64,000 nucleotides of DNA from Candidatus Latescibacterota bacterium. GTDB taxonomy: Bacteria; Latescibacterota; UBA2968. Shown here piece after piece: positions 1-64,000 of the stretch. The stretch is taken from NCBI GenBank assembly GCA_965204745.1, contig OZ242010.1:2848001-2912000 (forward strand), in the 5' to 3' direction. Position 1 is the first letter of the stretch. Every line of letters begins with the position of its first letter. Both the position numbers and the translations under genes were made by a program. Below the pieces are notes generated by a model. It ran no database searches and had not been told where the DNA came from. It saw only the letters and a list, made by a program, of their open reading frames with translations.

Positions 1-1501
1 TGTACTTTGCACTCGATAACGAATTTGCGCGTCCGCGCTCCTTGGGGCCAGACGATGAGCAGATCGGTACGCAAACGGCCCAAGCCATACTCGCGCTCAA
101 TATGCCCACCGCTGTTCATGATCCTTTGCAAAATTTGCGCGTCCGCGCTCCTTGGGGCCAGACGATGAGCAGATCGGTACGCAAACGGCCCAAGCCATAC
201 TCGCGCTCAATATGCCCACCGCTGTTCATGATCCTTTGCAAAAACGCCTGTAACAGCAACTGGGGGCCGGCCTCTCGATACGCGAATCGCTTGACCCAAT
301 GCTCGGAATTTTCGCGGAAAAAGGTCTGGAACGCGACCAGCAATTTGACCACATCCAAACTGCCATCGGCGTTGACGTACCAAGTTGTTTCTTGCTCAAA
401 TTCCCCTTGGACCACCCACGTCAGTTCGCGGGGCACGACTTCGGCGTAGATCGGATTGGCGATGTGATACGGCTGATCTTGACCCACGAGCCCGAGATCC
501 TGTACATACTCCAAATCGCGATCCGTGAAGTGGCGGTCCTCATCGCCGCCGCTCAAGATCGGTTCGATAATGCGTTGCACGCGGTCTTCTTTGAGTTTGT
601 CAGCCAACTGGTCGAGATGTGTTTCGCGGCGCAAGATGAGTTGTTCTTGGGCTTCTCGGATGTCGTCCTCGGTGATCGGATCAATCCGCGCCTCTGCGGC
701 CTCGTCTCGGAAGCAGGTTTCATCCGCCAGCGCGTTGACCAGCCAGGGCTGTCCTTGCGTCTGCGTCCAGATCAATTCCAGCGCGTCAGGCGTAAATACC
801 TGCCCGGTTCCCTCGGTGTGTTGCGCGAGCAGGGCGTGTACCTCGTCCTGCGAAAAGTCGCCCAAGCGCAGGGATCGCGCCTTGATGTTAAACGCGCTCC
901 CGCCAGTGATGGTCGCATTCGCAGAACCGGAATGGATGCGGTAATCGCGCACGTCGCGCACCCCGCACAAAATCACGCTTTGCGGAAAGTGCTCAGGACG
1001 CTGGTCGTAGCCAGCGCGCAACTGCCGCAACACAGAGAGGAGCGAGTCGCCAATCAGCGAATCGATCTCGTCAATGAGCAGCACCAAGGGGGTCGGATCT
1101 ACCTCGGCCCAGCGCGTCAACGCCTCTTGCAAAGCCGCATCTGGTCCGACCTCGGCAAGGAGACCTGACCAGACCTTGCCCAAAAAGTCGTCGCCCAAGG
1201 TCATGCGTGCCCGAGACGCCAATCCAGCCAGAATAGCGCGCATCACCCGTTCCACATCTTCGCGTGCGGCCTGCCCGGCTTCAACATTGACGTACACGCA
1301 GCGGTACGCGCCTTCGGCGTTGAGCAAATCGCGCAAGGCCAGCAGGGCCGAGGTCTTGCCCGTTTGCCGAGGCGCGTGCAACACAAAGTAGCGTTTGTCC
1401 CGGATGAGGCGGCGCACCTCGTTGAGATTCAATCGCTCCAAAGGCGGAATGCAGTAGTGATCCGCAACCACCACCGGCCCGCTGGTGTTGAAGAAGCGCA
1501 T
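1..1501 (-). pseudogene. AAA-type ATPase with C-terminal PD-(D/E)xK nuclease-like domain, frameshifted by the 110-bp duplication (intact ORF part 116-1501; continues off window)
   Basis: Walker A APRQTGKTS, Walker B LLIDEID, EREY...RTDL. Removing one repeat copy continues the frame as RKFVIECKV (ExK motif). Confidence 0.8.
22..241. repeat. 110-bp perfect tandem duplication (22-131, 132-241)
   Basis: aatttgcgcgtccgcgc...atcctttgcaa occurs twice head-to-tail with period 110. Confidence 0.95.
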
Positions 1502-1602
1502 GTCGCGTTTCCTTTATTTTTTTGTCAACCGATCTCGTTATGGACAGTGCAATGTGTCAATGTCGATTTTGAAAGATAACCCAAACACGCCCCGATAACA
1601 AG

Positions 1603-1637
1603 AAAAAGACCCCGCAACTCGTTGCAGGGCCTCTTTT
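1603..1637 (-). terminator. Probable intrinsic terminator, copy 1 of a 33-bp repeat (copy 2 at 3227-3259)
   Basis: aaaaagaccccgcaactcgttgcagggcctctt imperfect hairpin flanked by A and T tracts. Confidence 0.65.
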
Positions 1638-1678
1638 ATTCCTGTTACGCGATTTCGATTATGGTGGATTCTGAGAGC

Positions 1679-2053
1679 CTAAGGGGCCGAGACATCGCCG
1701 TTTATGTAGCGAGTCCACATTTCCTTACAGATCAAGGTACTCACATACAAGCCCATTACCAACACCCCGAAATGAAAAATGTGAACGATAAAATGAAAAA
1801 TATGGACAGCCAAGGATTGATCGAAAGAAAGGATTTGCCGAGACACACAGATAAGCAAGTAAAAGACCAAGCCAATCACATTAATCCATGCCCCTAAGCA
1901 AAATATCAATAGACCCAACATCACCTTCTCTCGTGCCCGGGAGACGATAGTCGTGGTTGGTTCTCGGATGAATGCGGAAAATATCGACCCGAAGGTAACA
2001 GCGACAGCCAATATCGCGTATAGCTGTATCGGTGGCAACTCGGGCATCGGCAA
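1679..2053 (-). CDS. Small multi-pass membrane protein (about 3 TM)
   Basis: 124 aa with hydrophobic stretches; ggag RBS; 6 bp downstream of the preceding gene. Confidence 0.7.
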   Translation of the reverse strand: MPMPELPPIQLYAILAVAVTFGSIFSAFIREPTTTIVSRAREKVMLGLLIFCLGAWINVIGLVFYLLICVSRQILSFDQSLAVHIFHFIVHIFHFGVLVMGLYVSTLICKEMWTRYINGDVSAP

Positions 2054-2059
2054 CTCCTA

Positions 2060-2659
2060 TCAGGTCAGCGTTGCGGTGTTGGGTGGGCCGAACTTTCGTG
2101 CAATGTCTCGTTTGTATTTGCCGAGTACCTCATCTGTCACATGTTTGAGATCGCGCCGAACTCTGGTGCAATCGATCCATCTGATCCGGCGTTCACTAGC
2201 CCCCAATTTGTGCCGCGACAGATAGGCTTTTCTGCCGTCGTCGATGATCTTGTAGTGAACGTCGTTCGCCGCCACATTGTCGCCTGTCCGAATATCTACT
2301 TGGGAATGGCTGCCAAACGCTTGCCTGAAACGCAGGTCGTGGTCGAAGTTAAAGAAACACTGGATTTTGAAATCCGCGTTTTGATCCAACTTCCCCTGCA
2401 CGGCAACAATGACTTCGGGATTGTTATAGATCGATTCCGCCATATCGTCGCCGTCGTCATAGATGGTCATTTTCTTTTTCGCTTCATCCAACAGGTCAAT
2501 GAAATACTCGGTCGCCGCAGGGTCATCGTTGATGGCATTGGTGGCGGTGATATCGAGAATCGGCCACGCTTTGTAGAGCGTTCGGATGGCGGCAAAGACA
2601 CAAAACGCACCCCCCAAAAGTGCCAAAGTCACTGTTCCATAGATAACGAACTCCATCAT
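2060..2659 (-). CDS. N-terminally anchored protein with a PLD-like (degenerate HKD) domain
   Basis: N-terminal TM, LLDEAKKKMTIYD segment, VHYKIIDDG motif; aaggag RBS. Confidence 0.55.
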   Translation of the reverse strand: MMEFVIYGTVTLALLGGAFCVFAAIRTLYKAWPILDITATNAINDDPAATEYFIDLLDEAKKKMTIYDDGDDMAESIYNNPEVIVAVQGKLDQNADFKIQCFFNFDHDLRFRQAFGSHSQVDIRTGDNVAANDVHYKIIDDGRKAYLSRHKLGASERRIRWIDCTRVRRDLKHVTDEVLGKYKRDIARKFGPPNTATLT

Positions 2660-2671
2660 TCGATTCTCCTT

Positions 2672-3088
2672 TCAACGAACACATAAGTTGCCCAAGTCAA
2701 GAATGAGGTCACGGAGGAGGGAGTGGTACTTTGCGTCTCTAATTTCTTTCTCCGTCAGTTTCGATTTCGGGGGTTTGTTTTTATTTTCGGCTGGATGCCG
2801 CCCCGTGTTGCGAACCCATATGTCATACAAATGCCCCTCGGCCTCCTCGGCTTCGGCAATCGTCTGAGTCGGTATCCATATTGCGTATTCCGCGATGCCA
2901 TTGATCCGTTCGTTTTCCTCGTCTAACCCGAAATGGTCGGTGAGTCTATTGCGAAGGTCCTTTGCTTTGCCGACATAGATGAAGTCGCCATTCTCCGCGA
3001 ACAGCAGGTAGTATCCGGGGGAAACGGGTACTTGCGTGATATTCCTTATGGGTAAGCCGCACTTTTCAACTACAAAATTCCAATCCAT
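2672..3088 (-). CDS. GIY-YIG (UvrC N-terminal-like) nuclease
   Basis: PGYYLLFAENGDFIYVGKAKDLRNRLTDHF; EAEG helix; conserved Asn. Confidence 0.85.
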   Translation of the reverse strand: MDWNFVVEKCGLPIRNITQVPVSPGYYLLFAENGDFIYVGKAKDLRNRLTDHFGLDEENERINGIAEYAIWIPTQTIAEAEEAEGHLYDIWVRNTGRHPAENKNKPPKSKLTEKEIRDAKYHSLLRDLILDLGNLCVR

Positions 3089-3226
3089 AATTATATCCTT
3101 TCTTTGCTAAATTTGTTGCGATTAGTGTGATGGGATCAATCCCCTGTATTAAAAACATATTATGCCGGTGGAGAGGCAAAGTCAAGGCCCGAGAGCCAAA
3201 AATTTTCATTATCGCCGCAAAAAACA

Positions 3227-3259
3227 AAAAAGACCCCGCAACTCGTTGCAGGGCCTCTT
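3227..3259 (-). terminator. Probable terminator, copy 2 of the 33-bp repeat
   Basis: Identical to 1603-1635. Confidence 0.6.
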
Positions 3260-3294
3260 GAGATTATGTGCTATGTGCAGTGCAGATCACTGGA

Positions 3295-3790
3295 ATTTAT
3301 GTTTTGTGCCGTATCGCTTGATAAACATCCGCTTCTCTTCTTCGGTCGGTTTGGGGTTTCGGACTTTCGGGTTACATGTCGCCCAACCCACCTCAAAGTC
3401 ACAGAACTTCAACACTCGCAACAATTCGTCCATAAACATCACGAGTCTGTACAGTGCAACGAACCATTTTGCCTTGAAGGGCATTTTGGAGCTGAATTTT
3501 TGCAATGTTACCTTGCCGGGTCCCCAATTCTGGCGCATCGATATCAGCAATCCGAATGTGTTCATACTGATTGTAGTTATATTCATTGGATTCTCCGATA
3601 CGGGTGACTTGCATTTCAAACGTGTCACCATCAATAACACGGATAACTGGTCCTTCAATAATATCAGCCATTTCAACCTCCTTGAAAATCAGGTTACGTT
3701 TTCTATGGGATTAGATAATATCAACAAATCTGAACCTTGTCAAGGACTTTTTAGTGTTTCCTGTGGTTTTTTAGTATTACTCGCCCTGTT
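3295..3790. repeat. Copy A of an ~500-bp duplicated thermonuclease module (copy B ~5324-5880)
   Basis: Upstream region, SNase gene and downstream segment align with high identity; copy A lacks ~70 bp. Confidence 0.85.
3399..3671 (-). CDS. Short thermonuclease (SNase family), copy 1
   Basis: VIDGDTF, IRIADIDAPE and DVYGR motifs; aaggagg RBS; no signal peptide. Confidence 0.85.
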   Translation of the reverse strand: MADIIEGPVIRVIDGDTFEMQVTRIGESNEYNYNQYEHIRIADIDAPELGTRQGNIAKIQLQNALQGKMVRCTVQTRDVYGRIVASVEVL

Positions 3791-3821
3791 TCTCTTGCTT
3801 TCAACAAGTGCGATCCGTCAG

Positions 3822-4229
3822 TTACAACTCAATGACAAAATCGGGATTCGACATGTTCTTTTTGAACTCGGCGAAGTCCTTCAGTGGATTTTCTTGAATA
3901 ATCCCAAGAATACCGCCAAGTGCCACTTGAAGTTCGTTGTCGTTGCCCGAGTCTGTTGCCCGATGAAGCAGATGGTAGAACTGTTCCAGTGCCACCTTCC
4001 GCTCTGCGAACCGATGCTCGAAATAGGTGAGAATAACTTCCTTTTCGTTGTTGAGTGCAGTGACAAGCACATCTCGCTTAGACCAGATTTCTTCTCGCTT
4101 TGTCCGCTCCTCTGAGCGAATTTTGTAGTATGCTATTGCCTCGGTGATAAGAGGCAAGACGTTGACCGCACTGCCAGCCGCCCTGCTGACTTTCCCGCCA
4201 ACTTTCATTACCGTCCCTACTTTTGACAT
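3822..4229 (-). CDS. Alpha-helical hypothetical protein, partner of the glycine-zipper protein
   Basis: 135 aa; aggagg RBS; coiled-coil-like EERTKREEI...FAERK. Confidence 0.75.
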   Translation of the reverse strand: MSKVGTVMKVGGKVSRAAGSAVNVLPLITEAIAYYKIRSEERTKREEIWSKRDVLVTALNNEKEVILTYFEHRFAERKVALEQFYHLLHRATDSGNDNELQVALGGILGIIQENPLKDFAEFKKNMSNPDFVIEL

Positions 4230-4328
4230 GGTTGTGCAAACCTCCTATAAGTGATTGAAAAGGATTGTAGGCGGTCCAAATTGACTGCCCTTCCACCTAG
4301 CACAGATTGTTCTGTGCGAAGGCTCTTT

Positions 4329-5222
4329 TTACGGAATGATGTTTCCGTTCTTATCGACGATGGCGACATCCAGAAGATCGCCCAAGGTCTTTGCCGTGCG
4401 GGCGACTTGGTAAGCATCCCCTAAGTCTGCCGGGTTGCCTCGGTTGAGCAGTCGGTCAAGTGCCCGATCTACCTCGTCGGTAGATTCGTGCAACTCATCC
4501 ACTCGGCGCAATACGGTTTTGATCACTGCGATCTGCTGTTTCCTCTGCGCTTCGGCTTTATCCATCTCGGCGATCTGCTTTTCTACCTCTGTTTTGACTT
4601 TTTCAGCCTTAGAATTGGCGAAAAATCCCGCCACCAGCAAGGCTGGTCCGGCGACGAGACCGCCGAATACTACCGTGCCGAGTGCTACGCCACCACCGCC
4701 CGCAGCAAGCGAACCACCACCCAACCAAGCGAGAGTGGCACTCTTGGCCGCTGCACCGCTAAGGGTACCAATCGCTGTACCGGTTGAGGCCGTCCCGAAC
4801 ACGCTGACCGCACCATAGACGCCCGTAGCCGTTGCTACACCAGCGGCTCCACTCTTAGCGATGCCGCCGAGCACTTCAACCGCGTGTGCCGATACACCTT
4901 CCCACGCCGCCAATTTCTGAGGCGTGATCTCAAATCGTTGCTCCAAGTCGCGCTCGTGGATCTTTGCCCTTTTCAGAAAGTCCACGGCACGCCCTATTGT
5001 AACGAGAGCTCCCAATCTTCGCCGTTCCAATGCTTCAAACTTTGCTTCTGCGTTTTCCCACCAACCCTTATAGCGTCGCTCAGCAAAGCCATAATCAGTA
5101 CGGCGACGATCATAGCGTTCTTTGGCGTTTTTGATTTTGTCCTTGGCGTCTAACATACTACCGATACCACCGCCAATAGAGGCACCTATCGCAGCACCTG
5201 CAATAATGAGTGGAAGAGGCAT
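4329..5222 (-). CDS. Coiled-coil protein with a long glycine-zipper hydrophobic hairpin
   Basis: ATG at 5222 with aaggag RBS; GTASTGTAIGTLSGAAAKSATLAWLGGGSLAAGGGG motif. Confidence 0.8.
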   Translation of the reverse strand: MPLPLIIAGAAIGASIGGGIGSMLDAKDKIKNAKERYDRRRTDYGFAERRYKGWWENAEAKFEALERRRLGALVTIGRAVDFLKRAKIHERDLEQRFEITPQKLAAWEGVSAHAVEVLGGIAKSGAAGVATATGVYGAVSVFGTASTGTAIGTLSGAAAKSATLAWLGGGSLAAGGGGVALGTVVFGGLVAGPALLVAGFFANSKAEKVKTEVEKQIAEMDKAEAQRKQQIAVIKTVLRRVDELHESTDEVDRALDRLLNRGNPADLGDAYQVARTAKTLGDLLDVAIVDKNGNIIP

Positions 5223-5286
5223 AACGAATACTCCTTTCCTCAAAAAGATGAACACCTTTACGAACAAAACATATTTGCCGAGCCTT

Positions 5287-5502
5287 TTAACTATCTCTCC
5301 CTTCCGACTCGTCTTTTTCCTGGGATTTATGTTTTGCGCCGTATCGCTTGATAAACATCCACTTCTCTTCTTCGGTCGGTTTGGGGTTTCGGACTTTCGG
5401 GTTACATGTCGCCCAGCCCACCTCAAAATTGATGCGTTTTGCAAACGCTTTCTCCGCCTCTATTTCAGCGACGGTGGGGTAAAGCCTATCTCGCGGTGTC
5501 AC
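5287..5502 (-). CDS. Small hypothetical protein translationally coupled to SNase copy 2
   Basis: GTGA start/stop overlap; its 3' half is also conserved behind SNase copy 1. Confidence 0.45.
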   Translation of the reverse strand: MTPRDRLYPTVAEIEAEKAFAKRINFEVGWATCNPKVRNPKPTEEEKWMFIKRYGAKHKSQEKDESEGRDS

Positions 5503-5774
5503 AGAACTTTAACACTTGCAACAATTCGTCCATAAACGTCACGAGTCTGTACAGTGCAACGAACCATTTTGCCTTGACGGGCATTTTGGAGCCGATCTCT
5601 TGCAATTCTACCTTGCCGGGTCCCCAATTCCGGCGCATCGATATCAGCAATCCGAATGCGTTCATACTGATTGTAGTCATCATATTCATTGAATTTTCCA
5701 GTATGAGTGACTTGCATGTCAAACGTGTCACCATCAATAACATGGGTAACTGGTCCTTGAATAATATCAGCCAT
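5499..5774 (-). CDS. Short thermonuclease (SNase family), copy 2
   Basis: VIDGDTF, IRIADIDAPE and DVYGR motifs; aaggagg RBS. Confidence 0.85.
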   Translation of the reverse strand: MADIIQGPVTHVIDGDTFDMQVTHTGKFNEYDDYNQYERIRIADIDAPELGTRQGRIARDRLQNARQGKMVRCTVQTRDVYGRIVASVKVL

Positions 5775-5884
5775 TTCGACCTCCTTGAAAGTCAGGTTAC
5801 GTTTTCTGCCAAAAAAATCAGAACCACGTCAAGGTCTTTTTAGTGTTTCCTGTGGTTTTTTTACTATTACTCGCTCTGTGCCGT

Positions 5885-6643
5885 TTAGAACTCTACGTTG
5901 ATGGTGAGCGTGAACTCCGTTTGTTCGCGCACATGACGATCATAGCCTGCTTCCAGCGATAGAAAGGTGGGGATATCAAGCCTGACCAGAACATTAAGGT
6001 TGCGTTGTACTTCACTGGTCATGTTTAACCGGAGGTTTCGGCTTATGAGTTGGTTATTCGAGTTTTTGCACATTTCGAGAAGTGATCTCATATTGGCGTC
6101 GCCCAATAATCCTTTTTGCTTTAGGAGTTCCTTAGCCGCCTGCACATTTGGAGAGCCGCCCTTGAATTCGTCCGTCAGGTTTAGTTGGTTGCTAAACGAA
6201 GTCAACTCTTCATTTTCTTTTTTTCCTTCTACGCCCCTCCCGAGTACGTTGCCTTCAACAGAAACGGTTTCTTTACCCTTGGCGTTTTTATGCTCAACCT
6301 GTTCTACTGTGACCTTGCTGGCACCTAACAGGCCGCATAACGTGGAAAAGTGCAGGTGTTTCTCCAGTGCGAAACGCTCCACCGCCTGTTTTGAGTCTTC
6401 GTACACATCTTTATCAAATGGGCTTTGAATCAGTACAGCTCCTGACCGGGCAAGCCCACTGTCAAATAGACCTTGTACGACTGAGTTGGACTGCTTCGAA
6501 GAAGAAGGAAGTATATAGACTTCTTCGTTGAGCAAGAGTTCAGCACCGCCATCCCGATACTCTAAAGCATCAATCTCAGGCTGGTTGAGCACAAATACAG
6601 TTTTGCGACGATGGGGTTCATTCGGCCATGTACTATCGGTCAT
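5885..6643 (-). CDS. Hypothetical protein with long amphipathic beta-strand-like segments
   Basis: 252 aa; aaaggag RBS; no recognised family. Confidence 0.75.
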   Translation of the reverse strand: MTDSTWPNEPHRRKTVFVLNQPEIDALEYRDGGAELLLNEEVYILPSSSKQSNSVVQGLFDSGLARSGAVLIQSPFDKDVYEDSKQAVERFALEKHLHFSTLCGLLGASKVTVEQVEHKNAKGKETVSVEGNVLGRGVEGKKENEELTSFSNQLNLTDEFKGGSPNVQAAKELLKQKGLLGDANMRSLLEMCKNSNNQLISRNLRLNMTSEVQRNLNVLVRLDIPTFLSLEAGYDRHVREQTEFTLTINVEF

Positions 6644-6718
6644 TGTGTCTCCTTTGAGTAATTTGGCGAGTTGGTTCTGGGCGAGGTTCTGAATGAGAAC
6701 GCCTCGTCTTGCGTTCTT

Positions 6719-7228
6719 TCATTTTCGGAAAACGATTTCGTATATTATCCATAACACTGCCAAAAAGATTGACACGCCCACCGCTCCTCGTACTATCTTC
6801 CGGCGTCTTCTGATTTTTTTTTTTACTTCTAAGATAGCCACAACACCGTGACGAGCCACCTTTTGGCTGTCATCTGAAATCGTTCTGCCAATACGCTCGG
6901 CAAAACCCACCATAGCTTTGACGACATCATCAGGCCACGATTCCGATGGCTCAGCAGATACATGACCATAGCAAAGGATCGGCGCAATTCTGCCGGCGTT
7001 ATCCAACTGATCAGAGGGCGTCTGCAAGAGGAATTTATCGCCATACAAAAACGCAGTATGCGAACCTTCCGAGAAGCTCCTGGCGCCGTTTGAAGAAACT
7101 TCTGATATTTTTTGCGCTAAATCTTGGCGTTCAGTCACGTTCTCTTCTGCAAGAAAGTGCCCGTTGACCTCCATAGGGTCGGTGGTCTGATTGTCCAGAC
7201 TTTGAGCGCGAAAAGATAGATTGTCCAT
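6719..7228 (-). CDS. Tail-anchored hypothetical protein coupled to the GTPase
   Basis: TAATG overlap with the GTPase; basic KKKIRRRRK stretch then a C-terminal TM; DNAGR motif. Confidence 0.75.
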   Translation of the reverse strand: MDNLSFRAQSLDNQTTDPMEVNGHFLAEENVTERQDLAQKISEVSSNGARSFSEGSHTAFLYGDKFLLQTPSDQLDNAGRIAPILCYGHVSAEPSESWPDDVVKAMVGFAERIGRTISDDSQKVARHGVVAILEVKKKIRRRRKIVRGAVGVSIFLAVLWIIYEIVFRK

Positions 7229-7899
7229 TATTCTTGTATCTCACTAAATATCTGAAATACCAATTTTTCTGTGTCCCTTTTCCACTTCAAGCTACCCAAT
7301 ACGACCCTTACCTTATTTTTTCCTCCACCGAGTTGCACAATTTTTTGAATGATAGGCATTTTATATACCCGATCTTTATAGTCTCCAATTTGATCTTCTG
7401 GCAATTTAGTTAAGTCAGGCTTAGTAAGGTCGCAGTGCGTTCCAATAATGAAGAAAGGGTCATCTTTGGGGTTATCCTGCAACCACCCTCCAATTTGCCA
7501 CATATCAGCCTCAACCCGAACTTCGGTCCTTTTATCGCCTTTCATCAACTTATCTATACGCAAGAGATACAGTACGATATCCGCGTCGGCTGTAATAGAT
7601 TTCCATACAGCATAGTCATCTTTGCTTCCAGGCACATCGTTCGATGCCTTAATCTTTAGAGACAAATCTTTGAGCTTAAAACGGCGAGCGGCGGTTTTTT
7701 CTTTTGCGATTGTCTGCTCATACTTTTCCGGTATAGTGCCTTCGGTCAAGAAGTTAATCAACACGGTTTTTCCAACCCGACGCTCTCCAAGGACAGCGAG
7801 TTTCTTGCCCCCGTGGGCTATTACAATTTTGTCCCAGTTTAAGGCGACAGCACCTGTAGCAAGTGCAGCTACAGCAATAATAATGGGAATCCAAATCAT
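7228..7899 (-). CDS. Membrane-anchored small (Ras/Arf/Roc-like) GTPase
   Basis: N-terminal TM; G1 GERRVGKT, G3 DVPG, G4 THCD; ggagg RBS. Confidence 0.85.
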   Translation of the reverse strand: MIWIPIIIAVAALATGAVALNWDKIVIAHGGKKLAVLGERRVGKTVLINFLTEGTIPEKYEQTIAKEKTAARRFKLKDLSLKIKASNDVPGSKDDYAVWKSITADADIVLYLLRIDKLMKGDKRTEVRVEADMWQIGGWLQDNPKDDPFFIIGTHCDLTKPDLTKLPEDQIGDYKDRVYKMPIIQKIVQLGGGKNKVRVVLGSLKWKRDTEKLVFQIFSEIQE

Positions 7900-8021
7900 G
7901 GTAACCTCCAAAATTTAAGAATGAGAAGCCAAAATGACCACTTGCAGGTGACTCCGAATTTTTAACTCGCAGAATATATTTCAGAATTGTCCCGCGTATC
8001 CTTACCAGCAAGATTTGATAA

Positions 8022-8854
8022 TTATTCTAATATCAGGGGCGCGTCGTCATACGTTTGCTTGACGGTGCTCTCGTCATAGATGCGTTCAAGTTTTCGAACG
8101 ATAAAATGTCCCCGAGCCATATTCTGAAAGTGATCGATAAAAATCGTGTTAATTGCGGCACCGCCAATTGCCCCGATCACTGGTAGGGCTTGAGCCGCTA
8201 CCTTCTGCGATACAACAACGCCAAAGCGCGAAGCGATCTGGGAGATAAGGCGAACAAGGGCAGGCGCTCTAACTCCTTGGGCAAGAACCTGCGGATTGGC
8301 AAGAAATCGGGCGGCATCGACAACCTCATGGGTTAGCAACATCCGAACTGCAAAATAGCTTGATTTAGTAGCATCATTTTCATCAGATTGACCACCCAAA
8401 GCAAAGACCTCTAAGCAAGCCAGTCTCGCCTCCATGCCTTCAAGGTTTTCCCCCTGGCTCCTCGCTATGTCAGCGATGGAGCGAAGCATGATTGCTGTGG
8501 AAAGCGGCAGTTCGATTGCGAGTGCCTTTAGACCGAATGCGCCACCGATGCTTCCAGTTCCCATGACCATAAGTTTATGCATGGCATTGCTGGGATCTAC
8601 GATGGATGTCGTATCCAGAGTTTTTACCGCGACCTGTAATCCTTTCTCCAAAGTGTCTCTGCTGAGCTGATTGATTATATCAGCATACTCGGGCGGAAGT
8701 CTCTCAAAGCCAGCTTCGATAGGTCTTCCAATAGTCTCTCAAAGCCAGCTTCGATAGGTCTTCCAATCGCAACGGTGAGTTTTTGTGCGAGGCTGGTTGA
8801 TTCAAGCAAACGTTTGGCCTCGTGTAATTCGTCCAGATGTTCTTTGAGCAACAT
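8022..8854 (-). pseudogene. EcsC-family protein frameshifted by a 35-bp tandem duplication (8698-8732, 8733-8767)
   Basis: KVAAQALPVIGAIGGAAIN...ARGHFIVRKLER; removing one copy joins GRPIEAGFERL to PPEYADIINQLSRDTLEKG. Confidence 0.85.
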
Positions 8855-8858
8855 CGTT

Positions 8859-8897
8859 TCTCCTTTCGCGTGAGGATTGTTATTGGCACTTTTTGCT
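8859..8897 (-). promoter_or_regulatory. Promoter/RBS module, duplicated at 11793-11829
   Basis: tctcctttcgcgtgaggattgttattggcacttttgct precedes both the EcsC gene and an antitoxin gene. Confidence 0.65.
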
Positions 8898-9107
8898 GTG
8901 ACTGCCAAACTAAAGAAGGCGCACGGAAAAATCAAGTGGCTTTCTCCGCTTTTTTAGGTTGGTGAGAATCATTTGCCGCGCTTCGATTTCACCCACATAG
9001 CCACAATACCCACTGCTATCCCCCCAAAGCCAGTCTCTTGTTACGTCGTTTCTTTATTGAGCACTTGAGCGTGATTCCGAATCGTTCATAACCGTCATCT
9101 ATGGGCC

Positions 9108-9668
9108 TCAGGCTCTTAGCGACCGGAGCTCGTTCAGAATTTGGCGGAGGCGGAGTTTTGCGATCTTGGTTTCGTTGTCCCGCAGTTTCGATTTCGGGGG
9201 TTTGTTTTTGTTTGCGAATGGAGGCAGACCCGTGTTGCGAACCCATGTGTCATACAAATGCCCCTCGGCCTCCTCGGCTTCGGCAATCGTCTGAGTTGGC
9301 ATCCATATTGCGTATTTCGCGATGCCATTGATCCGTTCGTTTTCCTCGTGCGGTCCATCTTCACCCTGCCCAAAATGGTTAACGAGTCTCTGGTGGAGGT
9401 TATCCGCTTTGCCGACATAGATGAAGTCGCCATTCTCCGCGAACAGCATGTAATATCCGAGGGTCGTCGGTGCTTGTGCGATATCTTCTACATACAAGCC
9501 GTATGCCTTGGCTAAATCAAAAAAATTCCAGTCCTCGGATTTATCACGCCCGCGGATCAGCGCATGATAGATACTGTTGAGCATAGTTTTTTTTCTTTTT
9601 TCTGCCCGATCCCGACCCCTGATTAACTGCTCGCCTAACGAGACAGCAGAAGCGTGTTTAGAATCCAT
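9108..9668 (-). CDS. GIY-YIG nuclease, paralog of 2672-3088 with an N-terminal extension
   Basis: GYYMLFAENGDFIYVGKA; core nearly identical at DNA level; LIRGRD occurs twice in the N-terminus. Confidence 0.85.
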   Translation of the reverse strand: MDSKHASAVSLGEQLIRGRDRAEKRKKTMLNSIYHALIRGRDKSEDWNFFDLAKAYGLYVEDIAQAPTTLGYYMLFAENGDFIYVGKADNLHQRLVNHFGQGEDGPHEENERINGIAKYAIWMPTQTIAEAEEAEGHLYDTWVRNTGLPPFANKNKPPKSKLRDNETKIAKLRLRQILNELRSLRA

Positions 9669-9760
9669 TTTCTCCTCCTTTCGGCTACGCTCAAATTCGG
9701 TTTCTAATGATGGCCCTCAACACTTTTGATATGATACTTTGTTTGGTCATTTCGTCAAGT

Positions 9761-10519
9761 TTATTTTTTTGATTCATGGTGTATTTCTTTTAGTCCCTCG
9801 AATAATTGAAATACAAGTGCCAAAGTGTCCGCAACGGCTTGAACCAAGAACTTTACCTCCTCTGGCTTAAAAGCGTCCTTCTTTTCACAATCAATATTCA
9901 CAACGCCTGCTGTAGTGCCATTCACTCGATAAGGACAGGATATTACACTTTTGTAGGCAACGGTTTCCTTGTCTGATACTATTAGAAAGTGGCGATGCGT
10001 TTCTATATTATTGACAATTTTGACTTGCTGTTCGAAAAAAGCACGACCAGCTATCCCAAGACCTATGGGAATTTCTGTAACAGGCGTTTTTTCATATCTA
10101 TCTGGAGGCGTATTTGTTGACCACTCGACAACCCTGAGATTTTCTGAACTTTCTGAATATGGAACCATAAGATTTGCATAGCATGGAACACCAATGATTT
10201 GGTTGAAAAGACTGGCTGATATATCCAAGACTTTGAGCACAGAAGAGCTTAAGATATCTTCATGGTCTTCTGGATGGCGATAGATCTCGAACAACTTCTC
10301 CGAGACGAGAATATCTCGAAATTCGTGTGGCAATTGATGTACATGGCTAAATGAGGAAAGCAATCGTCTATAAGCCTGTCGATCTTTCCAAAACCGAAAC
10401 GCCACATATCCCAGACAAAACGCAAGCACCAAAGAGCTTGCCACAACCCAGTGGTCAAGCAATAAAGACAAAAATGAGACAATGCAAGAAAAGATAGCCA
10501 ACCAAGATTTTTTATCCAT
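9761..10519 (-). CDS. 2-TM protein with a C-terminal GAF domain
   Basis: GLGIAGRAF, YKSVISCP, GVVNID, F..EE GAF signature. Confidence 0.8.
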   Translation of the reverse strand: MDKKSWLAIFSCIVSFLSLLLDHWVVASSLVLAFCLGYVAFRFWKDRQAYRRLLSSFSHVHQLPHEFRDILVSEKLFEIYRHPEDHEDILSSSVLKVLDISASLFNQIIGVPCYANLMVPYSESSENLRVVEWSTNTPPDRYEKTPVTEIPIGLGIAGRAFFEQQVKIVNNIETHRHFLIVSDKETVAYKSVISCPYRVNGTTAGVVNIDCEKKDAFKPEEVKFLVQAVADTLALVFQLFEGLKEIHHESKK

Positions 10520-10589
10520 CTCATTACCTCATAAATTCCGGCCATCACTTGCTCAATATAGGAACCAAATTGTTGTCGCATAAAATAAA

Positions 10590-10656
10590 AAAATAGATGA
10601 TGGGGGGGCGTATCCAGTCCCAACATCGTTACATTTGCCAATGCGTCATTCAGCAA
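10590..10656 (-). pseudogene. N-terminal stub of a PIN-domain toxin
   Basis: LNDALANVTMLGLDTPP, then IIYFF after a 1-nt slip in a C run (LDTxPIIY PIN motif). Confidence 0.45.
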
Positions 10657-10707
10657 CGGTCACGTTTAACGATCCCATTCTTTGCGGGAACGCCTTTAGA
10701 TACTGCT

Positions 10708-10929
10708 TTAGAGTTTCTCAAACTCATTTGGGGTCAATCTCGCTTGGCGCAAAATACTCCGCAATATGCCAATTGGAATCTCACGGTGATGTGGAACAAT
10801 CGTTGTACACACCTTATCATCGCTGTATCGAACAAACTTTACATGACTGCCTCGTTGGCTGATTATTGTGAATCCTGCCTTTTCCAACTTACGCTTGACC
10901 TGACGATAGGGAAGGGGTTTAAGCGGCAC
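10708..10929 (-). CDS. hicA: HicA-family mRNA interferase toxin
   Basis: QRGSHVKF, VPHHREIPIGILRSILRQA. Confidence 0.9.
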   Translation of the reverse strand: MPLKPLPYRQVKRKLEKAGFTIISQRGSHVKFVRYSDDKVCTTIVPHHREIPIGILRSILRQARLTPNEFEKL

Positions 10930-11137
10930 TGACTTTGACCTCAAATTTTCGGATTGCTGGTTTCAAACTCGGTTGCGGGGGTTCAAAGTACAGTTCCAAT
11001 GCTTCCCCGAGATGGGTCAATGCTTCTTCTTCGCTTTCGCCTTGACTGGCAATATCCACCTCTAAACACTGGGCGATAAACCAGTCCTCTTCTCGCCAGA
11101 TACTCGCCGTAAAAACTTGCGTTTTCATCTTTGCCAT
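10919..11137 (-). CDS. hicB: HicB-family antitoxin
   Basis: FIAQCLEVDIASQGESEEEAL..L.EALELY. Confidence 0.9.
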   Translation of the reverse strand: MAKMKTQVFTASIWREEDWFIAQCLEVDIASQGESEEEALTHLGEALELYFEPPQPSLKPAIRKFEVKVSAA

Positions 11138-11180
11138 CTCCTCTCTTCAAGTCAGATTCTCACTTCAATGCCTTGCAAAT

Positions 11181-11570
11181 TTACCATCTTCGTAGCGACA
11201 GGTCGTCAACTTCTTTGAAGTGGTCATCGCGAGAAATTAGAGTGAGTTGATGCTGTTGAGCTATCGCAACAATCCACAGATCGTTTTCCGGAATTGGCCG
11301 GCCTTTTGCCCGCAACTTGTTTTTGATCTGTCCATATATTCGAGCAGTGCCCCAATCACAGCCGACAATTACAGAACTTGAAGCAAATTCATCAATGCGG
11401 GCTTGATTCGTTTCTACACGGGCCGATTTCAGAGCACCGTAGTAGAGTTCACCTAAGACAATACTTGGGATCAATACCTCTTCAGCACGGTATAGATGGT
11501 CCTGTATGGATTGATCTTGGGCAAAGAGCGCGATGACAATATTCGTGTCGAGTAAATACCTACCATTCAT
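11181..11570 (-). CDS. vapC: VapC PIN-domain toxin
   Basis: YLLDTNI, ELYYG, PENDLWI, SRDDHF. Confidence 0.9.
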   Translation of the reverse strand: MNGRYLLDTNIVIALFAQDQSIQDHLYRAEEVLIPSIVLGELYYGALKSARVETNQARIDEFASSSVIVGCDWGTARIYGQIKNKLRAKGRPIPENDLWIVAIAQQHQLTLISRDDHFKEVDDLSLRRW

Positions 11571-11787
11571 CTGTCTGCACCTTTTCACAATCTGCTTTAA
11601 TGGCTTGAGCCATGTCTCGGAGATCGGTCGCCGGTATTTGTCCTGCGAAGACCAACAGATTTTTACCGGGAACGCCCTTGGGATGAGTTGCCAAGTCGTG
11701 GGCTGTCATTTCCAACAGGCGCAACCGGTCGGCGGTGGACAGGGGTTTGACATGGTTTTCATAGACTGCTTCCAAGTGATCCATCAC
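11560..11787 (-). CDS. Putative VapB-type antitoxin
   Basis: 75 aa; overlaps the vapC start; GKNLLVFAGQI. Confidence 0.75.
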   Translation of the reverse strand: MMDHLEAVYENHVKPLSTADRLRLLEMTAHDLATHPKGVPGKNLLVFAGQIPATDLRDMAQAIKADCEKVQTDEW

Positions 11788-11879
11788 AGTATCTCCTTTC
11801 GCGTGAGGATTGTTATTGGCACTTTTGCTCTAAAAAAAAACACCCCTCGCACAACAGTATTTTCCCACCAATCAACTTC

Positions 11880-12089
11880 TCAGAGATTTTCTACGTCGTG
11901 CGTCTCGTTTGTGCGGTCTTGTTGGGCCGCCTTCCTGCGGAGACGCTCCAAGAATGGATCTTTGAGTTCCTGCGATGCGAGCCAATCGAGTTCCTCTTCG
12001 CATGTCATCCCTTTGATCTGAACCGAAAGTTTGGCGCGAATCGAGCGCATCATCTCAACGGAATCGAATTTTTTCTTTTTATTTTTCAT
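11880..12089 (-). CDS. Putative antitoxin
   Basis: KKFDSVEMMRSIR family; overlaps the stop of the PIN gene. Confidence 0.7.
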   Translation of the reverse strand: MKNKKKKFDSVEMMRSIRAKLSVQIKGMTCEEELDWLASQELKDPFLERLRRKAAQQDRTNETHDVENL

Positions 12090-12540
12090 CTCTTAAAACC
12101 TCTCGCGGAGAGCGGATTTCAAGGGTCAAGTAGCCACGCCGGAGATTCACGGAATTGTAGCCATGAATCCGATGCGGATTCACGATGTGTCTGAAGTTCC
12201 AACTCACAAGCACGTTCACGCGGGCAACAGTGGCCATGGCGATGTGTTGAGCATCTGCCCGCATACGCCTGCTGACGATCCCTTCGGATATATAGGCGTC
12301 TGCGAGTTCCTGTGACTCTGTGCTGAGACGCAGAACTTCGATGTGTTCTTCCGGCACCGCGGCAAGGTGAGCACGCACTTCATTCGGAGATGTTGCAAGT
12401 TCTTGAATGGTGAGATCAGAGAGCACGAGCACATAATCTCCCTTGATAAAGCACGCCATCAATCGAATGGAATGCTCGCGCCACTCATCGTCCTCGCATC
12501 CTCCAATCACGGAGGTGTCGATATAGATCCGTGCTTTCAT
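12079..12540 (-). CDS. PIN-domain toxin
   Basis: IYIDTSVIGG, DAQHIA, LVSWNFRHIVN. Confidence 0.9.
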   Translation of the reverse strand: MKARIYIDTSVIGGCEDDEWREHSIRLMACFIKGDYVLVLSDLTIQELATSPNEVRAHLAAVPEEHIEVLRLSTESQELADAYISEGIVSRRMRADAQHIAMATVARVNVLVSWNFRHIVNPHRIHGYNSVNLRRGYLTLEIRSPREVLRDEK

Positions 12541-12544
12541 CTTT

Positions 12545-12675
12545 GGATTGCTGGTTTCAAACTCGGTTGCGGGGGTTCAAAGTACAGTTCCAATGCTTCC
12601 CCGAGATGGGTCAATGCTTCTTCGCTTTCGCCTTGACTGGCAATATCCATCTCTAAACACTGGGCGATAAACCAG
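12545..12675 (-). pseudogene. Truncated second copy of hicB
   Basis: ~130 bp nearly identical to 10951-11084; 5' end replaced by REP-like repeats. Confidence 0.85.
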
Positions 12676-12682
12676 CACCCGA

Positions 12683-12769
12683 AAAAAGGTGAGAAGGTAG
12701 AGGCAAGACGTGAGAAGGCCACCCCAAAAAAGTGAGAAGGTAGAGGTAAGACGTGAGAAGGCCACCCCT
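12683..12769 (+). repeat. Two tandem copies of the REP-like repeat GGTGAGA(A)GGT(G)AGAGGCAAGACG..AGAAGGCCACCCC
   Basis: Same family at 44045-44086 and 46706-46750; reverse-type copies at 13534, 39019, 39081 and 59210. Confidence 0.8.
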
Positions 12770-12809
12770 CTTGTATCTTGGAAGTAAGGGTTAATTAGGA
12801 GTTGCGCCC

Positions 12810-12982
12810 TCGTATCGAGATAAGCCATCTTGATGCCCGGCTCGGGGAAGGCCGGCCCCTCTTGAAGGCGATGACCTTGTAGGTAAGATAGGCCCCCCGA
12901 CCGCCGGGTCTATGCCGAAGAGTATCTAAGTCCCTTGAGGCTGCATATACAAGACCGGTAGACTTGGCGTCAATGGTCGGGA
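12810..12982 (+). ncRNA. Predicted IS110 bridge RNA (5' hairpin, target-binding loop, donor-binding loop)
   Basis: Hairpin at 12812-12836; two stem-internal loop-hairpin modules whose loop segments match the target and donor junction sequences. Confidence 0.7.
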
Positions 12983-13036
12983 TCGAACTCGAGCGCACAC
13001 CAGACCCCTTACAACCCCTCATCACAGGAGGCCCCC

Positions 13037-13535
13037 ATGTCGAAATCTCAACCCGCTTTCGCCGGCATTGATGTCAGTGCCCGCACGTTGTCTGTTGCCC
13101 TGTCCAGACCCGGACAAGCTGTCATGCAAGCGACCTTTGCCAATGATCCCCAAGCCCATAAGCGGTTGCTGAAGTGGCTCACCAAGGGCGGGCACATGGT
13201 CTCTGTGTGCCTCGAAGCGACCGGGCTTTACAGCTTGGGGGTGGCCTTGGCCTTGCATCGGCATCGCCACACAAAGGTCATGGTCGTCAATCCCAAAGCG
13301 ATGAGCAAGTACGGTCAAGCCCGCATGCAACGAGCCAAGACGGATGCGAAGGATGCGTTGTTGATCATGGATTATGCCGAGCGCATGCGTTTGTGCCTTG
13401 CCGAGTGAGCAACGGCTTCAACTGCAAGCCCTCACCAGACGCATTTCAAGCGATCATCAGTGAACAGAGCCGCAACCACGCGCAAAGCTACCACATCCTC
13501 ATCGCACGCGATATTCAGGTGAATATTCGACACCT
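13037..13535 (+). pseudogene. IS110 transposase (RuvC-like DEDD domain), frameshifted and truncated
   Basis: GIDVS, CLEATG, VVNP, KTDAKDA; out-of-frame continuation EQRLQLQALTRRI...IARDIQVNIRHL. Confidence 0.9.
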
Positions 13536-13608
13536 CTTGCCTCTCCCGTCTTGCGTCTTGGCTCACACCGGCTTATCGTATATCTTCTCAAACACCGCGT
13601 CCGCGCCT

Positions 13609-14859
13609 TCATCTTTGCAGGCTATCGTTGCGATGGGGATCGACGATGACGATGCCATCCGGGCCAAATTGTGCGGTAACAACCGCGCCTTTGCCTGCGC
13701 GGAGGTACTCGAAATTGCGGTCGCGGACAATGCGTGCGGCATCGACTATCGCCGCGGTAATCCGGCCGTCTTCGGCCGTGGGATAAATCTCCTTCACGTC
13801 GGCGACAGACGCGCCCAAAAACTTCACGCGACACACCGCCACCAATGCCACTGTGATGCTGTCTATGCCATACCCCACATACACCTGTGACCCGTCGGGG
13901 CGTTGGACATTGCGCGTAAAATGATTGTTGGAACTCTGGCTGCTGCCGCCCGCGTACCAAAACCGAAACCCGCGGTACTGCTGGTCGGATTCCACCTTGC
14001 CTTCCGTGCCCACAATCTCGTGGCCCTGATTGACCGGGCCTTCAAAGTCATCGGGCGTGATCCAGTTGTTGTGAAAATAAACGCTCATGCCATTGTCAAA
14101 ATCCACGCGCACCTGCACCGCGTCATAAGCGTCTATCCCATCGCGCACCAACCGCTTTTTTTGCCCCACCGCCGTGAGCGACACGGGCTTGCTGCGATAG
14201 TAATTGTAGAACAAATCGACCCAATGCGGCCCCACATAAGAAAAGGGATCGCTGTCTTCGGCCCACTTAAACGTGCTCGTGGAGACTTCGAGGGGTTCTT
14301 CCAGCATCGCCAAGCCGTAGAGCGGATCCCCGATGCGATGGGCGATATCGCGCTGGATCCGCAGGTGATCCGGGTCGTAGCGTTTGTGCATGTCCACCGC
14401 GCAGATCAGTTCTTTTTCATCGGCCAATTCGACCATTTCATCGGCTTCCCGAATCGACAAGCACATCGGTTTTTCCGTAATCACATGCGTGCTGTTGTGC
14501 AACGCGGCCAGCACCACAGGCGTGTGCAAATTGTCGGGCGTGGCAACGGCCATCACATCCAAGTCGGGAAAATCGCGCAACACAGCTTCCCACGGGGTCT
14601 CGCCCCAATACGGCTTGGGCGCGTGTCCGGTCCACTGCTCAAAATTCGCCCGTGCGCGCTGTGCGGACGCCTCGGTGCGCGTGGCAACGGCCACCAACTC
14701 AAATTCGACATCCGCCAGATCGCGCGCCCAGGCATCAAGCCCGACGCGCCCCATAAGACCGCTGATGCCATTGCATTGCAAATCCGCGTACGCCCGCGCG
14801 TGAATATCCCCGCCAAACATCCCCGCGCCAATCAACGCAATCGTCACCTTCCTCGCCAT
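13609..14859 (-). CDS. Gfo/Idh/MocA oxidoreductase
   Basis: IGAGMFG, ATPDNLH, EKP and DMHKRYDP motifs. Confidence 0.9.
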   Translation of the reverse strand: MARKVTIALIGAGMFGGDIHARAYADLQCNGISGLMGRVGLDAWARDLADVEFELVAVATRTEASAQRARANFEQWTGHAPKPYWGETPWEAVLRDFPDLDVMAVATPDNLHTPVVLAALHNSTHVITEKPMCLSIREADEMVELADEKELICAVDMHKRYDPDHLRIQRDIAHRIGDPLYGLAMLEEPLEVSTSTFKWAEDSDPFSYVGPHWVDLFYNYYRSKPVSLTAVGQKKRLVRDGIDAYDAVQVRVDFDNGMSVYFHNNWITPDDFEGPVNQGHEIVGTEGKVESDQQYRGFRFWYAGGSSQSSNNHFTRNVQRPDGSQVYVGYGIDSITVALVAVCRVKFLGASVADVKEIYPTAEDGRITAAIVDAARIVRDRNFEYLRAGKGAVVTAQFGPDGIVIVDPHRNDSLQR

Positions 14860-14990
14860 CTGTTCCTCCCTTCAGAATTGGGATTTACGAAACAAAAAAT
14901 AAAATTGCGTGTGTTTCAAAATCTTCTACATTCCGCTCCTGTAAGTTGTTACAAATCGTCACTTGTCGCCACAAAACCAAAGGAACAAAA

Positions 14991-15242
14991 ATGCTCATGA
15001 TTCAAATTGAAGTGCCGGAAGAAATTTTTCTGTCCTTAAAAGAGACCCCCGAGGAATTTGCCCAAGAGGTCCGCAGGGCCGCTGCTGCCAAGCTATATGA
15101 AATGGGCAAAATGTCTTCCGGGCGTGCCGCGGAACTCGCCGGCATGTCGCGCATCCAATTTCTCCAAGATATGGGTCACTACGGCGTGTCCATATTTGAC
15201 CTGACACATGAGGAATTAGAACAGGACCTGCAAAATGCCTGA
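14991..15242 (+). CDS. UPF0175-family putative antitoxin
   Basis: AAAKLYEMGKMSSGRAAELAGMSR. Confidence 0.85.
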   Translation: MLMIQIEVPEEIFLSLKETPEEFAQEVRRAAAAKLYEMGKMSSGRAAELAGMSRIQFLQDMGHYGVSIFDLTHEELEQDLQNA

Positions 15243-15272
15243 AGTCGTCATCAGTAACACATCGCCGATCTT
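15235..15272 (+). pseudogene. Stub of a DUF3368-type PIN toxin
   Basis: MPEVVISNTSPI overlaps the antitoxin stop, then runs into the end of the convergent gene. Confidence 0.6.
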
Positions 15273-16138
15273 TACTCCTTCCAATCCCTCACCAACCTGC
15301 GCCAGACTTTCACAATTTCATTCTTCTCTCGAATGGCGTCCTGCCAAATATCCGGGAAACAGGCCAGCGCGTACCCAGAGCCTTGGGGGCCGAGTTCGGG
15401 AACGGCGTAGAGCGTCTTGCCCGGTTTCGCGCCTTGCAACCACGCATCGAGCGCGGGTTCCAGATAGTTCGCCAACCAAATCTTAAAATCGCGATCCAAT
15501 CGCCCTTTGCCATTGGTCACGGGCGTTTGGCAATGGCTGCCCGTAAAGGGGCGAAAATGGATGAGTTCGTGCCTACGCAAGAGATCCACGCGCTCGGACA
15601 GTCGCGCCCAGTATTCGTGCGGGCGGAGCTGTTTGATAATGGCCGGATGCGAGTGATCGAAATTCATTCGCAATTTCTTCTCGTACTTCTTCTCGTACGC
15701 CGCGGCCAGTGCAAACGCCTTTTCCGGGGTTTCCGTACACGTATCCCGGTGGATCTCTATCGCGGGTTTGACCCCGTACTTCTTCCCGGCTTTCACCACT
15801 GCTCGCGCCACTTTCAGCGCGTTTTTTGTGCGCGTATCGTGATCGCACAACTGCACGTTGAGATGCACCACGCCGAGATCGGCAAATGCTTTGATCTTTT
15901 CATCGGCTTCCTTCTTGCTACCCACATCCACCCCGCCCACCATTTCCAATCCATTCGCGTGCAACTCAGCGGCCAACTCGGCATCGGCCCCGGCCGCCAT
16001 GCCGGCAAACCCCGCTTCTTTCACCCGCCGCACTTTGGTCTGAACGGCCCAGGGATTTCTCGCAGACGGGTAATCTCGCAAGGACCAGTCCGCGGCCATG
16101 ATTTTGATCTTCGGTTTTTGAACCCTCTGTTTTGCCAT
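15272..16138 (-). CDS. Xylose isomerase-like TIM-barrel protein (sugar phosphate isomerase/epimerase)
   Basis: EIHRDT, DHSH and PELGP motifs; ggaggtg RBS. Confidence 0.8.
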   Translation of the reverse strand: MAKQRVQKPKIKIMAADWSLRDYPSARNPWAVQTKVRRVKEAGFAGMAAGADAELAAELHANGLEMVGGVDVGSKKEADEKIKAFADLGVVHLNVQLCDHDTRTKNALKVARAVVKAGKKYGVKPAIEIHRDTCTETPEKAFALAAAYEKKYEKKLRMNFDHSHPAIIKQLRPHEYWARLSERVDLLRRHELIHFRPFTGSHCQTPVTNGKGRLDRDFKIWLANYLEPALDAWLQGAKPGKTLYAVPELGPQGSGYALACFPDIWQDAIREKNEIVKVWRRLVRDWKE

Positions 16139-16225
16139 ATCTCACCTCCGTTTTTCCGGCCCTCACATCGGCCCGATGCGTTTGGGGCCTTTGTCCATCG
16201 CGAGCATGGACGCATCGAAACTGCG

Positions 16226-17593
16226 CTACATCAAATCGAGTTTGACATCCACATACTCCGCATCGTCCCACAAATTGTCAAACTCGCCCGGGTCTGCTGC
16301 CAAATCGTATAGCTCGCCCAGGCTGTGCCCGTGATAAACCACCAGTTTGTACTGCCGGTTGCGATACATCGTGGCATAGGTGCCATCGGCTTGATCCAGC
16401 GCGTCGTAATACTCGCAGCGCACAAACTCGCGGTGTTCATCAGCGGGGCACGCGCCGCTCAGCATGGGCAACAAAGAACGCGGTTGCATGCGGTCGGGCA
16501 CTGCCCTGCCGGCCAGTTCCAACAAGAGCGGGGCGATATCGCGCAATTCGACCAGCGCGTCGCTCCGTCGGCCCGATTGCACATGCCCAGGCCATGAAAA
16601 AATCAGGGGCACGCGCACCAGGCCTTCGTAAAACCGACAGCCCTTTTTGAGCAACCCGTGGTCGCCGAGCATCTCGCCGTGGTCGCTCGTGAAAATGACC
16701 AGTGTATTGTCGCGTTGTCCCGTGTCTTCAAGCGCGGCAATCACGCGCCCTATCTGCTCGTCGATCAACGCGATCATCGCGTAATACGCCGCGATCAGGG
16801 TTCGGGCATCGCGGCCGCGTTCGGCACTGGGATTTTTGCCGGGCGAGTGCGGCTCAATTGCGTCCGGATGCCGGCCCTTGGATTGAAAATCGATGGCTTC
16901 GAGTTTCGCTTGTTGCGCCAAGTCGCTCTCCCGAAACAGCGGGCCGTTCACCGCTTGCGGATCGAACCTATCGCGGTACGCTTTGGGCGGGTTAAACGGC
17001 GGATGCGGGTCGTAGATATTCACGCAGGCCAGCCAGGGGCCATCGCGTTGCTCGCGCATAAATTCAATGGTCTTTTCCGCACACCACGTCGTCTGGTGCA
17101 ATTCTGCGGGCACCCCATCCGGGCTTTTGATCAACTCGCCCAAGACCTCGCCCTTTGACCGCACCCAATCCGCGTAATCGTGCCCGGTTTCCCAATCGTC
17201 TCGCGGCGCGTGGCTGTATTGCCAATACCGGTACCCATCATCCACCCGTTTTTCGATGCGGCGATACGCACTCGACAAATGCAGTTTGCCGATCAACCCG
17301 CAATCGTAGCCCGCGTCTGATAGCATTTTGGTGACCAGCGGGGGCGCGTCTGGAAAATGCGAATTGCCATTGCCAGTGACGTGTACCGCACTCGCGTATT
17401 GCCCGGTCAAAAAACTCGCCCGGCTCGGCGTGCAGATGGGGCTTTGGCAATACGCATGCGTCAATGCAAACCCCTCTGCGATCAACCGGTCGATATTGGG
17501 CGTATCCACATGCGGATTGCCCAACGCGCCAATGGTGTCATACCGCTGCTGATCCGTGCAAATCCACAGGATATTTGGTCTCGATCCTTTCAT
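16226..17593 (-). CDS. Cys-type sulfatase; probably ends prematurely at an in-frame TAG (read-through would end at 16163)
   Basis: PNILWICTDQQR, CTPSR, GKLH, SDHG. Confidence 0.9.
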   Translation of the reverse strand: MKGSRPNILWICTDQQRYDTIGALGNPHVDTPNIDRLIAEGFALTHAYCQSPICTPSRASFLTGQYASAVHVTGNGNSHFPDAPPLVTKMLSDAGYDCGLIGKLHLSSAYRRIEKRVDDGYRYWQYSHAPRDDWETGHDYADWVRSKGEVLGELIKSPDGVPAELHQTTWCAEKTIEFMREQRDGPWLACVNIYDPHPPFNPPKAYRDRFDPQAVNGPLFRESDLAQQAKLEAIDFQSKGRHPDAIEPHSPGKNPSAERGRDARTLIAAYYAMIALIDEQIGRVIAALEDTGQRDNTLVIFTSDHGEMLGDHGLLKKGCRFYEGLVRVPLIFSWPGHVQSGRRSDALVELRDIAPLLLELAGRAVPDRMQPRSLLPMLSGACPADEHREFVRCEYYDALDQADGTYATMYRNRQYKLVVYHGHSLGELYDLAADPGEFDNLWDDAEYVDVKLDLM

Positions 17594-17766
17594 CCCCGTT
17601 GCTCCTTTGAATAACGCCCGACCTGAAAACCCTCGCAATATAACCCCTACTTTGGAAAAATATAGAACTTTTTGCCCCCTGAGCAAAATTTGGTTTGAGC
17701 GGACTGCGGTGTGTGATATATTGAGCTGGTTAGCAAAACGAGCGATCAGATCAAAGGAGCGCGTAC

Positions 17767-19347
17767 ATGGCAGAATTTAGTTTGGAACGCTACAAGATCA
17801 CCAAGCCCGCGGTGTTGCGAAATGCCTCGCCCGCGGTGCTCTACGAGGAAGCCCTCACCCATGAAACCGGGTCCGCCATCACCAGCACTGGGGCCTTGGT
17901 CGTGCGCTCGGGCGCGAAAACCGGGCGCAGCCCAGGCGACAAGCGCATCGTGGAACACCCGGACAGCGCGGGCGACATCTGGTGGGGCGAGGTCAACATC
18001 AAACTCGACGAGCACACCTTTCTCGTCAACCGCGTGCGCGCTGTTGACTATCTCAATGTTTGCGACCGCATCTATGTCGTGGATGGGTACGCGGGTTGGG
18101 ATTCCAAATACCGCATCAAAGTGCGCGTGATCTGCGCGCGTGCGTACCAAGCCTTGTTCATGCACAACATGCTCATGCGGCCCTCGCGCACGGAACTCGA
18201 AAATTTTGGCGAACCCGATTATACCATCATCAACGCGGGCCGGTTTCCCGCCAACCTGTACACCGCCAAAATGACCTCGACCACCAGCGTCAACCTCAGC
18301 TTTGAATTTCGAGAAATGGTCATTTTGGGCACGGAATACGCCGGCGAAATGAAAAAGGGCATCTTCACCGTGCTCAATTACCTCTTGCCCAAACAGGACA
18401 TTTTGTCCATGCACTGCGCGGCCAATGTGGGCGAACAGGGCGACACCGCGCTCTTTTTTGGCCTGTCCGGCACCGGCAAAACCACCCTGTCTGCGGATCC
18501 GCAGCGCAGCCTCATCGGCGATGACGAGCACGGTTGGAGCGAGCGCGGCATCTTCAATTTTGAAGGCGGTTGTTACGCCAAGTGCATCGGCCTATCCCGT
18601 GCGCGCGAACCCGAGATTTACAATGCCATCCGCTTTGGCACCGTGCTCGAAAACGTGGTTTTTGACGCCATGACCCGCGTGGTCAATTACGACGATGATA
18701 CCATCACCGAGAACACCCGCGCGGCCTATCCCATCGAGTACATTCCCAATGCACAAATCCCCTGTACGAGCGGGCATCCGAAAAACATCATCTTTTTGAC
18801 CTGCGATGCCTTTGGCGTTTTGCCGCCGGTGAGCAAACTCACACCCGAACGAGCGATGTACCACTTCATCAGCGGGTACACCGCCAAAGTCGCGGGCACG
18901 GAAATGGGCATTACCGAGCCACAGGCGTCTTTCTCGGCCTGCTTTGGCGCGCCCTTTCTCGTGTGGCACCCGGGGAAATACGCCGAGCAACTCGCAAAAA
19001 AAATGCAGCAGCACAACGCGGACGTGTGGCTGGTCAACACCGGTTGGTCCGGCGGCGGGTACGGCGTTGGCAAGCGCATCACCCTGACCAATACGCGGTC
19101 GATCATCCGCGCCATCCACAACGGCGCGCTGGCAGATGTCCCGTACGAAACCGATCCGCGCTTTGGCTTCAGCGTTCCAAAAACCTGTCCCGACGTCACG
19201 GGCAGCATCCTGTCCCCGCGCACCACCTGGTCCAACCCAACCGAATACGACGCCCGCGCCGCGCACTTGGCCCGGCTATTTAAGGAAAATTTCGCGCAAT
19301 TTGAAACCGGCGTCTCGGATAAAATCCTCCGCGCAGGGCCTGTGTAA
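17767..19347 (+). CDS. pckA: Phosphoenolpyruvate carboxykinase (ATP)
   Basis: [33 protein letters not shown]. Confidence 0.97.
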
Positions 19348-19527
19348 TACCAAATATTGGAACACCTCAACCCGTTTTCAGAGGGGAATTTCGGCATGGT
19401 TGCAAAGGAAACAAAATTTCAAACCGTCTGAGAATAATCGCAAAGACGCGCTCCAAGCAGAACTCACATTGTCTTAGCGCGCGACTAGACGCCCCCCGCT
19501 GACCGCTTGGAAGCTTGGGCTTGGGTG

Positions 19528-19563
19528 GACTGACAACTGACAACTGACAACCGACAACTGACG
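19528..19563. repeat. Heptamer tandem repeat (ACTGACA)n
   Basis: gactgacaactgacaactgacaaccgacaactgac; related runs at 43213-43245, 45346-45366 and 59264-59278. Confidence 0.85.
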
Positions 19564-19574
19564 AGGAACTTTAC

Positions 19575-20147
19575 ATGGGACTGATAAAAGAAATTCTCGA
19601 TGGCAGTACGACCCTGTTGCGTGGCATGAAAGTCACATGGGACAACTTTCGGAAACCGCCGGTCACCTCGCAATATCCAAAAGAAAAAATCGAGATGTCC
19701 AAGGCGTTTCGCAATGTGATCGTCCTCATCGAAAAAGAGGACATTGGCTCGCACGACTGCATCGACTGCAAAGCCTGCGAGCGCGTGTGTCCGTCTTTCT
19801 GCATTGAGTTGGATGGGGAACGGCCCGAGGGGTTGCGGCGCAAACGGGCGACCAAGTTCATCGTCGATTTTGCCCTGTGCAGCGACTGCGGGTTGTGCTT
19901 GGACGTGTGTCCCACAGACACGCTGGGATACAGCGAGGTTCACGATGAAGCCGGGTACCAGCGCAGCGACTTTCTCTACGACCTCATCGAACCGTGGGCG
20001 GACGGGGAAGACGCCGCGCGCGAACGCCTCAAAGAAATCGAAGCCGAGCAAGCCAAAGAACGCGCCCAACGCGCCGCAGCACGGCGAGCATCGGCGAAGA
20101 AGGCGAAAAAGGGCGTGCGGAAAATCCCGAGAAGCAGGGGGCAGTGA
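19575..20147 (+). CDS. nuoI: NADH-quinone oxidoreductase subunit I
   Basis: Two CxxCxxCxxxCP motifs; VTSQYP. Confidence 0.88.
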   Translation: MGLIKEILDGSTTLLRGMKVTWDNFRKPPVTSQYPKEKIEMSKAFRNVIVLIEKEDIGSHDCIDCKACERVCPSFCIELDGERPEGLRRKRATKFIVDFALCSDCGLCLDVCPTDTLGYSEVHDEAGYQRSDFLYDLIEPWADGEDAARERLKEIEAEQAKERAQRAAARRASAKKAKKGVRKIPRSRGQ

Positions 20148-20647
20148 TGCTCGAACAGGTGGTCGTCTATATTTTTGTGGCCCTGGTCCTGATCGGGGGA
20201 TGCCTGGCCGCGTTTTCCCGGCAAGTGCTCTACGCCATCATCGGATTGGGGATCAGCCTCTTGGGCTTGGCGGGCTTGTTTCTCCACTTGGGCAGCCCGT
20301 TTGTCGCGGCGATGCAGGTGCTCATCTACATCGGCGGAATCACGGTCGCCATCGTGTTTGCGATGATGCTCTCCATTGCCATGTCCGTGCGCCCGCCAGA
20401 TCCGGATGTCCGCAAACTCATTTTTGCAATTGTGTGCGCGGTGCTGTTTTTCGTCTCAATCGCCTATTTGATCCGCGACACAACGTTTCGGCAAATCGCG
20501 TCGCCTGCCCCTGAAAAAGCGTGGGCCGTGGGCGCGTTGGGCCACGCCTTGCTCACGCATTACAACCTCGTGTTTGAAACCCTGTCACTCATTTTGCTCT
20601 TGGCGATCATCGGCGCCATCCTGATCGCCCGCAAGGAGAAAACGTGA
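20147..20647 (+). CDS. nuoJ: NADH-quinone oxidoreductase subunit J
   Basis: QVLIYIGGI, FETLSLILLLAIIGAI; TGATG coupling. Confidence 0.92.
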   Translation: MLEQVVVYIFVALVLIGGCLAAFSRQVLYAIIGLGISLLGLAGLFLHLGSPFVAAMQVLIYIGGITVAIVFAMMLSIAMSVRPPDPDVRKLIFAIVCAVLFFVSIAYLIRDTTFRQIASPAPEKAWAVGALGHALLTHYNLVFETLSLILLLAIIGAILIARKEKT

Positions 20648-20949
20648 CCCTCGAAGCCTATTTGCTCGTGGCCGCCGCGCTGTTTGCATTCGGGTTGATC
20701 GGCGCGCTGTCCCACCGCAACCTCATTGCCCTGCTCATCGGCATAGAACTCATGATGAATGCCGCCAGTTTGAATCTGATGGCGTTCAATCGGTTCGTCG
20801 TCACGGATCCCACAGTGGGCCAAATTTTCGTCCTGATCATCATCGGGCTGGCCGCTGCGGAAGTCGCTATTTTTTTGTCGATCATCCTGCGTCTGTATCG
20901 GGCGTACCGCGATATCGATGCGGAAAAACTCACGGAACTGAGCGGTTGA
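20644..20949 (+). CDS. nuoK: NADH-quinone oxidoreductase subunit K
   Basis: IELMMNAASLN, AAAEVA. Confidence 0.95.
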   Translation: MTLEAYLLVAAALFAFGLIGALSHRNLIALLIGIELMMNAASLNLMAFNRFVVTDPTVGQIFVLIIIGLAAAEVAIFLSIILRLYRAYRDIDAEKLTELSG

Positions 20950-22778
20950 TGGATACCCTTTCTCTCATCCTGTTGACCACGGGCGCGCCCCTGGCGTGTT
21001 TTGTCATCGCCCTCCTCTTTCTGATGCAACGCCCCGGCGCCGCGCAAGTGCTGGTCTTGTTCGGCAGCGCGGTTTCCCTCATCAGCGCGGTCTGCTTGCT
21101 GGTGCAAGGCGCGGTCGATCCCCTGCGGTTTTTGTGGTTTCAAAGCGGGGCGTTTCAACTGCAATTTGGCTTTTTCCTGGACGGCGCGAGTCTCATGTTC
21201 GGCGTGGTCGTCTCCCTGATAACGGCGTGTATCGCGCTCTATTCCACGAGCTACATGGCACATGACCCGGGCAAGACGCGGTATTTTGCGATGTTGGGGT
21301 TTTTCGCGTGGTCCATGCTGAGTTTTGTCTATGCGGTGGATCTCTTGCAGGCGTTCATCTTTTGGGAACTCGTGGGCCTGGCTTCGTTCTTCCTCATCGG
21401 GTTCTGGTTTGAAAAACCCGAGGCCGCAGGGGCCGCGCGCAAAGCCTTTCTCATGACCCGCCTAGGCGACGTGGGCCTGTTCATCGGGATTTTGCTCATT
21501 CTCCAACTCGCGCAAAGTTTTGACCTGCCCGGCCTCTTGGACGCAGAATCCGGGCTTGGGACCCGCGTATCGCCCGGCGCGCTCAATGCCATCGCATTGC
21601 TCATTTTCGTCGGCATTATGGGCAAAAGCGCGCAGTTCCCCTTGCACACCTGGCTGCCAGACGCGATGGAAGGCCCGACGCCGGTCAGCGCGCTGTTGCA
21701 CTCGGCGACGATGGTGGCCGCAGGGGTCTTTCTGATGATCCGCTTGCACCCGCTCTTCATGGCCGCGCAAGACGCCGCGCTCATCGTTTTGAGCATCGCC
21801 ACGTTCACGGCCCTGCTCGCATCCACCATCGCCATGGTCGATAGCGACATCAAAAAGGTGCTCGCGTATTCCTCGATCAGCCAACTCGGGTTTATGCTGA
21901 TGGCCCTCGCGGCCGGTAGCTTATTCGCGGGCGTCTTCCACCTGATCACGCACGCGGTTTTCAAAGCCCTGCTCTTTCTCTGCTCGGGCATCTACATCCA
22001 CGCCTTTCACACCAACCACATAGCCGAAATCGGACGGCGCGGGGGACGGCACCTCAAAACCGCGACCCTCGGCCTCCTCATCGGCGGCGCGGCTTTGGCG
22101 GGCGTGCCCCCATTGGCAGGGTTCTGGAGCAAAGAAGAAATTTTCGCCCAACTCGGTCACAATGGTTTTACCATTTACATGGCGGGTGCGTTTTTGGCCG
22201 CGTTCCTCACCGCGTATTACACGTTCCGCATGATTTTCCTCATCGCAAAACCCGGGCAGGTGCAAGCCCCTGAAGCTGGATCTGCCGAACCCCTGGCGAT
22301 GAAACTGCCCGTGTGGTTGCTCGCACTCGGCGCGGTCGTGCTCGGTTTTTTTGGCCGCGACATCGCATCGGGCTTGGGCCTCATCGCGCCGCAGCACAGC
22401 GTCGCGTCGATGCTGCCCGCTATCGGGGTCGTCCTCCTCGGCATCGCACTCGCGTATTACGACTATGGCCGCGCCAATGCACCGCGCACCGGCTTCATCC
22501 GCACCCTCGCGCCGCTCAATACCCTGTTTGTGAACAAATGGTACATCGACGACCTGTACCGCGTCACCTTCGTCGCCCTCACCAACGCCCTGTCCCGCAT
22601 CTTGCACTGGGCAGAAACCCACCTTCTCGACAACAACTACGACCGCTTCGGCCTGGGCATCTTACGCACGGGCGCGAAATCGACCCGCATCCAAAACGGC
22701 TGGATGCAACTCTACTTGGGCTGGGCCATTCTCTTGCTGGCCGTGCTGGTGATAGCTTTACGGGACCTACCCCCCTAA
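20949..22778 (+). CDS. nuoL: NADH-quinone oxidoreductase subunit L
   Basis: KSAQFPLHTWLPDAMEGPTPVSALLHSATMV. Confidence 0.95.
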   Translation: MDTLSLILLTTGAPLACFVIALLFLMQRPGAAQVLVLFGSAVSLISAVCLLVQGAVDPLRFLWFQSGAFQLQFGFFLDGASLMFGVVVSLITACIALYSTSYMAHDPGKTRYFAMLGFFAWSMLSFVYAVDLLQAFIFWELVGLASFFLIGFWFEKPEAAGAARKAFLMTRLGDVGLFIGILLILQLAQSFDLPGLLDAESGLGTRVSPGALNAIALLIFVGIMGKSAQFPLHTWLPDAMEGPTPVSALLHSATMVAAGVFLMIRLHPLFMAAQDAALIVLSIATFTALLASTIAMVDSDIKKVLAYSSISQLGFMLMALAAGSLFAGVFHLITHAVFKALLFLCSGIYIHAFHTNHIAEIGRRGGRHLKTATLGLLIGGAALAGVPPLAGFWSKEEIFAQLGHNGFTIYMAGAFLAAFLTAYYTFRMIFLIAKPGQVQAPEAGSAEPLAMKLPVWLLALGAVVLGFFGRDIASGLGLIAPQHSVASMLPAIGVVLLGIALAYYDYGRANAPRTGFIRTLAPLNTLFVNKWYIDDLYRVTFVALTNALSRILHWAETHLLDNNYDRFGLGILRTGAKSTRIQNGWMQLYLGWAILLLAVLVIALRDLPP

Positions 22779-23606
22779 CCCCCCTTCCTAAGAGGAAGGG
22801 GGGAACGCGGATGGGTTTTGCGAGAGGATAGCGTGAGGGATTTTTAATCGCTTTATAGCCCTCGTTCAACGCCATCAAAACAGCGATTGATATAAGCCAT
22901 CAAAGGAGCTTTACTCCCCTTTCCTCGCAGGAAAGGGGCCGGGGGATAGGTCCCATACCCTATGCCCTCGCGCAACGCCATTAAAACGGCCATGGATATA
23001 AGCCATCAAAGGAGCTTTGCTCCCCTTTCCTCGCAGGAAAGGGGCCGGGGGATAGGTCCCATACCCTATGCCCTCGGTCAACGCCATCAAAACAGCGATT
23101 GATATAAGCCATCAAAGGAGCTTTGCTCCCCTTTCCTCGCAGGAAAGGGGCCGGGGGATAGGTCCCATGCCCTATGCCCTATGCCCTCGGTCAACGCCAT
23201 CAAAACAGCGATTGATATAAGCCATCAAAGGAGCTTTGCTCCCCTTTCCTCGCAGGAAAGGGGCCGGGGGATAGGTCCCATACCCTATGCCCGTGCTCAA
23301 CGCCATCAGAGCAACCATAGATATAAGCCATCAAAAGAGCTTTGCTCCCCTTTCCTCGCAGGCACAGGCGTAGCCTACAATGAGCGAAGCGAATAACGGG
23401 GCCGGGGGATAGGTCCCATACCCCATGCCCGTGCGCAACGCCATTAAAACGGCCATGGATATAAGCCATCAAAAGAGCTTTACTCCCCTTTCCTCTCAGG
23501 AAAGGGGCCGGGGGATAGGTCCCATACCCTAGGCCCTCGGTCAACGCCATCAAAGGAGCTTTACTCCCCTTTCCTCGCAGGAAAGGGGCCGGGGGATAGG
23601 TCCCAT
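22761..23606. repeat. Array of ~106-bp units with the hairpin CCCCTTTCCT-CGC-AGGAAAGGGG (7 cores plus one inverted related core)
   Basis: Cores near 22915, 23021, 23127, 23240, 23346, 23484 and 23566; inter-core sequences are homologous to each other. Confidence 0.95.
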
Positions 23607-25080
23607 GCCACTTCTCTCTGCCATACTTCTCGTTCCCGTGCTCACGCTCGTCGTGCTTTTGCTGATGCCCAAGCGCGCTGTGCGGAGTATTCGGTGGGTG
23701 TGTGCGTGCAGTGGTTTGTCAACCTGTGCGTTGGGTGTGCAACTCTGGATGGGATATGACCCTGCGGTGGGCGGCATTCAGTTCGAGGAAATGATCCCGT
23801 GGGTCGCGGCGATGGGCATTTCCTATCACCTCGGCGTGGATGGGTTTGGCACGGTGCTCGTCATGCTCAATGCCCTCGTGTATTTCACCGGGGTGCTCAC
23901 CATGTGGGACTTGGAAACGCGCGTAAAAGAATACTTCGCGTTTATGGTGCTCTTGGTCATCGGCGTGTTTGGCGTGTTTCTGTCGCTGGACATGTTCTTC
24001 TTCTTCTTCTTTTACGAAATCGCGGTCGTGCCCATGTACCCCCTCATCCTGATCTGGGGCAGCGGGAACAAGGAATACGCCGGGATGAAACTCATGCTCT
24101 TCCTCTTGGCCGGCAGCGCGTTGCTCTTTCCGAGCCTGTTGGCGATATACCACCACGCGGGCCTCAACACCTTTGACCTCATCGCCCTGTCCAACCACAG
24201 CTTCGACTCCGACTTTCAGATTTTCGTCTATCCCTTCCTGTACATTGGTTTTGGCGTTCTGGCCGGCCTGTTTCCCTTTCACGGCTGGTCCCCCACGGGC
24301 CACGTCGCCGCGCCATCTGCGGTCTCCATGCTGCACGCGGGCGTTTTGATGAAACTCGGCGCGGTTGGCATTCTCAGTATTGGCATGCGCCTGTTGCCCG
24401 AAGGTGCCGTGTATTGGGCGCCGGTCTTTGCGGCCTTGGCTGTAATCGGGATTATATACGGCGCGTTCGTCGCCATGCGACAGACCGACTTCAAATTCGT
24501 GATCGGCTTTTCATCCGTGTCGCACATGGGCATTGTCTTGCTCGGCCTCAACCTCGCGGTCTTGGGCACCACCGCAGGCGCAGACGCGCTCAATGGCGCG
24601 GTGTTTCAGATGTTCGCGCACGGCATCATGACCGCCCTGTTCTTCAGCACGGCTGGGTACCTCTACGACAAAGCCCATTCCAAAACCATCGGGGATTTCG
24701 GGGGCTTGGGCGCGCAAATGCCGCGGGCCGTGTCCATCTTCATCGTCGCGGGCCTGTGTGGGGCGGGCCTGCCCGGGCTGGCGAGTTTCTGGGCGGAACT
24801 GCTCGTGTTTCTCGCGGCATTGAAAATCTATCCCATTGCCGGGGTCATCATCGTCATCGGCCTCGTGCTCACGGCGATTTACATTTTGCGCGTCTTCAAC
24901 CTGGCCTTTTTCGGCCCGCCCAATCCCAAGTGGGAAAACCTGCGGGCCATGGACATGGCGGGCCTGCACCTGCTGCCGAGGGCCATTTTGATCGCCGTGC
25001 TCGTGCTCTTCGGCTTTGTGCCGCGCCTCATGCTCGACTTGATCAACAGCACGACGATGGCGTTTTTGGATGTGTTTTGA
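23605..25080 (+). CDS. nuoM: NADH-quinone oxidoreductase subunit M
   Basis: FFYE, FPFHGWSP, LMKLG, SSVSHMG. Confidence 0.95.
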   Translation: MPLLSAILLVPVLTLVVLLLMPKRAVRSIRWVCACSGLSTCALGVQLWMGYDPAVGGIQFEEMIPWVAAMGISYHLGVDGFGTVLVMLNALVYFTGVLTMWDLETRVKEYFAFMVLLVIGVFGVFLSLDMFFFFFFYEIAVVPMYPLILIWGSGNKEYAGMKLMLFLLAGSALLFPSLLAIYHHAGLNTFDLIALSNHSFDSDFQIFVYPFLYIGFGVLAGLFPFHGWSPTGHVAAPSAVSMLHAGVLMKLGAVGILSIGMRLLPEGAVYWAPVFAALAVIGIIYGAFVAMRQTDFKFVIGFSSVSHMGIVLLGLNLAVLGTTAGADALNGAVFQMFAHGIMTALFFSTAGYLYDKAHSKTIGDFGGLGAQMPRAVSIFIVAGLCGAGLPGLASFWAELLVFLAALKIYPIAGVIIVIGLVLTAIYILRVFNLAFFGPPNPKWENLRAMDMAGLHLLPRAILIAVLVLFGFVPRLMLDLINSTTMAFLDVF

Positions 25081-25133
25081 ATCAAAAAAGCATGCGAATC
25101 GGCAAGAGTGTTGTGTCGAGATAGGAAAAATAA

Positions 25134-26558
25134 ATGGAAAACGCCCTTCTCTTCGCGCCGGAAATCGTTTGCCTGATCATGGGCCTCGCGCTCTTTTTTA
25201 GCGCGGTGCTCAACTGGTCGTATCGCGTCACTCGGCGCATTGCCATGGCATTGGGCATTGCGATGGTCGCGGCGTGTGTGTGGACCTTGCCCCTCGAGGG
25301 CGAACCCTTTTTCCCCGGCATCTACGCGGTCGATTTCTTCTCGCAACTAATCAAAACCGCGCTCGCGGTCGGGTTCTTGTTCGTCGCAATCGTCAGCGCA
25401 GAACCGCTCACGGTCGACCGCAGTGCCTGGGCCGAGATGCCGCTCTTTTTGATCTGTTCCACGCTCGGCATGATGATGATGGTCAGCGCGACCGAGCTCC
25501 TCACCCTGTACGTGGCGATGGAATTGGCCGCGTACCCGGTCTATATCGTCGTCGCGTTGCACCGCAATGTGGATACCGGCGGCGAAAGTGCCACCAAATA
25601 CATGGTGCAGGGCATGGCGGCCTCGGCCATTTCGCTCTACGGGATGAGCTTCCTCTTCGGCGCGTTTGGATCGACTTACTTTTCCGCCATCGGCTTGTCG
25701 CACGCCGCGTCGCAACCCATCTTCTACTTGGGCTTGTTTCTCGCGCTCGCCGGCTTCTTCTTCAAACTCGGCGCGTTTCCCTTCCACTTTTGGGCACCGG
25801 ACGCGTACCAAACCGCGCCCCATCCGGTCATTACATTTGTCGCCACAGTATCCAAAATCGCGGCCATTGGCATCTTGTGCCGGTTGTTGTCGCTGGCGAT
25901 GCCCGGCGGCTGGGAATCGGCCCACGCGCAAACCGCGCTGATGTGGGCGAGTGTCATCGCCATGACCTTGGGCAATCTGGCCGCGCTCGCACAACGCGAT
26001 CTCAAACGCCTGCTCGGGTATTCCACCGTCGCGCACGCGGGTTACGTTCTCCTCGCATTGCAGACCTTCGCCGAATCCGGGCTGACCGCGGCCCTGTTTT
26101 ACGCGCTGGGCTATTTTGCCATGTCCTTTGCGTGCTTCCTCGCGATCTGCGAAGTGGGCCGCAGCGAAGACCACCTCCCCATCAACGCCGTGTCCGGCCT
26201 TTACAAACGCGCGCCATTGCTCTGCTTTACCCTGCTCATCGGCTTGTTCGGCCTCATTGGCCTGCCGCCCACAGTGGGCTTTGTCGGCAAGTGGTTCCTC
26301 TTTTCCGCGGCCCTGCAACGCGGGCAATTCTACCTCGTCCTGATCGCCGCGATCAACGCCACAGTTGCCATGTACTATTATCTCCTCATCATCCGCCAAC
26401 TCTACTGGGCAGAGCCTACGACCCAAGAGCCGATCAAACCGCAACCCCTCGTCGCGCTCACCGCACTGGCGACCATCATCATCGTGGTCGCAATGGGCAC
26501 GGTGCCCGGGCCCTTTTGGGATATGGCCGCGCGGGCGGCGCGGGGTCTCGTTCAGTAG
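25134..26558 (+). CDS. nuoN: NADH-quinone oxidoreductase subunit N
   Basis: FKLGAFPFHFWAPDAY, KRLLGYSTVAHAG. Confidence 0.95.
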   Translation: MENALLFAPEIVCLIMGLALFFSAVLNWSYRVTRRIAMALGIAMVAACVWTLPLEGEPFFPGIYAVDFFSQLIKTALAVGFLFVAIVSAEPLTVDRSAWAEMPLFLICSTLGMMMMVSATELLTLYVAMELAAYPVYIVVALHRNVDTGGESATKYMVQGMAASAISLYGMSFLFGAFGSTYFSAIGLSHAASQPIFYLGLFLALAGFFFKLGAFPFHFWAPDAYQTAPHPVITFVATVSKIAAIGILCRLLSLAMPGGWESAHAQTALMWASVIAMTLGNLAALAQRDLKRLLGYSTVAHAGYVLLALQTFAESGLTAALFYALGYFAMSFACFLAICEVGRSEDHLPINAVSGLYKRAPLLCFTLLIGLFGLIGLPPTVGFVGKWFLFSAALQRGQFYLVLIAAINATVAMYYYLLIIRQLYWAEPTTQEPIKPQPLVALTALATIIIVVAMGTVPGPFWDMAARAARGLVQ

Positions 26559-26795
26559 GTCGTGTTGACATTTTATTTTTGGGAATTATATACAAAGTGG
26601 CCGGAATCATTATTACACAAATTATTCGATTAACACACTTCGAATCCATAAGATACTCTCTAAGAAATCGAAATCGCATGTTCACCCCCGCAAACAAATA
26701 AGAATTATCAAAATTATTCAAAAAATATCCCCCCAGACAGACAACAGAAAACCCACCTGAGAGGATATTCTCTAAATACACCTCATTACAACATG

Positions 26796-27023
26796 TTAAT
26801 GTCCATTAAAGACTTTCTCCATCCTTTCCATATATCCCCGATCACCCCCAAATTCCTTCTCCAACCTCTGTCGCAAAAATTGACGTTCCGCCTGTCGACC
26901 TTCTTGTCGACCTTCTTGTCGACCTTCTTGTCGACCTTCTTGTCGACCTTCTTGTCGGGCCTCATCGCGCAGTTTCTTTGCACGGTATTCCCGTCGATTA
27001 GACAAGAAGTCAAAAAAATACAT
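26796..27023 (-). CDS. Small ORF with (QEGR)n repeats, possibly the 3' part of an interrupted passenger gene
   Basis: 12-bp tandem repeat at ~26893-26958. Confidence 0.45.
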   Translation of the reverse strand: MYFFDFLSNRREYRAKKLRDEARQEGRQEGRQEGRQEGRQEGRQAERQFLRQRLEKEFGGDRGYMERMEKVFNGH

Positions 27024-27030
27024 GATCCCA

Positions 27031-27160
27031 CCTGATACCTTTCTGTTGACACTTATTAACAGTCAAGCCAAAGTCAATAAGTGTTCAACCAGTGCAAGTT
27101 ACGTCAAACAATCACGCAACTTGGGTGTATCCCCCAAAGCACGGAGAAAAATACCCCGTG
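27031..27160 (-). ncRNA. Putative omega/reRNA scaffold at the IS607 right end (5' boundary uncertain)
   Basis: Hairpin acacttatt...aataagtgt at 27049-27084, directly after the tnpB stop. Confidence 0.55.
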
Positions 27161-28568
27161 CGCCATTTAGATCTCGATCCATCGCCTGACCATCTATCCG
27201 ACTACGAATGACTTTCGCACCGCCCAAGTTCTTCACACGCTCGCCTGTCCAACTGACTGTTTTGGACGTGTATGCCTCATTGACATCGAAGACCAACTTG
27301 CCGGTCTCAAATGCTTTGTGCTTGAGAAACTGCTTGAAGCGGTAATGGGCGAAGGTCAACATACTGCGAACAGATTTACGACGAAGGCAACGCCGACCCC
27401 GCACAACCATCTCGGTCGTCTCAAATGTGGGCAACAGAATCACATCGTAGTTGTCCACCAGCCAACGAGACACCTGCTTGTGCAGTTCATCGATCAAGTC
27501 TCGTATGCGCCAGCGTAACCGACCTGTCGCACGCTTCAAACGCACCTTGCGAAAGCCAATAGCCTTTGTCATGCGACCGATCAACTCGTCAAGGTGAACA
27601 CACAAACGTTGGATACGACCAAAATCGCCCTCGCCAATCTTACCGCAGTCATTCTCAGAATAGAACGTCAAGAAACTGCGAATACCCGGATCAAGTGCCA
27701 CGACGCGCCCTTGGGTCTCGGCTACGCGCCGTGGACTTGAATAGGGCACAGTCACATAGTACCGACCCTGATGAACAATAAATCGACCATCTTTTACTGC
27801 CGCAACAGATTCGGACAACCGAATAGCACCAAGACTGCGAGGGTATATGGTCGTCCGATCTTTATTCCAAGCCACATTGCACAAAGCAAACGATTGTGTA
27901 GGGCACTTCCTCTCCCGAAAGTTTAAGAGCACCTTTCGCTTTTTCCCTTTCTTCTTCAATCGGTTACGCTCACGCCAAACGGCTTGGTTTGCCCTGTACG
28001 CATCGGTTATCGCACCAGACAATATCTTGCTCGGCACATCGCCAAAACGCTTAGGACTCACCGCACGGACAATCACACGCATCTCATACTCAGACAACGG
28101 AAAGCCCGCACGATACAAGGACACCGCCTCGTTATACCACCAACGACTCGCCGACATCCACAAGTCAATCAATGAACGCTGTTCAGCGTTCAGATAGACT
28201 CTTATCTTTCTTGATTTTGTCACGATATTTGCGGAGTCCGGACAGCCGACAAGAGAACGTATCGAGAATGGACAAAATATCTTCCGTGAGTTCTTGTTCT
28301 GGACGACAACTTGACTCGTCGAGAACCACGACCTCGCCCCCGTTTTGCTTTGCCAACCACTCAATAAGTTCAAAGCCGAACCGTGCAAGGCGGTCTTTGT
28401 GGGCAACCACAATCCGCAACTTCTCTCCGCTGTGTAAGCGTTCCAGTAGGGCAACAAGTCCCTTCCGCTTCCAGTTGAGGCCTCCGCCAATGTCTTTGAC
28501 GACCTCTGCTCCGGGATAACGGGATTGCAAGAGGGCAACTTGCCCTCGCAAGTCGTCTTTTTGGGCAT
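27099..28568 (-). CDS. tnpB: TnpB of Fanzor2-like (pro-Fanzor) type; start uncertain (frame open to 28730)
   Basis: ALDPGIRSF, ILLPTFE, VNEAYTSKT, DRDLNGARGI. Confidence 0.88.
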   Translation of the reverse strand: MPKKTTCEGKLPSCNPVIPEQRSSKTLAEASTGSGRDLLPYWNAYTAERSCGLWLPTKTALHGSALNLLSGWQSKTGARSWFSTSQVVVQNKNSRKIFCPFSIRSLVGCPDSANIVTKSRKIRVYLNAEQRSLIDLWMSASRWWYNEAVSLYRAGFPLSEYEMRVIVRAVSPKRFGDVPSKILSGAITDAYRANQAVWRERNRLKKKGKKRKVLLNFRERKCPTQSFALCNVAWNKDRTTIYPRSLGAIRLSESVAAVKDGRFIVHQGRYYVTVPYSSPRRVAETQGRVVALDPGIRSFLTFYSENDCGKIGEGDFGRIQRLCVHLDELIGRMTKAIGFRKVRLKRATGRLRWRIRDLIDELHKQVSRWLVDNYDVILLPTFETTEMVVRGRRCLRRKSVRSMLTFAHYRFKQFLKHKAFETGKLVFDVNEAYTSKTVSWTGERVKNLGGAKVIRSRIDGQAMDRDLNGARGIFLRALGDTPKLRDCLT

Positions 28569-28758
28569 AACTGCTGACCCGCGCATAGCACACAACGGCA
28601 ACGCCAACTTCTTCCCGCAAGAACGCATCGACATTGTAAAGCCTCCGACCACCCGGACTGCGGATATGTTCAATCCGACCGTCAGTCGCCCACTTACGCA
28701 ATGTGCTCGGATGAACGCCAAGCAAAGCAACCGCTTTGCGAGTATTTACATACGCCAT
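28183..28758 (-). CDS. tnpA: IS607 TnpA serine recombinase with an N-terminal MerR-like HTH
   Basis: LGVHPSTLRKW, YARVSS, KDRLARFGFE, FSCRL. Confidence 0.95.
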   Translation of the reverse strand: MAYVNTRKAVALLGVHPSTLRKWATDGRIEHIRSPGGRRLYNVDAFLREEVGVAVVCYARVSSYAQKDDLRGQVALLQSRYPGAEVVKDIGGGLNWKRKGLVALLERLHSGEKLRIVVAHKDRLARFGFELIEWLAKQNGGEVVVLDESSCRPEQELTEDILSILDTFSCRLSGLRKYRDKIKKDKSLSER

Positions 28759-28797
28759 AGTAACAACATACGGCTTTTGTGAACAAATGTTGACAAT

Positions 28798-29064
28798 TTA
28801 TTTCCTACACGCTACTCCTCCAAAATGAGAAATACCAAACCAATACCCTACAAATGCCACCAATTCCTCCCAATCTTTATCCACTATCTCAGGACTCCAT
28901 CCCGTCCATAACACTGACCAACCCGACGCTTTACTGAGTCCAAAAACAAAAGCAAGTGCGATAAAGAAAATGTTGTTGTATAAATCATACTTCTCAGCAA
29001 TCTTCTTCCATTTGTCCGATTTCATATCAGACCTTAAGTCTTTCTGTCTTTCTGCCACACACAC
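28798..29064 (-). CDS. Small membrane protein (passenger), ending at the IS607 left end
   Basis: gaggagg RBS with GTG start; hydrophobic segment. Confidence 0.5.
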   Translation of the reverse strand: MCVAERQKDLRSDMKSDKWKKIAEKYDLYNNIFFIALAFVFGLSKASGWSVLWTGWSPEIVDKDWEELVAFVGYWFGISHFGGVACRK

Positions 29065-29379
29065 CTCCTCAAAAAAAGGGGATTATATACAATAGTGCCG
29101 GAGAGTGCTTGACGAAACCTTTACCACTAAATCACACTTTTTTTTACTTTCTCAAAGTATTCTCGCCAGAACTCCAAATAATCCTTTTCTGACTATCAGA
29201 ATAAAATCACAATAAGCTCTCTCTATATATATCTAAAATCATATTGTCAATGTTTTTTTATTATTCAAACATCAAAATTCCTCAAACATCAAATCCCGGC
29301 CACTTTGTATATAATTCCCTTATTTTTTTTCTCACAGATTAGCAATGTGTTGCTTACTCATTTAGAGATACGGTTCATT

Positions 29380-29475
29380 CTGCCGATCTAACACGGTGAC
29401 GGACAAGTCGATTTCGCAGACTTTCTATTGTTCAGTGGATGCTTCAACAAGCCGTTGCCGTGTCCATCGGAGTAG
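29380..29475 (+). pseudogene. Remnant dockerin-like C-terminus
   Basis: GDGQVDFADFLLFSGCFNKPLPCPSE* with no intact upstream frame. Confidence 0.55.
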
Positions 29476-29527
29476 CAAAGGCCACGGGCTACGCCTATTC
29501 TAAAGTCGCCCAAATTTTTTTATTTTG

Positions 29528-29655
29528 ACGTAAGCGTTGATTCTGTCTTATTTCCTGCGATTTATTTAAGCGATCTCGTTGGCTATGGGTGTTGTGGTGG
29601 CGTGCGTCTTTGATGCAGAATAACGGCTTGTGGGGCGTGCCTACGGTTCGCCCCA
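29528..29655 (+). promoter_or_regulatory. ~130-bp leader/promoter repeat, copy 1 (others ~29786-29930 and ~32734-32880)
   Basis: gtaagcgttgattctgt...gtggcgtgcgtctttgatgcagaata...ggggcgtgcct precedes three start codons. Confidence 0.75.
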
Positions 29656-29674
29656 TTTTCACAAGGAGATGGAG

Positions 29675-29797
29675 ATGAAGTATCTCGAGTATCTCGTAGC
29701 TGTTGCCATCTTTGCCATCTGGCTGGGGGCAGTCGAATTCGCCCTAATTCTTTTCTTTGATTGGCGTAAGCGTAAGCGTAAGCGTCGTAAGCGTTGA
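29675..29797 (+). CDS. 40-aa single-TM peptide with a poly-Arg/Lys tail
   Basis: aaggag RBS; MKYLEYLVAVAIFAIWLGAVEFALILFFDWRKRKRKRRKR. Confidence 0.55.
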   Translation: MKYLEYLVAVAIFAIWLGAVEFALILFFDWRKRKRKRRKR

Positions 29798-29944
29798 TTC
29801 TGTTGCCTGGTGTTATCCGTATGAAAGCGATCTCGTTTGCTATGGGTTTGTAGTGGCGTGCGTCTTTGATGCAGAATAAGGGCTTGTGGGGCGTGCCTGA
29901 CAAACGCCCCAAATTCTTTCTCTCTCTTATTGGAGGGTTGCAAA

Positions 29945-31498
29945 ATGTTGAAGCGTATGTTTGGTTGTTTCGCAGTTGTCTTGTTGGCGCTGGCAATGCA
30001 ACAGCCCGTTGCCGCACAAAACAGTGCCGACTTTGATGGCGATGGCACGGTGGGCTTTGCAGACTTCTTGGCGTTTGCAGGGCAATTTGGTGCCCAGCGC
30101 GGAGACGGCAGATACCAAGCCAAATTTGATCTGAATAGCGATGGCAAGATTGATTTTGCAGACTTTCTACGCTTTGCCAGCAGCTATGGTCAGTCAGTGC
30201 CACCTAGTGGCGGGGGCGGTAGCGGGGGCGGTAGTAGCGGCGGCGGCGGGGGCAGTGGTGGTAGTGGTGGCGGTAGTAGCAGTCCCGATCTGATCGTTGA
30301 ATCGCCTTCTGTCAGCGATAGCACGCTGACGCCTGGGCAATCCTTCACCCTGCAAGTCACCGTTCGCAATCGGGGCACGGGGCAATCAGCCTCGACGACC
30401 CTGACCTATTACCGCTCGTCCAATTCGACGATCTCTACGAGCGATACAGAAGTGAGCACGGATTCGGTCAGCGGTCTGTCCGCTTCGGGCACAGGTTCGG
30501 AATCGATCAGGCTAACTGCTCCGTCGAGTACCGGCACGTATTACTACGGCGCGTGTGTGGCAAGCGTCAGCGGCGAGACCGATACCCGCAACAACTGCTC
30601 AACAGGCGTGCGCGTTACGGTGAGTGGCGGCGGCGGTAGCACGGAAGTTGTTATTCCCGATGCCAACCTTCGCGCTGAAATTGAGAGCCGTTTGGGCAAG
30701 GCACGCGGTGCGCCGATCACACGGGCAGACATGGCGAGCTTGACGCTGATTGACGCGGGAGGTGCGGGCATTAACGATTTGACAGGGCTTGAGTATGCAA
30801 CCAACCTGACAACGTTAGGGCTTAGCGGCAACCAGATCTCGGATATCGCCGCATTATCGGGATTAACCAACCTGACAAAGTTATGGCTTTGGAGCAACCA
30901 AATCTCGGATATCGCCGCATTATCGGGTTTAACCAAACTGACAGAGTTACGGCTTAGCGGCAACCAAATCTCGGATATCGCCCCACTATCGGGATTAACC
31001 AAACTGACATTCTTAACCCTTTCCGGCAACCAGATCTCGGATATCGCCGCATTATCGGGATTAACCAAACTGACATACTTAAACCTTCGCGGCAACCGAA
31101 TCTCGGATATCGCCCCACTATCGAGATTAACCAACCTGACATCGTTACTGCTTAACGACAACCAAATCTCGGATATCGCCGCGCTAGCGGGATTAACCAA
31201 CCTGACATGGTTATCCCTTTACGACAACCAAATCTCGGATATCGCCGCATTATCGGGATTAACCAACCTGACAAAGTTATGGCTTTGGAGCAACCAAATC
31301 TCGGATATCGCCGCATTATCGGGATTAACCAACCTGACAGAGTTAGACCTTGATCGCAACCGTATCTCGGATATCGCCGCATTATCGGGATTAACCAACC
31401 TGAGAGTGTTATACCTTCAAGACAACCCGTTGAGTGCCACATCAAGAAACACGCACATTCCGGCACTTCGGGCCAGAGGGGTTACGGTGATTTTTTAG
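29945..31498 (+). CDS. Secreted dockerin-like/CARDB/internalin-type LRR protein
   Basis: Signal peptide; DFDGDGTVGFADF EF-hand pair; Gly linker; PDLIV...YYGACV domain; ten 22-aa LRRs. Confidence 0.9.
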   Translation: MLKRMFGCFAVVLLALAMQQPVAAQNSADFDGDGTVGFADFLAFAGQFGAQRGDGRYQAKFDLNSDGKIDFADFLRFASSYGQSVPPSGGGGSGGGSSGGGGGSGGSGGGSSSPDLIVESPSVSDSTLTPGQSFTLQVTVRNRGTGQSASTTLTYYRSSNSTISTSDTEVSTDSVSGLSASGTGSESIRLTAPSSTGTYYYGACVASVSGETDTRNNCSTGVRVTVSGGGGSTEVVIPDANLRAEIESRLGKARGAPITRADMASLTLIDAGGAGINDLTGLEYATNLTTLGLSGNQISDIAALSGLTNLTKLWLWSNQISDIAALSGLTKLTELRLSGNQISDIAPLSGLTKLTFLTLSGNQISDIAALSGLTKLTYLNLRGNRISDIAPLSRLTNLTSLLLNDNQISDIAALAGLTNLTWLSLYDNQISDIAALSGLTNLTKLWLWSNQISDIAALSGLTNLTELDLDRNRISDIAALSGLTNLRVLYLQDNPLSATSRNTHIPALRARGVTVIF

Positions 31499-31506
31499 TT
31501 CCGTGT

Positions 31507-32691
31507 GGCGTTGTTGCATAAATAGCAATTTCCTGCAAGTTGGGATTGCAAAAAGACAGGCTCCTTCGTAGATTGGGCATATAGATCACCAAAACAACTC
31601 ACCCTTTCTCACCAGGAACCTGTCATGCCCAAGATAACCGCTTCCAAACCCGCCGTCAAGTCCCCGCGTCGCCCGCGTCGCCCGCGCTGTGCGCCTGTCT
31701 ATCGGGTTAGGAACTGGGCGGCCTACGAGGCCGGTCTCAAGCAGCGGGGCAGTCTGACGTTTTGGATCACGCCGCAAGCTCTTCGGGGGTGGTACCATCA
31801 AGGGCCAACGCAACGGGGGAGGCAAAACACCTTTTCAGATTTGGCTATTCAAACGGCATTGATGGTGCGCTTGGTCTATGCCTTGCCCCTGCGTCAAACC
31901 GAGGGGTTTCTCAAGTCCATCCTGGCATTGATGGGGGTGGATTTGCGTGTGCCCGATCACACGACCCTCTGCCGGCGACAGGGCGATTTGAACGTGGATT
32001 TCCCTGTCCAATCCCGTCACGAGCCGATCCACTTGGTGGTGGATTCTACCGGCCTGAAAGTGTATGGCGAAGGCGAATGGAAGGTGCGTCAACACGGCTT
32101 TTGCAAGCGCCGGACTTGGCGCAAATTGCACATCGGCGTCGATGAGGCCACCGGGGAGATTGTCGCACAGACCCTGACCTCGGCAAGCGTTGATGACGCT
32201 TCGCAGGTCAACCCCTTGCTCGATCAAGTCCCGGCCCCTGTCCATACGCTGGGCGCCGATGGCGGCTATGACAAACGCAAGGTCTTCAACACATGCGCCG
32301 CCCCCAAACAAGGAGCCCCCATCCGACCTCTGATTCCCCCGCGCCATGATGCCAAAATTGAACAACACGGAAACAGGAAGGCACCCCCCCTCGCCCGCGA
32401 TGAAATCATCCGAGCGATCAGGCGTCAAGGCCGCCGACAGTGGAAACGCACCAGTGGCTATCATCGTCGCTCGGTCGTTGAAACCCACATAGGCCGCTAC
32501 AAACAACTCATTGGGCGGCAGTTGCGCGCACGAAAAAAGAAGAACCAAGAAACGGAAGCACGGTTGGGATGTGCGGTGCTCAATCGCATGATGAGGATCG
32601 CGAAACCCGTGTCCTATCCCATAGAAAGAAGGGCTTAAATTTCGCGGGAAAGGGACGAACTTCGCCACGACAACATTTATGCAACAACGCC
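31507..32691 (+). mobile_element. IS5-family (IS903 group) insertion sequence, 1185 bp
   Basis: 17-bp TIRs ggcgttgttgcataaat; 9-bp TSD gttccgtgt (31498-31506, 32692-32700). Confidence 0.95.
31625..32638 (+). CDS. IS5/IS903 DDE transposase
   Basis: NWAAYEAGLKQRGSLT, VDSTGLK, ADGGYD, YHRRSVVET. Confidence 0.95.
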   Translation: MPKITASKPAVKSPRRPRRPRCAPVYRVRNWAAYEAGLKQRGSLTFWITPQALRGWYHQGPTQRGRQNTFSDLAIQTALMVRLVYALPLRQTEGFLKSILALMGVDLRVPDHTTLCRRQGDLNVDFPVQSRHEPIHLVVDSTGLKVYGEGEWKVRQHGFCKRRTWRKLHIGVDEATGEIVAQTLTSASVDDASQVNPLLDQVPAPVHTLGADGGYDKRKVFNTCAAPKQGAPIRPLIPPRHDAKIEQHGNRKAPPLARDEIIRAIRRQGRRQWKRTSGYHRRSVVETHIGRYKQLIGRQLRARKKKNQETEARLGCAVLNRMMRIAKPVSYPIERRA

Positions 32692-32890
32692 GTTCCGTGT
32701 TGCAAGGCTTGCGAGCGAGAGGGGGTGAGCGTTGTAAGCGTTGATTCTGTCGCCTGGTGTTATCCGTGTGGGGTGATCTCGTTGGGTATGGGTTGTTAGT
32801 GGCGTGCGTCTTTGATGCAGAATAGGGGCTTGTGGGGCGTGCCTGACAAACGCCCCAATTTCTTTCTCTCTCTTATTGGAGGAGAGTAAA

Positions 32891-35800
32891 ATGTTGAAGC
32901 GTATGTTTGGTTGTTTCGCAGTGGTCTTGTTGGCGGTGGCAATGCACCAGCCCGTAGCCGCCGGTCCCAATGCTAATGCCGTTCTGTCTTGGGACATCGA
33001 TGCCAGCGATAATAAAAGGGATGATGGCAATACATCGGGCACCGTGGCAGGTGCTGGTACCGATGTTGTCGTCGAGGTGTTTATCACGGGGTTGGCAGGC
33101 CCAATTATCGGTGGTGCGTTTTCCATTGATACGAATAGGCTGACCGTCAAAAGTGCGGCGGCTACGCCGGGGTTGTCGGTTCTTGGGACTACCGCAAGAA
33201 CTGTCTCATTAGGTGGTTTCCCACCGGGCGTTGCCCTGCCCAATGGCTATTTGGGAACGGTTACGCTTACGACAACTTCTGACGTAACAGGTACCGAATT
33301 CACAGTTAGTGCCAGCATAAATGTGGCGGATGGCACAAGTCCTTTTGCGACGGATATGCTCACCGCGGCGACGCCATTGACTTTTAATGCCTCTACGCAA
33401 ACGCCTACGCCCGATTTTAACGGCGATGGCACAGTAGACTTTGCAGACTTCGTGGTGTTTGCAGGGCAATTTGGCACGCGGCGCGGGGATAGCAGATACC
33501 AAGCGAAGTATGATTTGAATAGCGATGGCGCGATAGACTTTCGGGATTTTCTGAGTTTTGCCGGCAGTTATGGTCAGTCCGTGCCACCTAGTGGCGGGGG
33601 CGGTAGTAGCGGCGGTGGCGGTGGCGGTGGCGGTGGCAGTGGTGGTAGTGGTGGCGGTAGTAGCAGTCCCGATCTGGTCGTTGAATCGCCTTCGGTCAGC
33701 GATAGAACCTTGACGCCTGGGCAATCCTTCACCCTGCAAGCCACCGTTCGCAATCGGGGCACGGGGCAATCAGCCTCGACGACCCTGACCTATTACCGCT
33801 CGTCCAATTCGACGATCTCTACGAGCGATACAGAAGTGGGCACGGATTCGGTCAGCGGTCTGTCCGCTTCTCGCACGGGTTCGGAATCGATCAGGCTAAC
33901 TGCTCCGTCGAGTACCGGCACGTATTACTACGGCGCGTGTGTGGCAAGCGTCAGCGGGGAGAGCAATACCGACAACAACTGCTCAGAGGGCGTACGCGTT
34001 ACGGTCGTGACTTCCGATCTGATCGTTGAATCGCCATCGGTGGATAATACCACGCCGACGCCGGGGCAGTCGATCACCCTAAGCGCGACGGTGCGTAATC
34101 AAGGCACGGCTGAGGTAGCGGCGACGACCCTGCGCTATTATCAATCGTCTGACGCGACGATCACCACCGACGACACAGCAGTCGGCAAGGATGCCGTCCC
34201 CGAGCTAGCGGCTTCGGCGACGAGTGAGCAGTCAAGTAACGTGACCGCACCTTCGACCGCGGGCACGTATTACTACGGCGCGTGTGTGGAGGCGGTCAGC
34301 GGCGAGAGCAACACCGACAACAACTGCTCAACCGGCGTGCGCGTTACGGTGAGTAGCGGTGGCGGTAGTAGCGGCGGTGGCGGTGGCGGTGGCGGTAGTA
34401 GCAGTCCTGACCTGATCGTGGAACAGCCTTCGGTCAGCGAGAGCACGCTGACGTCTGAGCAATCCTTCACCCTGCAAGCCACAGTTCGCAACCGCGGCAC
34501 GGGGCAATCTCCCGAAACGACCCTGCACTATTATCAATCGTCCGACGCGACGATCACCACCGACGACACAGCAGTCGGCACGGATTTGGTCAACGGTCTG
34601 TCCGCTTCGCGCACGGGGGCGGAATCGATCAGTCTGACTGCACCTTCGACCGCGGGCACGTATTACTACGGCGCGTGTGTGGCAAGCGTCACCGGCGAGA
34701 GCGACACCAACAACAACTGCTCGGAGGGCGTGCGCGTCATGGTCGTTGTTCCTGACCTGATCGTTGAATCGTTTTCGGTCAGTGACAGTACGGTGGGTGT
34801 GGGTAAAGGCATCACTGCGCGTGCCACAGTTCGCAACCAGGGCATGGGGTCGTCAGAATCGACGAGGGTGGTTTTTTATGTGGACGATGATTCATATACT
34901 AATCCCCCCCACGTGCGCGGTCTTTCGGCTTCGGAGACGTATGAGGTATCGAGAGGGTTGAGAGTACCGTCGCGTCCTGGCACGTATTCCTACCACGCGT
35001 GCGTGGAGGATGTCCGCTACGAGACCAATACCGACAACAACTGCTCGAATGCTGTGCGCGTTACGGTCTTGGGTCCCGATCTGATCGTTGAATCGTTTTC
35101 GGTCAGTGACAGTACGGTGGGTGTGGGTAAAGGCATCACTGCGCGTGCCACAGTTCGCAACCAGGGCATGGGGTCGTCAGAATCGACGAGGGTGGTTTTT
35201 TATGTGGACGATGATTCATATACTAATCCCCCCCACGTGCGCGGTCTTTCGGCTTCGGAGACGTATGAGGTATCGAGAGGGTTGAGAGTACCGTCGCGTG
35301 CTGGCACGTATTCCTACCACGCGTGCGTGGAGGATGTCCGCGACGAGACCAATACCGACAACAACTGCTCGAATGCTGTGCGCGTTACGGTCTTGGGTCC
35401 CGATCTGATCGTTGAATCGTTTTCGGTCAGTGACAGTACGGTGGGTGTGGGTGACGTCATCACTGCGCGTGCCACAGTTCGCAACCAGGGCATGTGGCCG
35501 TCAGAATCGACGAGGGTGGTTTTTTATTGGGACGATAATTCATATACTAATCCCCCCCACGTGCGCGGTCTTTCGGCTTCGGAGACGTATGAGGTATCGA
35601 GCAGGTTGAGAGTACCGTCGCGTGCTGGCACGTATTCCTACCACGCGTGCGTGGAGGATGTCCGCGACGAGACCAATACCGACAACAACTGCTCGAATGC
35701 TGTGCGCGTTACGGTCTTGGGTCCCGATCTGATCGTTGAATCGGTTTCGGTCAGTGACAACACGGTGAACGTCGGTCAAGAATTCACTCTGTATGCCACA

Positions 35801-37192
35801 GTTCGCAACCAAGGCGGGAGGGCGTCAAGATCGACGATCCTGAGCTATTTCCGCTCGTCCAATTCGACGATCTCTACGAGCAATACAAAAGTGGGCAGGG
35901 ATTCGGTCAGCGGTCTTTCGGCTTCGGGCACGGGTTCGGAATCGATTAGTCTAACTGCTCCGTCGAGTGCTGGCACGTATTACTACGGCGCGTGTGTGTA
36001 TCCGGACCGCTACGAGAGCAACACCGACAACAACTGCTCGGATGGCGTGCGCGTTACGGTGAGTAGCGGCGGCGGCATTGTTGTTATTCCCGATGCCTAC
36101 CTACGCAATGTGATTTCGGACAGTTTGAACAAGGCACGCAGTGCGCCGATCACACGGGCGGACATGGCGACACTGACGCGGATTAACGCGCCAGGTAGCA
36201 TTACCGATTTGACAGGGCTTGAGTTTGCAACCAACCTGACAACGTTAGGGCTTCAACACAACCAGATATCGGATATCGCCGCATTATCGGGTTTAACCAA
36301 CCTGACATCGTTAAACCTTTGGAACAACCAAATCTCGGATATCGCCGCATTATCGGGATTAACCAACCTGACAATGTTAGACCTTGAAGGCAACCCAATC
36401 TCGGATATCGCCGCATTATCGGGTTTAACCAAACTGGAATGGTTATGGCTTAGATTAAACCAAATCTCGGATATCACCGCATTATCGGGATTAACCAACC
36501 TGACAACGTTAGGGCTTCAACACAACCAGATATCGGATATCGCCGCATTATCGGGATTAACCAACCTGACAACGTTAGGGCTTAGCGGCAACCGTATCTC
36601 GGATATCGCCGCATTATCGGGATTAACCAACCTGACAACGTTAGGGCTTAGCGGCAACCGTATCTCGGATATCGCCGCACTATCGGGATTAACCAACCTG
36701 ACATGGTTAGTCCTTTACGACAACCAGATCTCGGATATCGCCGCACTATCGGGTTTAACCAACCTGAGAACGTTAAACCTTGAGGACAACCAGATCTCGG
36801 ATATCGCCGCATTATCGGGATTAACCAACCTGACAGCGTTATTCCTTAGGGACAACCCGTTGAGTGCCACATCAATCAACACGCACATTCCTGCCCTTCG
36901 GGCCAGAGGGGTTACGGTCAATACTAGGAGGCCACAACCACCGACGCCACAACCACCGACGCCACAACCACCGACGCCACCTGGTGGCGGCAGTGGTGGG
37001 GGGGCCTGTTCGGTGGGGCAGGTGTTGAGTCCGGGGCAGAGTTGCAATGTCGGCAATAATCGGTTCGTGGTCCGCTCCGATGGATATGGGTGTTTTGGCT
37101 TTGCCTGCGCGGGCGAGAGTCTGACTAGCAACAGATTCCGAGCCAGCAGAATCGCCGGCACGTCGCGGTGGCGCATCGACGCACTGCCCTAA
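32891..37192 (+). CDS. Large secreted protein: cohesin-like, dockerin-like, 7 CARDB-like domains, 10 LRRs, Pro linker and a Cys-rich C-terminal domain
   Basis: Signal peptide nearly identical to the paralog; repeated PDLIVES...NNCS domains; ISDIAALSGLTNL repeats. Confidence 0.9.
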   Translation: MLKRMFGCFAVVLLAVAMHQPVAAGPNANAVLSWDIDASDNKRDDGNTSGTVAGAGTDVVVEVFITGLAGPIIGGAFSIDTNRLTVKSAAATPGLSVLGTTARTVSLGGFPPGVALPNGYLGTVTLTTTSDVTGTEFTVSASINVADGTSPFATDMLTAATPLTFNASTQTPTPDFNGDGTVDFADFVVFAGQFGTRRGDSRYQAKYDLNSDGAIDFRDFLSFAGSYGQSVPPSGGGGSSGGGGGGGGGSGGSGGGSSSPDLVVESPSVSDRTLTPGQSFTLQATVRNRGTGQSASTTLTYYRSSNSTISTSDTEVGTDSVSGLSASRTGSESIRLTAPSSTGTYYYGACVASVSGESNTDNNCSEGVRVTVVTSDLIVESPSVDNTTPTPGQSITLSATVRNQGTAEVAATTLRYYQSSDATITTDDTAVGKDAVPELAASATSEQSSNVTAPSTAGTYYYGACVEAVSGESNTDNNCSTGVRVTVSSGGGSSGGGGGGGGSSSPDLIVEQPSVSESTLTSEQSFTLQATVRNRGTGQSPETTLHYYQSSDATITTDDTAVGTDLVNGLSASRTGAESISLTAPSTAGTYYYGACVASVTGESDTNNNCSEGVRVMVVVPDLIVESFSVSDSTVGVGKGITARATVRNQGMGSSESTRVVFYVDDDSYTNPPHVRGLSASETYEVSRGLRVPSRPGTYSYHACVEDVRYETNTDNNCSNAVRVTVLGPDLIVESFSVSDSTVGVGKGITARATVRNQGMGSSESTRVVFYVDDDSYTNPPHVRGLSASETYEVSRGLRVPSRAGTYSYHACVEDVRDETNTDNNCSNAVRVTVLGPDLIVESFSVSDSTVGVGDVITARATVRNQGMWPSESTRVVFYWDDNSYTNPPHVRGLSASETYEVSSRLRVPSRAGTYSYHACVEDVRDETNTDNNCSNAVRVTVLGPDLIVESVSVSDNTVNVGQEFTLYATVRNQGGRASRSTILSYFRSSNSTISTSNTKVGRDSVSGLSASGTGSESISLTAPSSAGTYYYGACVYPDRYESNTDNNCSDGVRVTVSSGGGIVVIPDAYLRNVISDSLNKARSAPITRADMATLTRINAPGSITDLTGLEFATNLTTLGLQHNQISDIAALSGLTNLTSLNLWNNQISDIAALSGLTNLTMLDLEGNPISDIAALSGLTKLEWLWLRLNQISDITALSGLTNLTTLGLQHNQISDIAALSGLTNLTTLGLSGNRISDIAALSGLTNLTTLGLSGNRISDIAALSGLTNLTWLVLYDNQISDIAALSGLTNLRTLNLEDNQISDIAALSGLTNLTALFLRDNPLSATSINTHIPALRARGVTVNTRRPQPPTPQPPTPQPPTPPGGGSGGGACSVGQVLSPGQSCNVGNNRFVVRSDGYGCFGFACAGESLTSNRFRASRIAGTSRWRIDALP
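34751..35722. repeat. Three near-identical 324-bp intragenic tandem repeats
   Basis: Units start at 34751, 35075 and 35399. Confidence 0.92.
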
Positions 37193-37206
37193 CCGGTAGG
37201 TGGCGA

Positions 37207-37251
37207 GAAAGGGCCAGTGTAACGGCACAACCCCTTACACTGGCCCTTTTC
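37207..37251 (+). terminator. Intrinsic terminator; its 3' arm is part of a 39-bp tandem duplication (37236-37313)
   Basis: aaagggccagtgtaa...ttacactggccctttt. Confidence 0.75.
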
Positions 37252-37367
37252 TGTATCCGAGATTTCAGAACGCCTACACTGGCCCTTTTCTGTATCCGAG
37301 ATTTCAGAACGCCTACAATAGAATAACAGGAACGAAAGGCTTGCGAGCGAGAGGGGGTGACTGCTGG

Positions 37368-37691
37368 ATGGCGGAAAAGAAGGTACTGACTGAGGAGGAG
37401 GCGCAGGAGATGCTTGAGCGGTATTACCAGCGGCCATTGTTCGAGGCAACTGTCCTGCTGAAGCTGGCGCGTCGTCAGGTCGGCAACAAGAACGTGGCCG
37501 AGATGCTTGAGGCAATGCGGGTCGTGTTCCTTTCTGATATCTCGATCAAACTGGGTAATCTCCTCCAAGGGAATCCCAAATTGAAGAAGGACGGGTTCAA
37601 TCTTTCAACTTATTTGCATCTGTTTCCGCTCACGGGTGGCAGATTTTTCCAAAACGCCGGTGCCAGAAAAAAGCGCGTGTCCTATTGTTGA
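37368..37691 (+). CDS. Hypothetical protein
   Basis: gagggggtg RBS; protein-like N-terminal half MAEKKVLTEEEAQEMLERYY. Confidence 0.5.
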   Translation: MAEKKVLTEEEAQEMLERYYQRPLFEATVLLKLARRQVGNKNVAEMLEAMRVVFLSDISIKLGNLLQGNPKLKKDGFNLSTYLHLFPLTGGRFFQNAGARKKRVSYC

Positions 37692-37776
37692 TACACCGGC
37701 GGACGCGCTTTTGACTTGGTGTTCGCCAGTGACCGCTGAGCAATATGAGCAAATTACTTTTTCATAGGATAACACC

Positions 37777-38952
37777 ATGCCTCAAAACGAACTCACCCTC
37801 CGATACGGTTGCAATCCGCATCAATCCTCTGCGCGGGCGTATGCGTGCAGTGGGAACCTGCCCTTTGCCGTGCTCAATGGCGCGCCCGGGTACATCAACC
37901 TGCTCGACGCCCTGAATGCGTGGCAACTCGTGCGCGAGCTCAAGGACGCGCTCGACCTGCCCGCGGCGGCGTCTTTCAAACACGTCAGTCCCGCAGGGGC
38001 CGCGGTTGCCGTGCCCATTGCAACCGCGCTACAACGGGCGTATTTTGTCCACGATCTCGACCTCTCGCCCTTGGCGACGGCGTATGCACGCGCACGCGGG
38101 GCGGACAGGCTCTCGTCTTTCGGAGACTGGGTCGCGTTGAGCGACGAGGTGGATGAATCCACCGCACGCGTAATCAGCCGCGAAGTCTCGGATGGCATCA
38201 TCGCCCCGGCCTATCGCGCCGAGGCCCTCGCCATTCTGAAAAAGAAAAAACGCGGCGCGTACGTCATTCTCGAAATGGATGCAACGCACTCGCCCACCCG
38301 CACGGAAACCCGGGACATTTTCGGCGTCAGGCTGGAGCAAACGCGCAACACCCAACCCATTGGCCCGGACATGTTCACGCAGATCGTCACCCAAAACAAG
38401 GCGATTTCCCCAGACGCGCAACGCGACATGCTGGTGGCGACGATTGCCTTGAAGTACACGCAGTCCAATTCGATGTGCTTTGCCTTTGACGGGCAGGTGA
38501 TCGGCAATGGCGCCGGGCAGCAAAACCGGCTGGCCTGCACCGAGATCGCCGCGGACAAGGCCGAGACATGGCATTTGCGCCAGCACCCGGATATTCTCGA
38601 TTTCAAATTCCGCAAAGGGCTTAAACGCCCGGCAAAGATCAACGCCATCGAAGCGTATTTGCGCGGCGAGATGACCTATCAGGAGCGGCGCGTTTGGGAG
38701 GCGTGCTTTGACGCTGTGCCCCCTCCTTTGACCGCGGATGCCCGGCGTGCGTGGGTCAAACACATGCGCGATGTCGTGCTCAGTTCCGATGCGTATATCC
38801 CCTTCCGCGACAACATCGACCGCGCCGCACGCACGGGGGTCAAGTACGTCGTCGAGACCGGCGGCTCCATGCGCGATAGTGAGGTGATCGCGGCGTGCGA
38901 CGAATACGGGATGGTCATGGTGATGACCGGGGTGCGATTGTTCCATCATTAG
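37777..38952 (+). CDS. AICAR transformylase (PurH-like, lacking the IMP cyclohydrolase domain)
   Basis: LRYGCNPHQ, SFKHVSPAG, KYTQSNS, SSDAYIPFRDN, RLFHH. Confidence 0.92.
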   Translation: MPQNELTLRYGCNPHQSSARAYACSGNLPFAVLNGAPGYINLLDALNAWQLVRELKDALDLPAAASFKHVSPAGAAVAVPIATALQRAYFVHDLDLSPLATAYARARGADRLSSFGDWVALSDEVDESTARVISREVSDGIIAPAYRAEALAILKKKKRGAYVILEMDATHSPTRTETRDIFGVRLEQTRNTQPIGPDMFTQIVTQNKAISPDAQRDMLVATIALKYTQSNSMCFAFDGQVIGNGAGQQNRLACTEIAADKAETWHLRQHPDILDFKFRKGLKRPAKINAIEAYLRGEMTYQERRVWEACFDAVPPPLTADARRAWVKHMRDVVLSSDAYIPFRDNIDRAARTGVKYVVETGGSMRDSEVIAACDEYGMVMVMTGVRLFHH

Positions 38953-38999
38953 CGCGAGCCGCGAAAAGCCTGTCCCCACGGATGATGGAATCGCACGGG

Positions 39000-39410
39000 C
39001 GGTTGGGCGGTGTCGGTGTTGCCTCACCTCTCCCGTCTTGCGTCTTGCGTCTCACCGCAGGGGGTTGGGCGGTGTCGGGGTTGCCTCACCTCTCACCTCT
39101 CCCGTCTTGCGTCTTGCGTCTCACCGAAGGGGGTTGGGCGGGGTGAGAACTGACAATGCGAATAAAGCGTTGCATCCATTTATTGGGACCTACCCCCCTG
39201 GCCCCGTTACTCGCTACGCTTCGTTGTAGGCTACGCCTGTGCCTGTGAGGAAGGGGGGAATGGCGAGAGGTTGTGCGAGGGGTTTGGGTTTCCAGAGCGT
39301 GATCTATTCGCTCAAAGCCATCAGAACAGCCAGGGAGACAAACCTTCAAAAAGCCATGCGCTCCCCCTTTCCTTGTAGGAAAGGGGGCCGGGGGGATAGG
39401 TCCTACGAGG
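39000..39410. repeat. Intergenic mosaic: two CCTCACCTCTCCCGTCTTGCGTCTTGCG units plus an ~220-bp hairpin doublet element (39185-39403)
   Basis: Same families as at 22761, 52080, 58650 and 59210. Confidence 0.85.
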
Positions 39411-39545
39411 AAGGGGAAGAACATCTCTCGTTGCGGAGAGGAGCCGGATGACTCGTCCATGTCTTTGGGCGATTGGTCTCGGCTTGCTTCCTACTCGCTT
39501 TCTACTCTTAATTCGCATTGACCACTATTTGCGAGGAGCAACCGA

Positions 39546-40376
39546 ATGATCATTGACACGCACATTCACATTTACGATCCCACGCGGCCACAGGGCGTGC
39601 CCTTTCCCGAACCGGATGACGAGATTTATCGCCGCGTGATGCCCGAGGATTACCGCGCATTGGTCGCGGATGAGGGGGTTGATGGCGCGATCATCGTGGA
39701 AGCGAGTACCTGGGTTGAAGACAACCAATGGGTGCTCGACGCGATAGAAAGCGACCCGTTTATCAAAGGGCTGGTCGGCAACCTCGATCCGCGCGCCGAG
39801 GGCTTTGGCGATCACCTCAATCGCTTGGCGGGCAATCCGCTCTTTTTGGGCATTCGCCCGCGCACCCATCCGTGGGAACGCGAAGAGGTGGGCGAGATGG
39901 CCGAGGCGTTTGAACAACTCGTTGAACGCGATCTCGAACTCGATACCGGAATCGGCGATGCGGTCGTCGAACTCGCCCGGCGATTGCCCGAACTCCGCAT
40001 CGTGATCAACCACTGCGGCAATATCCCCGCAAACGGCAAACCCATCGCGGCCGCGCAACTGGAACTCATGGCAAAAGCCGCGGAACAACCCAATATGTTC
40101 TGCAAAGTGTCGGGCCTGATGGATTTGCGATGTCAAGTTCGCCCCGCGCCTACGGACCTCGGGTTTTACGTCTATCTGCTCGACGCACTGTGGAATCTAT
40201 TCGGCGAAGACCGCGTGATTTACGGCAGCGACTGGCCCGTGCTCGAGCGCAGTGGCCGCACACCCGCTGACGCGCAACGCTTGGTGCATCGCTACTTTTC
40301 CCAAAAGGGCGATGCGGTGGTGGAGAAATACTTTTGGAAAAACGCCATGACCGCGTATCGATGGCCCGATAGATAA
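39546..40376 (+). CDS. Amidohydrolase family protein (Amidohydro_2)
   Basis: IDTHIH, NHCG, KVSG, YGSDWP. Confidence 0.9.
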   Translation: MIIDTHIHIYDPTRPQGVPFPEPDDEIYRRVMPEDYRALVADEGVDGAIIVEASTWVEDNQWVLDAIESDPFIKGLVGNLDPRAEGFGDHLNRLAGNPLFLGIRPRTHPWEREEVGEMAEAFEQLVERDLELDTGIGDAVVELARRLPELRIVINHCGNIPANGKPIAAAQLELMAKAAEQPNMFCKVSGLMDLRCQVRPAPTDLGFYVYLLDALWNLFGEDRVIYGSDWPVLERSGRTPADAQRLVHRYFSQKGDAVVEKYFWKNAMTAYRWPDR

Positions 40377-40389
40377 GGGGCATTATCCC

Positions 40390-41193
40390 ATGCAAATCAT
40401 CCCTTCTAACAGCGCGCTCGGTGCGGAAATCCGGGGTGTCGATATTTCACGGACACTTGACGATGACACCGTCCAAGCCATTCGCCGCGCACTGCTCGAT
40501 CATTGCGTGGTGTATTTCCGCGATCAGAGGTTGCGAGACGCGGAGCAAATTCGTTTTACGAATTATTTTGGCCGCGCGGTTGAGCACGTCCGCAAACAGC
40601 GCGACCGCGAACACAAAGAAATTTTCATCGTTTCCAACATCGAGGAAAACGGCGAGCCTATCGGCGCGTTGGGCGATAGCGAAATCGGCTTTCACTCGGA
40701 TTTGTCGTATCTCAAACGCCCCGGCACCATCTCGGTGCTCTACGCGCTCGAAGTGCCCCGCACGGGCGGAAATACGCAGTGGTGCAACTGCTATGCCGCG
40801 TACGAAGCCTTGGATGCAGACACAAAAAAACGGCTCACAGGACTGCGAGCCGTACACCGCCATTATGTCGAAGAACAAAATCCCCCGGAGCGCGTCGACC
40901 ATCCGCTCGTGCGGACCCACCCGGAAACCGGTCGCAAATCCCTGTACGCCGGCCCCCACCTGACCCAGTACATCCTCGGCCTGCCCGCCGATGAGAGCGA
41001 CGCGTTGCTCAACGCCCTGTTCGAGCACGCGGCCCGGCCGGAATTTGTTTGGACGCACACCTGGCGCGTTGGCGACCTCGTCATGTGGGACAACCGCCCC
41101 ACCATGCACCGCCGCGAACCCTTCCCCCCATCGGAACGCCGCCTGATGAAACGCACGCAGGTTTTCAATGCGGATGATATACCGCAGGAATAA
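40390..41193 (+). CDS. TauD/TfdA alpha-ketoglutarate-dependent dioxygenase
   Basis: HSD, HPLVRTHPETG, WDNR..MHRR. Confidence 0.92.
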   Translation: MQIIPSNSALGAEIRGVDISRTLDDDTVQAIRRALLDHCVVYFRDQRLRDAEQIRFTNYFGRAVEHVRKQRDREHKEIFIVSNIEENGEPIGALGDSEIGFHSDLSYLKRPGTISVLYALEVPRTGGNTQWCNCYAAYEALDADTKKRLTGLRAVHRHYVEEQNPPERVDHPLVRTHPETGRKSLYAGPHLTQYILGLPADESDALLNALFEHAARPEFVWTHTWRVGDLVMWDNRPTMHRREPFPPSERRLMKRTQVFNADDIPQE

Positions 41194-41260
41194 CCTATTT
41201 GGTTTTTTGTCCTAACCTATAACGAGTAGCCAACTTCCACTCCTCACGCGGAGATTTGCC

Positions 41261-43219
41261 GTGTCTTTGGAAAACGCCCGCGCTGTCGTATTCGATTTCG
41301 ACGGCACGCTTTTTGACTTGGCGCCCGTAGTCAAAGCCGCTCGCAAGCGCGTCGCCACCTTGTTGTTTTCAAACGGGTTTTTCGCCTCTCGTTCCCACGC
41401 GCTCAACCGCATCGAGGTGCTCGAGCGCAAACACGGCCCGTATTATTCGTCCTCGCCCTATTATTTTGCGTTTTTCGACATTGCCAAAGCGATCTTCAAG
41501 GACAAACCCGACCAGGTGCGCGGCTTTCTGGACGAGCGAAATACGGACCCGGACGCCGATCCCGTGGAAGCACTCGTGGGCGAAATGGAGCGCGTGTACA
41601 ACGCCGAAGAAGTCGAGGACATTCGCCCCTATCCGGATGTTTTGCACACCCTGCGGGAATTGCGGATCGCGGGCTACAAACTGTTCTTGGTCACGCTGGG
41701 CAGGTCGCGGCGGCAGCGCAACAAAATTGATCGCCTGGGCATTGCCCCATATCTCGACCGCATCATCAACGAAGGCCCGCCCGCGCACGCGTACTGGTTT
41801 TCAGAACTCATGGAAAGCCACGCCTTGTCGCCGGATGAACTCGTCGTCGTCGGGGATAGGACGCACGACGAAATCCGTGCGGGCAATCGCCAAAACCTCA
41901 CCACCGTCTGGCTGCGGCGCGGCAGATTTTCTCGGGAAACGCCCGCATTGGGCGACCGCCCGGACTACGAAATCAAATACCTCGCCCAACTCTCGACCTT
42001 GCTCCACCTCGCCCGCTTGGGCAAAACCCCGGATCAACTCAAGGTCGCGGTGATCGGCGGCGGCACCGGATTGCCCACGGTGTTGCGCGGGTTGCGGCCC
42101 TATACCCATCATCCGACAGCGGTCGTCGCGGTGACCGACACGGGCGCGTCTTCCGGGCGCATCCGCTGGAATTTGGGCGTGCAACCCCCGGGCGATATCC
42201 GCAACGCCCTCACCGCGCTCGCGGATCCCGCGCAGGTCTCTCAAGGGTTGTTCCGGGTTTTTCAACATCGGTTTCCCAACAGCGAGCAGAAATCCGGCAT
42301 TTTTAAGAACGACCACATCGGCAATTTCCTGGTCGCCGCGCTCACGCAACAACTCGGGGATTTTCACGCGGCCATCCAAACCGCCAGCGATATGCTGCAC
42401 GTTCAGGGCACGATTTACCCGGCGAGTACGGACAACGTCGATATTTGCGCCCAACTGACAAATGGCGAGCACCGCTACACCGAATGGATGGTCAGAAAGC
42501 CCGGCAAGCCGCCCCTTGAGCGGGCCTATCTCGTGTCGAACACCGCGTTGTTGCGCGAACTCGACCGCGAGGGCAGCGCGCTCGAGCGCATGGTCGATCC
42601 GGAAACCGGGCAAGTTGAAATTCGCGCGTGCAAGGGACGAGATGTGGGGTTGGCACAAAACCGGATCAGCGCGCCACGCGGCGCCTTGCAGGCCATTGCA
42701 GACGCCGATGTCGTGGTCATTGGGCCGGGCAGTTTGTTCACCAGCGTGATCACCAACCTCCTCATTCCCGACATTCAGCAGGCCCTCATAGACCGCACGC
42801 GGGGCAAAACCATCTACGTGTGCAATATCGTCACCCAACCCGGGCAGACCGACCACTTCCGCGCATCGGATCACCTCGAGACGATCCTCTGCCACTTTCC
42901 CGGGGATCAGCGCGCGGGCATCATCGACCACATATTGGTGCAAGACCCGCGGGTTTTCCAAACGCCCAAGAGCCGGGCGTGGCATCCCCTGCTCGAGCAG
43001 TACAAAAGAGATGGCAAAATTCTCGTCGCCTGCGATTCGGAAACCCTCGACGCGATGGGCGCGTGGACGCGGGCGGATTTCGTCGAGGAATTTCAACCCG
43101 AAGCCACCGAGCGCGGTGTGGGCGATTTCATCAGCCACGACCCCGCCAAAGTCGCCGACGCGATCTGTCGCGTTTTCTGCGGCTTGAGCGTGCCGGATTA
43201 TTGGGGGATGGATCAGTAG
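41261..43219 (+). CDS. HAD hydrolase fused to a YvcK/GlmR (CofD-like, UPF0052) domain
   Basis: FDFDGTL and VGD motifs, then GGGTGL, DTGASSG, PPGDIRN, GPGSLFTS. Confidence 0.88.
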   Translation: MSLENARAVVFDFDGTLFDLAPVVKAARKRVATLLFSNGFFASRSHALNRIEVLERKHGPYYSSSPYYFAFFDIAKAIFKDKPDQVRGFLDERNTDPDADPVEALVGEMERVYNAEEVEDIRPYPDVLHTLRELRIAGYKLFLVTLGRSRRQRNKIDRLGIAPYLDRIINEGPPAHAYWFSELMESHALSPDELVVVGDRTHDEIRAGNRQNLTTVWLRRGRFSRETPALGDRPDYEIKYLAQLSTLLHLARLGKTPDQLKVAVIGGGTGLPTVLRGLRPYTHHPTAVVAVTDTGASSGRIRWNLGVQPPGDIRNALTALADPAQVSQGLFRVFQHRFPNSEQKSGIFKNDHIGNFLVAALTQQLGDFHAAIQTASDMLHVQGTIYPASTDNVDICAQLTNGEHRYTEWMVRKPGKPPLERAYLVSNTALLRELDREGSALERMVDPETGQVEIRACKGRDVGLAQNRISAPRGALQAIADADVVVIGPGSLFTSVITNLLIPDIQQALIDRTRGKTIYVCNIVTQPGQTDHFRASDHLETILCHFPGDQRAGIIDHILVQDPRVFQTPKSRAWHPLLEQYKRDGKILVACDSETLDAMGAWTRADFVEEFQPEATERGVGDFISHDPAKVADAICRVFCGLSVPDYWGMDQ

Positions 43220-43315
43220 TCAGTAGTCAGTAGTCAGTAGTCAGTCCGCCCCGCCCCAAGCGGTCAGCAGTCAGCGGGGCTGAATCCCAAAAGCGAAATC
43301 ACAGGCGGATTTCAA

Positions 43316-44002
43316 ATGACCGAAAAAATTAAAGGCATCATCTTCGATCTCGACGATACCTTGTTCGACTGCATGGGGCAACTCAACCAAACGGCCAGGC
43401 GCAGGGCCGCGCGCATCCTCGCTTCGGCATGCCCTGGCCTCTCCGTTGAAACCGCTTGCCGGCAACAGGAATCGCTCGCCCAAATCCAGGGATCATCAGA
43501 GGCGATTTGCGCGCTCGGTGGGCAATACGATATTTCGCCTCGCATCGTCAAACGGGCACTCGATGCGTACAATTCCCGCATAGTAGAAGCCATCGCGCCA
43601 TTCCCCGACGCGCTCGACACCCTGGCGACATTGGTTCAGCGCGGTTATGCACTCGCCTTGGTCACGGCCGGCCTTCCCGAACGCCAGCGCGAAAAAGTTC
43701 ACCTGCTCGGCTTGGGCGATTATTTCAGCGAGACCGACAACACGCTCATCTTATGCGACACCCGCAAAACCGACAAAGGGCCATGCCTCGCGCAGGCCGC
43801 CAAAACCCTCGCACTGCCCCACGGCCAAATCCTCTGCGTGGGCGACAAACTCACCGAAGAAATCGCCGCCGCCAACACTTTGGGGATGACCACTGTTCGC
43901 ATGCGCCACGGGGTGCAAAAACACAGAACACCCCAAACGCCAATAGAACAACCCGATTGCGAAATAGACCGCATCTCCCAAGTGCTGTCACTCCTGCCAT
44001 AA
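43316..44002 (+). CDS. HAD-family hydrolase
   Basis: FDLDDTL, VGDKLTEEI. Confidence 0.88.
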   Translation: MTEKIKGIIFDLDDTLFDCMGQLNQTARRRAARILASACPGLSVETACRQQESLAQIQGSSEAICALGGQYDISPRIVKRALDAYNSRIVEAIAPFPDALDTLATLVQRGYALALVTAGLPERQREKVHLLGLGDYFSETDNTLILCDTRKTDKGPCLAQAAKTLALPHGQILCVGDKLTEEIAAANTLGMTTVRMRHGVQKHRTPQTPIEQPDCEIDRISQVLSLLP

Positions 44003-44142
44003 CAAAAACGAGCAACCCGACGGGCAAGCGCGGGGCATTGTCCAAAAAGGTGAGAGGTGAGAGGCAAGACGCGAGAAGGCCACCCCGCTCCCCTCTTGTA
44101 TCTTTGGGCGAACACGGGGACATCCTACATTTGTTTGGATCT

Positions 44143-44512
44143 CCTTTGAACTGGCTGTTGCCAGTTGTACCCCGCTCGCCTTTTGTGTTTTTGTGCCTTT
44201 TGTGGCTCCCATCTCGCCTTTGAACTGGCTATCGCCAGTTGTACCCTGCTCGCCTTTGAACTGGCTATCGCCAGTTGTACCCTGCTCGCCTTTGAACTGG
44301 CTATCGCCAGTTGTACCCCGCTCGTGTTTTTGTATTTTTGAACTGGCTGTTGCCAGTTGTACCCCGCTCGCCTTTGAACTGGCTGTTGCCAGTTGTACCC
44401 CGCTCGCCTTTTGTGTTTTTGTGCCTTTTGTGGCTCCCATCTCGCCTTTGAACTGGTTGTTGCCAGTTGTACCCCGCTTGTGTTTTTGTGCTTTTTGTGG
44501 CTCCCATTGTGG
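44143..44512. repeat. Array of seven ~36-bp palindromic units (AACTGGC-N4-GCCAGTT) interspersed with TTTTGTG repeats
   Basis: Cores near 44149, 44223, 44259, 44295, 44341, 44377 and 44451; same family inverted at 62215-62360. Confidence 0.9.
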
Positions 44513-44513
44513 C

Positions 44514-45314
44514 TCATCGCCTCTCGCGCCTTCCCTGAACTCGAATCTCATCCCCGCGTTTGATGCCGAGCACGCGGCTTGCACTGCCTCCGCGAATCGC
44601 GATTTCCAACGTGTCCAAGCTGCCGTAAAGCGCGAGGGCGCGCCCCTCTGCGACATTGGCATACGTTTGGTCTATCCGATCAAAACCGGTCTTGCCCACG
44701 GCGATCTCGAAATTCCCATCGGGAAATTTTTCGTCGATACGCGCCCGGGAGATCATCGAGATGGCATTGCCAAAATGATCCACACTGACCACCCGCCCAA
44801 TGAGTGCGTCCGGCTCTTCTTCAACGCGCCACAAATCGCATGTGACCGGATCGTCAATTTCCGGTCCCACCTCGCCACAGGGCACGCCCGTGAGCAAACG
44901 CGCCCCCACCAGCGCGAACACATCGCGGCCGTGAAATGTCGAACTGACCTGCGGACGCATCAACGCCGCATTTTCAATCGCCACAATCCTGCGGACAGAT
45001 TCTTGCGCGTAAACCCATGAAAACAGGCCATTGTCCGGCCCCACATACACAAAGTGCTCGGTTTCAACGACAATGCCCCTGCGGTCGCTGCCCACGCCTG
45101 GGTCAATCACGCCGATGTGTACCGTGCCCGCGGGAAAAAATCCGCATGCACAGCGCATGGCAAACGCACCCGCGACAATGTCCTGCGCCGGCACTCGATG
45201 CGTAATATCCACGATTTGAGCATCGGGCAAACAGGTGAGCACCACGCCCTTCATCGCGGCGACATACCCATCGGAAAGGCCGAAATCCGTTGTCAGGGTT
45301 AGAATTTGGGGCAT
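44514..45314 (-). CDS. SAM hydroxide adenosyltransferase / chlorinase-fluorinase family (DUF62)
   Basis: TLTTDFG, IDPGVG, GPDNG, TFHGRD, DHFGN. Confidence 0.92.
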   Translation of the reverse strand: MPQILTLTTDFGLSDGYVAAMKGVVLTCLPDAQIVDITHRVPAQDIVAGAFAMRCACGFFPAGTVHIGVIDPGVGSDRRGIVVETEHFVYVGPDNGLFSWVYAQESVRRIVAIENAALMRPQVSSTFHGRDVFALVGARLLTGVPCGEVGPEIDDPVTCDLWRVEEEPDALIGRVVSVDHFGNAISMISRARIDEKFPDGNFEIAVGKTGFDRIDQTYANVAEGRALALYGSLDTLEIAIRGGSASRVLGIKRGDEIRVQGRRERR

Positions 45315-45404
45315 GATGAGTTCTCGGTGATCGGGAAAACAAGCGGTCAGTCGTCAGTCGTCAGTCTCAATCCCAAGCGGTTAGCGAGGGTTGATCGTTG
45401 CCTT

Positions 45405-46649
45405 TCACCTTTGGCAAACCACGATGTTTTCCTCGTTCATCGTCACCGCGGTTTTGCCCACAATGTTGGATGGGCTGTTCTTTTTGGGCATGCGTTTGTT
45501 CGGGATATTCCGAACAATGGTTTCCCGATGCGAAAATCCGTGCTGGCCGAACGCGAAAATGACAAACTCGTCTGTGGGAAGGGTCGCGTTTTTCACCCTG
45601 CGATTGCCGACCACGTAGCAAATCGTCGCCCGCTTTGAAAGCACGGCGGCCACAGTATTGATGCTACGCTCGAGATCGACGTAAAACGCCTCGACCTGGC
45701 GTGCCCGTTTTTCATCCGCAGAACGGATTTCTGCGATGGCACGGGCAACCGGGGAATCGCACAATTTTCTCGTGGTATTGCTTCCGCCCATGGAAATGCG
45801 GTCAACTTTTCGCGCATTGTCCAAGCCGATCCATTCGCCTGACAAACGCGAAAATTGCCCGTACGCAACGGTGGTTTGCGAGTCCCCATAAGGCGGAGAC
45901 GTGAGAACCAAATCGAATCCGTCCAGCGGTTGCTTTTCGGGCCATTCGCCATTCGCGGTATTTCTGCTCGACACCAATACCTCGACATCCTTGCGCTGAT
46001 GCAGATACGCCTCCAAACCCCGTCGATTCCTGCACAATTTCTCTTGAAACGCGCCAAAAACATCTATCTCGAAATTTTCCAGCTTCTCAAGCGGGATGCG
46101 GTACAACTTAAACTCGCCCTTTCGCGTATAAGAACATTCCCGAACCGTCTCTGAAAACGCGACCCAAAAGAAATTGCGAATCGCCGCGTCGTCTATGGCT
46201 TTGATGTGATGCCGCAGAAACGCGAGGCATTGCGTAACGCCTTGGGAAAACCAATAATCCAGATTCAGAACATCGGGAACGGGCGCGTCCGGCACGCGCT
46301 TGGAGAACCCAATGCGGAAGATGGCGTCGTCCAACTCCTTCAAGTGGGAATCGAGCGTTTGCAGGGAAATCGGGGTCGCCTTGGCCGCTGCGATCAAGCG
46401 CACGAGGGGGTTGATATCACACCCCAGGCCGTTCATCCCAAAGATGGACGCCTCGACCAAAGATGTACCCGTGCCGCAATACGGGTCGAACAACCACCCG
46501 CCTTCAACGCCATACCGAGTCAATAACTTTCTCGCAATCTGCGGAATCATCATCGCGGGATAGGCGTGGAAACAATGCGTGTATTCCTTGGTATCCGTCT
46601 TTCTAAAATCCCATGTCTCATCCTTGTATTTGCGGTTCACGGAGGTCAT
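45405..46649 (-). CDS. N4-cytosine DNA methyltransferase (motif I before motif IV), apparently orphan
   Basis: HAYPAMM, DPYCGTGT, TSPPY; ggagg RBS before the ATG at 46649. Confidence 0.88.
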   Translation of the reverse strand: MTSVNRKYKDETWDFRKTDTKEYTHCFHAYPAMMIPQIARKLLTRYGVEGGWLFDPYCGTGTSLVEASIFGMNGLGCDINPLVRLIAAAKATPISLQTLDSHLKELDDAIFRIGFSKRVPDAPVPDVLNLDYWFSQGVTQCLAFLRHHIKAIDDAAIRNFFWVAFSETVRECSYTRKGEFKLYRIPLEKLENFEIDVFGAFQEKLCRNRRGLEAYLHQRKDVEVLVSSRNTANGEWPEKQPLDGFDLVLTSPPYGDSQTTVAYGQFSRLSGEWIGLDNARKVDRISMGGSNTTRKLCDSPVARAIAEIRSADEKRARQVEAFYVDLERSINTVAAVLSKRATICYVVGNRRVKNATLPTDEFVIFAFGQHGFSHRETIVRNIPNKRMPKKNSPSNIVGKTAVTMNEENIVVCQR

Positions 46650-46795
46650 AGTATCTTTCGCCTCCTTCCAAAGCAAAAATTTAAGAATCTTGTATCTTCG
46701 GGCAAAAAAAGGTGAGAGGTGAGAGGCAAGACGGGAGAAGGCCAACCCAACCCTCTTGCCTCTTACGCCTTTCATCTTGCCTCTGTTGCTTTTTT

Positions 46796-47488
46796 TCAAA
46801 ACACATTCGCTTCTTTCATACTCAAAAACCGCTCGGATCCGACTATCAGATGATCCAACACCTCGATCCCCATGATCTCGCCGGCTTGCACCATGCGGCG
46901 CGTGAGTTCGATGTCTTCGCGGCTCGGGGTCACGTCGCCGCTGGGGTGGTTGTGTGCCAAAATCACGCTGGCAGCGGATGAGCCAACGGCTGGGGCGAAC
47001 ACTTCGCGGGGATGTACGAGGGAGGCGTTGAGCGACCCGATAGACACGTCTTCGCGGCAGATCACCTGATTGCGCGCATTGAGAAACAGGGCTACAAAAT
47101 GTTCCTTGCGCCGATCCTTGATGTCCGTGAGATGCCCCACCACATCGGCTGGGCTGGTGATCGAAGGCGCGATCCCCATGCCCTGATTGAGGCCGCGTTT
47201 TGCCAATTCAAATCCCGCAATCAATCCCGACGCTTTTGCCCGACCAATGCCTTTGATGGTCGTCAGGGCTTCCAGATCCATGTCCACCAGCGCGTCGACC
47301 GAATAATGCCTGCATATCTCGCGGGAGACTTCCAGCACATTGCGGCCCTCGTACCCGGTTCGCAGCAAAATAGCCAGCAGTTCTTCATCGCGCAATGCCT
47401 CCGGCCCCAACCGCTCGAGTTTTTCCCTGGGCATATCCACATCGGCCACGCCCACAATCCCCCCTCTGTGCTTGACAAAGCCATTCAT
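46796..47488 (-). CDS. radC: RadC (JAB domain) protein
   Basis: PREKL, VHPREVF, HNHPSG, DHLIVG. Confidence 0.95.
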   Translation of the reverse strand: MNGFVKHRGGIVGVADVDMPREKLERLGPEALRDEELLAILLRTGYEGRNVLEVSREICRHYSVDALVDMDLEALTTIKGIGRAKASGLIAGFELAKRGLNQGMGIAPSITSPADVVGHLTDIKDRRKEHFVALFLNARNQVICREDVSIGSLNASLVHPREVFAPAVGSSAASVILAHNHPSGDVTPSREDIELTRRMVQAGEIMGIEVLDHLIVGSERFLSMKEANVF

Positions 47489-47884
47489 TTCGTTCTCCTC
47501 AATCTCGGTGTTCCAATGGTGATGGGTTGCCGGATCTTCCAAGCCCTTGGCAGGCGGTTCACGCGGTTGTTTTGAACATCAGGCAAAATCAGTGCCGTTG
47601 GTCAGAAATTTTACAATCCATTTATTTATAGCGAGTTATGCGTGAAAACGCAGCGCGTCAACACGCCACAATGTTCAACTCGCTTCTCACGAGGTGAACG
47701 CGCTGTTCACCCCACAAAAACAAAAACAGCGAGTATCTCTCGACACGCACCGTCGTTGGGGTAAAGTCAATGCGGTTATCCGTGAAGCATCTACTTGAGG
47801 AGATTGTCTGCCCGATCAGATCGGAATGGGTTGGCGCAGCGCGTTGTCGATTTGAAAGCGCGATAAAATGTATCCCGCACGATT

Positions 47885-48599
47885 TCAGAGCCCGTGTGTC
47901 GCGATCTCGTACATTTCATCTGTGCAGGCCGCGAGTGTTCGCACGAGGGCGGGATAGGGCGCGCCATAACCATCGATCAAGCCAGAATGTTGTCGGTCTT
48001 GTTTGTGCGCGACCAGGTTGGAGGCATCGATCAGGCCGCAATAGTGCCAGCCGACAAATTCCGGACGCGCAAAGGCCCGCCGAAAAAATTCATCGGTCCA
48101 TTCTGCCCGCTGTTCGAGGCTATCGGCCACCGGGCCGTAGGGCCGCGGCATGGTGTCGGTGATCATCGTGAACATTGCCGTCGGATATCTCTCCTTTCCA
48201 ATGTGGGATATCGACAAAAGGAATCGGCAACATATAGGGCATAGATGGCCGTGGGGTATTGACGATAGACAACTCGGTGTGAACGCCGACCGTATTGAAG
48301 CCGTACTGCCGACACGTCTGGAGAAACCATTTCTGGAGGGCAGGCGCGAAGTTGTGGCTGTTCAGATCATCCAAGCCCAAGCGTTTCTTCCATGCCTCGC
48401 GATTGTAGTCCTGCTTCCACAGATTGGGGTGCAGATGGTTGATCCCAAAACTCAAAAACGCATTTCCCTCGGGCGTTACGAGCCACCATCTTTCGTCCTT
48501 CTCGACGCGAAAGAAGCCCGTCGCCTCGAACCTTTTGCCCGTCCAGCCGCCGAATCGATCAAAACCGCCTGCATCTCGGCGCGATTCACGTCTTTTCAT
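47885..48599 (-). pseudogene. Agarase-like (GH50-type) glycoside hydrolase with an internal deletion/frameshift
   Basis: N-terminal DRFGGW...[17 protein letters not shown] and C-terminal PEFVGWHYC lie in different frames, joined near 48170. Confidence 0.65.
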
Positions 48600-48673
48600 T
48601 TTTCTATCTCCATGAGACTCAAATGGAAACAACCGAGTTCAATGCCTGACCGAATCAAAAATTTGTCGCTTGA

Positions 48674-50116
48674 TTAGCGAAAAACGCTTCGACCCTCTCG
48701 CTGATACTTTTCGAGCAATGCTTTGAGTTCCGCGACCACCTCGGGGTATTCCGCATAACAATTGAACCGTTCGATCCTGTCGCGTTGGAGATCGTAGAGC
48801 TCGCCCGGCTGATCGTGGGGTTCGTACCCGCGTTCTTCCTTCAACCACTGGGGCTCGGCATTGTCATCGCCACTCGGCGCGTCGATCAACACCCAGCGGC
48901 CTTTCCGAATGGCGAACTTGCCCCGCATGCTGTGGTGGACAGTCGCCTCTCGGATGGGCGCAGCGGGTTCGTTCAACAGCGCGGGCAGGAGGTCGTAACT
49001 GTCTTCGGCCACATCTGCGGGCAAAGGCGCGCCTGCGATAGCCCCTGCTGTCGCTGTAAAATCGGACAGACAAATCACCTCGTCGCAGACCCTGCCGGGC
49101 GCAACTCGCTCGGGCCATCTGGCGATGAACGGCACCCGATGCCCGCCCTCCCACGCATCGCGCTTTAACCCGCGCAGGCCATCCATGCTGTAGTGATCGC
49201 ATTCGCGGATGCGTCTGTACGCAAAATTTTCCGGGCCATTATCGCTGGTAAAAATAAGCAACGTATTTTCGGCGATCCCCTTGCGGTCGAGCGCGGCCAT
49301 CACTTCGCCCACGGTCCAATCGACTTCGCACACGAAATCCCCGTACTCACCTGCGCGGCTCATGCCCTTAAACTCGTCTGTTGGGACGATTGGCGTGTGC
49401 GGCGCGGTCAGCGGAAAGTACAGGAAAAACGGTTGCTCGTCCGCCGCTTCGATATAGTGAACCGCGCGCTGGGTCAACGTCGGCATCACCGCTTCGAGCG
49501 ACCACTTAGACGCCATCGCGCCGGGAAGCCCGAACATGCGCTCGGGCTTTTCTTCGGTGGGCACTTCCAACAGCCGATCATTTTCAAACCACGTATAGGG
49601 CGGAAAATTGGGCACGTCGTCCCCAAAATAATAATCAAACCCGCAGTCAATAGGCCCGCCCGTGACTGGCTTTTCGTAGTCGATATGCTCGCCCAGCGCA
49701 TACCGCTGATCCCTGTCTAGCACCCCGTACTCAGCGCCCTCGTTGGGCAGACGCCCGTCCTTTGTCTGCCAGTGCCAACCCAAGTGCCATTTTCCAATAC
49801 AAGCCGTGCGATACCCCTGGGCGCGCAACAAAGCCGCCACTGTTGTGCGCCCCGGTTCGATCAAGGGCGGGTCCCATGGCCACAACACCCCGCCTTTTAA
49901 GCGGGTTCGCCAAGCGTATCGGCCAGTGAGAATGGCATAGCGAGACGGGGAGCAAACGCTGGATGGCGCGTGGGCATCCGTAAAACACACGCCTTGCGCC
50001 GCCAGCCGATCCAGATTGGGCGTTGGAATTTTGGACGCTGGATTCTGACACGCCAGATCGCCATAGCCCATGTCATCGGCCAAGATGAAAATGATATTCG
50101 GCTCGTTCTGTGCCAT
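48674..50116 (-). CDS. Arylsulfatase
   Basis: PNIIFILADDMG, CSPSR, GKWHLG, SDNG. Confidence 0.93.
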   Translation of the reverse strand: MAQNEPNIIFILADDMGYGDLACQNPASKIPTPNLDRLAAQGVCFTDAHAPSSVCSPSRYAILTGRYAWRTRLKGGVLWPWDPPLIEPGRTTVAALLRAQGYRTACIGKWHLGWHWQTKDGRLPNEGAEYGVLDRDQRYALGEHIDYEKPVTGGPIDCGFDYYFGDDVPNFPPYTWFENDRLLEVPTEEKPERMFGLPGAMASKWSLEAVMPTLTQRAVHYIEAADEQPFFLYFPLTAPHTPIVPTDEFKGMSRAGEYGDFVCEVDWTVGEVMAALDRKGIAENTLLIFTSDNGPENFAYRRIRECDHYSMDGLRGLKRDAWEGGHRVPFIARWPERVAPGRVCDEVICLSDFTATAGAIAGAPLPADVAEDSYDLLPALLNEPAAPIREATVHHSMRGKFAIRKGRWVLIDAPSGDDNAEPQWLKEERGYEPHDQPGELYDLQRDRIERFNCYAEYPEVVAELKALLEKYQREGRSVFR

Positions 50117-50125
50117 GCGAATTTC

Positions 50126-50365
50126 CTAGCTAAACGAGGGTTTTGGGTGGAGTTCAATCAATAGAATCGTGACAATCGTTGAAACCCATGCGAGAAACAT
50201 AAGGCCAATAAGCCAACGGAAAGACTTATGCATGTGGTCTTCCAGCCTGACAATGTGGGCTTTGATCTCCGTAAGGGCCTTTGTGTGTTCTTCTGCAATG
50301 GCTTCAAGCCTCGTCAGTCTTTCGTTGGTCGTGGCTTGTGACGGGTCGATGAGCGGGATAGGCAT
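50126..50365 (-). CDS. Small coiled-coil protein with a C-terminal TM
   Basis: ERLTRLE...FRWLIGLM; aagga RBS. Confidence 0.65.
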   Translation of the reverse strand: MPIPLIDPSQATTNERLTRLEAIAEEHTKALTEIKAHIVRLEDHMHKSFRWLIGLMFLAWVSTIVTILLIELHPKPSFS

Positions 50366-50498
50366 GGGGTTCCTTTCTTTTTTTGTACTTCAAGCCGGCG
50401 TGCTCGGTCAGTGTGAATCACACCGCTGATCGTCTTTGGCATAGAGACTTGCGGGCCGGTGTTGCAGGATGCGCCACCGTTGACCGTGCCCCAACTTC

Positions 50499-51725
50499 TT
50501 AAAGTTGCAAATTTGTCTGAATACTCGCCACGGCTTGGTCGATATTTTCCCGGTGTCCAAACGCGCTCAGGCGAAAGTAGCCTTCGCCAGCGCGGCCAAA
50601 GCCGGATCCTGGCGTGCCCACGACATGGGCTTCGGACAACAACTTGTCAAAAAAGCCCCAAGACGACATGCCGCCCGGGGTTTTGACCCACAAATAGGGC
50701 GCGTGAACACCGCCAAAAACCGTCAGGCATAGACTTTCGAGACCCGTGCGAATGATGCGGGCGTTTTCCATGTAATAGGCGATCATCTCGCGGCATTCCC
50801 GCTCGCCTTCTTCCGTAAAGACCGACAAAGCCCCGAGTTGCACGATATTCGACGCGCCGTTAAAAAACGTGTTTTGCCGCCTGCCCCACAGCGCGTTCAC
50901 CTTGCCCGGTGCCGCGCCTTCCACGATCAACTCCATGGGCACCACCGTCCACCCCAAGCGCACGCCCGTAAAGCCGGTGTCTTTGGAAAAACTGTTGATC
51001 TCAATCGCACACGCCTTCGCGCCCTCAATTTCGTAAATGCTTTTGGGCAAGTCCGCGTCGGAAATGTAGCCGGCATAAGCCGCGTCGTAAATAATCACGG
51101 CCTTGTGTTCGCGGGCGTAATTCACAAAGGCCCGAAGTTGCGCCTTATTTGCCACCGCGCCCGTCGGGTTGTTCGGGCTACAAATATAGATCAAATCCAC
51201 TTTTTGATCGGGCACATCGGGCACAAAGCCATTGGCCTCTGTACACGGCATATAGACCAACCCCTCATACTGATCGTCGACAGCCTCGCCCGTGCGCCCG
51301 GCAATCACATTGCTTTCCACATACACGGGATAGGCCGGATCTTGCACCGCGATCACATTGTCGATGCCAAAAATTGACTGGATATTCGCGGAATCCGATT
51401 TGGCCCCGTCGCTCACAAACACCTCGGACGCATCGAGTTCCACGCCGTATTTTGCATAGCGTTTGGCCAGGGCCTCCCGCATCTCGGGTTCGCCTTCCCC
51501 GCCATCGGCATAGCCGCGATACGTCTCGACATGTGCCATTTGATCCACGGCATCGTGCAAGCCGGCAATCGCGCTTTTGGGCAGGGGTTCGGTCGTATTG
51601 CCAATGCCCAAGCGCATGACCGCTACGCCTGAATGGGCATCGAGAAACGCCTGCGTGCGCCGTGCGATCTCGGGAAACAAATATCCCGCAGCCAATTTGT
51701 CGTAATGCGTATTAATACTCGCCAT
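50499..51725 (-). CDS. dapL: LL-diaminopimelate aminotransferase
   Basis: GYLFPEI, SDGAKSD, SPNNPTG, SFSK, RLSAFG. Confidence 0.95.
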   Translation of the reverse strand: MASINTHYDKLAAGYLFPEIARRTQAFLDAHSGVAVMRLGIGNTTEPLPKSAIAGLHDAVDQMAHVETYRGYADGGEGEPEMREALAKRYAKYGVELDASEVFVSDGAKSDSANIQSIFGIDNVIAVQDPAYPVYVESNVIAGRTGEAVDDQYEGLVYMPCTEANGFVPDVPDQKVDLIYICSPNNPTGAVANKAQLRAFVNYAREHKAVIIYDAAYAGYISDADLPKSIYEIEGAKACAIEINSFSKDTGFTGVRLGWTVVPMELIVEGAAPGKVNALWGRRQNTFFNGASNIVQLGALSVFTEEGERECREMIAYYMENARIIRTGLESLCLTVFGGVHAPYLWVKTPGGMSSWGFFDKLLSEAHVVGTPGSGFGRAGEGYFRLSAFGHRENIDQAVASIQTNLQL

Positions 51726-51774
51726 TTGCAGGACAATCCTTTCTGAGAAACTGTTTGAATGTATGCCTCACCGC

Positions 51775-52310
51775 GCCACCCTGCCGTGTCTGAATCGCGG
51801 ATTAAACGGATTACGCAGATTACGCGGATTACCCCACACATCCCCACCACCGCTTCATCGTTCCCACTCCGCAGTGTCTTTCGCATCCGCCGCCCCATCA
51901 TCCGTAGGGACAGGCTCCCGTGCCTGTCCTGGGATATAATAAGCTCTCAGCGGTCAGTCCGCAACCCTGCTCATCGGCCCCGTGCGTGCCCGTCCACTCC
52001 CCCCCGCCGTGTCTGAATCGCGGATTGTCGCGGATTACGCGGATTACGCGGATTGCCCCACACCGCCTTACCGCCACAGACCTATCCCCCCGGCCCCCTT
52101 TCCTACAAGGAAAGGGGGAGCGCATGGCTTTCTTGAAGGGTTGCATCCAGGCCTGTTTTGATGGCTTTGGGCGAATGGATCACGCCATGAAATCCAAAAA
52201 CCGCTCGCCATTCCCCTCGGAAGACCGCTCACAGTTCCCCCTTCCTCGTAGGCACAGGCGTAGCCTACAACGAAGCGTAGCGAGTAACGGGGCCAGGGGG
52301 TAGGTCCGAA
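51775..52310. repeat. Mosaic of intergenic repeats (CGGATTACG runs, GTAG-type REP at 51904-51930, hairpin doublet)
   Basis: Large parts are the reverse complement of 58900-59200. Confidence 0.85.
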
Positions 52311-52315
52311 AAAGT

Positions 52316-52354
52316 AAAGCCCGGGGTCATTGCGCCTCCGGGCTTTTGTTTTTT
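52316..52354. terminator. Bidirectional terminator
   Basis: aaagcccgg...ccgggctttt. Confidence 0.7.
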
Positions 52355-52371
52355 CGCGTCTTTCGCAGTTG

Positions 52372-52701
52372 TCAGCCTGTCGAGCCAAAGTCGGCGGCGA
52401 AGATGAGGAAATCGGAGAATCCAATCTCGCCATCGCCATTGAGATCGCACTGGGCGTCATATCGCTCCTGACCGAGTCGCGAGCCGAACTTGCTGGCAAA
52501 GGTCAAGAAGTCGGCGAAATTCGCATTGCCATCGCCATTGTCGTCCGTTGCGGTCAGCGTGTAGGTCGTCTCGTCCATGGCCTTGATCGGTATGCCGGAC
52601 TGCGCGAAGGTCGGCATCGGATCGGCTGTCACAGAGAGGATGAACATGAGATGCACTTCATCGCCATCTTCATCTGTGGCGGTCAGGGAACAGGCTTTCA
52701 T
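52372..52701 (-). pseudogene. Remnant of an Ig-like plus dockerin-like C-terminus
   Basis: TLTATDEDGD, FADFLTFASKFG, DLNGDGEIGFSDF; no signal peptide. Confidence 0.65.
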
Positions 52702-55700
52702 TGGAAGTGGGAGGCGGGATAGAGGCTTCGGATGTAGGGTTCAATTTCTTGAGCGGTCGTGCGCGTAGCAGTTGGCTCGATGACGTTCCCTCTGACGAGG
52801 GCCTCGTTCCGGAAGAAGAGGACATATCGAATGATCAGGATTATATCCGAGAACAGCCTCACATCGCCATCGCCATCCACATCGAGAATGTTCTGATTGA
52901 CCAACGTGTCGAGGTAGGGTTCAATTTCTTGAGCGGTCGTGCGCGTGGCAGTTGGCTCGATGACGTTCCCTCTGAGGAGGGCCTCGTTCCGGAAGAAGAG
53001 GACATATCGAATGACCAGGATTATATCCGAGAACAATCTCACCCGGCCATCGCCATCCACATCCAAGTTGGCACTCGGGGTTTCGTCATCGATAATCGTC
53101 CCGGTGCCTTGCGCCGTGCTTATGGTCGCATTGGTCGCACTGCTCAGCGTCACGATCACGGTCTCGTTCTGCTCATCATCCGAGTCGTCGGTCACAGAAA
53201 CAGGGATGGTCTGGATGGTATCGCCTACCGCGAAGGTCAGGGTCCCTGCGGTGAGCGCGGTGTAATCGGTCCCCGAAGTCGCGGTGCCCGTGCCCGCGTC
53301 TGCATACGCCACCGTCACCTGTGCCGTGTGCGCCGGGCTTAGGTACACCCGAAAGGTCAGGGTCGCGCCGGTCGCGCCTTCAATCACGCTGGGCGAACCG
53401 ATACTCAGCGCAGGCATGCCATCGTCATCGATAATCGTACCGGTGCCGGTGAGGCTCGTAGCCCCGCCATCAAAGGTGGCATTGACCGCGTTGCTCAAAG
53501 TCACGATCACGGTCTCGTTCGGCTCATCATCCGAGTCGCCGGTCACAGAAACAGCGATGGTCTGGCTGGTCGTGCCCGCCGCGAAGGTCAGGGTCCCCGC
53601 GGTAAGCGCGGTGTAGTCCGTCCCCGAAGTCGCGGTGCCCGTGCCCGCGTCTGCATACGCCACCGTCACCTCTTTGCCGCTCACCGCATTCAATCTAACG
53701 GTGAACGTCAGGGCAGTGCCCTCAACCGCACTCGGCGAACTAATCGAGAGCCTCGGCGGCGCGTCATCATCGGTGATCGTCAGGGTCTCGGAAGATGATA
53801 GCACCGCCATATTGCCACCCGTCACCGTTGCAGACACGGTCACTTCCTTGTCAGGCGCATCGGTCGTATCGTTCACCGAGGTGATCGTCACGGCGCCCGT
53901 GCTCGTCGTCACATTCGCCGCGAAGGTCAGCGTGGTCGCGGTCGATAGCGTAAAATCGCCCGCAACCGCAGGCGACACAGCCATCGCTGAAACCGTGACC
54001 GTCGTCGCCGTGGTTGCGATGCGATCCAGCGTCGCCGTGATCGTGGAAACCTGGGCATTCTCCGTAATCGACGCAGGAGTCAAAACCAACGTCACGTTCG
54101 GCACGTCGTCATCGACAAGCGTCAGCGTCACATCAGTGACCGATCCCGTGCCTACGCTGTTGGTTGGCGTACTCGACACGGTCACCGTCTTGTTCCCCGT
54201 AGCATCGGCGTTATTCACCCCTGTGATCGTCACGGTGCCCGCGCTCATCGTTTGTCCCGCCGCGACGGTCAGCGTGGCCGGCGTGCTTATCGTGTAGTCG
54301 CCCGCAACCGCAGGTGACACAGGCGCCACTGTCACCGTAATCGTCGTCGGATCGCTTGACGTGTGAGACAGGGTCGCGGTCACGGTCGAGATACCGCCGT
54401 TCTCTGAAATCGACGCAGGCGATACAACCATCGTCACGTCCAGCGGGTCGTCGTCGTCCGTCAGCGTCACAGTGCCGGTCACACTACCCGTGCCTTGGGC
54501 GTTGCGCGACATAGCGGACAAGGTCACGACGCGATTAGGCTCGTCTCGGGTGTTGTTCACCGATGTGATGACCACCGTGTCCGACGCGTTCGTCGTGTCC
54601 CCGGCCGCGATGGTGATCGTCGTATCCGAACCCACCGTGTAAGCACCCGCCACAGGACGCACCGTGATCGTCGTCGCCGCGCTTGATGGACGCGAGAGCG
54701 ACGCCGTGACCGTCGCCGCCGCGCCGTTCTCCGAAATCGACGCGGGATTCGGCGTCAGCGTCACCATCGGCGCAAGGTCGTCGTCGGTGATCGTCAAAGT
54801 TGCCCCGGTCACCCTGCCCGAGACTTGGCTGTTGTGCATCACAACGGGCATGGTCACGTCGCGATTAGGCTCGTCTTGGGTATTGTCCACCGCTGTGATG
54901 ACCACCGTGTCCGACGCGTTCGCGGTTTGCCCTGCCGCGATGGTGATCGTCGAATCCGCCGGCACCGTGTAAGCACCCGCCATCGGGCGCACCGTGATCG
55001 TCGTCGCCGCGCTTAACGACCGTGCCAGCGTCGCGGTCACGGTGCTCATCCCGCCGTTTTCCGAGATCGACGAGGGCGTCAGTGACAACGTCACGACCAC
55101 GGGTTGGAGGTTAAATTGCACGGTGGTGTCCATGCCGGCATACTTCAAGGCCGGATACTGATTCATCGCGCCAAAGGTCCACGGATCGTCGTTGCCGGGT
55201 TGTCCGTCTATGTTGGCGTTCCAACTGGAGTAGATGCCGATGTAGTCGTTGGGGCGCTGGAGGTCGGCGGTGGCGTAGCCCGTGCCGCCGGCGCTAGTTG
55301 TACAGCCGGCGCTGCCGCCGGTTACACAGCCGCTGGTTGAGGTGTCATAGTAGCTTGCGGTTACGCCCGCGCCGGCAATCGTCGATCCCAATAACCCACC
55401 GATGGTTGTCGCCGATCCGCTGGATCGGTTAACCCTGCCGGTGGAGTATGAGTTTGTTATGGATCCGGTGCTCGATTGCGTTCCTACTAGACCGCCGACG
55501 CGGTCGGCTCCGCTGACGTATGCGGTGGAGTAGCTTGTGGAAATAGAGCCGCCGGTCCAGCCGGTCAATCCACCAACGTATGAAGGGCCTGTCACATTGC
55601 CGGTGGTGTAGCAGGCGACGATTGCGCCGTGATTGGCTCCGAACAGAATGCCGCTAAAGTTGCCTCCCGTAACATTGGCGTTGGTTGCGCCTAGGGTTTC

Positions 55701-58292
55701 TGTGCGGGCGCCGGATGCAATAACGCCGAACAGCCCTTGGTGAGTATCGCCGCTGCGGCTGATGAAGAGGTTGTCGATAATGTGGCCGTTGCCCTTGAAA
55801 TTGCCTGCGTATCTAGTGGCGTGTGTGCCGATGGGCGTCCAACCCGTGCCGCTGTTCCAGTACGCGCCGCTGTGGTCGTTGGCGTCCACATCGCCGTCGC
55901 TGTCGCTGTCGAAGTCAAGGCTGGCGGCGAGTTCGTAGCCGGTGCAACCGGTGGAAGGGCAACCCCTTGAGACTGAGGCGTCGGGAAAGGCGGCGTTGTA
56001 GGCGGTCGTATCGTTGGTCGAGGCTCTTGCGTCTATGGCACCATCGCCATCCAAATCCCAGCGCACGGCGTTGAGTTGTGCCAAGGACGAGACCTCGATG
56101 AAGCCATCGCTATCCGTGTCGTAATGCACGGGTTGGGCATCGAACTGCGCCGTGGTGTCCATGTCGGCAAACTTCAACACCGGATACTGCTTTGTCGTAC
56201 CAAAGGTCCAGGGATCATCATCGTTGGCCCCCGAAGCATCTATGGTCAGATCATCCCAGTTGGCATAGATGCCTGTCGCAGACGTGACCGATTGTAAGTC
56301 GGCAGTCAGTTTGCCCTCCGGCGCAACCGTATCGCCATCGTCGGCAATGCCGCTTTCTTGTGTGTCCCAGTAGCTATCGGTCACTGAACCTGAGTTTTCA
56401 GTTAGCCCATGCTTGTTCGGGCAGGCCCCCGTCACTGAGCCTGTTGAGTAGCTCGACGCTATCGTCGCACCGGCACCATTGCCACCCACCAACCCGCTGC
56501 CAGTGGAGGACTGCCCCCCCGAACGGCACACCACAGGCGCCGTGGCGTAACTCGCCACGATGTACGACCCCCTCTGAGCGGCACCCACCAACCCGCCGAC
56601 ATTGGTGTTCGCCGTGACCGACCCCGTGACGTAACTCGCCGCGATCCGACCCTTGTTCAGACCCACCAGCGCGCCCACCGTGTCCTGACCCGTATTGATC
56701 ACCGCGTTGACCAACCCCAAAGAGCGGATGTGGGCAGTGGTGTCCGTGCTTGCGAAAAATCCCGAATAGTTGATGTTGCGGTTGATGTACAGGTGGGAGA
56801 TCGTCTTGCCGTTGCCCTCAAACGTGGCGGTGTATGGGGCGGCGTTGCTGCCGATGGGCATCCAGCCTTGGCCGCTATTCCAGTAGGTGGTGTCTGCTGC
56901 GGTGATCTCGCCGTCGTTGTTCTGGTCAAAGTTGAGGTTGTTGAGCAACTCGTAGCCTGTGCAGGTACCGGACGGGCAACCCATCCGGGCGCTACCGATG
57001 TCACGGTTGGAAAAGGCGGTGTTGTAGGCGGTCGTATCGCTGGTCGTGGCACTTGCGTCTATGGCACCATCGCCGTTGAGGTCCCAGCGAATGACGTTGA
57101 GTTGCGCCAAGGTGGTGATGTCAATCAGGCGGTCATTGTCCGTGTCGTAGTCAGTGACTGTCCGGCCCTGGGCGGCCAGGGAATGACCACCGTACTTCAG
57201 TACCGGGTACTGGCTGCTGGTGCCGAAGTCCCACGGGTCGTCGTTGCCGGTCACGCCGTCCACGTCCACGTTCCAGTTGGCGTAGATGCCGGTGTAGTCC
57301 GTCTTGGCCTTTAGAGTGGTGGTCATCTGGCCCGTGCCGCCGCCGCCGCTCGTCCTGCCGCTTGTTTGCGTGTCCCAGTAAGAGGCGGTGATGGAGGTGG
57401 TGCCGAATAGAGCGGTCAAGCCGCCGATGCGGCCGACGACCGTTGACGTGACCGCGCCCGTTGAGTAACAGGCGATGACGCGGGCGTGGCGGCCATGGTT
57501 GCCTTGGACCGACCCAACCAAACCGCCCACGTAAGCGTCGGTTCCAAAGCTGGGAATCGCATGCACCGCCGCGCGGGAGTAGCTGGCTATTATTGTGCTC
57601 TGGTGAGAGGAGGCGTCGTTTAAGTTTTGGCCAACCAGTCCGCCGACGGCGACGTCTCCTAGAACCGAGCCAGTGCTCCAAGAGGCGGCGACCGTCCCGT
57701 GGTTGGTGCCGACGAGGATGCCCGTGAAGTTACGCCCGTAAACGTATGCGTTTTTGACGCCCACGCTTTCGACGCGGTCGTTGCCGTCGAGCGTGCCGAA
57801 CAGCCCCACGGGGCTCGTTGTCGTCCGCTTTATGAACAGGTTGGAGATGATGTAGCCGTTGCCCTTGAATGTGGCGTCGAACCGCCCAATCGGCGCCCAT
57901 CCCGATCCGTCGTTGTAGTAGTCGTCGCCGGAGTCGCCCATCGCGGAGGTGCCCGTTCCGCTATAAGTCGAGCCATTTCCGTCGGTGTCGAAGTCCAAGT
58001 TGTTGAGCAACTCGTAGCCGGTGCAGGTGGACTGGCACCCCATGCCCGAGGCGGCGTTGGAAAAGGCGGCGTTGTAGGCGGTCGTATCGCTGGACGTGGC
58101 ACTTGCGTCTATGGCACCATCGCCGTTGAGGTCCCAGCGAATGGCATTCAGTTGCGGCAAGGTGGTGATGTCAATCAGGTTGTCGTTGTCCCTGTCGTAG
58201 TCGGTTTGGGCAAAAGCCGGCCCCGATGCCATCAGCATGATCAGCGCGACCAGGGCCAACAAGCGAGCGTAGCAGGGCGTCATTTTGTTCAT
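52698..58292 (-). CDS. Large secreted adhesin-like protein: 3 GLUG-rich repeats, Ig-like stalk, 2 Calx-beta domains and a duplicated dockerin-like C-terminus
   Basis: Signal peptide; DYDxDNDxLIDITTLxQLN three times; VGGLVG motifs; TATSGTDY...DEPNETV. Confidence 0.9.
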   Translation of the reverse strand: MNKMTPCYARLLALVALIMLMASGPAFAQTDYDRDNDNLIDITTLPQLNAIRWDLNGDGAIDASATSSDTTAYNAAFSNAASGMGCQSTCTGYELLNNLDFDTDGNGSTYSGTGTSAMGDSGDDYYNDGSGWAPIGRFDATFKGNGYIISNLFIKRTTTSPVGLFGTLDGNDRVESVGVKNAYVYGRNFTGILVGTNHGTVAASWSTGSVLGDVAVGGLVGQNLNDASSHQSTIIASYSRAAVHAIPSFGTDAYVGGLVGSVQGNHGRHARVIACYSTGAVTSTVVGRIGGLTALFGTTSITASYWDTQTSGRTSGGGGTGQMTTTLKAKTDYTGIYANWNVDVDGVTGNDDPWDFGTSSQYPVLKYGGHSLAAQGRTVTDYDTDNDRLIDITTLAQLNVIRWDLNGDGAIDASATTSDTTAYNTAFSNRDIGSARMGCPSGTCTGYELLNNLNFDQNNDGEITAADTTYWNSGQGWMPIGSNAAPYTATFEGNGKTISHLYINRNINYSGFFASTDTTAHIRSLGLVNAVINTGQDTVGALVGLNKGRIAASYVTGSVTANTNVGGLVGAAQRGSYIVASYATAPVVCRSGGQSSTGSGLVGGNGAGATIASSYSTGSVTGACPNKHGLTENSGSVTDSYWDTQESGIADDGDTVAPEGKLTADLQSVTSATGIYANWDDLTIDASGANDDDPWTFGTTKQYPVLKFADMDTTAQFDAQPVHYDTDSDGFIEVSSLAQLNAVRWDLDGDGAIDARASTNDTTAYNAAFPDASVSRGCPSTGCTGYELAASLDFDSDSDGDVDANDHSGAYWNSGTGWTPIGTHATRYAGNFKGNGHIIDNLFISRSGDTHQGLFGVIASGARTETLGATNANVTGGNFSGILFGANHGAIVACYTTGNVTGPSYVGGLTGWTGGSISTSYSTAYVSGADRVGGLVGTQSSTGSITNSYSTGRVNRSSGSATTIGGLLGSTIAGAGVTASYYDTSTSGCVTGGSAGCTTSAGGTGYATADLQRPNDYIGIYSSWNANIDGQPGNDDPWTFGAMNQYPALKYAGMDTTVQFNLQPVVVTLSLTPSSISENGGMSTVTATLARSLSAATTITVRPMAGAYTVPADSTITIAAGQTANASDTVVITAVDNTQDEPNRDVTMPVVMHNSQVSGRVTGATLTITDDDLAPMVTLTPNPASISENGAAATVTASLSRPSSAATTITVRPVAGAYTVGSDTTITIAAGDTTNASDTVVITSVNNTRDEPNRVVTLSAMSRNAQGTGSVTGTVTLTDDDDPLDVTMVVSPASISENGGISTVTATLSHTSSDPTTITVTVAPVSPAVAGDYTISTPATLTVAAGQTMSAGTVTITGVNNADATGNKTVTVSSTPTNSVGTGSVTDVTLTLVDDDVPNVTLVLTPASITENAQVSTITATLDRIATTATTVTVSAMAVSPAVAGDFTLSTATTLTFAANVTTSTGAVTITSVNDTTDAPDKEVTVSATVTGGNMAVLSSSETLTITDDDAPPRLSISSPSAVEGTALTFTVRLNAVSGKEVTVAYADAGTGTATSGTDYTALTAGTLTFAAGTTSQTIAVSVTGDSDDEPNETVIVTLSNAVNATFDGGATSLTGTGTIIDDDGMPALSIGSPSVIEGATGATLTFRVYLSPAHTAQVTVAYADAGTGTATSGTDYTALTAGTLTFAVGDTIQTIPVSVTDDSDDEQNETVIVTLSSATNATISTAQGTGTIIDDETPSANLDVDGDGRVRLFSDIILVIRYVLFFRNEALLRGNVIEPTATRTTAQEIEPYLDTLVNQNILDVDGDGDVRLFSDIILIIRYVLFFRNEALVRGNVIEPTATRTTAQEIEPYIRSLYPASHFQ

Positions 58293-58596
58293 CCTTTTGG
58301 GGAGGGGTACACTATATTGATCAGCCTAACAGACTGTTTTGCAATAAAATAGAACCGCATTCCAAGACGGGAATGGGCACCATGAACGCCAGTTTTCGCG
58401 GAGGGAACATAGTGCCAAATGAGGTTCAAACAGCGGCTGAAAATGGCGGTGATCATCTGAATCCTCCTTTGCAAAAGCTGTCGCACAAATTAGGCGCGGC
58501 TTTTCCTCCGCACTCAAAATCGCAATAAAAAAAATAAAACATCACGATTGTTTGTCAAACGGTAAAGTGACGATGGGATCGGTACCGCCGGATATG

Positions 58597-59245
58597 AGGA
58601 CAGGCACGGGGGCCTGTCCCTACGACGGATGGCGGCGGGGGATGCGAGGGGGACCTACCCCCTAACCCCCTTCCTGCGAGGAAGGGGGAATGGCGAGCGG
58701 TTTTGCGAGGGATTTGAGCGAGGGGGGTTTGGGTTTCTATGGCGTGATCCATTCGCCCAAAGCCATCAGAACAGCCCTGGATGCAAACCATCAAAAAGCC
58801 ATGCGCTCCCCCTTTCCTCGTAGGAAAGGGGGCCGGGGGGATAGGTCCTGCGAGGAAGGGGGAATGGCGAGAGGTTGTGCGAGGGATTGTGTGTAAGGGT
58901 TTTTGGATTTTCATGGCGTGATCCATTCGCCCAAAGCCATCAAAACAGCCCTGGATGTAAACCTTTAAGAAAGCCATGCGCTCCCCCTTTCCTCGTAGGA
59001 AAGGGGGCCGGGGGGATAGGGCTATGGCGGTGGGGATGTGAAGGACACAGCGGAGTGGAACGATGAAGCGGCGGTGGGGATGTGTGGGGTAATCCGCGCA
59101 ATCTGCGTAATCCGCGCAATCTGCGTAATCCGCGCAATCTGCGTAATCCGTTTAATCCGCGATTCAGACACGGTGGGGCGGTGATGGGCACGCACGGGCA
59201 GTGGCGGGGTTGCCTCACCTCTCCCGTCTTACGTCTCACCGAAGG
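58597..59245. repeat. Mosaic of intergenic repeats (inverted GTAG REP at 58597-58623, hairpin doublets, TAATCCGCG runs)
   Basis: Same families as at 22761, 39185 and 51775. Confidence 0.85.
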
Positions 59246-59275
59246 GGGTTGAGCGGGGTGGGAACTGACTACTGA

Positions 59276-59827
59276 CTACTGACCACTCTCCCTTGCCTTG
59301 GCTTCAAGGTCTTTGGCCAGGGCTTCGATGACCTTGTCGGTCAAGTCGTGTGTTTCTTTTGCGTAGGCCAAAGCCGTTGTGTTGAGCACAAAATCAAAGC
59401 CCTCGTCTTCGGCCACCTGCTTGATGATCTCATTCACGGTTTGAATGATCGGCTCGGACAATTCCGCGGTCTTGCGCGCGAGGCGACCGCGTTGGGGATC
59501 TGCGGCTTCCTGCATAAACCGCTGCAATTCCTGTTGTTTTTTCACGATGGCCTTTTGTTCTTCTTGTTTGCGTTTGTCACTCAGCAACAGGGCTTGGCGT
59601 TCGTACGTTTCCTGCATCTTCTCCAGATCGTTTTGCATGGTGCTGATCTCGCGCCCGAGTTCGTCTTCGTAACGGCCGAACTCCTTCAACGCATCTTGAT
59701 AGGGTTTGTACTGATCCAAAATTTTCTGCGAATCGATGTACCCCAGCTTGATCTCGGCACCGGCAGAACTGACCATGCCGACCAGTGCCAGAGACAGCGC
59801 GACCAAAAACATGCGACAACGTGTCAT
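59276..59827 (-). CDS. skp: OmpH/Skp periplasmic chaperone
   Basis: Signal peptide; KLGYIDSQKIL; DLTDKVI; lies downstream of bamA. Confidence 0.92.
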   Translation of the reverse strand: MTRCRMFLVALSLALVGMVSSAGAEIKLGYIDSQKILDQYKPYQDALKEFGRYEDELGREISTMQNDLEKMQETYERQALLLSDKRKQEEQKAIVKKQQELQRFMQEAADPQRGRLARKTAELSEPIIQTVNEIIKQVAEDEGFDFVLNTTALAYAKETHDLTDKVIEALAKDLEAKARESGQ

Positions 59828-59878
59828 CAAACTCCCTCCAAAAAAATCAGCCCACCTTTACCGCGGCGGAACTGACGA

Positions 59879-62173
59879 CTAATGAAACTGCGGACCAAAT
59901 TGGAAATGCGTCATCATCTGTACCTTTTGACCGTCGACGTGCCGCCGGTCAATACCCCAAGCAAAATCAAAGCCCATAATGCCCACCACGGGCGCGACAA
60001 TCCGAATGCCAAACCCCACGGACCGGCGCAAGTCCGTCAGGCTGATCCGATCCAGATTGCCCCAGGCATTGCCCGCGTCGGCAAAAATCAATCCGTAAAA
60101 TTGCTGCGGCACGATGGGAATGCTGACCTCGGCATTGAACAACAACTGCGCCACGCCGCCCAAGGGCGTGCCCCGGTTATCGACGGGGCCGATCGACCGG
60201 TCTGGATAGCCGCGCAACAACGTGCCGTCGAAAATATCGACGCCGCCCGGCGTGTACAACTCTTGAAAGGGAACGGGCTCGGGGCCATAGCTGGCGGCAA
60301 ATCCCAGTTGCGACTTCACGTTAAGGGCTAGGCGCCAGAACAGCGGGAAGTAAAAACTCGTGACAAAATCGTGCTTGTGAAAATCGCGGCTGCCCCCCAA
60401 AAAGCCGCCGGCCAAGGCGGGCGAATAGGAAATCACGCTGCCGGACGTGGGAAAAATTGGCAAATCCCGGCTGTCGCGGGTCAGGTTCGCGCTGATGCTG
60501 CTGGTGATGTTGTCGGCGTAGTAGGGATTGGCCGCATCCGTGCTGTCGGCAAAATTGAGAAACGAGACCCGCCTCAAGCTATACCCTCCGGAAATGCGCG
60601 AATAATCGGGCCAGCGCAACCTGCGCCCCAAGCGAAAGGCCCCGCCCTCATCGCGCTGATCAAAATTCGCCGCGCCGTAATTCGTCAGGCGCAGGGTTCT
60701 TCTGGACAGGGATGCGGAAACGAGCGTGGGCGTGTTGAGGAGCCACGGTTCGGTGAACCCTATGCTGAAGGTTTCGCGCCGCGAGCCAAATTCCCACTGA
60801 AAGTCGAGTTGTTGCCCATTGCCCCTAAAATTGGGGATTTGCAACCCGATGGTGCCGATCAACCTGTCGCGCTCGCTATACCCCGCGCCAATGGAGGCGG
60901 TGCCCGTGGATTTTTCTTCGATAGTGAACACGAGGTCGATCTCGGAGGTCTCTTCCACGGCTTTTGGCTCGGGCAAGACATTGGCGAAAAAGTTGAGCAC
61001 CATGACCTCGCGCACGCTGCGCTCCAACAATGCGCGGCTGAACGTATCGCCCGGGCGCACGCGCAACTCGCGCCTGATCACGCGGTCTTTGGTTTTGGTA
61101 TTGCCCTCGATCAAAATTTTGCGAATTTTCCACGGGTCGTTTTCGACCACGTCAAAATGCACGTCAATGACCCGGTCGCCCGCGGGCTTTTGCTGAGGGA
61201 AGATCTGCGCGCCAATATGCCCGATGTCCATGTACGCGTTGTGCAACTGCTCGCGGGATTTTTGCACGCGCTCTTCGTTGTACACCGCGGCCGAATCCAC
61301 CACGATAAAGTGGACGAAGCCCGCGTCATTGATTTTCTCATTGCCGGCCCACGTCACCGCGCCGAACCGGTAAATCGGCCCTTCTTCAATGGTAATGTCG
61401 AGAAACATATCCCGTTTGTTCGGGCCGTAGGACAAGCTGTCGGACGCTATCGCCGCGTCCCGGTACCCGTTTTGCCGGTAAAAGGCCAGCACCTTTTCTT
61501 TGTCTTCCGGATAGGTTTCCTCGCTGAATTTCCCGCCGCCGAACCACCAGCCGTCTTGTTTGGTCTCTTTCATCTGCTTGCGGAGTTGCTTCCCGGTCAA
61601 CGCCGCGTTGCCGTGGAAACGGATTTTTTTAAGATTGACCTTCGCGCCCTCGTCGATTTCAAAGACCAATGGCAACCGCCCATCTCCATCCACTTTTGTT
61701 TCTGCGACATCCACAGCGGCGAGCAAGTAGCCCTTTTTGCGGTAGAGCGCGATCAACTTGTTGACGGCCCGTTTCTTTTCCCACGATTGGATCAACTGAT
61801 TTTCGATCAACCCCAACTCGCGCTTCAAGGTCTTGTCTTTCATCGCGCTGTTGCCCTTAAACACCACGCTGCCCAAGCGCGGCACGGCTTTGAGGTCGAT
61901 GATAACGGCCACGCCGCCGGGTACCCGTTCCATAAAAATTTTGATGTCGGAAAACAGGCCGAGTTTGTAGAGGTTGCGAATCGCGCGCGCCGCTTCGCCA
62001 CCCGCCAAATTTTGCCCCTCGAACAACCCGCTTTGAGACGCGATCAACGACGTCTCGACCCAGTCGTTGCCTCGAATGCGGATCTCCCGAATCACTGGCC
62101 CATCTTGCGCGGTCGCGGTTTGAATCCAGAGTGCGATCAGGAGCAAAAAACCGTGTGCAAAAAATCGTTTCAC
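59879..62173 (-). CDS. bamA: Outer membrane protein assembly factor BamA (start GTG 62173 or ATG 62206)
   Basis: POTRA GN motifs, GNTKTKDRVIRRE, FTEPW, LRGY, FQFG. Confidence 0.95.
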   Translation of the reverse strand: MKRFFAHGFLLLIALWIQTATAQDGPVIREIRIRGNDWVETSLIASQSGLFEGQNLAGGEAARAIRNLYKLGLFSDIKIFMERVPGGVAVIIDLKAVPRLGSVVFKGNSAMKDKTLKRELGLIENQLIQSWEKKRAVNKLIALYRKKGYLLAAVDVAETKVDGDGRLPLVFEIDEGAKVNLKKIRFHGNAALTGKQLRKQMKETKQDGWWFGGGKFSEETYPEDKEKVLAFYRQNGYRDAAIASDSLSYGPNKRDMFLDITIEEGPIYRFGAVTWAGNEKINDAGFVHFIVVDSAAVYNEERVQKSREQLHNAYMDIGHIGAQIFPQQKPAGDRVIDVHFDVVENDPWKIRKILIEGNTKTKDRVIRRELRVRPGDTFSRALLERSVREVMVLNFFANVLPEPKAVEETSEIDLVFTIEEKSTGTASIGAGYSERDRLIGTIGLQIPNFRGNGQQLDFQWEFGSRRETFSIGFTEPWLLNTPTLVSASLSRRTLRLTNYGAANFDQRDEGGAFRLGRRLRWPDYSRISGGYSLRRVSFLNFADSTDAANPYYADNITSSISANLTRDSRDLPIFPTSGSVISYSPALAGGFLGGSRDFHKHDFVTSFYFPLFWRLALNVKSQLGFAASYGPEPVPFQELYTPGGVDIFDGTLLRGYPDRSIGPVDNRGTPLGGVAQLLFNAEVSIPIVPQQFYGLIFADAGNAWGNLDRISLTDLRRSVGFGIRIVAPVVGIMGFDFAWGIDRRHVDGQKVQMMTHFQFGPQFH

Positions 62174-62455
62174 GTTTTGGGTACCTTTCTTGAGGAGTTG
62201 TTTCATTATTTTGATAGCCACAAAAGGCACAAAAGGCACAAAAGGCACGAGCGGGGTACAACTGGCGACAGCCAGTTCAAAGGCACTTCATTATTTTGAT
62301 AGCCACAAAAGGCACAAAAGGCACAAAAGGTACTACTGGCGATAGCCCGTTCAAAGGCGAGCCGCGTGTAGGGGTGGGGAACATCTCGCCTCCCTGTCTC
62401 GGGGAGGGTCGAGCCTCAAACGCTCAAAAAAATAAAATGTTCCGAGTGTACATTA

Positions 62456-62484
62456 AACGACCCGGACATCTGCCCGGGCCGTTT
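62456..62484 (-). terminator. Probable terminator after clpC
   Basis: aaacgacccgg...ccgggccgttt hairpin. Confidence 0.55.
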
Positions 62485-62506
62485 GGGATTGACCGCGCCG
62501 TTGCGA

Positions 62507-64000
62507 TCAAGCCTTGTTCCTGTTCACGACTTTCTTGGGAATGACGGGGGCGCCGCCCATCACTCCTTCGCCGACAACCTCTCCTGCATCGACTTCGGCC
62601 AAGCCAGGCGCATTGCCCTTTTTGCCGATTCGCACGGTTGCCTTTTTCGCGGTGTTCTCTTTGGCGAGGGGGTCGCCCTCAAACGCGAGTTCACTGCCCT
62701 TTTTGCTGACCCGCACCTTGCTACCATCGGTGAAATTGCCCAGAATGATCTCTTCGGCCAGCGGGTCTTCGACCAGTTTTTGAATGGTGCGGCGCAAGTG
62801 CCGCGCGCCATACGTGGGGTTGTATCCCCGCTCGGCGATCAAACTCTTGGCGCCCGGGGTGAGGCGCACGGTGATGTCGCGTTCTGCGACGCGCGCGAGG
62901 ATTTTTTCGAGTTCGATGTCCACGATCCGGATGATCTCTTTTTTGTCCAGCGCGTTGAAGATCACGGTCTCGTCCAACCGGTTGATGAACTCGGGGTTGA
63001 AGGTCTTCTTGACCTCTTCGTTGATGCGCTCTTCCATTTTCTCTCGAATCGTTTTTTTGCTCGACTGACCAAATCCCAGACCGCCCGCTTTTTGCAACTC
63101 CCGCGTGCCCAAGTTGGACGTCATGATCAAAATCGTATTCTTGAAATTCACCTTGCGCCCAAAACTGTCTGTCAGCCGGCCCTCGTCCAAGACCTGCAAC
63201 AGGATGTTGAACACGTCCGGATGGGCTTTTTCAATCTCGTCGAGCAACACCACGGAATACGGACGCCGCCGCACCTTCTCGGTCAACTGCCCGCCTTCGT
63301 CATAGCCCACGTACCCCGGAGGCGCGCCCACGAGCCGCGAGACCGCGAACTTTTCCATGTATTCCGACATATCCACGGTCACGAGCGCGTCTTCATCGTC
63401 GAACAAGTAGCGCGCCAGGGCTTGCGCCAAATACGTTTTGCCAATGCCGGTTGGGCCCAAAAACAAAAACGTGCCGATGGGCCGATTGGGGTCTTTGAGG
63501 CCCGCGCGCGTGCGCCGAATGGAGCGACACACGATCTCGACCGCTTCTTTTTGCCCGATCACCCGCTTGTGCAACTCGGACGCCATGTTGATCAGCCGCT
63601 CGGATTCGGCTTGTGCCAAGCGGAACAAGGGAATGCCGGTCATGCTCGAGATCACTTCGGCGATGTCTTCTTCGGACACTTCGACCACGTCCTCTGTCAC
63701 CTGCTCTTCCCAGGCTTGGCGTTTGGAATCGAGTTTGTTTTTGAGCGCGCGCTCTTCATCGCGCAACTGCGCCGCTTCTTCAAATTGCTGATTTTCGGCT
63801 GCCCGATCCTTTTTGCGCGTGATCTCGCCGATAGCGATTTCGAGGTCTTTGATCTCGTCTGGGGGATTGAGCCGGGACAGGCGCACCCGGGCGCCGGTTT
63901 CGTCGATCACGTCGATGGCTTTGTCCGGCAAGTGCCGGTCGCTGATGTACCGATCCGCCATGTTCGCCGCGGCATCCACGGCCTCGGCTGAAAACGTCAC
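62507..64000 (-). CDS. clpC: ATP-dependent Clp protease ATP-binding subunit ClpC (5' part off window)
   Basis: PDKAIDVIDE, UVR motif, GPTGIGKT, GAPPGYVGY, DEIEKAHPD, YGAR. Confidence 0.93.
   Translation of the reverse strand: MTFSAEAVDAAANMADRYISDRHLPDKAIDVIDETGARVRLSRLNPPDEIKDLEIAIGEITRKKDRAAENQQFEEAAQLRDEERALKNKLDSKRQAWEEQVTEDVVEVSEEDIAEVISSMTGIPLFRLAQAESERLINMASELHKRVIGQKEAVEIVCRSIRRTRAGLKDPNRPIGTFLFLGPTGIGKTYLAQALARYLFDDEDALVTVDMSEYMEKFAVSRLVGAPPGYVGYDEGGQLTEKVRRRPYSVVLLDEIEKAHPDVFNILLQVLDEGRLTDSFGRKVNFKNTILIMTSNLGTRELQKAGGLGFGQSSKKTIREKMEERINEEVKKTFNPEFINRLDETVIFNALDKKEIIRIVDIELEKILARVAERDITVRLTPGAKSLIAERGYNPTYGARHLRRTIQKLVEDPLAEEIILGNFTDGSKVRVSKKGSELAFEGDPLAKENTAKKATVRIGKKGNAPGLAEVDAGEVVGEGVMGGAPVIPKKVVNRNKA

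Follow-up and report, generated by a model that had tools for sequence, protein, structure and literature searches.

Positions 12772–13536 (plus strand) of the window, as we denote the whole stretch of 64,000 nucleotides analyzed here, are very probably a decayed, 3'-truncated insertion sequence of the IS110 family that resembles IS621 and whose left end, at about 12786–12982, encodes a canonical bridge RNA. The anatomy of the RNA, the junctions of the element, the covariation of guides with flanks, the covariation within the RNA structure and the homology to solved bridge recombinases were all observed in this analysis. The features of the locus are as follows.

12676..12769, plus: left flank, two 43-bp units of reverse-oriented heptamers (GTGAGAAGGTAGAGGYAAGACGTGAGAAGGCCACCCC) that end in the left target half CACCCCT
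12770..12771, plus: left CT core dinucleotide; CT stands at both ends in 52/52 full-length copies
12772..13536, plus: truncated element comprising the left end, the gene for the bridge RNA and the recombinase gene's 5' 40% (blastn, alignment)
12774..12779, plus: TATCTT, putative −10 box of a circle-junction promoter
12812..12836, plus: 5' stem-loop of 10 bp with the 5-nt loop AAGCC
12843..12899, plus: target-binding loop module (RNAalifold, covariance model, pair counts, guide/flank matches), with basal stem CGGGG/CCCCG and GGCC/GGCC
12856..12862, plus: left target guide (LTG), CCCCUCU
12865..12878, plus: stem-loop between the two target guides, with AAGG (12865–12868) paired to CCTT (12875–12878)
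12881..12887, plus: right target guide (RTG), AGGUAAG
12888..12889, plus: putative handshake guide AU, 3' of the RTG
12902..12981, plus: donor-binding loop module (RNAalifold, covariance model, pair counts), with a basal stem of 12902–12918 and 12955–12969 that GGUCGGG at 12975–12981 possibly extends
12919..12927, plus: left donor guide (LDG), AGAGUAUCU (DNA AGAGTATCT)
12929..12942, plus: donor stem-loop
12947..12954, plus: right donor guide (RDG), AUACAAG (12947–12953), followed by the putative handshake base A (12954); DNA ATACAAGA
13037..13408, plus: recombinase gene remnant, the first ~120 codons with the DEDD RuvC-like domain, then a frameshift and a stop
13537..13575, plus: right flank of forward heptamers (TTGCCTCTCCCGTCTTGCGTCTTGG...), in agreement with what the paralogous empty sites have on their right
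46749..46761, plus: unoccupied near-cognate target AACCCT-CT-TGCCT of the same repeat family

Comparison with the genome by blastn and alignment to an intact copy identified 12772–13536 as a decayed copy of an element of ~1.29 kb, from which the right end and ~510 bp of the 3' part are missing. The left junction reads CACCCCT (12763–12769), CT (12770–12771) and TGTAT (12772–12776), and Tandem Repeats Finder (TRF) assigned the left flank a period of 43 with 2.1 copies. At the opposite end, the last bases of the copy are ...CGACACCTC, which are followed by AAACGCC in the intact copy, and the right target half CT-TGCCT occupies 13536–13542, i.e. position 13536 plus the right flank. An earlier note on this DNA, made from the sequence alone, had reported this resumption of the target on the far side, and all coordinates that it gave proved to be correct. 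Over 12772–13406 the window copy has the sequence of subfamily A (8 copies), with zero substitutions over 635 nt; past 13406 it carries deletions of 1, 7, 11 and 12 bp. The open reading frame at 13037–13408 matched the Pfam profile PF01548 (DEDD_Tnp_IS110) with an E-value of 1.7e-19 over profile positions 1–108 of 155.

The genome (5.48 Mb, one contig) contains 52 full-length copies of the element as detected by blastn, each 1288–1294 bp long counting one core, and an intact open reading frame for a 335-residue DEDD/Ser recombinase is present in 51 of them. This protein matched both PF01548 (E 4.6e-23) and PF02371 (E 6.6e-20). A phmmer search of the PDB sequences returned the ISCro4 transposase 9t56 as the best match (E 7.9e-41, residues 7–332 aligned), and the IS621 transposase 8wt6 was matched with an E-value of 2e-36. 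Residues D12, E60, D106 and S248 were invariant among seven aligned relatives, and D103 was present in six of the seven. Two of the full-length copies, at genome positions 1122885 and 1124187 (both minus), lie head to tail with only CT-TACCT-CT between them, the second copy having inserted in a target half-site made by the right flank of the first one. A further truncated copy, at genome 2846836–2847966, ends ~35 bp before the start of the window and carries a bridge-RNA module of 134.5 bits.

Parts of the element were also found as contigs in sequencing runs (20 rows from 8 studies, with no RNA run listed among them), the labels of which were sponge, marine metagenome or coded names; in the contigs of four runs the element was present in several variants and covered many times as deeply as its flanks. 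The joint of right end and left end expected for a circle was sought in the contigs of these four runs and was not found there. A recurrent joint in the run contigs (40 to 1407) was considered as an empty site and was rejected, because it contains 18 foreign letters and its shorter side has only 20 letters. When the intact element was compared by blastn (distant mode) with 5,426 genomes of E. coli, no match was obtained. Our literature search, the scope of which ended short of the supplementary catalogues of Durrant et al., listed no publication linking IS110 to Latescibacteria, Poribacteria or heptamer repeats, and none on this element.

All 52 full-length copies have the form LT-CT-TGTAT...AGAGTAT-CT-RT, where LT and RT denote the left and right target halves: they start with TGTAT, end with AGAGTAT and are bordered by CT on both sides. 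The donor AGAGTAT-CT-TGTAT, which had been predicted from the window copy with its missing right end, is thus realized in 52/52 intact copies. The junctions read (T)CCCCT-CT-TGTAT on the left and AGAGTAT-CT-TRCCT on the right. Removing the element together with one CT (TGTAT...AGAGTAT-CT) restores heptamer arrays that are in phase, for example at copies 1600664 and 5078143, as well as paralogous empty sites; five such sites of the window copy read ...GAGAAGGCCACCCCT-CT-TGCCTCT.... Insertion occurs without target duplication and leaves one CT core on each side.

The flanks of the element consist of 7-bp tandem arrays of CCTCTTG, CCTCTTA, CCTCTCC and CGTCTTG, often beside a GGCCACCCC centre flanked on either side by inverted arrays. 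As a target, this is a microsatellite-like tandem array of heptamers (CCTCTTR) rather than a palindromic REP; the genome's REP-like hairpins (GGGCGAGCACGGGGGCATCGCC, 188 matches) do not serve as insertion sites, so that the REP-like target named in the earlier note was only loosely right. The repeat is abundant, with 392 occurrences of CCTCTTRCCTCTTR in the genome against 0.15 expected. A near-cognate site, described before as empty-looking, was located at 46749–46761; compared with the guides, it agrees at four of five bases in LT and at five of five in RT, the latter including one G·U wobble. The window also contains arrays of other 7-bp units (ACTGACA and TCAGTAG) and a hairpin repeat of 36/74 bp (CCTTTGAACTGGCTATCGCCAGTTGTACCCCGCTCG), at 19529–19562, 43213–45366, 59264–59287 and elsewhere; between its genes, this genome is a mosaic built from several short repeat modules.

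The neighborhood of the element on its left side is a cluster of small genes, toxin-antitoxin-like, on the minus strand (10708–12722). It includes two PIN-type open reading frames, at 11181–11588 and at 12079–12540, the latter with a weak Pfam PIN_3 match, and a pair at 10708–10944 and 10919–11137 that looks HicA-like/HicB-like, the names having been given from reading the translations. The open reading frame at 12537–12722 (minus) is a shortened paralogue of 10919–11137 and extends into the block of repeats next to the element.

The architecture of the RNA was derived from comparison of relatives. RNAalifold of 15 sequences yielded two modules, each comprising a basal stem, an internal loop with two guide segments and a distal stem-loop. 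Comparative folding thereby puts all four segments where the earlier note had placed them, a placement whose absence, like other ends or targets in intact copies, it had named as grounds for rejecting its reading. The 5' hairpin at 12812–12836, likewise described there, has 10 bp and is predicted by the MFE and by the centroid fold of 12765–13036 alike; it is absent from the RNAalifold consensus of the 15 relatives. The single-sequence fold of this segment does not reach significance (z = −1.82), with 13 of 200 shuffled sequences folding equally well, and its MFE structure pairs part of the target-guide segments together and likewise part of the donor-guide segments. The place of the guides in internal loops rests on the comparative analysis, not on thermodynamics.

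A covariance model was built from the RNAalifold structure minus the four guide-guide pairs. Its sole match in the 64-kb window was 12840–12982 (159.7 bits, E 8e-36). In the whole genome it gave 60 matches, which correspond to the 52 full-length copies, seven truncated copies including that of the window, and one weak match of 32.5 bits. Related loci, drawn from many phyla, gave full-length matches 40–55 nt upstream of the recombinase coding sequence in 60 of 62 cases (loci L032 and L097 were missed). Over 44 distinct sequences, in an alignment fitted to the model, 26 of the 30 pairs show compensatory changes and 92.6% of the cells are paired; the covariation score of this model-fitted alignment was 0.406, compared with 0.159 upon shuffling (reached in 0 of 500) and at most 0.074 in slid registers. 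With Rfam 15, the window gave no match at gathering thresholds, and a search of 12700–13100 with E-values up to 10 returned just SpF59 and HgcE, unrelated families that scored far below the gathering cut-offs (E-values 0.45 and 1.2).

Among the relatives, the target loop varies widely and the donor loop is conserved, in agreement with the description of such RNAs in PMC11208160. The core-pairing CU of the LTG is one nucleotide farther from the distal stem (linker UG) in the present element and in the OY282377 family, most relatives having a linker of 1 nt. Many relatives have C instead of U at the second core position of the LDG (GGAGUAUCC), yet have CT at their right end. Pairing is possible between the AU after the RTG and donor A6 and T7, and between the A after the RDG and target T7, which makes these bases putative handshake guides; in most lineages of a small sample of relatives, the base that follows the RDG is the complement of target position 7, two lineages combining G and C7, one A and T7, and one having G·T.

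The guides were compared with the flanks of each copy by the rule described for IS621, in which the left guides pair with the bottom strand and the right guides with the top strand, the CT core included (PMC11208160). In all 52 copies the LDG equals right end plus core (AGAGTAT-CT), and the RDG is the reverse complement of core plus left end (CT-TGTAT). As predicted in the earlier note, intact copies are inserted at CCCCT-CT-TRCCT: over 5 nt, the left flank agrees exactly with the LTG of the same copy in 45 of 52 cases and the right flank with the complement of its RTG in 29 of 52, and if G·U wobble is allowed the count rises to 47/52 on either side. The remainder comprises five copies with distal LT mismatches and five whose RT deviates at 1 to 3 bases. 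That TACCT and TGCCT both serve as targets is explained by the U of the RTG AGGUAAG, which accepts A or G.

Guides and targets also change together within the genome. Subfamily C (5 copies, ~88% identical) carries the LTG CGCCUCU (UGCCUCU in one of the five) and the RTG AAGUAAG, and its flanks read TCGCCT-CT in three of five copies and CT-TACTT in four of five. Copy 1297030, with the guides UCCCUCU and AGGUGAG, is flanked by TTCCCT-CT and CT-CACCT. Unoccupied sites that match are plentiful too, with 70 occurrences of CCCCTCTTRCCT against 1.8 expected and 25 of CGCCTCTTACTT against 0.6. Three guide variants are thus found in one genome, each in a matching target variant, which constitutes natural retargeting. 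The same correspondence was seen among relatives with 46–83% protein identity: Latescibacterota MAGs at 76–83% combine AGAAAAG with CT-TTTCT, or CUCGCCUCU with CTCGCCT-CT; a relative at 59% has the guide AAAUAGUCU and the flank AAATAGT-CT; and relatives at ~50%, from other phyla, combine CCGUUAG with CT-AACGG. An automatic search for boundaries placed both ends in 23 of the 55 distinct loci of relatives. For these 23 loci, the match in RT beyond the core had a mean of 4.09 nt, compared with 1.52 nt when guides were permuted (0 of 2000 permutations reached the observed value); the match in LT had a mean of 1.83 nt compared with 0.85 nt (0 of 2000), a figure that is an underestimate of uncertain size because the finder of the left-end boundary is noisy. 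The junction and guide/flank matches are far beyond chance, since they recur in 52/52 copies and since guides and flanks change together.

These data bear directly on two other ways to read the locus. The segments called guides could be subterminal repeats bound by the transposase at the DNA level, or parts of a leader that regulates translation, with no RNA guide involved. Such a reading would account for the recurrence of the element's own ends in the donor-loop segments, expected of subterminal repeats, and for a thermodynamic fold that is not significant. We nevertheless consider it very improbable: the target-loop segments match and covary with host DNA outside the element, both within the genome and across phyla, which protein-binding repeats would not do; the helices around the loops keep their pairing through compensatory changes, a constraint at the level of RNA; and the closest solved homologues are RNA-guided. 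Alternatively, the tip of the left end, TGTATCTT, could belong to the host repeat and not to the element, the donor reading then being an artefact; the earlier note had itself raised this caveat, pointing to TCTTGTATCTT, which is indeed present near 44094 and 46688. CTTGTATCTT does have 156 copies that lie outside the element, and a family of REP-like hairpins carries most of them as its tail. This explanation was tested and rejected, and we regard it as hardly credible any longer, because removal of TGTAT...AGAGTAT-CT restores in-phase arrays and paralogous empty sites, because the RDG changes with the left-end tip among relatives (ACAAG/TGTAC, TCACAAG/TGTGA and TATCAAG/TGATA) and because the IS621 donor used in work with E. 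coli has the same TGTAT (PMC13396178).

Without a right end and an intact recombinase, the window copy cannot move by itself, and its RNA, being identical to that of the eight subfamily-A copies, adds no specificity. We conclude that it is a young, inert relic, one of seven truncated copies that bear the module. It could also be viewed as a retained orphan bridge-RNA gene that is expressed from the chromosome and serves the recombinase of intact copies in trans. In line with this, its RNA module is intact and equals that of subfamily A while its recombinase gene is broken, six more truncated copies keep the module at ≥100 bits, the IS621 bridge RNA is reported to work in trans (PMC11208160), and integrated IS621 loci are described as expressing the RNA weakly (PMC13626964). 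We nonetheless judge the orphan gene unlikely. Zero substitutions over 635 nt mean that the copy is simply young, with too little time for selection to show; a scan of the integrated window copy revealed no sigma-70-like promoter, the −35 half having gone with the missing right end; eight intact copies encode the same RNA; fragments of the element without the RNA module, detected by blastn, are present in the genome as well; and its location at the 5' end is by itself enough for the module to survive 3' truncations. To describe the RNA as persisting beside a dead transposase was accordingly an overstatement for a young relic that is one of seven truncated copies beside 52 full ones.

The origin of the truncation was considered separately. 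Exchange at the CT core by the recombinase, between an internal ...GACAC-CT-CAAAC and the right junction, predicts GACAC-CT-TGCCT; the window has GACACCT-CT-TGCCT, whose extra CT is at odds with a clean CT-core product at the 3' junction, and this origin was rejected. A better fit is slippage on microhomology (CCTC/ACCTC) with a flanking heptamer, which may have generated this end.

The ends of the intact element, when joined, read TTGACC-N13/14-TAT, CT, TG, TATCTT, with a spacer of 17 nt in subfamily A or 18 nt in subfamily B. In every relative examined, TTGAYY lies equally far from the right end; in the window copy, the −35 motif TTGACC went with the right end. At the sequence level, a promoter would therefore be rebuilt across the right/left-end junction of the circle. 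The circle junction is, in addition, a perfect dimer of a heptamer, (GTATCTT)x2, with the same period as the targeted arrays.

On the model of IS621, the intact element would excise as a circle, in which the joining of right to left end would set the −35 box (TTGACC) 17–18 bp from the −10 box (TATCTT), and the rebuilt promoter should drive synthesis of an RNA of ~200 nt and of the downstream recombinase mRNA. The RNA would fold into the 5' hairpin and two modules, each formed by a stem, an internal loop and a stem-loop. In the target-binding loop, the U of the RTG would accept A or G of the target; in the donor-binding loop, AGAGUAUCU and AUACAAG would hold the circle junction AGAGTAT-CT-TGTAT. 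A tetramer of the 335-residue DEDD/Ser recombinase would then exchange strands at the CT core, and the element would land without duplication in the CCTCTYR heptamer arrays of the genome. Transcription, RNA binding and catalysis are attributed to this element by homology to IS621.

The presence of the left-end tip in host repeats raises a further question. CTTGTATCTT, which comprises the core and the first 8 bases of the left end, occurs 212 times in the genome, 156 of them outside the element (5.7 expected). The outside occurrences mostly precede YGGGCGAGCACGGGGGCATCGCCCCTAC, which on the other strand forms a GC-rich palindrome headed by GTAG, i.e. a REP-like unit; examples of such tails in the window are 44088–44130 and 46686–46705. 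Many of the outside copies of CT-TGTATCTT are preceded by ..CCCCT and so mimic the left junction of the element (left target, core, right donor half). Upstream of the 188 REP-like hairpins, TGTATCTT is exact in 66 cases and has one mismatch in 32, the other 90 having other heptamer variants or none. A second repeat (CCTCGTAGGCACAGGCGTAGCCTACAACGAAGCG...), present at ~17 sites such as 234964, 415939 and 1079907, is preceded by CCCC-CT-TGTATCT-T. Its homologue in a related MAG (downstream flank of L004) reads CCCCCTT-CCTCGTAGGC and has exactly 7 bp less, corresponding to left-end tip plus core.

The idea that the REP tail is an excision footprint is not supported as it stands, because the heptamers are graded (GTATCTT, GCATCTT, ATATCTT, GTCTCTT, none) and lack a clean presence or absence of 7 bp. 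Candidates for the origin of the tail are common descent with the heptamer family, the spreading of footprints, and functional mimicry of the left junction. It is conceivable, if rather doubtful, that the CT-TGTATCTT sites of the host are half-sites of the bridge RNA that recombine with the right junction, or 7-bp excision footprints that spread with the repeat. Half-site recombination, if it occurred, would move or delete DNA between sites, and if either reading were true the element would shape the repeat landscape of its genome beyond landing there.

IS621 of E. coli, from the IS110 group, is among the closest systems known. The IS621 donor (dDNA) oligonucleotide contains ACAGTATCTTGTAT (PMC13396178), and the donor of the present element, AGAGTAT-CT-TGTAT, is identical to it at 13 of 14 positions, so that the likeness named in the earlier note is confirmed with a single differing base. 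The two systems further share the PF01548 plus PF02371 architecture with its DEDD and Ser residues, an RNA encoded in the left end between core and coding sequence, the CT core, the succession of target loop and donor loop and the same strand rule (Durrant et al. 2024, PMC11208160; Hiraizumi et al. 2024, PMC11208158). The module order described for IS621 is a stem, the LTG, a stem-loop and the RTG, then a stem, the LDG, a stem-loop and the RDG (PMC11208158). Common to both are also the GU linker before the RTG, the AU after the RTG, which stands at the place of the IS621 handshake guide (according to the rule in PMC11208158), and, at the sequence level, a promoter split across the circle junction. 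The differences concern the target, which is ATCAGGC-CT-AC in REPs for IS621 (PMC11208160) and CCCCT-CT-TRCCT in heptamer arrays here; the size of the target module (65 nt in IS621, 57 nt here); the linker after the LTG (1 nt in IS621, 2 nt here); and the setting, the present element having a Latescibacterota-like host phylum, 52 copies per genome and three co-resident guide variants, and being known from its sequence alone. A new specificity may at most be claimed for the target loop; the donor loop is of the conserved IS621 type.

The likeness to ISCro4 (PDB 9t56) lies in the protein sequence, the level at which the two were compared. ISPpu10 (bioRxiv 10.64898/2026.03.19.712850) and the IS110 elements of the survey by Tobes and Pareja in 2006 (cited in PMC11208160) are described as likewise site-specific in an abundant intergenic host repeat. 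For REP-targeting IS110 elements such as ISPpu10 this repeat is the palindromic REP, in contrast to the 7-bp tandem array found here, where the REP-like hairpins of the genome share CTTGTATCTT with the left-end junction. Members of the IS1111 group have the same recombinase family and guide logic but carry the RNA in the right end (PMC11208160), not in the left end upstream of the coding sequence.

Taken together, the element encodes a genuine IS621-like bridge RNA and represents a system of known kind, with no new mechanism. A bridge RNA of this kind could be decoded correctly by a reader without tools. The element provides a small natural set of guide/target pairs together with an intact 335-residue recombinase from a phylum far from E. 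coli, and a single genome in which three guide variants reside in matching variants of a 7-bp repeat is a clean natural example of the programmability of bridge RNAs.

Follow-up and report, generated by a model that had tools for sequence, protein, structure and literature searches.

The DNA analyzed here, a stretch of 64,000 nucleotides referred to as the window, carries on its minus strand a bacterial gene whose product joins a TnpB fold to the rearranged active site of Fanzors, which raises the questions of where this protein belongs among RNA-guided nucleases and where its coding sequence begins. The open reading frame exists as first described (27099 to 28568, minus strand, 489 aa) and is open, and the gene is intact, as the earlier note had held. 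We consider it quite probable that the locus is an IS607-family element, that its DPG/alternative-Glu TnpB lacks a zinc finger and acts in homing, and that the tnpB product is a 511-aa protein with an N-terminal domain (NTD) drawn from the tnpA frame; within this reading, cleavage, the TAM, the guide length, and translation of the overlap are predicted.

Residue numbers follow the 511-aa reading of tnpB (P0274; 27099 to 28634, minus strand), which is based on the NF040570 match over its core together with frame, motif, and fold data. The core, defined by the span of the family HMMs, comprises WED, REC, RuvC, and zinc-less TNB domains in 374 aa (27099 to 28223, minus strand), the GTG at 28223 being an alternative short start. 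NF040570 scored 101.1 bits on the core, barely over its cutoff of 100, and PF07282 scored 48 bits (cutoff, 26.3). VIA-align returned TnpB/Cas12f fold matches with Z scores of 18 to 28, and the AlphaFold2 model of the core had a mean pLDDT of 94.6, with values of 89 to 97 in the TNB region. Every motif listed in the earlier note was present. DPG corresponds to Asp315-Pro316-Gly317 (Asp315 codon, 27692 to 27690); in ILLPTF, Pro402 (27431 to 27429) falls, in the alignment to 9yyg_A, where this canonical TnpB-like chain has its canonical Glu; VNEAYTSKT contains Glu453 (27278 to 27276), followed by six residues and then by Val460 at the first zinc finger Cys position; and DRDLNGARGI provides Asp488 (27173 to 27171). 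Among 255 aligned homologs, the Pro of DPG was kept in 248, and the Pro at the canonical Glu site, the alternative Glu, and the last Asp were each kept in 251. Because these residues are nearly universal, the motif set is not a chance occurrence. On these sequence grounds, we predict the catalytic triad Asp315/Glu453/Asp488, with Pro402 taking the place of the canonical Glu, and assign the protein to the RNA-guided DNA endonucleases of the TnpB2/pro-Fanzor lineage with a rearranged active site, which would be expected to cleave DNA.

The earlier note had placed the protein in a DPG/alternative-Glu, IS607-linked lineage that includes Fanzors, and our comparisons agree. Mimivirus Fanzor2 (ApmFz2, TnpB-like protein L79; PDB 9B0L, chain 9b0l_P) was the best PDB match by phmmer (1e-22; next match, 9.9e-5), and a profile search gave 3.6e-71 for the same chain versus 2.4e-20 for ISDra2 TnpB. 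The structure prediction that the note had proposed also returned Fanzor2 as the best fold match (Foldseek with the 374-aa model, 5.9e-20, TM 0.74). The two proteins share DPG, the absence of Glu at the canonical RuvC-II position, DRD, the WED-REC-RuvC arrangement, and an alternative Glu in an xNExxT(S/T)KT motif. The triad given for mimivirus Fanzor2 in the available text of PMC11832414, D324/E467/D501, aligns to D315/E453/D488, and an IS607-type context is likewise described for it in the available text of PMC3627910. ApmFz2 differs in that it keeps a C4 zinc finger, has an N-terminal NLS, and comes from a viral/eukaryotic host, with an overall identity of ∼20%; the window gene lies in a bacterial chromosome of 5.48 Mb, not in a eukaryotic or giant-virus genome.

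Phylogeny, which the note had also proposed, gave a consistent picture. In a FastTree tree rooted on four canonical TnpBs, the DPG/alternative-Glu clade (191 rows) had a support of 100; the window protein lay inside it, apart from canonical TnpB, and the genome's seven own copies formed one clade with a support of 100. As this tree was built without bona fide eukaryotic or otherwise named Fanzors, the link to Fanzor2 rests on the PDB comparisons. Of the 130 proteins found with L178, a relative from a giant-virus MAG, as the query, none was named as eukaryotic or viral. Canonical TnpBs differ from the window protein in that their catalytic Glu lies ∼50 residues upstream, they have a D-hydrophobic-G motif rather than DPG, and their zinc finger is present. 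The TnpBs of ISXfa1 (IS607) and ISDra2 (IS200/IS605) nevertheless share its fold (8h1j_A, Z score 25.5; Foldseek, 4e-16).

The gene is carried by an autonomous IS607-family insertion sequence, intact and mobile, in a Latescibacterota-type genome. The whole element (27032 to 28814, minus strand, 1,783 bp) was delimited from empty-site contigs and shared copy ends: TAGCG opens the left end at 28814, ...GGTATCAG closes the right end at 27032, and similarity among eight copies in the genome begins and ends at common places. In contigs of three sequencing runs from three studies (X1, X2, and X7), 27031 is joined directly to 28815. Two letters at this joint can be assigned to either side, and there is no target duplication, the shared dinucleotide being AG. 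The empty-site contigs are 5 to 10% diverged from the window and, instead of excision, may reflect a paralogous copy of the cassette or the DNA of a related strain. A blastn search of the own genome for an empty site with both flanks recovered only the paralogous site of L006. Flanks are unlike between copies, except for those of L001 and L006, whose target sites are paralogous. The genome's tnpB set consists of seven full-length copies without stops, which are 79 to 83% identical to the window copy; in addition, one copy is broken and another is a fragment.

The linkage to an IS607 TnpA claimed in the earlier note holds. The tnpA gene (28183 to 28758, minus strand) encodes a 191-aa IS607 serine recombinase, assigned from HMM matches and the lack of internal stops: NF033518 matched at 170.1 bits (cutoff, 110), Resolvase (PF00239) at 5.4e-16, and an N-terminal MerR-type HTH (PF00376) at 1.2e-8. 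The window copy is intact and has the YARVSS catalytic-serine motif; tnpB lies downstream of tnpA on the same strand. Six tnpA copies, all of one family, occur in the genome, three of them without stops. In L003 and L008, tnpA has a stop, and in L005 and L006, it is destroyed.

At the 3′ end of tnpB, model R1 delineates a structured RNA of five helices (27031 to 27165, minus strand), the modeled part of an omega/reRNA scaffold. It shares 67 nt with the end of the tnpB frame, stop codon included, and reaches the right end and the first flanking G. In relatives, the model gave full-length matches at tnpB 3′ ends, 100 in all over 100 loci, with at least one in 97 loci; L020 and L029 have a second R1 match elsewhere in the locus. 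In the alignment of 92 distinct sequences, 93.5% of cells were paired and 34 of 39 pairs had changes on both sides, counts that are inflated by the fitting of the alignment to the model; none of 500 shuffles reached the observed value, and slid controls yielded at most 66 double changes versus 519. Rfam gave no match in 26300 to 29300 at E values up to 1. We predict that a conserved structured guide RNA is encoded at the tnpB 3′ end and right end of the element. A guide RNA that runs across the open reading frame end and the right end is likewise found in ISXfa1 and ISDra2. In ISXfa1, as described in the available text of PMC10711439, the first flanking nucleotide is part of the scaffold and the guide comes next; by analogy, the first ∼20 nt after the scaffold (27011 to 27030, minus strand) would encode the guide. 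The same source describes a dinucleotide crossover and a fixed first flanking base in ISXfa1, as in the window element, the crossover being GG there and AG here. Comparison of copies and the two ambiguous letters at the empty-site joint point to GGAG, directly 5′ of the left end (28815 to 28818, minus strand) and including the AG crossover dinucleotide, as a candidate TAM; it lies 0 to 1 nt from the left end in eight of eight copies.

These features suggest a cycle in which the TnpA serine recombinase would excise and insert the element through crossover at the AG dinucleotide, and TnpB, bound to the structured RNA transcribed from its own 3′ end and the right end, would support homing. Guided by the ∼20 nt of adjoining flank, it would cut a vacated site beside a GGAG-type motif, and recombination would restore the element. 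Activity is supported by the covarying 3′ RNA, the seven diverged intact copies, and the precise empty site in three runs; the low dN/dS of the tnpB core (0.19) and the paralogous target sites of L001 and L006 serve as further proxies.

The zinc finger presents a separate problem. In the alignment to 9b0l_P, SKTVSWTG...IRSRIDG stands where relatives carry CxxC...CxxC, with V, T, R, and I/D at the four Cys positions. The loss reported in the earlier note is thus real as far as the cysteines go, but it is not peculiar to the window copy: 188 of 255 sampled relatives have none or one of these cysteines, and a zinc-finger-less clade with a support of 100 takes in 128 of the 191 rows, with members from cyanobacteria (Moorena, Lyngbya, and Nostoc), Poribacteria, and Caldilineaceae. 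The structural model predicts that this subclade still keeps the TNB fold. Replacement of all four cysteines could mean that the clade no longer cuts DNA or has taken on another role, such as RNA-guided repression; regulators that derive from TnpB and have lost nuclease activity are known. We regard this reading of the clade as highly improbable: 251 of the 255 homologs retain the catalytic triad, the elements are multicopy and tnpA linked with a precise empty site, dN/dS across the tnpB core is 0.19 (10 pairs), and the TNB region is modeled with the high pLDDT given above. Moreover, the available text of Altae-Tran et al. 2023 (PNAS, PMC10691335) regards whole zinc-finger-less TnpB branches as still active. 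In branches such as RIIIr-4, the C4 finger is likewise lost or mutated branch-wide while the catalytic site is conserved, although RIIIr-4 is rearranged in RuvC-III and the window protein in RuvC-II. An active zinc-finger-less nuclease remains our preferred reading.

The name pro-Fanzor, used in the earlier note, fits in part. As described in the available texts of Yoon et al. 2023 (NAR, PMC10711439) and Jiang et al. 2023 (Sci Adv, PMC10530073), pro-Fanzor/TnpB2 proteins share DPG, the alternative Glu, the Pro at the canonical site, and an IS607 TnpA with the window element, and its protein is ∼50% identical to those of Moorena, Lyngbya, and Nostoc. Active site and clade thus support the label; the published zinc finger and cyanobacterial host do not. 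The search pattern in PMC10711439 demands the CxxC..CxxC that is missing here and in the 188 relatives, so the window protein falls outside the published operational definition; a cyanobacterial host is likewise given as exclusive for pro-Fanzor/TnpB2. Since most sampled members lack the finger, the published motif search missed them by construction. The non-cyanobacterial host proposed in the note is upheld, as NuoM is 86% identical to that of the L025-bearing genome (“Candidatus Latescibacterota”) and 29 to 40% identical to others tested, and association with an animal, a sponge, is plausible from sequencing-run labels. Such a host is not exceptional, being found for 35 of 80 genome loci. 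Nor did the special relevance to bacterium-to-eukaryote transfer that the note had seen survive: the window copy is no closer than other lineage members, and because the zinc-finger-less clade is derived and Fanzor2 has a finger, it represents a side branch rather than a Fanzor ancestor. The Fanzor-related bacterial lineage is therefore not restricted to cyanobacteria, and most of its sampled members are zinc finger-less.

We now turn to the start of the gene. The family HMMs match from residue ∼116 to 121 of the 489-aa frame, and positions 28183 to 28568 of that frame lie inside tnpA in another frame. The stretch before the HMM-covered core is a separate NTD. In the longer reading, the dual-coding stretch (28183 to 28634, minus strand, 452 nt) covers tnpA codons 42 to 191, and its +1 frame gives tnpB residues 1 to 150; frame openness, silent-site divergence, motif, and profile and fold alignments all bear on it. 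Residues 1 to 59 are predicted to be disordered, and residues before ∼60 are unconserved; there follow PYW (62 to 64), LWLP (75 to 78), and SWF (102 to 104), with W64, L75, S102, W103, and F104 each present in 90% or more of 99 sequences. Conservation of these motifs could in part reflect TnpA conservation in another frame.

One alternative is that TnpB consists of the 374-aa core alone, started at the GTG at 28223, and that the long frame goes untranslated, its openness being a side effect of the TnpA sequence and its codon choice. The HMM boundaries suit this idea, as do the confident folding of the 374-aa form by itself, the many database entries of 375 to 420 aa, and a phmmer search of the single 543-aa frame against the PDB, which gave no alignment of the NTD to 9b0l. 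Because all six genome tnpA copies belong to one family, the third frame and synonymous shuffles served as controls for the overlap. Across the last 150 tnpA codons, the tnpB frame was free of stops in 69 of 76 loci; synonymous shuffling of the tnpA codons introduced 3.3 stops there on average, and the third frame was open in 0 of 76 loci (mean, 8.2 stops). In codon alignments, third-position divergence reached 0.329 for the tnpB core and 0.248 where tnpA alone is encoded, and it was lower in the overlap (0.161 in the tnpA frame and 0.097 in the tnpB frame). The tnpB frame and its PYW..LWLP..SWF motif persist in L003, L008, L005, and L006, where tnpA is broken, and in three IMG/VR loci devoid of tnpA (L166, L170, and L176), SWF at least is retained (PYW in L170 only; FYD in L166 and L176). 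No Shine-Dalgarno motif is evident before the GTG at 28223.

Fold and profile alignments also count against the short form, in that they reach the experimentally observed Fanzor2 NTD. VIA-align, which reports only where an alignment begins and ends, aligned 414 residues of the model with 9b0l_P (Z score, 28.1; model 60 to 505 on chain 53 to 518); the other 49 listed entries begin at model residues 95 to 139 (46 of them at 132 to 139). Canonical TnpBs have no NTD, their fold alignments beginning at model residue ∼136. The profile, the one sequence search to align the NTD, begins at residue 72 of 9b0l_P and places the invariant SWF on the RuvC-R residues Ser83-Trp84-Tyr85. The first of these touches the guide RNA pseudoknot in mimivirus Fanzor2, and the structured NTD has been described as unique to Fanzor2. 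The AlphaFold2 model of the long form had pLDDT values of 91 and 83 for residues 60 to 80 and 86 for residues 100 to 110, with 1 to 59, 84 to 97, and 115 to 133 below 50. Sequence and model thus point to a Fanzor2-like structured NTD (RuvC-R/thumb) before the WED domain, which would be translated as part of TnpB, and make the core-only product unlikely. This NTD appears to be encoded inside tnpA: the N-terminal ∼135 residues of the window protein, if read from the tnpA +1 frame, would correspond to the NTD of Fanzor2.

The NTD could also be translated through programmed +1 frameshifting out of tnpA rather than by internal initiation, giving a TnpA(HTH)-NTD-TnpB fusion. In the window copy, the tnpB frame is open nearly from the tnpA start (the 543-aa frame), many loci have 170 to 198 open codons, and the 550-aa relative P0319 combines MerR/HTH_17 and TnpB domains, which may simply be an indel. 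Sequence reading places GGAGG, a Shine-Dalgarno-like motif, inside tnpA (28642 to 28646, minus strand), 7 nt upstream of an ATG (28634 to 28632). This ATG with its upstream motif is kept in all five tnpA-bearing genome copies, with GGAG[GA] or AGAGG at the equivalent place. L003 and L007 lack an open frame before about codon 143, and the unconserved, disordered residues before ∼60 likewise speak against a fusion, which we judge very unlikely. Internal initiation, our preferred reading, is not equally visible everywhere: such a motif lies near any candidate start in 41 of 76 loci and is absent before the candidate ATG in many cyanobacterial loci. The tnpB product is likely 511 aa long, starting at the ATG at 28634 rather than at 28568 and overlapping tnpA by 452 nt, with translation of the overlap predicted. 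No RNA run was among the 19 listed sequencing runs that hold the stretch.

Word searches of the main texts of PMC10711439, PMC10530073, PMC3627910, and PMC13565253 and of the IStron preprint turned up no description of a tnpA-tnpB coding overlap, and those of PMC10711439 and PMC10530073 gave no mention of an N-terminal domain. Among openly accessible papers, none was found with both “TnpB” and “overprinting.” On balance, we lean toward the broader proposal that the common ancestor of the bacterial DPG/alternative-Glu TnpBs already had a Fanzor2-type structured NTD and that overprinting gave rise to it, or at least has maintained it: in cyanobacteria, Poribacteria, Chloroflexota, Latescibacterota, and giant-virus-like contigs alike, the IS607 transposase gene would supply ∼135 to 150 tnpB codons in its +1 frame. 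Database entries for “375-aa compact” pro-Fanzor TnpBs would then be truncated annotations without a guide RNA-contacting element, and the two transposon genes would be physically tied to each other, a possible reason for this lineage alone having stayed with IS607 and having entered eukaryotic viruses as one package. If cells do translate the overlap, the NTD of Fanzor2 would be older than the move to eukaryotes, and the overlap would be among the longest conserved out-of-frame overlaps in bacterial insertion sequences and a testable case of domain birth inside another gene. Genome-editing miners usually clone the annotated ∼375-aa frame; should the NTD contact the guide RNA pseudoknot, the right construct would be ∼510 aa. 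The start at 28568, from which the frame was first described, is itself an in-frame ATG within the 511-aa reading.

The IS607-family element at 27032-28814 (minus strand) carries two overlapping reading frames. The tnpA frame (28183-28758, minus strand; 191 aa) encodes an IS607 transposase with resolvase and MerR-type helix-turn-helix domains (NF033518 at 170.1 bits, cut-off 110). The tnpB frame ends at 27099 on the minus strand, is open as far as 28730, and encodes a TnpB (NF040570 at 101.1 bits, cut-off 100; PF07282, E = 1.5e-12; PF12323, E = 1.7e-6). All motifs that an earlier note had read here were found at the locus, and alignment to solved chains assigned their meaning. The proline of LLPTF occupies the position of the canonical RuvC-II glutamate in 9yyg_A, a canonical TnpB-like chain, while VNEAYTSKT aligned with NVNEYLTTKT of the mimivirus Fanzor2 and DRD with the Fanzor2 DRD. 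The catalytic triad reported for that Fanzor2, D324/E467/D501 (PMC11832414), corresponds by alignment to D315/E453/D488 in a 511-residue reading of the product. We compared 255 aligned homologues of at least 300 residues, taken from two large protein searches (3,071 proteins at E ≤ 1e-3 among 6,809 candidates, and 5,498 representatives at E ≤ 1e-3). The DPG proline was retained in 248/255, and the proline at the canonical-glutamate site, the alternative glutamate, and the final aspartate in 251/255 each.

Among all PDB sequences, the best match to the 374-residue core was 9b0l_P, the mimivirus Fanzor2 chain (1e-22), followed by an AI-designed nuclease (9.9e-5), with natural TnpB and Cas12f chains at 0.015 or worse. 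The same chain came first when a profile from 150 relatives was searched against the PDB (3.6e-71; designed nuclease, 1.5e-30; ISFba1 TnpB, 1e-23; ISDra2 TnpB, 2.4e-20) and when the AlphaFold2 core model (mean pLDDT, 94.6) was queried through Foldseek (5.9e-20, TM 0.74; ISDra2 TnpB second at 4e-16). A 195-row FastTree phylogeny, built without a named eukaryotic Fanzor, was rooted on four canonical TnpBs of same-genus genomes, which carry IDVG, VEKL, and CxxC..CxxC. All 191 other rows formed one clade with support of 100, so the clustering with canonical TnpB that the earlier note had named as contrary evidence was absent. Its assignment to the TnpB2/pro-Fanzor lineage proved right on motifs, best match, and tree placement. 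The rearranged active site and the activity of such nucleases without collateral cleavage are reported as established (PMC10530073; PMC11832414), as are the link to IS607 and a model of Fanzor ancestry (PMC10711439; PMC3627910).

The tnpB frame is the +1 frame of tnpA and is open well upstream of the TnpB HMM start. We examined this frame at 76 loci whose tnpA is complete (cyanobacteria, Poribacteria, Caldilineaceae, and the window's genus); through the last 150 tnpA codons it was stop-free in 69. The third frame, used as a control, held a mean of 8.2 stops and was open in 0/76 loci, and when these tnpA codons were shuffled synonymously, the tnpB frame acquired a mean of 3.3 stops. Third-position p-distance was 0.329 in the tnpB core and 0.248 in the tnpA-only 5' part, and fell in the overlap to 0.161 in the tnpA frame and 0.097 in the tnpB frame, demonstrating that silent sites are constrained there. 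On contigs classed as viral, one of them a giant-virus MAG, finger-bearing relatives have the overlap too; it was present in 59/80 IMG/VR loci (17 of the other 21 were uninformative, as the motif search could not place the WED start). In one metagenomic relative, P0319 (550 aa), HTH_17/MerR domains of the TnpA N-terminus and TnpB domains share a single ORF; either an indel artefact or a natural fusion of the two proteins across the overlap could account for it.

Part of the conservation of the N-terminal motif (PYW..LWLP..SWF) could be inherited from TnpA. Among the tnpB copies of the window's genome, tnpA contains a TAA in L003 and L008 and a late TAG in L004, and is wholly lost in L005 and L006; in each of these copies the tnpB frame is still open and the motif is kept. 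At L005 (G000:C1:753461-757564) and L006 (G000:C1:3118320-3122423), a scrambled tnpA remnant with stops in the tnpA frame accompanies an open tnpB frame of 481-487 codons with the N-terminal motif; as natural tnpB-only derivatives, the two copies offer a useful internal control on the overlap. At three IMG/VR loci that lack a tnpA within 3 kb, the motif is retained at least in its SWF part; PYW is seen only in L170, and L166 and L176 have FYD. Judged from sequence, the N-terminal domain is independent of tnpA. The ATG at 28634 has GGAGG 7 nt upstream, an arrangement found in 5/5 tnpA-bearing copies; an ATG lies 125 to 165 codons before the WED start in 72/76 loci, and 41/76 have a Shine-Dalgarno-like motif close to a candidate start. 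Given the open frame, the conserved motif, the alignment of the N-terminal domain with Fanzor2, its independence of tnpA, the silent-site constraint, and this ATG, the product is most likely 511 aa (27099-28634), with a tnpA overlap of 452 nt, and contains the 489-residue ORF (27099-28568) reported in the earlier note.

Residues W64, L75, S102, W103, and F104 are each kept in at least 90% of 99 aligned long forms, and the motif PYW..LWLP..SWF is seen again in distant relatives that have the finger and long lysine-rich linkers. The family profile aligned with mimivirus Fanzor2 as a single segment that starts at chain residue 72, placing SWF on S83-W84-Y85; Fanzor2 residues 65-91 are described as the "RuvC-R" element, which completes the RuvC fold (PMC11832414). 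AlphaFold2 modeled residues 60-80 (pLDDT, 91 and 83) and 100-110 (86) of the 511-residue form with confidence, and residues 1-59, 84-97, and 115-133 with low confidence. VIA-align superposed model residues 60-505 on residues 53-518 of 9b0l_P (Z 28.1; 414 residues aligned), while alignments to the 49 other listed entries started between model residues 95 and 139 (for 46 entries, between 132 and 139). From these alignments and models, the conserved out-of-frame overlap is predicted to encode a Fanzor2-like N-terminal domain, which lifts the finding above the routine; the domain lies partly within the 489-residue ORF. In open-access main texts, a September 2026 review among them, we found no description of a tnpA-tnpB coding overlap or a Fanzor2-type N-terminal domain in bacterial members, and no paper joining TnpB with overprinting; a prior mention may exist elsewhere.

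The Fanzor2 positions CSNCG...CESCG are occupied here by VSWTG...RSRIDG. The cysteines are indeed absent, but their absence is not peculiar to this copy: the full CxxC..CxxC occurs in 41/255 homologues, and 188/255, including proteins named from Moorena producens, Lyngbya, and Aphanothece, have 0 or 1 cysteine in the finger region. In the tree, finger-bearing rows form a basal grade, and one 128-row clade (support, 100) is entirely finger-less. It comprises 37 cyanobacterial rows, 25 from Candidatus Poribacteria, 5 from Caldilineaceae, 7 copies of the window's genome, 1 each from Competibacteraceae, another proteobacterium, and a Bacteroidota MAG, and 40 IMG/VR contigs. Because that clade holds only finger-less rows and the finger-bearing rows are a basal grade, the loss is old and essentially single; because Fanzor2 retains the finger, the clade would be a side branch and not the Fanzor stem, and the relevance to bacteria-to-eukaryote transfer claimed earlier was overstated. 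The TNB region is predicted at pLDDT 89-97 in the core model although the cysteines are gone. The pro-Fanzor search pattern given in PMC10711439 requires CxxC..CxxC and so leaves this clade out by construction. The element is an ordinary member, apparently active, of a zinc-less TnpB2/pro-Fanzor branch that is large and under-described.

The window's genome holds seven full-length, stop-free tnpB copies (this one and six at 79-83% identity to it), one frameshift-broken copy, a 30-aa fragment, and six tnpA copies, three of them stop-free. The tnpB core dN/dS was 0.19 (10 pairs among five tnpA-bearing copies). Similarity among copies starts directly after GGAG and finishes ...GGTATCAG. In contigs of three public runs from three studies, 27031 is joined to 28815, skipping exactly 1783 nt; two letters at the joint fit either side. 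The joint marks a precise empty site with AG as the crossover dinucleotide. Recombination of IS607 elements is reported to occur at a matching dinucleotide, GG for ISXfa1 (PMC10711439) in contrast to AG here. These contigs are several per cent diverged from the window and may come from a related strain or from a paralogous cassette rather than from excision in the window's strain. L001 and L006 occupy paralogous sites, each bounded by the same pair of small genes, as would be expected for guided homing or site preference.

An 88-aa hydrophobic ORF (28798-29064, minus strand) flanks the element upstream and a 75-aa ORF (26796-27023, minus strand), with five tandem QEGR repeats of period 15 nt (AAGGTCGACAAGAAGG...), flanks it downstream. 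The same pair, 82-88% identical, occurs at L006, and repeat number varies among contigs (60-62 nt skipped at 26894-26960). Contigs of runs X1, X2, and X10 join ~26580 to ~29335-29344 with 14 to 23 other letters between, so in some strains a short sequence replaces the whole 2.75-kb nuoN-to-LRR-gene segment, which holds the element and both small ORFs; the element seems to sit inside another variable cassette. A 337-aa ORF at 31625-32638 (plus strand) resembles an IS5/DDE-type transposase by eye.

At the tnpB 3' end, 27031-27165 (135 nt, as far as the first flanking base) folds with five helices. Searching 100 relatives' loci with a covariance model derived from the 8 copies yielded 100 matches, full-length at the tnpB 3' end in 96 loci and 3'-truncated in L109; L020 and L029 each had an additional match at another place in the locus, and none was listed for L077 and L087. 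Across 92 distinct RNA sequences, pairing held in 93.5% of cells, and 34/39 pairs had changes on both sides. Double-change cells numbered 519, against 153.6 ± 10 in shuffles (0/500 reached 519) and at most 66 with slid partners; the alignment was fitted to the model, which favors these counts, but the margin is nonetheless large. The region matched no Rfam family, and covariation makes it a candidate guide RNA of TnpB.

The window's NuoM is 86% identical to that of the L025 genome, a Candidatus Latescibacterota MAG, and 29-40% identical to those of the Poribacteria, Caldilineaceae, and Competibacteraceae genomes tested. The host is thus non-cyanobacterial, as first proposed, but this does not set the copy apart, since 35 of the best 80 genome loci are non-cyanobacterial (45 cyanobacterial; 26 Poribacteria; 5 Caldilineaceae; 1 each Latescibacterota, Competibacteraceae, a proteobacterium, and Acetofilamentum). 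Family members at 50-53% identity occur in 4/40 related same-order genomes, all four of the same genus, and the lineage at ≥79% identity, as in the window's genome, in none of the 40. Same-genus genomes (G007-G025; e.g., loci L096-L099) carry many copies of a canonical 377- to 379-aa TnpB with IDVG, VEKL, and CxxC..CxxC intact (up to 21 matches in G011), so two very different TnpB lineages exist side by side in the genus; in the window's genome, the tnpB-copy search detected no canonical TnpB. Public runs containing the stretch are labeled "sponge metagenome" in two studies, "marine metagenome" in one, and with coded organisms in five, which makes an animal association plausible; the stretch may itself derive from one of these runs. 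A 522-aa secreted protein at 29930-31498 (plus strand), with a dockerin/EF-hand-like N-terminal repeat, a Gly/Ser linker, and ~10 leucine-rich repeats (LxGNQISDIAxLSGLTxLTxL), fits the sponge labels; eukaryote-like repeat proteins of this kind are common in sponge symbionts. In IMG/VR (L100-L179), 253 stretches encoding relatives lie on contigs classed as viral, some of them 100-310 kb long with 26-36% G+C; L178 is a giant-virus MAG.
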